Source: Escherichia coli (lineage in GTDB: Bacteria > Pseudomonadota > Gammaproteobacteria > Enterobacterales > Enterobacteriaceae). From it: 64,000 nucleotides of DNA. Below the pieces are notes generated by a model. That model searched no databases. It was given only the letters and a program-made list of their open reading frames with translations, and had not been told where the DNA came from. The first letter of the stretch is position 1. Each line of letters opens with the position of its first letter. Location: NCBI RefSeq assembly GCF_003334385.1, contig NZ_QOWN01000008.1; one strand, 5' to 3'. Positions 1 through 64,000 of the stretch are shown piece after piece. Made by a program: the position numbers and the translations under genes.

Positions 1-30
1 ATCGTGAGAGTAATTCATCGGCACGTTAAA

Positions 31-666
31 TCATATCAGGCGTAATACCACAACCCTTAAGTTAGCGCTTATGGGATGAAACCCCGCTTTCAACGGTTGA
101 ATACCGTGATAAAACAGCCGCGATTCACCGCCCCATACCACCACATCGCCATGTTCCAACAACAAACGTTTGAGCGGATCATTTCGTTTCAGGCCGCCAA
201 ATTGAAAAATCGCGGGTAAGCCCAGAGAAACAGAAACAATTGGCGCGCGCAGATCCGGTTCGTCTTTATCCTGATGCAGCGACAGTTTCGCGCCAGGAGC
301 GTAGCGGTTGATAAGACAAGCATCTGGCTGGAAATCTGGATAGCCCGCCGCCGTAGCCGCACGTTGACATAAATTATGAAAACTCTGTGGCATGGCGGGC
401 CACGGTTTATTTGTTTGCGGATCAATGGGCGAATAGAGATAACCTTGCCGATGGGTCGTCCAGCCCAGATGCCCACAGTTGGTCATCGCCACCGACATGG
501 TATATCCCCCGGGGGTGACCATCTGGCGAAACGGCGACTGGCTGGCAACGTCATTAATATCGCGGATCAGTTGCTCCGCAGCGTTAAAAGCAAAACGCCG
601 TAAAATTACCGCACCAGCCGCCAGTGGCTCTTGCCACGGTTCAGCATCGGCAAACAGATCCAACAT
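31..666 (-). CDS. alkB: AlkB Fe(II)/2-oxoglutarate-dependent DNA/RNA demethylase; the last ~18 codons differ from the canonical AlkB C-terminus
   Basis: Translation MLDLFADAEPWQEPLAAGAVILRRF... matches AlkB through the HxD...H iron ligands (SLHQDKDE, LFYHGIQP); start overlaps ada stop; C-terminus after GFHP diverges (see findings). Confidence 0.85.
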   Translation of the reverse strand: MLDLFADAEPWQEPLAAGAVILRRFAFNAAEQLIRDINDVASQSPFRQMVTPGGYTMSVAMTNCGHLGWTTHRQGYLYSPIDPQTNKPWPAMPQSFHNLCQRAATAAGYPDFQPDACLINRYAPGAKLSLHQDKDEPDLRAPIVSVSLGLPAIFQFGGLKRNDPLKRLLLEHGDVVVWGGESRLFYHGIQPLKAGFHPISANLRVVVLRLI

Positions 667-1730
667 TACCTCTCCTCATTTTCAGCTTCGCGGCGCAGCA
701 GTTGCGCTTTACGCGACACGCCCCAGCGGTAACCGGAAAGTGTGCCATCACCACGGACCACCCGATGACAGGGTATTATGATAGCCAGCTTGTTGGCGGC
801 ACAGGCGCTGGCAACGGCCCGTACCGCTTTCGGTTTGCCGATGGCGTTAGCCAGTTGCTGATAACTGACGGTTTCACCGCAAGGTATCGTGCGCAGTGCC
901 TGCCAGACTTGTTGCTGAAAAGCAGTGCCGCGAATGTCCAGCGGTAACGTCAGCGGCGTATCGCGTTGATTGAGGCTGGCGATCACTTCACGCACATGTT
1001 GCTGAAACATCAGATCGGCAGGCGCGTTGTCGGCAGCGGGAAACATCTGCTGCAACTCGCTGATTAGTGTCGCGTCATCATCGCCCAGCAATATCGCGCA
1101 AATCCCCCGCTCGCTTTCTGCCACCAGGCAACGACCCAGCTCACAATCAGCCAGCGCGTAACGCACCGCCAGATTTTCGCCACCGTGACGGAATTGTTTA
1201 GCCGTCATGCCCAGCGTTTCGTCAGCTTTGCGATAGTAACTGCTGCTGTCGGGGAATCCGGCGTTAAGAATAGACGTCGTCACGCTCTCCCCTTTCGCCA
1301 GCGATTCGCGCAAACGGCGAGCGCGCCAGGCCTGTTGCCAGGCTTTAGGCGTCATTCCGGTAGTCGCTTTAAACAACCGATGTAGATGAAATGGACTCAT
1401 CGCCACCTGGTCGGCTAAGGCTTCCAGCGTTACAGGCGTTTCCTGTTCCAGCAGTCGACACGCGTGGGTGATTTTATCCAACCGATGTTGCTGGGCATTG
1501 GCTTTTTCTGGCTGACAACGTTTGCAGGGGCGAAAGCCAGCGGCGAGTGCCTCGCTGGCATTTGCGTAGAAGGAGACGTTTTCCCGCAAAGCATGTCTGG
1601 CGCGGCAAGACGGACGGCAAAAGATGCCTGTGGTACGCACGGCGAAAACGAATTCGCCGTCGGCATTCGGGTCGCGGGCTAAGACAGATTGCCAGCGTTG
1701 ATCGTCAGTTAAGCATGTGGCTTTTTTCAT
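666..1730 (-). CDS. ada: Ada bifunctional transcriptional regulator / O6-methylguanine-DNA methyltransferase
   Basis: 354-aa ORF; N-terminal Cys-rich methylphosphotriester domain (FCRPSCRARH...CKRCQP), C-terminal PCHRV methyltransferase motif; operon with alkB. Confidence 0.95.
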   Translation of the reverse strand: MKKATCLTDDQRWQSVLARDPNADGEFVFAVRTTGIFCRPSCRARHALRENVSFYANASEALAAGFRPCKRCQPEKANAQQHRLDKITHACRLLEQETPVTLEALADQVAMSPFHLHRLFKATTGMTPKAWQQAWRARRLRESLAKGESVTTSILNAGFPDSSSYYRKADETLGMTAKQFRHGGENLAVRYALADCELGRCLVAESERGICAILLGDDDATLISELQQMFPAADNAPADLMFQQHVREVIASLNQRDTPLTLPLDIRGTAFQQQVWQALRTIPCGETVSYQQLANAIGKPKAVRAVASACAANKLAIIIPCHRVVRGDGTLSGYRWGVSRKAQLLRREAENEER

Positions 1731-1803
1731 AATCAGCTCCCTGGTTAAGGATAGCCTTTAGGCTGCCCGGTCACCATCACGCAAAAACCAACAATCTTGC
1801 GCT

Positions 1804-2859
1804 TTAATTTTTTTCGCTGACAAGGAAGCTTTTAAACTGTGGTGACATCCAGGTTTTAAAGCTATCGCCTTCTTTGGTGATCATATAAACCGCCAGCCCT
1901 TCCCGGCGAACAACCTCTTTAGCTTTCTCCGGCCCGAGTACCATCAAGCCAGTATCCCAGGCATCGGCTTCCAGCGCCGTCGGAGCAATCACCGTCACGG
2001 ATACCAGATTGTGTTCGATGGGACGCCCGGTTTGCGGATCGATAACATGGGAAAGACGTTTGCCGTCCAGTTCGTAATAGTTACGGTAGCTGCCAGAGGT
2101 GCTAATCCCATGACCGTTGATATCCACCACAGCCTGAACCGCGTTTTCTTTATCGGTTGGTTTTTGAATCGCTACCCGCCACGGCAGGCCTTCACCGTTC
2201 ATACCACGGCTGTTCAGCGCGCCGCCCACCGACACCAGATAGCGGGAAATCCCTTCCTGCTCCATCAAGCGTGCCAAATGATCGGCCGCATAGCCTTCGC
2301 CGACGGTGGAGAGATCGACATATAAATCCGGCAGGTCTTTTTGCAGATATTGCTGATGCGACTGATTGATGACCGTCAGGTGCTGTAAGCCGGTTTTGGC
2401 TTTCATCGCATCGATCTGTTCCTGGCTCGGAATTTGAACCGGCTGTTGTTCCGGGCCAAAGCCCCACAGATTCACCAGCGGCCCGACGGTTATATCCATC
2501 GCGCCATCGGTCTTCGCGCCAATGCGCAGCGAGGTGGTGACGATATCGGCCATCGCTTCACTTACCGGCCACGGCGATAAACTTTGCGAGTCGTTAAAGC
2601 GCATCAGCGCGGAATCTTTTTTATAGGTCGAAAGCAGCTGATCGTCGGCGTCCAGTTGGGTCTGAATCTTTTCTTTAAGTTCGGCGCTGCGTTTGGCGTC
2701 AATGCCCGGGATGCTGGCACGCCAGAAGGTACCCATAGTTTTGCCTTCAAGAACGGTAACTTCAGTAGCGTGGGTTTTGGCGGGTTGTGGTTTTTGATCG
2801 CAACCAACAAAGAAGAGCGCGGCAGCCAGCAGTGCCACGCGGGTAAAGCTTATTTCCAT
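1804..2859 (-). CDS. apbE: ApbE/Ftp FAD:protein FMN transferase lipoprotein
   Basis: 351-aa ORF with lipoprotein signal (LLAAALFFVGC); family recognised from translation; conserved position between ada and ompC. Confidence 0.92.
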   Translation of the reverse strand: MEISFTRVALLAAALFFVGCDQKPQPAKTHATEVTVLEGKTMGTFWRASIPGIDAKRSAELKEKIQTQLDADDQLLSTYKKDSALMRFNDSQSLSPWPVSEAMADIVTTSLRIGAKTDGAMDITVGPLVNLWGFGPEQQPVQIPSQEQIDAMKAKTGLQHLTVINQSHQQYLQKDLPDLYVDLSTVGEGYAADHLARLMEQEGISRYLVSVGGALNSRGMNGEGLPWRVAIQKPTDKENAVQAVVDINGHGISTSGSYRNYYELDGKRLSHVIDPQTGRPIEHNLVSVTVIAPTALEADAWDTGLMVLGPEKAKEVVRREGLAVYMITKEGDSFKTWMSPQFKSFLVSEKN

Positions 2860-2928
2860 ACGTGATTATCCTCATGCGAACGGTCGCAAGAGTACACCAA
2901 AAAACTGAGTTTGTACGCTGAAAACAAT

Positions 2929-2953
2929 GAAAAAAGGGCCCGCAGGCCCTTTG
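2929..2953 (-). terminator. Rho-independent terminator downstream of ompC
   Basis: GC-rich palindrome gggcccgcaggccc flanked by A/T runs, 18 nt after the ompC stop on the minus strand. Confidence 0.6.
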
Positions 2954-2970
2954 TTCGATATCAATCGAGA

Positions 2971-4089
<1,119 letters not shown>

Positions 4090-4159
4090 TTATATGCCTT
4101 TATTTGCTTTTTTATGCCACTGCATACTGATTAACCCTCATTAATCAGTCGGCAAGTCC

Positions 4160-4300
4160 ATTCTCCCCAAAAATGCAGAATAATCCAACACGAATATGAT
4201 ACTAAAACTTTTAAGATGTTTCATTTATCGCTATAGATGTTTCAAAATGTAAATGCAAGGGAACTTTTTAAGATTATTGCGGAATGGCGAAATAAGCACC
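4160..4300. promoter_or_regulatory. ompC promoter region with OmpR-binding repeats
   Basis: AT-rich region upstream of ompC containing TTTACATTTTGAAACATCTA-like OmpR box on the ompC strand (plus-strand 4233-4252); assignment from recalled OmpR site sequence. Confidence 0.5.
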
Positions 4301-4408
4301 TAACATCAAGCAATAATAATTCAAGGTTAAAATCAATAACTTATTCTTAAGTATTTGACAGCACTGAATGTCAAAACAAAACCTTCACTCGCAACTAGAA
4401 TAACTCCC

Positions 4409-4501
4409 GCTATCATCATTAACTTTATTTATTACCGTCATTCATTTCTGAATGTCTGTTTACCCCTATTTCAACCGGATGCCTCGCATTCGGTTTTTTT
4501 T
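4409..4501 (+). ncRNA. micF: MicF antisense sRNA (regulator of ompF mRNA)
   Basis: 93-nt sequence GCTATCATCATTAACTTTATTTATTACCGTCATTCATTTCTGAATG...GGATGCCTCGCATTCGGTTTTTTTT matches micF as recalled; ends in hairpin plus T8; divergent from ompC. Confidence 0.9.
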
Positions 4502-4812
4502 ACCCTTCTTTACACACTTTTCATTATTCTGTGCTACCACAGAAAAACTATAACGCTTGTTAACTATTTCACAAATAATTAACATCCGCATAATTTCCAG
4601 CAATCTTTGTTTATTTGCAATTATTTTTGTTGGGCTTTTTGTAGGTTATTTGTACAGCAAAATGGCGCTTGTACATCTATTTCCCCCAATGCAGGATGAT
4701 AAATATCACGGGAGAATAGAGAATCATCAATCAGGTAAGAGTCTGGAATTTCACACTGTACCCTTTATACTGCCCTATCACTTCGCGAAGTTTTAACAGG
4801 TCATAAACACGA

Positions 4813-7485
4813 ATGCGTCAGAAAGAGACAACGGCCACGACCCGCTTTTCACTCCTACCGGGGAGCATTACCCGCTTCTTTTTACTGTTGATCATTGTGT
4901 TACTGGTGACGATGGGTGTAATGGTACAAAGCGCCGTTAACGCCTGGCTGAAAGATAAAAGTTACCAGATTGTCGACATTACCCATGCTATCCAAAAGCG
5001 CGTCGATAACTGGCGTTACGTGACCTGGCAGATCTACGACAACATTGCCGCGACGACCTCCCCCTCCTCCGGCGAAGGTTTACAAGAGACGCGCCTGAAA
5101 CAGGATGTCTACTATCTGGAGAAACCACGCCGCAAAACGGAAGCGTTAATCTTTGGCTCTCACGACAACTCAACGCTTGAGATGACTCAGCGGATGTCCA
5201 CTTATCTGGATACATTGTGGGGCGCAGAAAATGTACCGTGGTCGATGTATTACCTGAATGGTCAGGATAACAGTCTGGTGCTGATCTCAACCCTACCCCT
5301 TAAAGATCTCACCTCCGGATTTAAAGAATCGACCGTCAGCGACATTGTTGATTCACGTCGTGCAGAGATGTTGCAACAGGCCAACGCCCTCGATGAACGC
5401 GAAAGCTTTTCTAACATGCGCCGCCTGGCCTGGCAGAACGGTCATTACTTTACATTGCGTACTACCTTTAACCAGCCAGGACATCTGGCAACGGTCGTGG
5501 CTTTTGATCTGCCGATTAATGATTTGATCCCACCGGGTATGCCGCTGGACAGTTTCCGCCTTGAGCCAGACGCGACGGCAACGGGAAACAATGATAATGA
5601 GAAAGAAGGGACGGATAGCGTCAGTATCCACTTTAACAGTACGAAGATTGAAATCTCCTCGGCACTCAACTCTACCGATATGCGCCTGGTCTGGCAGGTT
5701 CCTTATGGCACCTTATTGCTGGATACGTTGCAAAACATTCTGCTGCCACTGCTGCTGAACATCGGTTTGCTGGCGCTGGCGTTATTTGGCTATACCACAT
5801 TCCGCCATTTCTCCAGCCGCAGTACAGAAAACGTCCCCAGCACGGCGGTCAATAACGAATTGCGCATTTTACGGGCAATCAATGAAGAGATAGTCTCACT
5901 GCTGCCGCTCGGCCTGCTGGTTCACGATCAGGAATCGAACCGCACTGTCATAAGTAACAAAATTGCCGATCATTTGCTGCCGCATTTGAATCTGCAAAAC
6001 ATCACCACCATGGCGGAACAGCATCAGGGGATTATTCAGGCGACGATCAATAACGAGCTGTATGAGATCCGCATGTTCCGCAGCCAGGTCGCGCCGCGCA
6101 CACAAATTTTCATTATTCGCGATCAGGATCGCGAAGTGCTGGTAAACAAGAAACTCAAGCAGGCGCAGCGTCTGTATGAGAAAAACCAGCAGGGGCGGAT
6201 GATCTTTATGAAAAACATTGGCGATGCGCTGAAAGAACCCGCACAGTCCCTGGCGGAGAGCGCGGCTAAACTCAACGCCCCGGAAAGCAAACAACTGGCG
6301 AATCAGGCAGATGTGCTGGTGCGGCTGGTTGATGAAATACAGTTAGCGAACATGCTTGCGGATGATAGCTGGAAAAGTGAGACGGTGCTGTTCTCCGTGC
6401 AGGATTTAATTGATGAAGTTGTGCCTTCAGTGTTGCCTGCCATCAAGCGTAAAGGTCTGCAACTGCTGATTAACAATCATCTGAAAGCACACGATATGCG
6501 CCGCGGCGATCGCGATGCCTTACGACGTATTTTGCTGCTACTGATGCAATATGCCGTGACCTCAACGCAATTGGGAAAAATCACCCTTGAGGTTGATCAG
6601 GATGAGTCCTCCGAAGACCGCCTGACGTTCCGCATTCTGGACACGGGAGAAGGCGTAAGTATTCATGAAATGGATAATTTGCACTTCCCGTTTATCAACC
6701 AGACCCAAAACGATCGCTATGGCAAGGCGGACCCGCTGGCATTCTGGCTGAGCGATCAACTGGCACGTAAACTGGGCGGTCATTTAAACATCAAAACGCG
6801 GGATGGGCTTGGTACACGCTACTCTGTGCATATCAAAATGCTCGCAGCTGACCCGGAAGTTGAAGAGGAAGAAGAGCGTTTACTGGATGATGTCTGCGTA
6901 ATGGTGGATGTTACTTCGGCAGAAATTCGGAATATTGTCACTCGCCAGTTAGAAAATTGGGGTGCAACCTGTATCACACCCGATGAAAGATTAATTAGTC
7001 AAGATTATGATATCTTTTTAACGGATAATCCGTCTAATCTTACTGCCTCTGGCTTGCTTTTAAGCGATGATGAGTCTGGCGTACGGGAAATTGGGCCTGG
7101 TCAATTGTGCGTCAACTTCAATATGAGCAACGCTATGCAGGAAGCGGTCTTACAATTAATTGAAGTGCAACTGGCGCAGGAAGAGGTGACAGAATCGCCT
7201 CTGGGCGGAGATGAAAATGCGCAACTCCATGCCAGCGGCTATTATGCGCTCTTTGTAGACACAGTACCGGATGATGTTAAGAGGCTGTATACTGAAGCAG
7301 CAACCAGTGACTTTGCTGCGTTAGCCCAAACGGCTCATCGTCTTAAAGGCGTATTTGCCATGCTAAATCTGGTACCCGGCAAGCAGTTATGTGAAACGCT
7401 GGAACATCTGATTCGTGAGAAGGATGTTCCAGGAATAGAAAAATACATCAGCGACATTGACAGTTATGTCAAGAGCTTGCTGTAG
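4813..7485 (+). CDS. rcsD: RcsD (YojN) phosphotransfer protein of the Rcs phosphorelay
   Basis: 890-aa ORF, N-terminal transmembrane segment, C-terminal HPt region; immediately upstream of rcsB. Confidence 0.95.
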   Translation: MRQKETTATTRFSLLPGSITRFFLLLIIVLLVTMGVMVQSAVNAWLKDKSYQIVDITHAIQKRVDNWRYVTWQIYDNIAATTSPSSGEGLQETRLKQDVYYLEKPRRKTEALIFGSHDNSTLEMTQRMSTYLDTLWGAENVPWSMYYLNGQDNSLVLISTLPLKDLTSGFKESTVSDIVDSRRAEMLQQANALDERESFSNMRRLAWQNGHYFTLRTTFNQPGHLATVVAFDLPINDLIPPGMPLDSFRLEPDATATGNNDNEKEGTDSVSIHFNSTKIEISSALNSTDMRLVWQVPYGTLLLDTLQNILLPLLLNIGLLALALFGYTTFRHFSSRSTENVPSTAVNNELRILRAINEEIVSLLPLGLLVHDQESNRTVISNKIADHLLPHLNLQNITTMAEQHQGIIQATINNELYEIRMFRSQVAPRTQIFIIRDQDREVLVNKKLKQAQRLYEKNQQGRMIFMKNIGDALKEPAQSLAESAAKLNAPESKQLANQADVLVRLVDEIQLANMLADDSWKSETVLFSVQDLIDEVVPSVLPAIKRKGLQLLINNHLKAHDMRRGDRDALRRILLLLMQYAVTSTQLGKITLEVDQDESSEDRLTFRILDTGEGVSIHEMDNLHFPFINQTQNDRYGKADPLAFWLSDQLARKLGGHLNIKTRDGLGTRYSVHIKMLAADPEVEEEEERLLDDVCVMVDVTSAEIRNIVTRQLENWGATCITPDERLISQDYDIFLTDNPSNLTASGLLLSDDESGVREIGPGQLCVNFNMSNAMQEAVLQLIEVQLAQEEVTESPLGGDENAQLHASGYYALFVDTVPDDVKRLYTEAATSDFAALAQTAHRLKGVFAMLNLVPGKQLCETLEHLIREKDVPGIEKYISDIDSYVKSLL

Positions 7486-7501
7486 CAAGGTAGCCTATTA
7501 C

Positions 7502-8152
7502 ATGAACAATATGAACGTAATTATTGCCGATGACCATCCGATAGTCTTGTTCGGTATTCGCAAATCACTTGAGCAAATTGAGTGGGTGAATGTTGTCGGC
7601 GAATTTGAAGACTCTACAGCACTGATCAACAACCTGCCGAAACTGGATGCGCATGTGTTGATTACCGATCTCTCCATGCCTGGCGATAAGTACGGCGATG
7701 GCATTACCTTAATCAAGTACATCAAGCGCCATTTCCCAAGCCTGTCGATCATTGTTCTGACTATGAACAACAACCCGGCGATTCTTAGTGCGGTATTGGA
7801 TCTGGATATCGAAGGGATCGTGCTGAAACAAGGTGCACCGACCGATCTGCCGAAAGCTCTCGCCGCGCTGCAGAAAGGGAAGAAATTTACCCCGGAAAGC
7901 GTTTCTCGCCTGTTGGAAAAAATCAGTGCTGGTGGTTACGGTGACAAGCGTCTCTCGCCAAAAGAGAGTGAAGTTCTGCGCCTGTTTGCGGAAGGCTTCC
8001 TGGTGACCGAGATCGCTAAAAAGCTGAACCGCAGTATTAAAACCATCAGTAGCCAGAAGAAATCTGCGATGATGAAGCTGGGTGTCGAGAACGATATCGC
8101 CCTGCTGAATTATCTCTCTTCAGTGACCTTAAGTCCGGCAGATAAAGACTAA
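7502..8152 (+). CDS. rcsB: RcsB response regulator (LuxR/FixJ family)
   Basis: ORF-track entry starts at 7457; trimmed to MNNMNVIIADDHPIVLFGIRK... (216 aa), receiver domain plus C-terminal HTH. Confidence 0.95.
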   Translation: MNNMNVIIADDHPIVLFGIRKSLEQIEWVNVVGEFEDSTALINNLPKLDAHVLITDLSMPGDKYGDGITLIKYIKRHFPSLSIIVLTMNNNPAILSAVLDLDIEGIVLKQGAPTDLPKALAALQKGKKFTPESVSRLLEKISAGGYGDKRLSPKESEVLRLFAEGFLVTEIAKKLNRSIKTISSQKKSAMMKLGVENDIALLNYLSSVTLSPADKD

Positions 8153-8156
8153 TCAC

Positions 8157-8351
<195 letters not shown>

Positions 8352-8356
<5 letters not shown>

Positions 8357-11201
8357 AATCCCGCGATTTCCTGACCCTCTCGGCATATAACGTCAGCGTC
8401 TGTTTTATCACATCCAGCGTTACCGGCTTCGACAGGCAGCTGTCCATACCGGACTCCAGACACCGCTGCTTCTCTTCAGCCAACGCATTAGCAGTTACTC
8501 CGATTACCGGCAACGTCAGTCCCAACTGACGAATGCGTTGCGTCAAGCGGTAACCATCCATATTTGGCATGTTGACGTCGCTAAGCACGATATCAATATG
8601 ATTCTTGCTAAGTACATTAAGCGCATCGACGCCATCATTCGCGGTTTTACATTGATAGCCCAACGATCCCAACTGATCTGCCAGCAAACGCCGGTTAATC
8701 GGATGATCATCCACGACCAGAATCATCATATCGTCATTATCGCTGACCGCTTTGTCCGTTGACGGCAGAGCGTTAGCAGGATCGTCGCTCTCCATCTCGA
8801 TCAAATAAATACGCGCCAACAATGCCGGTAGCTCATGCGGAGCAGCCACACTGTGTACCCACTCCCCTGGCGCTTTCTCCAGCGGAATACCAATATGGCG
8901 ACGACAGAAGGTCACTACCGCTCTGCCCTGCCATTTTTTACTCACTACCTCGTCAGTGATCAACACATCTTCGGGAGTCGGTTCCTGCCCTTCGTATGTT
9001 GTAACGACGATGCCGCTGCGCTGCAAACTGGTTTCCAGGAACTGACAGAGCGACGCATTGCGGACCGCCAGCCAGCAGCGTTTACCACTCAACCCTTCCA
9101 CGCCTTTTTTCTGCGGGTACTGAGCGCCGTACAACGGAATACGCACGGTAAACTGGCTGCCCATTCCCGGTTCTGAATCTACCGAGATATCGCCGTCCAT
9201 CATGCTGATCAGTTTTTCACAAATCGCCAGACCCAGACCGGTCCCCTGGAAATTACGCTGTACGCCCGTTCCGACCTGGAAGAAGGGATCAAACAAGCGC
9301 ACCACTTCTTTCGCCGGTATCCCCACGCCGGTATCGCGAACACGGATAGAGAGATAATCGCCATCCGCGCGAACATGCAAAACTATACAGCCGGTATCGG
9401 TGAATTTTATGGCGTTACTCAACAGGTTGGAGATGACCTGCTGTAAACGCATCGGGTCGCCATTTAAGGCCACTGGCACATCCGGTTCAATAAAGCAGTA
9501 CAAGCCTAACTGCTTGCGTACCACCAGCGGTAAATAGTTGGCGGTGATGTGGTTCATCACTTCACGCGGTGAAAACTCACGCGGTTCGATCTTCAACTGT
9601 TCCGATTCAATCTTCGAGAAATCGAGAATATCGCTGATAATTTTCAACAACAGGCTGGAAGAGTTGTTCATTGCCGTCACCAGCCGATCGACGCCTTTCG
9701 GTAACTCTTTGGTTTGCAACAGATCCAGGTTACCGATAATGCCATACAGCGGCGTTCGCAGCTCATGACTGACGGTGGCAAGGAACATCGATTTTGACTG
9801 GCTCGCCTGTTCCGCTGCTTGTGCCATCTCCTGCAACGACTCTTCCATCTTCACGCGCGAAGAAACATCCACCAGCACACAAATGGCCACGTTTTCATTA
9901 CGATAGCGCGAATGGACGAAGCTGATTTGCAGATTGGTATTGTTGCTGGTCAGGACATCAACAAAATTGACCTGCTGCCCACAGATAATTTGCGTCAGTC
10001 GTTGGCGGTCCTCATGCGTAAGCATATTGAGATAGGTATGCGCCAGTTCGTTACTTAAAATATTGACGCCATCAGCGGTACGCAAAATGCAGATACCCAC
10101 TGGCGCGGAGGCGACAATCTTGCGATTGAACTGCTCATGTTCTTCCAGTCGCAGGGCGTCGCTTTCCGCCGGAATGAAAATACGTCGCTCGTACATCCGT
10201 GCGAGAGTAAACAATGCAGCTCCGGCAAGCACATTCAGCAAAATTGCGTTAAGGATCAACATGCGAATGCGTTCCAGCACCTTATCAACCGGCACCGAAT
10301 ACACGATGCTTAGCGATGAGGGTGGCAGATTTTTCTTCAGCACCAGCTCCCGGAACCCTTCCGTATAGCCAAACCAGGAGCGTTCCTGCATCCAGCGAGG
10401 ATCGCCCTTAATTTTACTTTCTGGTCCGGTAAGCGAAATCAGGGTATGACCATTTTCATCAAGAATGGTAACCCCCATCGGCAACGTACCCGGTAAGAAA
10501 AAGTTCTCCATCCGGATGGTCTGCTCGACACCCAAAAGCGCCTGCAACCGGTTCGCCAGATAAACTGGCGTCAACGCGTAAAAATACCCGACGCCAGGGC
10601 GCGGACCTTCGCTGATCCAGTAGAGGTTACTGCCGCTATCATCTTGTGGTGCATTTCGATATTTATTGATGCGTTCATGCAAAGCTTTCAACGCGGTATC
10701 GCGTTCCACTGGCATATCACGCAGACCGAAATTGGCCATGCAGAGGTTATCGCTGCCGATTAAAAATACCCGGTTTAGATCGTAAGCCGCAGAAAAATTA
10801 TCGCGCCAGTAGCGCATAAACCACGCCAATGACTCCAGAGAACCTCGCCAGGTGTTACTCATTGCGGAACAATCGGAGTCGGCAAACAGCGGTTCAAACG
10901 CAGGCACATCCGCCTGCGTTTCTCGTCCACGCGGGGAAAGCACACCGTTTTCTGCCGATAAGCGATTTTCGGCGATGTACTTCAGCTCTTTCATCACATC
11001 AGAGGTGCGTTGAATAAAGCGCTGAGCCTGATCGGAACTCAGATTAAATTCCTGACGAATTTCCGATTCTCGCTGATGTAACGCATTAACGATGTAAAAA
11101 ACGGATGAAAAAGCAATCAACAGCCAGAGCACTAACGCCAATGCTCTGAACATGTAGCGCGAGGCTTTCAGGGTTGTACGAAAAGAAGCAAGGTATTTCA
11201 A
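8352..11201 (-). CDS. rcsC: RcsC hybrid sensor histidine kinase
   Basis: 949-aa ORF with transmembrane N-terminus, HisKA/HATPase region (H-box SHELRTPL) and C-terminal receiver domain; convergent with rcsB. Confidence 0.95.
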
Positions 11202-11367
11202 AGGGGCGAAGCTCCGCCTCAGGTGACCGATGGAGTGTGGTTAAGGTAGCGGTAAAAGCGTGTTACCGCAATGTTCTCTCTTCTCTGGAATATGATACAC
11301 CGCCGAGAAATCATCACCTTAACCTCTGATAATCGTCATATACCGGACAAGACTAGTGGATTTCAGC

Positions 11368-40145: not shown

Positions 40146-40796
40146 TTACATGGCGTAGTAATACGCTTTCACCTGCTCCCAGTCCGCTTTGGGGATTGGC
40201 TCCAGATATTTTTCCAGCTGGCGGAAGTCATGATTAATCGCTTTATCGCGACGCAAGCGGCGACGACTTTTCTCCAGGTCAAGAAAACCAGCTTCTGCAT
40301 TACCTTCTGTTTTCACATAGATATGGCGAACATAACAACAGCCATGTTGACGATTAATGCTATGCATTTTCTTAAACGCCAGCGCCACTGCTTTCAACAT
40401 GGCTTGCCGTACTTCGTCAGAATAAGGCGATACTGCATGCTGGGCATACCAGTCAGCAATGCTGATGAACCCCGCCATATCTTCAGTCACCAGCAACGCT
40501 CGCCATTCACCCTCAATTTTCACCGCTTCACCAAAAACGATCTTCGGCACGATGACACCGGCCCGTTCCAGTTCTTTAATTACCGCAACCTCACGGACAA
40601 TCGTTGGTCGGCCGAACGGATAACGTACGGAATGAAACAGATGATGCGTCATGCGCTTTACATACAGCTTTTTGCCGTTGCGCTCGACGCATTGCACCCC
40701 GCTCATACCATTACGGCGATAGTTAGGCTCTTCAACCCAGTCGCCCTCTGTTGCCCACCAGTGATTAAATTCGTCGTACTTTGCTGAAACTGCCAT
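40146..40796 (-). CDS. inaA: InaA, acid-inducible Kdo/WaaP-family kinase-like protein
   Basis: 216-aa ORF MAVSAKYDEFNHWWATEGDWVEEPNYRRNGMSGVQCVERNGKKLYVKRM... Confidence 0.9.
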   Translation of the reverse strand: MAVSAKYDEFNHWWATEGDWVEEPNYRRNGMSGVQCVERNGKKLYVKRMTHHLFHSVRYPFGRPTIVREVAVIKELERAGVIVPKIVFGEAVKIEGEWRALLVTEDMAGFISIADWYAQHAVSPYSDEVRQAMLKAVALAFKKMHSINRQHGCCYVRHIYVKTEGNAEAGFLDLEKSRRRLRRDKAINHDFRQLEKYLEPIPKADWEQVKAYYYAM

Positions 40797-41010
40797 ACCC
40801 TATCGCCTGTCATTTTTATTAACGACAATGACTATAGGTGGTTACCTGAGGAAAATCTTAATGAAACGTGTCGTATTAATGAATTTCTTTTGCCACTACT
40901 AGCTTGACACCGCTTTTACCCTTCATTTGCAGCGCATAGATTCCACCAGCCACTACCACTAATAGTGCGCCCAGCAGATAAAATGTGAATTTAATCAGGC
41001 GGATACAGCG

Positions 41011-41217
41011 ATGAATTTTATTCGACAGGGATTAGGCATCGCCTTACAACCAGAGTTAACGCTGAAAAGCATTGCAGGTGAATTGTGTTCCGTTCCTCTC
41101 GAACCAACTTTCTATCGACAGATTTCGTTGCTGGCTAAAGAAAAGCCGGTAGAAGGCAGTCCACTGTTTTTACTACAAATGTGCATGGAACAATTAGTGG
41201 CGATTGGAAAAATTTGA
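41011..41217 (+). pseudogene. yfaH: C-terminal remnant of a LysR-type transcriptional regulator (yfaH-like)
   Basis: 68-codon ORF resembling only the C-terminal co-inducer-domain end of LysR regulators (GLGIALQPELTLKS...); no HTH N-terminus upstream. Confidence 0.45.
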
Positions 41218-41258
41218 TATGAGACAGGATGGCGCATGAACGCCATCCTGCAGTAACA

Positions 41259-42335
41259 TTACTCTTTATTAAGAAATTTTACTGCCTTATCAGGGAAATC
41301 AGTAAACAGCCCATTTACACCCGCTTTGTTATACAGAGCATCATATAACTGATTCACATCAGGAGTGTATTCAGGCAGTTTATCTGACCGCACGGTATAA
41401 GGATGCACTACCAGTTTATTCTGCTGAGCATCTTGCACCATGCCAGTGAGTTTGATATTACCCGGCTGCGATGTCTCCTCAATCAACATATGGTAATCCG
41501 GACCAATACCATCTGCATATTCCGCCACCTGTTTCATGGCACCCGGCTTAAACATCCAGTCGTAGTTGTAATTAACCCAGCTTCCATCCGGCTGTTTCTG
41601 CTGCGTTTCATTCCAGTCGGTATAGGCAATCAGCTGTACCAGATTGAGCTCCATGCCCATTTTGGGTTCCAGCTCATTCTTAATACGCTTCAGCTCATCA
41701 GCATCAAAACATTGCAAATAAACTTTATCGTCTTTACCGGTGTAACCATATTTCTTCAGCACTTCCAGCGTTTTTGCCGCAATATCCTTCCCTTCCTGAT
41801 GATGGAACCACGGCGCTTTGATTTCTGGATAAATACCGATATTTTTCCCGGTAGAGTGATTTAACCCCTGAACAAATTCAATCTCTTCTTCAAAGGTGTG
41901 CACCCGGAAGTCGGACTTACCCATTGGGAAACGCCCCGGATAAGTCTGCACTTTTTTACCGTTTTCAATATCGAAACCTTCGGTAAATTTCAACGACTTA
42001 ATTTCATCCAGCGTGAAATCTATCGCGTAGTAACGACCGTCTTTGCGCGCCCGATCCGGGAAACGATCGGCAACATCAGTAACACGATCGAGGTAATGGT
42101 CATGCAGAACAACCAGATTGTCGTCTTTGGTCATCACCAAATCCTGTTCCAGATAATCCGCTCCCTGCGCATACGCCATCGCTTTTGCTGGCAGCGTATG
42201 CTCCGGCAAATATCCACTGGCACCGCGATGGGCGATGACTATTTTTTCGTTGCTGTCCGCCGCCATTGCACTGCTTCCCATGACTATAGTGCTCATCATG
42301 ATCGCCATGCTAAGGTTTTTCAGCGTCAATTTCAT
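41259..42335 (-). CDS. glpQ: Periplasmic glycerophosphodiester phosphodiesterase
   Basis: ORF-track 377-aa entry trimmed to MKLTLKNLSMAIMMSTIVMGSSAMA... (358 aa); GDPD motif HRGASGYLPEHT. Confidence 0.95.
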   Translation of the reverse strand: MKLTLKNLSMAIMMSTIVMGSSAMAADSNEKIVIAHRGASGYLPEHTLPAKAMAYAQGADYLEQDLVMTKDDNLVVLHDHYLDRVTDVADRFPDRARKDGRYYAIDFTLDEIKSLKFTEGFDIENGKKVQTYPGRFPMGKSDFRVHTFEEEIEFVQGLNHSTGKNIGIYPEIKAPWFHHQEGKDIAAKTLEVLKKYGYTGKDDKVYLQCFDADELKRIKNELEPKMGMELNLVQLIAYTDWNETQQKQPDGSWVNYNYDWMFKPGAMKQVAEYADGIGPDYHMLIEETSQPGNIKLTGMVQDAQQNKLVVHPYTVRSDKLPEYTPDVNQLYDALYNKAGVNGLFTDFPDKAVKFLNKE

Positions 42336-42339
42336 GCCA

Positions 42340-43698
42340 TTAGCCTCCGTTGCGTTCTTGCAGTAATTGTTCATGGCGACGTTTTTCGCCAATCATCACA
42401 ACAATCAACAAGATAACCGCCAGAATGCTGCCGCCAATCATTACCATAAAGCCGCCATCCCAGCCGAAGAAGTCCACGGTGTAGCCAACAATCGCGCTCG
42501 CCGCCACCGAACCGCCCAGGTAACCAAACAGCCCGGTAAAGCCCGCTGCCGTACCTGCCGCTTTTTTCGGTGCCAGTTCCAGCGCATGCAGACCGATCAG
42601 CATCACAGGACCGTAGATCAGGAAGCCGATAACAATCATACAAATCATATCGACGGTTGGGTTACCTGCCGGGTTCATCCAGTAAACGATAGTCGCGATG
42701 GTCACCAGTGTCATAAAGAAAACGCCGGTTGCCCCACGGTTGCCACGGAAGACTTTATCCGACATCCAGCCGCACAGCAGAGTGCCCGGAATACCTGCAT
42801 ATTCATAAAGGAAGTAGGCCCAGGAGGATTTATCTAGCGCGAAATGCTTAACCTCTTTCAGATAAGTCGGTGACCAGTCGAGGATGCCGTAACGCAGCAG
42901 ATAAACGAACACGTTGGCGATGGCGATATACCACAGCAGTTTGTTCGGCAGTACGTACTGCATGAAGATTTGCTTCGCCGTCAGCTCCTGTTCCGCTTTT
43001 TCGTTATAGTCGTCCGGATAATCATTTTTGTACTCTTCGATCGGCGGTAAGCCACAGGATTGCGGGGTATCGCGCATCATCGCAAAGGCGAATAATGCCA
43101 CCAGAATGGCGCAGAAAGCAGGCATATAGAGCGCCGCATGCCAGTCATTGAACCAGGCCATCCCCAGCAGGAACAGCAGCGGCGGAATACCACCACCGAC
43201 GTTGTGCGCACAGTTCCACACTGACACAATGCCGCCACGTTCTTTCTGAGACCACCAGTGCACCATAGTACGACCACACGGCGGCCACCCCATCCCCTGG
43301 AACCAACCGCAGAGGAACAACAGTACAAACATCACCGCAATGCTCGACGTCGCCCATGGCACAAAGCCCATAAACAACATCACTGCCGCCGCCAGAATCA
43401 AACCTGCGGGCAGGAAAACGCGCGGATTCGAGCGATCCGATACCGAACCCATGATGAATTTCGAAAATCCATAAGCAATCGAGATCCCCGAAAGGGCAAA
43501 ACCTAAATCACCGCGTGAGAATCCCTGCTCAACCAGATAAGGCATAGCAAGCGCAAAGTTCTTACGAACCAAATAGTAAGCCGCATAGCCAAAGAATATC
43601 CCCAGGAAAATTTGCCAGCGCAATCGACGATAAGTCGGATCGATCTCCGCGGCAGGTAAGCGCGCTTTGTGTGGCGCTGGTTTAAAAATACTCAACAT
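42340..43698 (-). CDS. glpT: Glycerol-3-phosphate:phosphate antiporter (MFS)
   Basis: 452-aa [51 protein letters not shown]... Confidence 0.97.
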
Positions 43699-43699
43699 T

Positions 43700-43970
43700 G
43701 ATAGCCTCCGTGGCCCGTGGTCTTATTTATGATTAACAGCCTGATTCAGTGAGAGAACCTGCCGTTTCTTGAGTTGCCGCGATGTTAAGAAAACATTCAT
43801 AAATTAAATGTGAATTGCCGCACACATTATTAAATAAGATTTACAAAATGTTCAAAATGACGCATGAAATCACGTTTCACTTTCGAATTATGAGCGAATA
43901 TGCGCGAAATCAAACAATTCATGTTTTTACTATGGCTAAATGGTAAAAAACGAACTTCAGAGGGATAACA
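43700..43970. promoter_or_regulatory. Divergent glpTQ / glpACB control region with candidate CRP site and GlpR operator-like repeats
   Basis: TGTGAATTGCCGCACACA (43809-43826) resembles the CRP consensus TGTGA-N6-TCACA; repeated ATGAGCGAATATGCGCGAAAT-like half-sites between the divergent starts. Confidence 0.5.
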
Positions 43971-48035
<4,065 letters not shown>

Positions 48036-48046
48036 ACTCCTTTCTG

Positions 48047-48081
48047 ATGCCCGGTAAGCATGTGGTTACCGGGCATTTTTG
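48047..48081 (+). terminator. Rho-independent terminator after glpC
   Basis: Hairpin ATGCCCGGTAAGCATGTGGTTACCGGGCAT followed by TTTTT. Confidence 0.65.
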
Positions 48082-48227
48082 CGTACACGATTCCGTGCCC
48101 AATGTATGCGTTGCAACGCAGTGAAAATTCCTCTGAAAACGTCTCGCAAAGGCTGAAACTGGCAGATGTCAAAGGCCTGGGATAACCGTAATGTCGCGTC
48201 ATCATAAATATCAGGTGACGGACAACC

Positions 48228-49127
48228 ATGACCGAATCAACAACCTCCTCCCCGCATGATGCGGTATTTAAAACCTTTATGTTCACACCCGAAACCGCAC
48301 GGGATTTTCTCGAAATACATTTACCAGAACCACTGCGCAAGCTTTGCAACCTGCAAACCTTACGCCTGGAACCCACTAGTTTTATTGAAAAAAGTTTACG
48401 CGCTTACTACTCGGATGTTTTGTGGTCCGTGGAAACCAGCGACGGTGACGGCTATATCTACTGCGTGATTGAACATCAAAGCTCTGCAGAAAAGAATATG
48501 GCTTTTCGGCTAATGCGCTATGCCACTGCCGCCATGGAGCGTCACCTGGACAAAGGCTATGACAGAGTCCCGCTGGTGGTGCCGTTGCTGTTTTATCATG
48601 GCGAAACCTCGCCTTACCCGTACTCACTCAACTGGCTGGATGAGTTTGACGATCCGCAACTTGCCCGGCAGTTGTACACCGAAGCTTTTCCGTTGGTGGA
48701 TATCACCATCGTACCTGACGATGAGATCATGCAACATCGGCGTATAGCTCTGCTGGAACTGATTCAAAAGCATATTCGCGACCGCGATTTAATCGGCATG
48801 GTCGACAGGATCACCACGCTTTTGGTTAGAGGCTTCACTAATGACAGCCAGCTACAAACACTGTTTAATTATCTGCTGCAATGCGGCGATACCTCCCGTT
48901 TCACCCGTTTTATTGAGGAGATTGCCGAACGTTCACCACTACAAAAGGAGAGATTAATGACTATTGCTGAACGGCTACGGCAGGAAGGGCATCAAATTGG
49001 CTGGCAGGAAGGTATGCATGAACAAGCCATTAAAATTGCTTTGCGCATGCTGGAGCAGGGCTTTGAACGTGAGATTGTGCTGGCGACAACCCAACTCACT
49101 GATGCTGATATTCCGAACTGTCATTAA
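48228..49127 (+). CDS. rpnB: RpnB (YfaD) PD-(D/E)XK-type recombination-promoting nuclease family protein
   Basis: 299-aa [32 protein letters not shown]...; YhgA-like family recognised from translation. Confidence 0.88.
48957..49127 (+). CDS. Candidate intragenic small protein (56 aa) in-frame within the 3' end of rpnB
   Basis: In-frame ATG at 48957 preceded by a strong Shine-Dalgarno AAAAGGAGAGATTA at 7-nt spacing; the same RBS and start are repeated for ypaA. Confidence 0.4.
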
Positions 49128-49139
49128 AAGGAGAGATTA

Positions 49140-49325
49140 ATGACTATTGCTGAACGGCTGCGGCAGGAAGGACATCAAATTGGCTGGCAGGAAGGTAAAT
49201 TAGAAGGTTTGCATGAACAAGCCATTAAAATTGCTTTGCGCATGCTGGAACAGGGCTTTGATCGTGACCAGGTGCTCGCGGCCACCCAGCTAAGCGAAGC
49301 CGATCTGGCAGCGAATAACCACTAA
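49140..49325 (+). CDS. ypaA: YpaA, 61-aa paralogue of the RpnB C-terminal tail
   Basis: [64 protein letters not shown] with its own AAGGAG RBS; tandem diverged copy of the rpnB 3' end. Confidence 0.7.
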   Translation: MTIAERLRQEGHQIGWQEGKLEGLHEQAIKIALRMLEQGFDRDQVLAATQLSEADLAANNH

Positions 49326-49365
49326 TTAACACAGGCCCACAGCCGATCCCCATGGGCCTTTGATA

Positions 49366-50169
49366 TCAATAACTACCTTTTATGCGTGGCCCATTTTTGC
49401 CTGATTTAAACATCGCCAGTCGTTGATCCAGGGCATCGCTGTAGAGCATCGTGTCAACGCCAACAGCGACAAAGTTCGCTCCCCACGCCAGGCATTGCTG
49501 CGCCATATCAGGAGCCACAGCCAGAAAACCAGCCGCTTTACCCGCAGCACGGATCCGCCGAATACTGGTTTCAATAATTCGCTGCACTTCCGGGTGCCCG
49601 GCGTTATCCGGGTAGCCCAACGACGCAGAAAGATCCGCAGGTCCAATAAACACGCCATCAATCCCTTCGACGTCGAGGATTTCGTCCAGGTTATCCAGTG
49701 CCGTTTTACTTTCCACCTGCACCAACAGACAAAGCGAATCGTTAACTTGCGCCATGTAATTCTCAATGCGTCCCCAGCGCGCAGCCCGTGCCACACTGGC
49801 CCCGACACCACGCTCACCGTAGGGAGGATAGCGCGTGGCAGACACCACCTGACGTGCCTGTTCGGCAGTATCGACCATCGGGATCAGTAGAGTTTGCGCG
49901 CCAATATCCAGGACTTGTTTAATCAGCGGTTTACTGCCTTCCACCGGACGGATCACGGGTTGGCTGGCATAGGGCGCTACCGCCTGTAGCTGATGATAAA
50001 GATCCTGAATGGTGTTTGGCGCGTGCTCCCCGTCAATCAGCAACCAGTCATAACCAGAAGTGGCGGCAATTTCTGCCATATAGGCAGTCGTTGAGCTTAA
50101 CCACAGACCAATTTGCACTTCGCCCTTGCGTAAACGTTCTTTAAAGGGATTGCTTAATAATGCGTTCAT
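49366..50169 (-). CDS. rhmA: 2-keto-3-deoxy-L-rhamnonate aldolase
   Basis: ORF-track 368-aa entry trimmed to [24 protein letters not shown]... (267 aa); HpcH/HpaI aldolase family. Confidence 0.92.
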
Positions 50170-50186
50170 CGTGTTCCTTAACCTAT

Positions 50187-51476
50187 TTAATGATGTGCCA
50201 CGTCGGTCTGCGCAACAGTGCGATTTACACGCAGAGTGAAAATAATCAGCGAACCGATGACCGCCACCGCTGCCAGCGTCAGTAATCCCGCCGCATCGCT
50301 GGCAAATAACGTTTCTGCTTTCACGCGCAGGATCGGGGCAATAAACCCGCCCACTGCACCAAACAGGTTTACAAAACCAATTCCCGCAGCCAGCGCCGTA
50401 CCGGAAAGCAGTTGTGTCGGCATCGTCCAGAACACTGGCTGCACGGCAATAAACCCGATAGCTGCAACACACAGCGCTACGATCGCCATTACTGGAGAAA
50501 GCAGCCCGGACAGACCAATACCAATGCCCGCCGCCAGTAATGTCAGCGCTGCGACATTACGCCGTTCGCCGGTTTTATCGGAATAGCGCGGAATAAGCCA
50601 GGTCCCAAACAAGGCCGCAACCCACGGAATGGCGGTGACCACCGACGCTGTAAAGCCCACTTTTGTTCCCAGCAATGCCGCAACCTGGGTCGGCAGGAAG
50701 AAAATTAATCCGTAAACCGCCACCTGAATGGTCAGGTAGATAATCGCTAGTTGCCAGACTCGGCCATTACGCAGCGCATCGCTCAGCCGAGAAGTCACTT
50801 TCTGTTGTTCTTCACTTGCCAGTTGATTGATAAGCAACGTTTTTTCTTGTTTACTCAGAAAACGTGCCTGCTCCGGTGTGTCATCAAGCCAAAAGAATGT
50901 GAATACCCCAGCACCGACTGCCAACAATCCTTCAATCACAAACATCCAGAACCAGCCGGGATGCCCCATAAATCCATGCATCTCCAACAGCGCGCCGGAA
51001 AGCGGTGATCCCAGTGTTAACGCCAGCGGTGCGCCCATATAGAACAGCCCCATAATGCTGGCGCGATTACGCTGCGGAAACCATTGCGAGGTGAGATAAA
51101 TCATACCAGGGAAAAATCCGGCCTCCGCAGCACCAAGCAGAGTGCGAACTATCAGAAATTTCGCTTCAGTATCGGCCCATGCCATGGCTGCCGAAAGAAA
51201 TCCCCACAGCAGTGTTGTCGTACCAATCCAGGTTCTGGCCCCCAGTTTGCGCATCAAAAGATTCGCCGGAACACCCAGAAACGCATATACCACAAAGAAA
51301 ATGCCTGCTCCCAGCGCATAAGCTTCATTACTCAACCCGGTATCAATCTGGTAGGTCTGTTTGGCAAAACCGATATTCGAACGGTCGAGAAACGCCAGCA
51401 CATACAGCGCCAACATAAACGGAATTAAACGCACACGGTTTTTCTTCACCACGGCGTCAAGCAAAGCGGTGCTCAT
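50187..51476 (-). CDS. rhmT: L-rhamnonate MFS transporter
   Basis: ORF-track 442-aa entry trimmed to [14 protein letters not shown]... (429 aa); 12-TM MFS profile. Confidence 0.9.
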
Positions 51477-51532
51477 AAAAAGCTCCTTAGAATATGTGGG
51501 CGTTACCGTTGTCACAGCAACGCCCGGAGTGA

Positions 51533-52738
51533 TTAGTGGCTGTAGGGGCGTTTCAAATTGCAGTCACGATTGAGTTCGACGCCAAAACCGGGTTTATCAA
51601 GCACTGATTTATGAATACGACCATTCACCGGAACCGACTCATTGAGCAGAATCGGGTCAAACTGCGGACGCATCGTTGAACAATCCGGGCTGGTCATCAG
51701 GAATTCGCTGAATGGCGTATTGGTGAAGGTGATCACCGCATGGTGAGAGTAAACAGACGAACCGTGCGGCACCACCAGTTGCCCCCTGGATTTGGCGATT
51801 GCGGCAATTTCCACCAGCGTGGTTAAACCACCGCACCAGCCAACATCCGGCTGCATAATGTCGATACCGGTTTCTGAAAGCGTACGAAAAGATTGCAGTG
51901 TGCCGTGGTGCTCACCGCTGGTGACCATCATTCCGACTGGCGCGTTGCGTTTCAGTTCGCGATAACTTTCATACTGCTGTGGCGGCAGGCACTCTTCGAT
52001 CCATTTCAGGTTATAGGGCGCGCAAGCGTGGGCCAGTTTGGTCGCATAGTTCACGTCCTGACTCATCCAGCAGTCGAGCATTAACCAGAAATCCTCACCG
52101 CATTTTTCACGCATATCCGCGACCATAGCGGCATCTTTGCGGATCCCCGCATCGCCATCATGTGGCCCCCAGTGCGTCGGCATTTTGCCACCGATAAAGC
52201 CCATCTCTTTTGCCAGATCCGGACGCGCACCTGTGGCGTAGAACTGAATCTCATCACGAACAGCGCCGCCTAAAAGTTTATAAACCGGAAGCCCGACCAC
52301 TTTGCCGAACAGATCCCACAGAGCCAGATCGACACAAGAAATCGTATTCATCACCAGGCCACCAGAGCCGGAGTAATACAGGGTGGCACTGAGCATTTGA
52401 TCGTGGATCAGTTTGATATCACTGACACATTTACCCTCAATGAAACGGTTAAGATGTTTTTCGACAATAAAACAGCCCATTTCACCGGCTGTCGAAACGG
52501 CGAATCCGGTCTGGCCGTTTTCTGCTTCGACTTCAACAACCAACGTGCCAAGAACGTTAATGCCAAATGACTGGCGTGACTGCTCGTAATCGCGGTATTT
52601 ACTCATCGGGGTGGCAATATGATCGTCTATCCAGTGATTCGCCCCCTGGTCGTGATAATCACCGCCGCCAGCGCCTTTTTCTGCTGTCGCACCGCCAGTA
52701 AACCAGGCGCGAACCTGTTTAATTTTTGGTAGGGTCAT
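51533..52738 (-). CDS. rhmD: L-rhamnonate dehydratase (enolase superfamily)
   Basis: ORF-track 405-aa entry; start taken at [13 protein letters not shown]... (401 aa); mandelate racemase/enolase-family motifs. Confidence 0.92.
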
Positions 52739-52752
52739 GATGTTCTCCATTG

Positions 52753-53535
52753 TTATGAGGCTTGTAAGTCAAAGGGACTTTTCCATCCCAACAGACGTGA
52801 AATATCCCTGGCGCAGGCAATGGCCTTGCCCGCCAGATAATCACGGTATTCTTCATTGATTTGTAAGCGGGTACCGACCACCGAGATCGCAGCGGTAAGC
52901 TCGTTATTGGCGTTAAACACCGGCGCAGCGACACAACGGACATCGGCGTAATCTTCGCCGTTGTCATAGCTCCAGCCCTGACGGCGAATACGCGCCAGTT
53001 CTTCGTGAAGTTGCTGTGGATGAGTAATCGTTGTGGGTGTCGCCTGCTCCCAGACCAGCCCTTCGATAATACTTTGCTGTACCGCTGCAGGTTGCCAGGC
53101 AAGCAGGCATTTACCTATTCCGGAGCGATAAAGCGAAAGGCTTTTTCCTTCATGGGAACGCACGCTGATAGTGGCTGATGACTCCACTTTCAAAATGTAA
53201 TAAGCGCTGCCGTTATCAATAATCCCCAGGTGACATAACAGCCCGGTGGTATCCATCAGTTGCGTCAAACGCGGTCGAGCCAGTTCCCGGAGATCCATCT
53301 TGCTTAACGCATGACCGGAAAGCTCCACCAGCCTGGTCCACAAACAAAAATTTTCCTGGTGATCAAGGCTAAGAAAACGCTGACGCCTGAGTTCATTAAG
53401 CAGCAAATAGGCCGTGCTTTTAGGGATTCCCAATGTGTCAATGATCGTCGCAGCACTACAGGGGCCAATGCGGGCAATCAAATTGAGAATATCAATAGCC
53501 CGTGTCAGGGCGGGAACTTTGCTTGATTCCAACAT
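52753..53535 (-). CDS. rhmR: IclR-family transcriptional regulator of the rhm operon
   Basis: 260-aa ORF with N-terminal HTH ([36 protein letters not shown]) and IclR effector domain. Confidence 0.9.
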
Positions 53536-53754
53536 ACTGGACTCCAGTCTTAGATACTGGAATCAGTCTCGTTGCTCAGGGGGAGTAAAATTGTGAAGCG
53601 CATCAAATCCCGCTCCTCGTCCAGCAGACTGGAGAAATTACGCACAAATTTGTGAATCAGCGCACGGATTTTTTCTTATTGAGTACAACAGGTTGGACAA
53701 ATTTTGCCGGAGGGGGAATGTGCCGGTGCAGTAAACCGGCACAGAGTGGCGGAA

Positions 53755-54957
53755 TCAGACAGATAAGGTCATGGACTCAACAACCTCAATCCAGCCATGC
53801 TCACTGGCGATATCCTGGCCGTTTAACCAACGGCGCAGCATATTCAGTGCCATCATTGCGCACACTTCCTGACGGATAGCCAGGCTGTAGCGCGTAGTGC
53901 TGAAACGCACACGCAGAGCGAAAGTGCCGTCTGGCGTGGCTAGCGCAAAGTTGAGATGCTCGTTCTCGAAACCCGAAACAGCCAGTGCCAGCCCGGCAAA
54001 ATGGTTGGCCCGCCGTTCTGTAATCCAGTGCGCAGTTTGCGCCAGGGTTTCCTCCTGTGAAGGAACCACTTCACACGCCAGCAATGGAGCACCTGCGCGA
54101 GAAAGTTGCAAAGCCAATAAACCACCGGTGAATTGCTCGCTCAACGTCAGGCTGAACTGGCGGTTTTGCAATTCGCGACTGATCTGCGCGGGCAGTCCTT
54201 CAGTGCCTTCGAAAATCACGCTCTGTCCGGCAACACGTTTAACATCCAGCCACAGTTTTTCCATCGCCTGTTGCTCGCTTGCCGGTCCGGTGAGTTTCAG
54301 TTCGATGATAGGCATTGAGGAGCGATAGCCCATTGTTACGCCCGGCGGCAGTTGTAGAGTGTCCAGGCTTTGTGCCAGATCGCTTTCCGAACGACCAAAA
54401 GTAGTCAAACGCAGACAAACCGGCGGCTGCGGTAAAGAAAAACGCTCGCGCAGGCGCGGCAGGATTTCGTGCTCGACCATCACCTTAAATTCTGACGGTA
54501 CGCCGGGAGTAAAGAACATCAGGCAACGATTAAGCTGCACGGCAAAACCACAGGCGGTGCCTACCGGGTTATTGATAAATTCAGCACTGGCAGGCAGCTC
54601 CGCTTGTTTACGGTTGCTCGGTGCCATTACTCGTCCACGTTCGTGGAAATAGCGTTCCATCTCTTTGAGCCAGGCTTCATGCAGCACCAGGCCTTCACCT
54701 TTTGCTGTCGCAGCGGCGAGTGCGCTTAAATCATCGCTGGTCGGTCCCAGCCCGCCGTTAACGATCAGCACATCGGCGTGCTGACTACGTTCGCGAAGAA
54801 TGGTGACTAAGTCATCAAGGTTATCCCCCACCGTATTGCGGCGAGATAATGGCAACCCCTGATGAAAGAAAAAATCGGCCAGCCAGGCAGCGTTAGTGTC
54901 AACGATTTGCCCGTGTAACACTTCATCCCCGGTGGATAACATTTCCACTTTTAACAT
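53755..54957 (-). CDS. yfaY: YfaY, CinA-like molybdopterin-binding domain protein
   Basis: 400-aa ORF MLKVEMLSTGDEVLHGQIVDTNAAWLADFF... typical CinA N-terminal MoCF-binding domain. Confidence 0.88.
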   Translation of the reverse strand: MLKVEMLSTGDEVLHGQIVDTNAAWLADFFFHQGLPLSRRNTVGDNLDDLVTILRERSQHADVLIVNGGLGPTSDDLSALAAATAKGEGLVLHEAWLKEMERYFHERGRVMAPSNRKQAELPASAEFINNPVGTACGFAVQLNRCLMFFTPGVPSEFKVMVEHEILPRLRERFSLPQPPVCLRLTTFGRSESDLAQSLDTLQLPPGVTMGYRSSMPIIELKLTGPASEQQAMEKLWLDVKRVAGQSVIFEGTEGLPAQISRELQNRQFSLTLSEQFTGGLLALQLSRAGAPLLACEVVPSQEETLAQTAHWITERRANHFAGLALAVSGFENEHLNFALATPDGTFALRVRFSTTRYSLAIRQEVCAMMALNMLRRWLNGQDIASEHGWIEVVESMTLSV

Positions 54958-55027
54958 GGTTATCTCCTGCTTTTGTTATCGAATCACTATAACGCAAAGG
55001 GAGATAAGGCGTAGTAAGAAACTGAAT

Positions 55028-55048
55028 GGCGCGACAGAATGCCGCGCC
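55028..55048 (-). terminator. Candidate rho-independent terminator downstream of yfaZ
   Basis: GGCGCGGCATTCTGTCGCGCC hairpin on the minus strand followed by a T-rich stretch, ~10 nt after the yfaZ stop. Confidence 0.45.
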
Positions 55049-55056
55049 GGAAGGGA

Positions 55057-64000: not shown

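Follow-up and report, generated by a model that had tools for sequence, protein, structure and literature searches.

Classical loss-of-function alleles of alkB, such as alkB22 and alkB117::Tn3, are laboratory alleles. The insertion sequence IS186 reportedly has a target consensus consisting of a run of G, a spacer of 3–6 nt and a run of C, and is said to duplicate 10–13 bp of its target. According to papers citing SaiSree 2001, the lon promoter is a hot spot for this element: insertions at a single exact G-run/N6/C-run target have arisen there again and again, facing either way, in lineages independent of one another, and they inactivate the adjacent gene. Here we describe a locus in Escherichia coli in which IS186 has very probably transposed into the 3' end of alkB, truncating the gene. 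The alkB locus resembles the lon promoter in each of the respects just listed, the inactivation being in our case a probable one. The two differ in their consequences, since insertion at lon blocks the promoter whereas insertion in alkB truncates the coding region and makes an in-frame fusion tail, and also in the left half of the target, which has GG in alkB and four or more Gs at lon. In contrast to the two laboratory alleles, alkB::IS186 is natural and recurrent; by analogy with them, the same phenotype would be expected, that is, sensitivity to SN2 methylating agents such as MMS, with 1-methyladenine and 3-methylcytosine left unrepaired and ada intact.

The sequence analysed (hereafter the window) is a stretch of 64,000 nucleotides of E. 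coli chromosome very near to K-12. Between positions 74 and 64000 (63.9 kb) it differs from K-12 MG1655 by 21 substitutions and one 1-bp deletion, and it is 99.9% identical to the PSS-08-2 genome over 25 kb. The gene order on the minus strand, from the window start, is alkB (31–666), ada (666–1730), apbE and ompC. The upstream partner of alkB in the ada-alkB operon, ada, is an intact ORF of 354 aa on the minus strand (K-12 product WP_000710375.1), and the right flank that includes it has no differences from K-12 in its first 3000 bp. An Rfam scan placed MicF upstream of ompC (4408–4501, plus strand) and three naRNA4 elements of the REP type further along (8162–8238, 8276–8352 and 38531–38601, minus strand), all of them expected for a K-12-like region. 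The 1-bp deletion, at position 20184 (GCC, against GCCC in MG1655), splits yfaQ into two minus-strand ORFs of 233 and 314 aa (19473–20174 and 20177–21121), and reflects either a real frameshift or a sequencing error. The alpha-2-macroglobulin gene yfaS (21122–25741, minus strand) is an unbroken ORF of 1539 codons here, while the MG1655 gene is interrupted by a stop at codon 1373; the window thus comes from a relative of K-12 and not from K-12 itself.

Homology to K-12 begins at position 74 and continues with no differences over the next 3 kb. The sequence before it, positions 1–73, matches with 100% identity the end of each of the three IS186 copies resident in K-12 MG1655, and this exact match identifies the element directly as IS186 by K-12 nomenclature; the NCBI label for the same element is "IS4-like element IS421 family". 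The first six codons of the transposase gene insL, MNYSHD, occupy positions 1–18 of the minus strand, the same strand as alkB, and the remainder of the gene lies past the window edge. This reverse-complement translation is the start of the 370-aa IS421-family/IS4 transposase WP_001300563.1, a protein that scores 133 bits with the NCBIfam model transpos_IS4_1 (cut-off 115) and is also matched by Pfam DDE_Tnp_1. Positions 19–50 (minus strand) correspond to the leader that runs from the inverted repeat to the insL start, as delimited by exact identity to the K-12 copies and by reading the junction codon by codon. Positions 51–73 are the 23-bp terminal inverted repeat of the transposase-proximal end, CAACCCTTAAGTTAGCGCTTATG, which is the exact reverse complement of the characteristic IS186 repeat, CATAAGCGCTAACTTAAGGGTTG. 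One end of the element is visible in the window; in PSS-08-2, where comparison with the empty K-12 site delimits an element of 1338 bp, the repeats are perfect at both ends.

Immediately inside alkB, positions 74–83 (codons 195–198) are one copy of a 10-bp target-site duplication, GGATGAAACC. The empty site of K-12 has this sequence once, and all the simple-insertion carriers examined have it at both ends of the IS. The features by which IS186 is recognised are therefore all present, in part in the window and in full in the carrier genomes: the 23-bp inverted repeat, the sequence identity, a single DDE transposase of the IS4 family, and a length of ~1.34 kb together with the target duplication. 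In its length, its 23-bp inverted repeats, its 370-aa DDE transposase and its 10-bp duplication, the element of the carrier genomes agrees with the K-12 reference copies, and it differs from them only in location, none of the K-12 copies being in alkB. The first-pass annotation had suggested that alkB is broken a short way into its 3' end, at about position 72, by an insertion, a rearrangement or a contig join. The breakpoint can be read directly and falls exactly between positions 73 and 74, and the identity of positions 1–73 to the K-12 IS186 ends points to the first of these causes. The same annotation had located the responsible element outside the window; this is correct for most of IS186, which lies past position 1, but not for its terminal 73 bp.

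The last base of the IS supplies the third base of the Pro198 codon, so that on the alkB strand the junction reads ...TTT CAT CC/C ATA AGC GCT AAC TTA AGG GTT GTG GTA TTA CGC CTG ATA TGA, with the slash at the breakpoint. The resulting alkB'::IS186 fusion ORF (31–666, minus strand) encodes 211 aa: residues 1–198 are identical to K-12 AlkB (window 74–666 plus the one IS base) and residues 199–211, ISANLRVVVLRLI, are encoded by the IS. The native protein of K-12 has 216 aa and ends LTIDCRYNLTFRQAGKKE, with R204, N206 and R210 within this tail. These sequences bear out the earlier description of an ORF that follows AlkB and then diverges, and of the native tail and its numbering; the new tail, however, is not of 18 codons as had been stated, since 13 codons and a stop stand in place of 18 native codons. 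The stop codon TGA (33–31) lies 12 nt upstream of the insL ATG (18–16), on the same strand. In both remaining frames the IS end runs into a stop within four codons, so there is nothing special about the fusion frame. With IS186 inserted the other way round, the tail has 19 residues, ISANLRVEPSEECDASVPR, and the fusion protein 217 aa.

We propose that a copy of IS186, a member of the IS4 family, inserted at GAGT[GGATGAAACC]CCGC, and that staggered cleavage of this target would have given rise to the 10-bp duplication. The window would then hold the outermost 73 bp of the transposase-proximal end, and past position 1 we would expect the other ~1265 bp of the element, followed by another copy of the duplication, the 21 codons cut off from the end of alkB, and yojI. 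Translation of alkB would pass Pro198 into the inverted repeat of the IS, add 13 foreign residues and terminate shortly before insL.

When the fusion tail is aligned in register with the solved structures of AlkB, position 204 happens to remain an arginine, while N206 is replaced by valine, T208 by leucine and R210 by leucine: the motif R204-x-N206-L-T208-F-R210 reads R-V-V-V-L-R-L. The first-pass annotation had considered Arg204, Asn206 and Arg210 all missing from the new tail, and this is so for the latter two only. The C-terminal beta-strand motif R204-x-N206-x-T208-x-R210, which serves in 2-oxoglutarate binding and forms part of the lining of the active site, is no longer complete in the fusion, and the loss of N206, T208 and R210 strongly suggests inactivation. 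The iron-binding triad HxD...H (H131, D133 and H187) is kept entire in the 211-aa ORF. Conservation was assessed in 89 homologues less than 90% identical to K-12 AlkB, obtained from a search of 1.84 billion representatives. Among them R204 is conserved in 93%, N206 in 82%, L207 in 75%, T208 in 88%, F209 in 64% and R210 in 97%, compared with 93% for H187. The residues that the fusion has at positions 206–210 (V, V, L, R and L) are each found in at most 2% of these homologues, and the one at 210 in none. The Pfam domain 2OG-FeII_Oxy_2 extends through residue 210 in native AlkB.

R204 forms a salt bridge with the C5 carboxylate of 2-oxoglutarate (PMC7467159), and Arg210 has been presented as a residue of the substrate pocket that defines the family (PMC8508711). 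Nucleic-acid oxygenases share the second arginine, which sits beside the Fe(II) site (PMC3985658, PMC8508711, PMC3175000); its equivalent is found in all structurally characterised members and may help in oxygen activation (PMC3985658). In the Fe(II)/2-oxoglutarate dioxygenase fold, the tail swap affects the last core beta-strand, whose second half is exchanged for IS-encoded residues, and the fusion protein would most likely lack proper 2-oxoglutarate binding or oxygen activation. Judging from the sequence, the fusion allele is very probably null or severely impaired, and 1-methyladenine and 3-methylcytosine would then be expected to escape oxidative repair in this strain, with ada intact.

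The alternative that survives best is that the insertion is real, but the fusion keeps useful AlkB activity and is a near-neutral polymorphism. This would fit with the retention of H131, D133, H187 and, by chance, Arg204, with the conservative nature of the tail substitutions L199I, T200S and D202N, and with the hydrophobic character of the tail, which could still form a beta-strand; the allele also persists on ~196 public contigs, and the curated AlkB model still gives the fusion 360 bits. We nevertheless regard it as unlikely. R210, which becomes leucine, is the most conserved residue of the region, above H187; N206, L207 and T208 are replaced by residues that are rare among the homologues; and both C-terminal arginines have been assigned to cofactor binding and oxygen activation (PMC7467159, PMC3175000, PMC3985658). 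One carrier, SCU-104, has in addition gained a premature stop in alkB', the nonsense codon W89*, which is its sole difference from K-12 in 3 kb and is consistent with the decay of a dead gene.

A loss of AlkB function, if correct, would not be apparent from current annotations. With the NCBIfam AlkB equivalog model NF011930 the fusion scores 359.9 bits and the native protein 380.1, against a cut-off of 267. Because it passes this cut-off and has nearly the native length (211 or 217 aa versus 216), the fusion is annotated as intact, although the NF011930 score is no indication of activity. An intact alkB gene is called in 4 of the 5 RefSeq genomes with the window's orientation and in all 6 with the opposite one. 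The exception, SCU-104, is flagged in RefSeq only because of its extra stop codon. In every source (RefSeq, UniRef and ENA) the fusions carry the plain AlkB label ("DNA oxidative demethylase AlkB").

We then looked at the locus in other genomes. In a megablast search of window positions 1–700 against 5,426 complete E. coli genomes, five genomes aligned from position 1 and six from position 51, and nearly all others, K-12 included, only from position 74. A query spanning the junction (1–146) gave exactly five full-length matches among the same genomes. The six that match from position 51 do so because both terminal repeats are identical and IS186 is inverted at the same base. Thus IS186 is observed at exactly this base of alkB in 11 of the 5,426 complete genomes (~0.2%), five times in the orientation of the window and six times in the opposite one. 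We rejected the possibility that positions 1–73 are a normal or common alkB 3' allele, as they are joined to alkB in only 5 of these 5,426 genomes.

In the five genomes with the window's orientation, the transposase annotated by RefSeq as IS4-like, IS421 family abuts alkB, and its far side is followed by a 69-bp fragment of the alkB C-terminus, yojI and mqo. Four further assemblies that encode the exact 211-aa protein have the same gene order. All these nine assembled genomes with the junction of the window present directly the structure yojI, 69-bp alkB remnant, IS186 of 1338 or 1339 bp, alkB' and ada, and all have the 10-bp duplication GGATGAAACC. The element of PCN061 is of 1340 bp, compared with 1338 or 1339 bp in the other simple-insertion carriers, and the IS186 elements at the alkB site are 0–2 positions apart from one another. 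A look-up of the exact 211-aa protein gave a consistent picture: every assembly that spans the region has ada, alkB', transposase, yojI and mqo, and several drafts end 33–94 nt beyond the alkB' stop, which is what one would expect of a multicopy IS interrupting the assembly. Overall, fusion alleles were found on 99, 42, 30, 16 and 9 public contigs (~196), the 99 being those with the exact 211-aa protein, from many projects. In several IS186 copies, including the alkB copies of PSS-08-2, ETEC1749 and PCN061, the transposase gene is annotated as frameshifted by 1-bp indels; these are either inactive copies or homopolymer sequencing errors.

One of the 11 complete genomes departs from this structure. 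In VG48B2 (NZ_CP128584.1, 2690–4000; opposite orientation), IS186 joins alkB' to a truncated gene of the DUF5682/yehP region. Its element has no target duplication, the left flank being GCCGGGGAAATCGCC and the right flank GGATGAAACC, which implies secondary recombination between two IS186 copies; the rearrangement is probably an inversion of ~100 kb. A similar event could be supposed for the window, in which case the IS186 end at alkB would mark one edge of an inversion or deletion mediated by two copies of the element, and yojI and the alkB remnant would not adjoin it; the window ends 73 bp into IS186, and the junction on the yojI side falls beyond it. We consider this improbable, given that the five complete genomes and the four further assemblies sharing the orientation and the junction of the window are simple insertions, with the duplication intact and yojI beyond, and that VG48B2 has IS186 in the orientation opposite to the window's. 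By comparison with these nine genomes, a simple insertion is very likely also the structure past position 1 in the genome of the window.

The carriers also differ from one another in the sequences that flank the element. The nearest flank polymorphisms among them are at 19 bp on the yojI side and at 111 and 123 bp on the alkB side, and when flank haplotype is counted together with orientation, the 11 complete carriers fall into at least 8 classes. The 10-bp duplication is identical in every complete carrier with both junctions intact, VG48B2 being without it. Between ETEC1749 and PCN061 the flanks show no difference (0/2900 and 0/300), yet IS186, inserted at the same base and with the same 10-bp duplication, faces opposite ways. 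The window and VG48B2 are another pair with identical flanks and opposite orientations of IS186. Opposite orientations on identical flanks mean either two separate insertions at the hot spot within a single lineage or an element that can flip in place. Taken together, these data are most simply read as repeated, independent insertion at one exact position, and the alkB site is a recurrent hot spot of IS186 in unrelated E. coli lineages and in both orientations. A single ancestral insertion spread by recombination was also considered and is disfavoured, as carriers already differ at flank SNPs no more than 19 bp and 111 bp away from the IS, and both orientations are found on identical flanks.

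The choice of target is in line with what is seen at other insertions. The three IS186 targets of K-12, which constitute an unbiased sample, are GCGG[GGATCACTCC]CCGC, GCGG[GGATTACTCC]CCGC and CCGG[GGATAATTCC]CCGG. The alkB target, GAGT[GGATGAAACC]CCGC, shares with them a GGAT-N4-CC/CCG core (the slash marks the right edge of the bracketed sequence), and its left G-run, GG, is weaker. Similar IS186 targets were found in cynR, pmrD, a glycosyltransferase gene and a DUF2543 gene, a biased sample in that these came to light through the similarity of their flanks to the window. The pmrD insertion of a C600 isolate (NZ_CP167195.1) has an 11-bp duplication, GAGTAAATCCC, and lies a little outside the window's region, past its far end. 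At lon, the stretch that includes the promoter hot spot contains GGGGGAAACATCCCC. The lon-promoter segment (clpX-lon intergenic) lacks a contiguous match in 55 of 5,425 genomes (~1%), which is an upper bound for IS186 insertions there, compared with the 11 genomes with alkB::IS186. Our literature search found no mention of IS186 and alkB together. An IS186 insertion in alkB is nonetheless known in kind and matches the behaviour of the element at the lon promoter; only its location is new, and public genomes already contain such loci, some of them annotated in part.

The position of insL shortly downstream of alkB' raises the question of whether the insertion has regulatory consequences. In the most far-reaching version, alkB codons 195–198 would be a previously undescribed natural hot spot of IS186 that also places insL behind the Ada-inducible ada-alkB' message, so that alkylation stress would induce IS186 transposition. 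If this were true, alkylation damage would be left unrepaired through the loss of AlkB at the same time as IS186 transposition is switched on, forming a stress-coupled mutagenic module; we deem it a doubtful prospect, about as improbable as a rearrangement border at the window edge, and none of our computations speaks in its favour. Less probable still is that the recurrence itself results from selection or from a regulatory gain, either because the ada-alkB' transcript reads into insL or because losing AlkB is advantageous. The alkB' stop is indeed 12 nt upstream of the insL ATG and on the same strand, and the same site has been hit in at least 8 haplotype-by-orientation combinations. The orientations, however, are near balanced (5 versus 6 genomes) and so speak against a benefit tied to one of them, the fit of the site to the IS186 target pattern is enough to account for the recurrence, and the transposase is frameshifted in several of the IS186 copies. 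The predicted RNA structure at the alkB'-insL junction is unremarkable, with a minimum free energy of -25.7 kcal/mol compared with a mean of -23.6 for shuffled sequences (z = -0.66, not significant). Finally, that the junction is an assembly artefact, whether a chimera formed at a repeat or the result of faulty trimming of a contig end, is hardly credible. The window edge does lie inside a multicopy repeat, and drafts often break 33–94 nt after the stop of alkB', but five independent complete genomes have the identical junction together with the matching target duplication on the far side, and the exact fusion protein occurs on 99 contigs from many projects.

An IS186 insertion truncating alkB therefore remains our preferred reading of this locus. 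For the biology of insertion sequences it is a small and unsurprising addition, in which alkB becomes a second natural target, beside the lon promoter, that IS186 reuses with precision. For the organism, it means that the strain from which the window derives and its relatives are probably natural alkB-deficient E. coli in spite of the "intact" label given to their alkB genes, and that alkylation-repair capacity, when read from annotation, would be misleading for ~0.2% of the complete genomes and for ~196 public contigs.

Follow-up and report, generated by a model that had tools for sequence, protein, structure and literature searches.

The 462-bp spacer between inaA and glpQ in the Escherichia coli DNA analyzed here is, with high confidence, a deletion scar, the stump of an MFS/LysR gene pair that was truncated by one deletion of 1.9 kb. 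The open reading frame (ORF) in this spacer is yfaH (b2238), an already annotated pseudogene, and to this extent the finding is known and ordinary. What is added here to the knowledge of yfaH is a second stump on the minus strand derived from the MFS transporter gene, the exact deletion junction, and the frequencies of the different states of the locus in the population. All positions refer to the window, i.e., the whole stretch of 64,000 nucleotides from contig NZ_QOWN01000008.1.

Organization of the spacer

The spacer occupies positions 40797-41258, exactly as delimited in the original prediction (between the last base of the inaA start codon at 40796 and the first base of the glpQ stop codon at 41259). 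The gene order around it is nrdB-yfaE (+), inaA (40146-40796, -), spacer, glpQ (-), glpT (-), and the 6.3 kb surrounding the spacer are 99.95% identical to E. coli K-12 MG1655. All parts of the spacer are accounted for, namely the region upstream of inaA, the MFS stump, the junction, the LysR stump including yfaH, and the hairpin next to glpQ (Table 1). Three further ORFs of 39-44 codons overlap the spacer and are put down to chance. The original prediction had described only a 68-codon ORF resembling the C-terminal end of a LysR regulator, with no sequence for an N-terminal HTH domain upstream, followed by a GC-rich hairpin at 41223-41250. The ORF and the lack of an HTH-coding sequence were borne out; the MFS stump and the three chance ORFs had been overlooked, and the hairpin is present but extends from 41225 to 41250.

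Table 1. Features of the inaA-glpQ spacer (positions in the window)
Feature	Position	Strand	Remarks
inaA 5' flank, promoter/leader region	40797-40875	-	79 bp, from the inaA start codon to the stop of the former MFS gene
MFS transporter gene, 3' remnant	40876-40980	-	last 34 codons and stop
Deletion junction	40975-40982		8-bp direct repeat CAGATAAA, single here but present twice in intact loci
LysR-family regulator gene, 3' remnant	40975-41217	+	80 codons and stop; equivalent to residues 213-292 of the full-length regulator
yfaH (b2238), ATG ORF inside the LysR remnant	41011-41217	+	207 bp, 68 codons; annotated as pseudogene in NC_000913.3
Hairpin	41225-41250	-	perfect 10-bp stem and 6-nt loop, 8 nt downstream of the glpQ stop

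The 5' flank of inaA is contiguous with that gene and is kept in every allele type (intact-pair, scar and island-free B2-like spacer). We take inaA to be a MarA/SoxS-activated gene. The MarA/SoxS/Rob marbox consensus AYNGCACNNWNNRYYAAAYN yielded no match with up to two mismatches in 40797-40900, and the number of its matches in the whole window was not above chance level. Activation of inaA by MarA has been described (PMC5257004). We infer that the spacer outside the two stumps consists of functional flanking sequence of the neighboring genes, with the inaA upstream region on the left and a putative glpTQ terminator, the hairpin, at the right end.

Intact locus in other strains and species

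In E. coli O157:H7 (locus L001) and in strain CFSAN061771 (locus L003) the interval between inaA and glpQ holds a divergent MFS/LysR gene pair; the original prediction had proposed a synteny comparison, which does reveal an intact regulator gene at the very same place in other E. coli strains as well as in other Escherichia species. The intact MFS gene of the two strains (1,191 bp, minus strand) ends 80 bp upstream of inaA. The intact LysR gene lies on the plus strand, measures 879 or 900 bp (292 or 299 aa) and is separated from the MFS gene by a divergent promoter region of 151 bp. LysR regulators are typically transcribed divergently from their target gene, and the MFS/LysR layout is the classic LysR arrangement. 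The difference in length between the LysR genes is due to a 1-bp deletion just before the stop codon in CFSAN061771 (L003:5230-5268), which yields 299 instead of 292 aa; the extended frame runs into the glpQ hairpin, and its stop lies 19 bp from the glpQ stop.

The relatives were scanned with one genome per species. E. whittamii and Escherichia sp. E1V33 show the order nrdB-yfaE-inaA-MFS-LysR-glpQ-glpT, and Escherichia sp. MOD1-EC7003 shows nrdB-yfaE-inaA-MFS-LysR, where the locus ends inside the LysR gene. The MFS/LysR pair adjoins nrdB-yfaE in two Kluyvera species and one Pseudocitrobacter. Because the intact pair is found at this position in the relatives, the pair is regarded as ancestral and the state in the window as derived.

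A 3.5-kb contig labeled as a metagenome-assembled genome of Collinsella sp. (JAIJJM010000334.1, locus L007) also carries MFS, LysR, hypothetical protein and glpQ genes. Its LysR protein is 99% identical to that of E. coli and the other proteins are 93-100% identical; the contig is almost certainly E. coli contamination of the Collinsella bin.

Deletion junction

The window aligns to the MFS side of the intact loci up to position 40982 and to their LysR side from position 40975 onward, so that both alignments share the 8-bp repeat given in Table 1. In the intact loci CAGATAAA occurs once in each of the two genes, at 3126 and 5005 in L003 and at 6277 and 8156 in L001, with a spacing of 1,879 bp in both. 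The original prediction had suggested an old deletion or insertion scar; the 1,879-bp deletion with its 8-bp repeat junction supports the former and not the latter. The junction is common to all six scar alleles that were aligned, and contiguous matches across it are found in 3,076 of 5,426 complete E. coli genomes, which points to a single event that has spread by descent or recombination.

These observations are best explained by the following course of events. The ancestral Escherichia locus had the order nrdB-yfaE-inaA-(MFS, -)-(LysR, +)-glpQ-glpT, including a divergent pair of regulator and target. In the K-12-like lineage, one deletion of 1,879 bp between the two repeat copies, one per gene, took codons 1-362 of the MFS gene, the shared 151-bp promoter region, and codons 1-212 of the LysR gene including the HTH domain. 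This left a 34-codon MFS tail abutting an 80-codon LysR tail, the latter without its original promoter, start codon and DNA-binding domain. The LysR tail is now decaying neutrally, and the 68-aa YfaH ORF exists only through mutation of an isoleucine codon to ATG.

As judged from the junction, the deletion may have arisen by replication slippage or by RecA-independent illegitimate recombination, both of which are expected to remove DNA lying between short direct repeats. Short-direct-repeat (microhomology) deletions leave one copy of the repeat and remove a length equal to the repeat spacing, as in the present case (one 8-bp copy, 1,879 bp). Being only 8 bp long, the repeat may owe its position at the junction partly to chance. 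That the scar was instead made by an IS1-mediated adjacent deletion is highly improbable: IS1 copies are present at the locus in several strains, one of them tied to a large deletion from inaA to nudI, but the junction contains neither IS sequence nor an IS end and is a seamless join within an 8-bp chromosomal repeat.

MFS transporter remnant

The remnant of the MFS gene translates to YLLGALLVVVAGGIYALQMKGKSGVKLVVAKEIH, followed by the stop codon. This peptide shares 31 of its 34 residues with the C-terminal end (residues 363-396) of the MFS transporter of strain CFSAN061771 (E=5e-18). That protein, 396 aa long and intact, is recognized by MFS models, whereas the remnant retains only the last 34 residues of the full 12-helix MFS fold (~400 aa). 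In K-12-like strains, PGAP also flags this stump as an incomplete pseudogene with missing N-terminus.

LysR remnant and yfaH

Upstream of the yfaH start codon the reading frame stays open and homologous back to position 40975, which extends the LysR-derived stretch to 80 codons. In a Pfam search, this stretch aligned with positions 131-189 of the 209-position LysR_substrate model (PF03466; E=2.2e-6). In BLASTP, it showed 86% identity to an intact E. coli LysR regulator of 299 aa (residues 213-291, E=9e-47), so the LysR similarity noted from the sequence was recovered as a significant match in a database search. Both domains of LysR-type regulators are present in the intact orthologue, i.e., HTH_1 (PF00126) at residues 3-63 and LysR_substrate at residues 88-267 (model positions 2-188), and its gene is divergent from that of the MFS transporter. 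The window, unlike such loci, keeps only the last 80 codons; no HTH-coding sequence was found in any frame of the spacer and no HTH_1 match in the 80-aa remnant, nor is the LysR_substrate domain (~209 positions) complete. As judged from these domain matches, the remnant holds only the end of the effector-binding domain. Having no HTH, promoter, dimerization surface or effector pocket, it cannot work as a regulator.

The original prediction had called the remnant yfaH-like, and the ORF is yfaH itself. MG1655 (NC_000913.3) carries this ORF of 207 bp as well, likewise flanked by inaA (b2237) and glpQ (b2239); there it is annotated as a pseudogene and shows no difference of substance from the window. 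The PGAP label in other strains is 'LysR family transcriptional regulator, incomplete, missing N-terminus'. As in a pseudogene, homology to the 3' part of the intact gene is preserved in frame at the syntenic position, and signs of relaxed selection are found together with disabling lesions, on small substitution counts. The dN/dS ratio over the 80 codons is 0.8-1.7 between scar alleles and intact E. coli genes and 0.05-0.13 among the intact genes; these estimates come from ~14-17 substitutions, small counts that nevertheless give a consistent contrast. Strain XH993 has a 1-bp deletion inside the yfaH ORF, which is annotated as 'frameshifted', and in B771 and Ec-042-T0 the LysR frame is interrupted by stop codons before the yfaH ATG is reached.

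The codon that serves as the yfaH start is ATC (Ile) in every intact orthologue, including those of three other Escherichia species, and is ATG only in scar alleles; this comparison shows the ATG to be a derived ATC-to-ATG change. It might be argued that this change gave rise to a domesticated small protein, the LysR tail having been reborn as a 68-aa peptide that, e.g., binds, poisons or interferes with other LysR-type regulators. An acquired function would explain why the ORF has stayed open in most scar alleles (five of the six distinct ones examined), and it would fit the creation of an ORF by a derived ATG and the presence of the scar in ~57% of complete E. coli genomes. Nevertheless, we consider such a function very unlikely. 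The dN/dS ratio measured against the intact genes is near 1 or higher, and the ORF is frameshifted in one strain. The scan for the sigma-70 promoter consensus in 40700-41350 yielded no site, and inspection by eye revealed no clear Shine-Dalgarno sequence upstream of the ATG. The fragment accounts for under a third of the effector-domain model (~59 of 209 positions) and is thus unlikely to fold alone. The high frequency of the scar is explained by descent from one deletion event.

Two further observations bear on YfaH as a small protein. An NCBIfam 'equivalog' model (NF007272) exists, which the yfaH ORF hits with 164.8 bits; intact LysR proteins also pass it (140.7 bits versus a cut-off of 139), so the model merely captures the LysR tail and the 'family' is just that tail. 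In one study, the gene is listed among the CpxR-responsive genes (PMC9600279), which indicates that the region is probably transcribed. On the other hand, a tetracycline-resistance cassette has been put in place of yfaH to serve as a linked marker in strain construction (PMC2714960). In the literature, yfaH was encountered in gene lists and as a site of marker insertion; no functional study was found. For the interpretation of the spacer as a deletion scar, the points that count against it are that most scar alleles in the small sample have kept the 68-codon ORF open and that the NF007272 model exists; the small number of substitutions behind the dN/dS values and the CpxR-responsive listing are further caveats.

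Hairpin downstream of glpQ

The core of the hairpin is GGATGGCGCATGAACGCCATCC at positions 41227-41248. Its folding energy is -21 kcal/mol on the plus strand and -23.7 kcal/mol on the minus (glpQ-sense) strand, with z-scores of about -5.7 and -5.98, respectively, and none of 200 shuffled sequences was as stable. The comparison covered five other loci (three E. coli alleles, E. whittamii and Escherichia sp. E1V33); each of them has the hairpin beside glpQ, with two compensatory pair changes in the B2 allele. Where a 1.7-kb insert parts the LysR gene from glpQ, the hairpin remains on the glpQ side. It belongs to glpQ rather than to the LysR remnant.

The hairpin is the probable transcription terminator of glpTQ, and it possibly acts in both directions, also stopping transcription from the yfaH side. 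It shares with intrinsic terminators the GC-rich, perfect 10-bp stem right after the glpQ stop, with compensatory changes. Unlike in intrinsic terminators, a U-tract immediately 3' of the stem is lacking, as neither strand shows five or more consecutive U in the 8 nt that follow the stem; the glpQ-sense tail is UCUCAUAUCAAAUUUUU, which is moderately U-rich. The scan for an intrinsic-terminator consensus in 40700-41350 yielded no site.

Two other assignments of the hairpin were rejected. No other copy with up to three mismatches occurs in the 64-kb window, as would be looked for in a REP/BIME element. The only Rfam hit in 40600-41400 was RmaA (24.1 bits versus a gathering score of 57, E=0.098), which is taken as a chance match. 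Elsewhere in the window, at 38477-38700 upstream of nrdB, a listed ORF translates to an Arg/Cys-rich repetitive peptide; this pattern is presumably that of REP/BIME repeats, here in the nrdA-nrdB intergenic region.

Distribution of the locus states in E. coli

The population survey covered 5,426 complete E. coli genomes. The K-12-type scar was found in 3,076 genomes, and the deleted segment is retained in 1,233 (1,217 of them nearly full-length), so that ~23% of E. coli still keep the MFS/LysR pair that was lost from K-12. A third state, found in 1,058 genomes (~20%), e.g., in the bloodstream strain GN02323 and in APEC O2:K1:H4, is a 202-bp 'empty' spacer with no trace of either gene. In GN02323 (B2-like) it corresponds to L004:1598-1799 and replaces approximately positions 40895-41226 of the window. 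It keeps the inaA-proximal 82 bp (to the MFS stop) and the glpQ hairpin; a search with the unique ~100 bp of the B2-type empty spacer found no match in intact loci beyond these 82 bp. Spacers without both genes in ~20% of E. coli imply a history of the locus that is more complex than one deletion.

The empty spacer raises the question of polarity. If the short state of K-12 were ancestral and the MFS-LysR pair of O157:H7 and others had been built or inserted later, the window would hold no true remnants. The B2-like genomes without gene or remnant between inaA and glpQ, and the readiness of the locus to take insertions (the 1.7-kb AT-rich insert, the IS1 copies), are compatible with such an order of events, yet its probability is close to nil. 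Each stump is the 3' end of a full-length gene, still in frame, and the two meet at a repeat internal to the genes, a pattern that insertion cannot create. In three other Escherichia species the intact pair follows inaA immediately, with glpQ behind it in the two whose loci reach that far, and in Kluyvera and Pseudocitrobacter the pair is located next to nrdB-yfaE. The short state as the ancestral one is thus already contradicted. Loss of the pair by deletion in the K-12-like lineage is therefore retained as the reading of the spacer.

A few genomes show IS1 insertions, or larger deletions associated with IS1, at the locus. Copies of IS1 recur at L005:8190-8887 (strain 2020C08-115), in H1 (strain 300081) and at L006:5770-6467. 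In 2020C08-115, IS1 joins the region upstream of inaA directly to nudI, implying that glpQ, glpT, glpABC and the genes beyond them have been lost.

In O157:H7, the LysR stop and the glpQ hairpin are separated by an AT-rich segment of 1.7 kb (L001:8411-10119; GC content ~0.30-0.34). This segment is present in 1,053 of the 5,426 E. coli genomes, with an insertion point corresponding to approximately 41226-41229 of the window, and occurs together with the intact pair (O157:H7) or with the scar (Ec-042-T0, where it is disrupted by IS1). Its absence from E. whittamii and Escherichia sp. E1V33 suggests an insertion. The segment carries a gene for a 356-aa hypothetical protein, for which no match was found in NCBIfam, PADLOC, PHROGs or Pfam.

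Implications

The finding is of little consequence except for annotation, where yfaH is best read as a pseudogene stump and not as a 'hypothetical protein' family. The locus provides a clear textbook illustration of how genes are lost when the DNA between two short direct repeats is deleted. The intact, scar and empty states all still segregate in E. coli, and the locus could therefore serve as a phylogenetic marker.

Follow-up and report, generated by a model that had tools for sequence, protein, structure and literature searches.

Organization of the rpnE-ypaA Locus

The window, which is the whole 64,000-nt stretch of Escherichia coli DNA analysed here, carries on its plus strand a long open reading frame (ORF) with an in-frame start signal inside its 3' part, and this is followed directly by a small free-standing ORF and a hairpin. 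The features of the locus are listed below.

48228-49127, plus strand: full-length coding sequence of rpnE (yfaD), RpnE-L, 299 aa (ORF list)
48249-48854, plus strand: N-terminal nuclease domain, Pfam Transposase_31 / YhgA-like, residues 8-209 (PF04754, E=1.2e-87)
48943-48956, plus strand: internal Shine-Dalgarno (SD) module AAAAGGAGAGATTA, with which tandem copy 1 starts (sequence, repeat search)
48957-49127, plus strand: rpnE-S, in-frame internal coding sequence, 56 aa, without an extra 4-aa repeat, end ...DADIPNCH (ORF list)
49126-49139, plus strand: second copy of the SD module (sequence, repeat search)
49140-49325, plus strand: ypaA (= rpnE-Ss), 61 aa, free-standing RpnS-type protein, one 4-aa repeat, end ...EADLAANNH, the ancestral type (ORF list)
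49197-49208, plus strand: extra 12 nt AAATTAGAAGGT, encoding KLEG, in ypaA only, lacking in the rpnE tail (repeat search, alignment)
49333-49359, no strand assigned (flagged on the minus strand): G+C-rich hairpin between the convergent ypaA and yfaU, a probable shared terminator

The first SD module directly adjoins the in-frame ATG at 48957, its GGAG core (48947-48950) lies 6 nt from this ATG, and the internal frame (48957-49124) gives a protein of 56 aa. The stop codon TAA of rpnE occupies 49125-49127, and its last two bases are shared with the second SD module (49126-49139), which is identical to the first and precedes the 61-aa ypaA ORF. The repeat search aligned 48943-49014 with 49126-49197 at 97% identity and 49008-49109 with 49203-49304 at 84% identity, and the 12-nt offset between these two blocks results from one extra 4-aa unit (KLEG) in ypaA. 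This insert sits in the hypervariable 4-aa repeat site of helix 1, and its exact placement is ambiguous within the repeat. RpnE-S and YpaA have their first 19 residues and a 16-residue core identical or nearly so; YpaA exceeds the RpnE tail by one 4-aa repeat and differs from it at 10 amino acids in the last 21 codons. An earlier note on this DNA had described an internal ribosome-binding site with an in-frame ATG at 48957, a 56-aa tail protein read from it, and a tandem copy of the same module with a diverged tail, the 61-aa ypaA. The internal start and its frame are present where the note had placed them, and the tandem copy was confirmed by the repeat search.

The bare motif AAGGAG-N4-8-ATG was not above chance, with 4 occurrences on both strands of the window versus 2.3 +/- 1.7 in shuffled sequences. 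What exceeded chance was the 183/195-nt tandem duplication that carries the SD-ATG module and, likewise, the exact conservation of this module in four other Escherichia species. A consensus scan of 48000-49450 found no sigma-70-like internal promoter.

Gene Identity and Family Membership

The gene is named rpnE in most RefSeq genomes and is flanked by glpC and yfaU, also in a K-12 derivative. The last 701 nt (48700-49400) showed 100% identity to K-12-lineage genomes. In published nomenclature, RpnB is YfcI and RpnE is YfaD (Kingston 2017, PMC5350276), and ypaA has been placed downstream of rpnE (Zhong 2023, PMC10400941). By the glpC and yfaU flanks, the RefSeq name and both papers, the gene is rpnE (yfaD), and the earlier note was wrong to call it rpnB (yfcI).

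The long ORF scored 697 bits against the NCBIfam equivalog NF007418 (cut-off 583) and 173 bits against TIGR01784, the model of the Rpn family. It carries the YhgA-like PD-(D/E)XK domain PF04754 at residues 8-209 (E=1.2e-87). Residues D11, D63, E82, Q84, R94 and D165, targets of mutagenesis in RpnA (Kingston 2017, PMC5350276), are all found at the same positions in the window protein. For the tail, YpaA matched NF007418 at positions 244-308 (E=3e-31) and the RpnA-S structure PDB 7TH0 over its full length (E=3.4e-4), and the only long gap in the latter alignment, 12 residues, lies at the repeat site. RpnE-S matched the RpnA-S chain 7TH0 and the C-terminal part of Rpn NCBIfam models. In precomputed annotations, PF27070 (HTH_Rpn_C) was assigned to both the RpnE tail and YpaA; a scan of an older Pfam-A library gave no significant family for the tail or YpaA, and PF14261 (DUF4351) was not detected.

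An AlphaFold2 model of YpaA, built on a 14-row alignment of tails, contained three helices at residues 3-37, 42-49 and 53-58 with medium confidence (pLDDT 74). The best PDB match of this model in Foldseek was 7th0 (prob 1.0, TMt 0.70). No model of PADLOC 2.0 (PADLOC-DB 2.0) matched RpnE or YpaA. The locus thus shows the PF04754 domain, the catalytic residues, the internal SD-ATG, a three-helix tail resembling RpnA-S and a varying repeat number, by which the Rpn L/S family is recognised.

Published Record on rpnE-ypaA and the Rpn Family

Ribo-RET peaks at in-frame internal starts have been reported in all five rpn genes, and the internal product of RpnE (RpnE-C) was found to be closely similar to the independent ypaA product (Meydan 2019, 10.1101/520783). 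For rpnE-ypaA, ribosome-profiling tracks from Onc112- and retapamulin-treated cells have been published (Fig. 2E), and chromosomally SPA-tagged RpnE-S and YpaA were detected on immunoblots in K-12 (Fig. 2H), in the study in which ypaA was renamed rpnE-Ss (Zhong 2023, PMC10400941). Internal transcription start sites were stated there for all rpn genes from published dRNA-seq, and the downstream tail copy was noted to vanish by deletion or by fusion (PMC10400941). The internal start, the small protein and the ypaA duplicate are already known, having been reported in 2019 and characterised in 2023. The earlier note had proposed mapping of translation initiation as a check, and such mapping has been published twice (Meydan 2019, 10.1101/520783; Zhong 2023, PMC10400941). 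Its statement that Rpn tail proteins had been proposed as intragenic antitoxin-like inhibitors also refers to real literature (Zhong 2023, PMC10400941).

For RpnA, B, C and P2, the RpnS proteins have been shown to be intragenic antitoxins of the RpnL nucleases. In these four, of which RpnP2 is plasmid-borne, RpnS counters the effects of RpnL, namely inhibited growth, SOS induction or DNA cleavage. The two proteins form an L2S2 complex, and in its crystal structure RpnA-S is a dimer built as a three-helix bundle. The L/S specificity depends on how many 4-aa repeats helix 1 contains: adding one repeat to RpnC-S made it unable to neutralise RpnC, and the converse was also seen. RpnA-S and RpnB-S showed no cross-protection, and protection against phage was found for RpnP2 only. 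RpnE and YpaA were covered in that work by expression only (all from Zhong 2023, PMC10400941).

In overexpression assays of toxicity, SOS induction and recombination, RpnE was the sole inactive paralogue (Kingston 2017, PMC5350276). RpnE-S was unknowingly co-expressed in these RpnE overexpression assays (PMC5350276). Our literature search for later work on the function of YpaA or RpnE returned only the 2023 paper and its commentary. We believe that RpnE-L may be a weak or silent toxin, or that its activity in overexpression assays may be masked by co-expressed RpnE-S.

Comparison with Known Systems

The K-12 rpnE / rpnE-S / ypaA system (PMC10400941; 10.1101/520783) is the same locus, with the same synteny, the same internal start and the same 56-aa and 61-aa products, and no structural difference was seen. 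RpnA-L / RpnA-S (yhgA, 7TH0) resembles RpnE in having an N-terminal PD-(D/E)XK nuclease and a three-helix tail produced from an internal SD-ATG. The first 11 residues of RpnA-S are identical to those of the small protein here, and the RpnA catalytic residues stand at the same positions. Unlike rpnE, RpnA in K-12 has no downstream free-standing copy, and the RpnA-S crystal chain lacks the 12 residues that YpaA has at the repeat site. Toxicity and DNA cleavage by RpnA-L and the L2S2 complex have been demonstrated for RpnA, whereas their RpnE counterparts would be expected by analogy.

Tandem duplication of the tail is also found in another paralogue. In some E. coli strains rpnC is likewise followed directly by a tail duplicate, rpnC-Ss (PMC10400941); this is a different paralogue with an independent origin, and it is for RpnC that repeat number sets specificity (PMC10400941). 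YpaA also resembles the free-standing DUF4351 (PF14261) / HTH_Rpn_C (PF27070) small proteins, being likewise a stand-alone RpnS-type protein with a match to PF27070. Classical type II toxin-antitoxin systems likewise rely on a small protein, labile or abundant, that binds the toxic enzyme directly and blocks it. Unlike these systems, the Rpn antitoxin is the toxin's own C-terminal domain made from an internal start, not the product of a separate upstream gene, and recognition takes place through self-identical dimerisation helices.

Variation of the Locus in E. coli

Of 5426 complete E. coli genomes, 5421 have the locus between glpC and yfaU, and 0 copies were found on plasmids. Its variation was read in a systematic 60-row sample of the 5,421 locus-bearing complete genomes together with 15 fetched representatives, and 47 further loci were added through five exact-protein look-ups. 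Two copies of the tail were found in about 35/60 sampled genomes, about 16 of them with the structure of the window and about 19 with other repeat numbers, and a single copy was found in about 25/60. At every two-copy locus that was read, the nuclease-attached tail ended in ...DADIPNC(G)H(Y) and the downstream copy in ...EADLAANNH or ...EADLAAKNH. Of the single-copy E. coli loci that were read, four had an intact rpnE (L006-L009), and in each of them the nuclease domain carried the ypaA-type end.

The number of 4-aa repeats was 0, 1, 3, 5, 6 or 8 in the RpnE tail and 0, 1, 2 or 4 in YpaA. The 10 intact two-copy haplotypes, written as (RpnE tail,YpaA), were (0,1), (1,2), (1,4), (3,1), (5,0), (5,1), (5,2), (6,2), (6,4) and (8,4), so that none of the 10 had equal numbers. 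Selection for mismatched repeat numbers was considered and rejected: random pairing among the 10 haplotypes yields no match with P=0.42, and the mismatch is therefore not evidence of selection.

The ypaA ORF was intact, with its SD and ATG conserved, in 56 of the 57 two-copy loci read; the remaining locus (L014) carried a frameshifted ypaA. At four loci (L031, L032, L034 and L049) the nuclease domain was disrupted and the small ORFs were intact. One single-copy locus (L037) had a chimeric tail that joins both types inside the last 21 codons, and this tail bears the signature of recombination between the two copies.

Ancestral Tail and Mosaic Divergence

An exact-pattern scan with one genome per species found the SD-ATG module in E. 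albertii, E. whittamii and two further Escherichia species. In all four, rpnE is present once and has a ypaA-type tail; the hairpin lies immediately 3' of the tail ORF, and yfaU comes next. From this distribution, the ypaA-type tail is ancestral and the nuclease-attached ...IPNCH end is derived. Because the single-copy outgroup species have the ypaA-type tail, it is ypaA that keeps the ancestral sequence.

The two copies in the window were compared by Nei-Gojobori counts. Between rpnE-S and ypaA, pS was 0.18 and pN 0 in the first 17 codons, pS was 0.11 and pN 0 in the 16-codon core, and pS was 0.67 and pN 0.25 in the last 21 codons. Synonymous change was thus lower in the first 33 aligned codons (pS 0.11-0.18) than in the last 21 (0.67; Fisher p=1e-4). 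Between ypaA and the outgroup tails, pS in the last 21 codons was only 0.12-0.43. These results, from small numbers of sites, suggest that the 5' halves of rpnE-S and ypaA have been kept alike by gene conversion. They also suggest, with the same small numbers, that divergence at the 3' end of the attached tail exceeds that within the genus itself, which could reflect an old divergence, a rapid divergence or an import. In all comparisons, of ypaA with rpnE-S and of ypaA with the outgroup tails, pN was lower than pS, which argues for constraint on ypaA and against its being a decaying fragment.

Working Model and the Role of YpaA

We believe that this locus is, with high probability, the chromosomal rpnE-ypaA of E. 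coli and belongs to the Rpn toxin-antitoxin family already described as "gene-within-a-gene". RpnE-L (299 aa) would be a PD-(D/E)XK DNA endonuclease with a C-terminal three-helix tail. Initiation at the internal SD-ATG (48957), as published for K-12, gives a separate 56-aa RpnE-S, which would come mostly from a shorter transcript made by an internal promoter. By analogy with RpnA, B, C and P2, the long first helix of RpnE-S would pair with the identical tail of RpnE-L, and an L2S2 complex would keep RpnE-L inactive until a trigger, presumably phage infection, frees it. On this analogy RpnE-S is the predicted cognate inhibitor of RpnE-L. ypaA is a tandem duplicate of the SD and tail unit, translated as a separate 61-aa RpnS-type protein. 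YpaA retains the ancestral tail, while the nuclease-attached tail has diverged in the repeat number of helix 1 and in the last 21 codons.

Two other readings of the locus come from database labels. According to RefSeq, the long gene encodes an ISNCY-family transposase, and the Pfam domain carries the label "Putative transposase, YhgA-like"; the locus would then be an insertion sequence and its repeats would be transposon ends or debris. One imperfect 13-nt inverted repeat (48165-48177 and 49355-49367) does flank the unit. However, chance alone would give about 0.6 such repeats in 1.4 kb, its right arm is the stem of the terminator and the locus is syntenic, so this repeat was rejected as a pair of transposon ends. 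The locus also keeps its place in 5421/5426 complete E. coli genomes and in four further Escherichia species and is absent from plasmids, and the literature records no terminal repeats, target duplications or autonomous transposition (PMC10400941). We therefore find an insertion sequence scarcely credible. It is also very improbable that ypaA is a decaying gene fragment, as RefSeq/PGAP has it ("hypothetical protein; incomplete; missing N-terminus", pseudogene). The pseudogene flag in most records, the frameshifted allele of L014 and the absence of a second copy in about 25/60 sampled genomes speak for decay. Against this stand the intact ORF with conserved SD and ATG at 56/57 two-copy loci, pN below pS, and the detection of YpaA by chromosomal SPA tagging and initiation-inhibitor profiling (PMC10400941), and a newer PGAP/Pfam name is "Rpn/YhgA-type helix-turn-helix domain-containing protein" / PF27070. 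The intact ORFs, the pN and pS values, the tagged protein and the profiling tracks together refute the reading of ypaA as a decaying fragment.

The more difficult question is what YpaA does. The earlier note had spoken of two candidate inhibitors for one nuclease; the presence of a second RpnS-type copy stood, whereas shared inhibition is plausible but less likely than not, given the one-repeat mismatch, the 10 substitutions and the RpnC precedent. If YpaA were a fully redundant second inhibitor of the resident RpnE-L, both small proteins would bind the same tail and raise the dose of antitoxin. The near-identity of the first 19 residues and the 16-residue core agrees with this, as do the same SD-ATG module on both copies and the detection of both RpnE-S and YpaA in K-12 (PMC10400941), and a doubled antitoxin dose could account for the non-toxicity of RpnE in K-12 (PMC5350276). 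However, YpaA has one more repeat than the RpnE tail, the numbers are unequal in 10/10 two-copy haplotypes, and a one-repeat difference abolished RpnC neutralisation in both directions (PMC10400941). The 10 amino-acid differences in the last 21 codons and the lack of cross-protection between RpnA-S and RpnB-S (PMC10400941) also weigh against it. We regard full redundancy as possible, although we lean away from it. Alternatively, YpaA could be a non-cognate spare tail, either a stored alternative specificity cassette or an orphan antitoxin of ancestral specificity, and recombination between the near-identical 5' halves would swap or fuse tails and change the self-recognition code of the nuclease. 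The ypaA-type tail of the single-copy outgroup species, the joining of the N-domain to a ypaA-type tail in L006-L009 (4/4 single-copy loci with intact rpnE) and the chimeric tail in L037 are consistent with this. The mosaic divergence (pS 0.11-0.18 vs 0.67, Fisher p=1e-4) fits gene conversion of the 5' halves, and copy loss by deletion or fusion has been noted (PMC10400941). On the other side, a lack of matched repeat numbers is expected from random pairing (P=0.42), and in E. coli the single-copy alleles could simply represent the ancestral state without any fusion. A spare tail of this kind seems to us somewhat unlikely.

Within the rpnE-ypaA reading of the locus, the published repeat-matching rule, taken over by analogy, and the unequal repeats call the idea of two inhibitors for one nuclease into question. 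This rule, the one-repeat difference and the 10 residues exchanged in the last 21 codons together make it improbable that YpaA and RpnE-S could replace one another. We also put forward, as a speculation that is rather unlikely to hold in full, that YpaA is a preserved ancestral tail and not a second inhibitor. The attached RpnE tail would have escaped from it through a change of repeat number and a replaced 3' end, and the pair would constitute a two-cassette device for switching specificity.

The RefSeq labels "ISNCY family transposase" for rpnE and pseudogene fragment for ypaA, which stand in most genomes, mislead automated readers. The survey sharpens the questions of whether RpnE is a live toxin and whether YpaA can bind it in view of the repeat mismatch and the diverged end. 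If the speculation on the two-cassette device is true, recombination in the homogenised 5' halves would attach the stored tail to the nuclease domain, as the single-copy and chimeric alleles may illustrate, and such a fusion would change the self-recognition code of the toxin and antitoxin under phage pressure. The survey likewise sharpens the question of whether tail duplication followed by fusion is a general route by which Rpn nucleases change their self-recognition code.

Variation at the rpnE Locus in Other Strains

The nuclease domain of rpnE was truncated or split at four of the loci read for comparison, and the small tail ORF or ORFs were intact in all four. The rpnE products at these loci were 217 aa (L031), 213 aa (L032), 61 and 252 aa (L034), and 251 aa (L049), respectively. 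The toxin has been outlived by the antitoxin-type genes at L031, L032, L034, and L049.

A chimeric tail was found at a single-copy locus, where no separate ypaA is present:
L037, ~540-790, minus strand, single-copy rpnE with chimeric tail (E. coli strain SCPM-O-B-8794)
This tail has a 13-residue stretch of the attached type, followed by the EADLAANNH ending of the ypaA type. The mixture of the two tail types implies a crossover within the last 21 codons.

Many single-copy strains have only a truncated yfaU pseudogene, annotated as "aldolase/citrate lyase family protein", with yfaY directly behind it. This arrangement was seen in L007 (E. coli O26 RM10386) and in about 14 of the 60 rows of the E. 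coli genome sample. The rhamnonate genes yfaV, rhmD, and rhmR are deleted next to the rpnE locus in the strains with truncated yfaU.

Annotation and Other Elements of the Window

In the fetched RefSeq records, the RefSeq/PGAP product name of rpnE is "ISNCY family transposase", and ypaA is annotated as a pseudogene in most genomes ("hypothetical protein; incomplete; missing N-terminus"); the two genes together span window 48228-49325. The label "Rpn/YhgA-type helix-turn-helix domain-containing protein" is given to ypaA in newer RefSeq records only. The published function is at odds with both older labels, transposase and pseudogene.

Two antisense ORFs lie opposite the tail copies:
48975-49124, minus strand, 49 aa, opposite the first copy (rpnE)
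49175-49285, minus strand, 36 aa, opposite the second copy (ypaA)
Their mutual likeness is due only to the tail duplication, and nothing marks them as genes.

Rfam matches elsewhere in the window were as follows, and no tRNA genes were found in its 64,000 nt:
4408-4501, plus strand, MicF sRNA (114 bits)
8162-8238, 8276-8352, and 38531-38601, minus strand, three naRNA4/REP-type elements (76-80 bits)

Sequences Flanking the rpnE-ypaA Unit

48165-48177 (GATGTCAAAGGCC) and 49355-49367 (GGCCTTTGATATC), 13-nt imperfect inverted repeat enclosing the entire unit
48049-48080, hairpin (CCCGGTAA…TTACCGGG) followed by a T run, directly past the glpC stop

Chance alone would produce about 0.6 such inverted repeats in 1.4 kb, and the right arm (49355-49367) belongs to the terminator stem, so the repeat is probably without meaning. 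The hairpin looks like the glpABC terminator; it was left unflagged by the consensus promoter/terminator scan, which also detected no promoter in 48081-48227. If the hairpin is indeed the glpABC terminator, rpnE would have its own promoter in 48081-48227.
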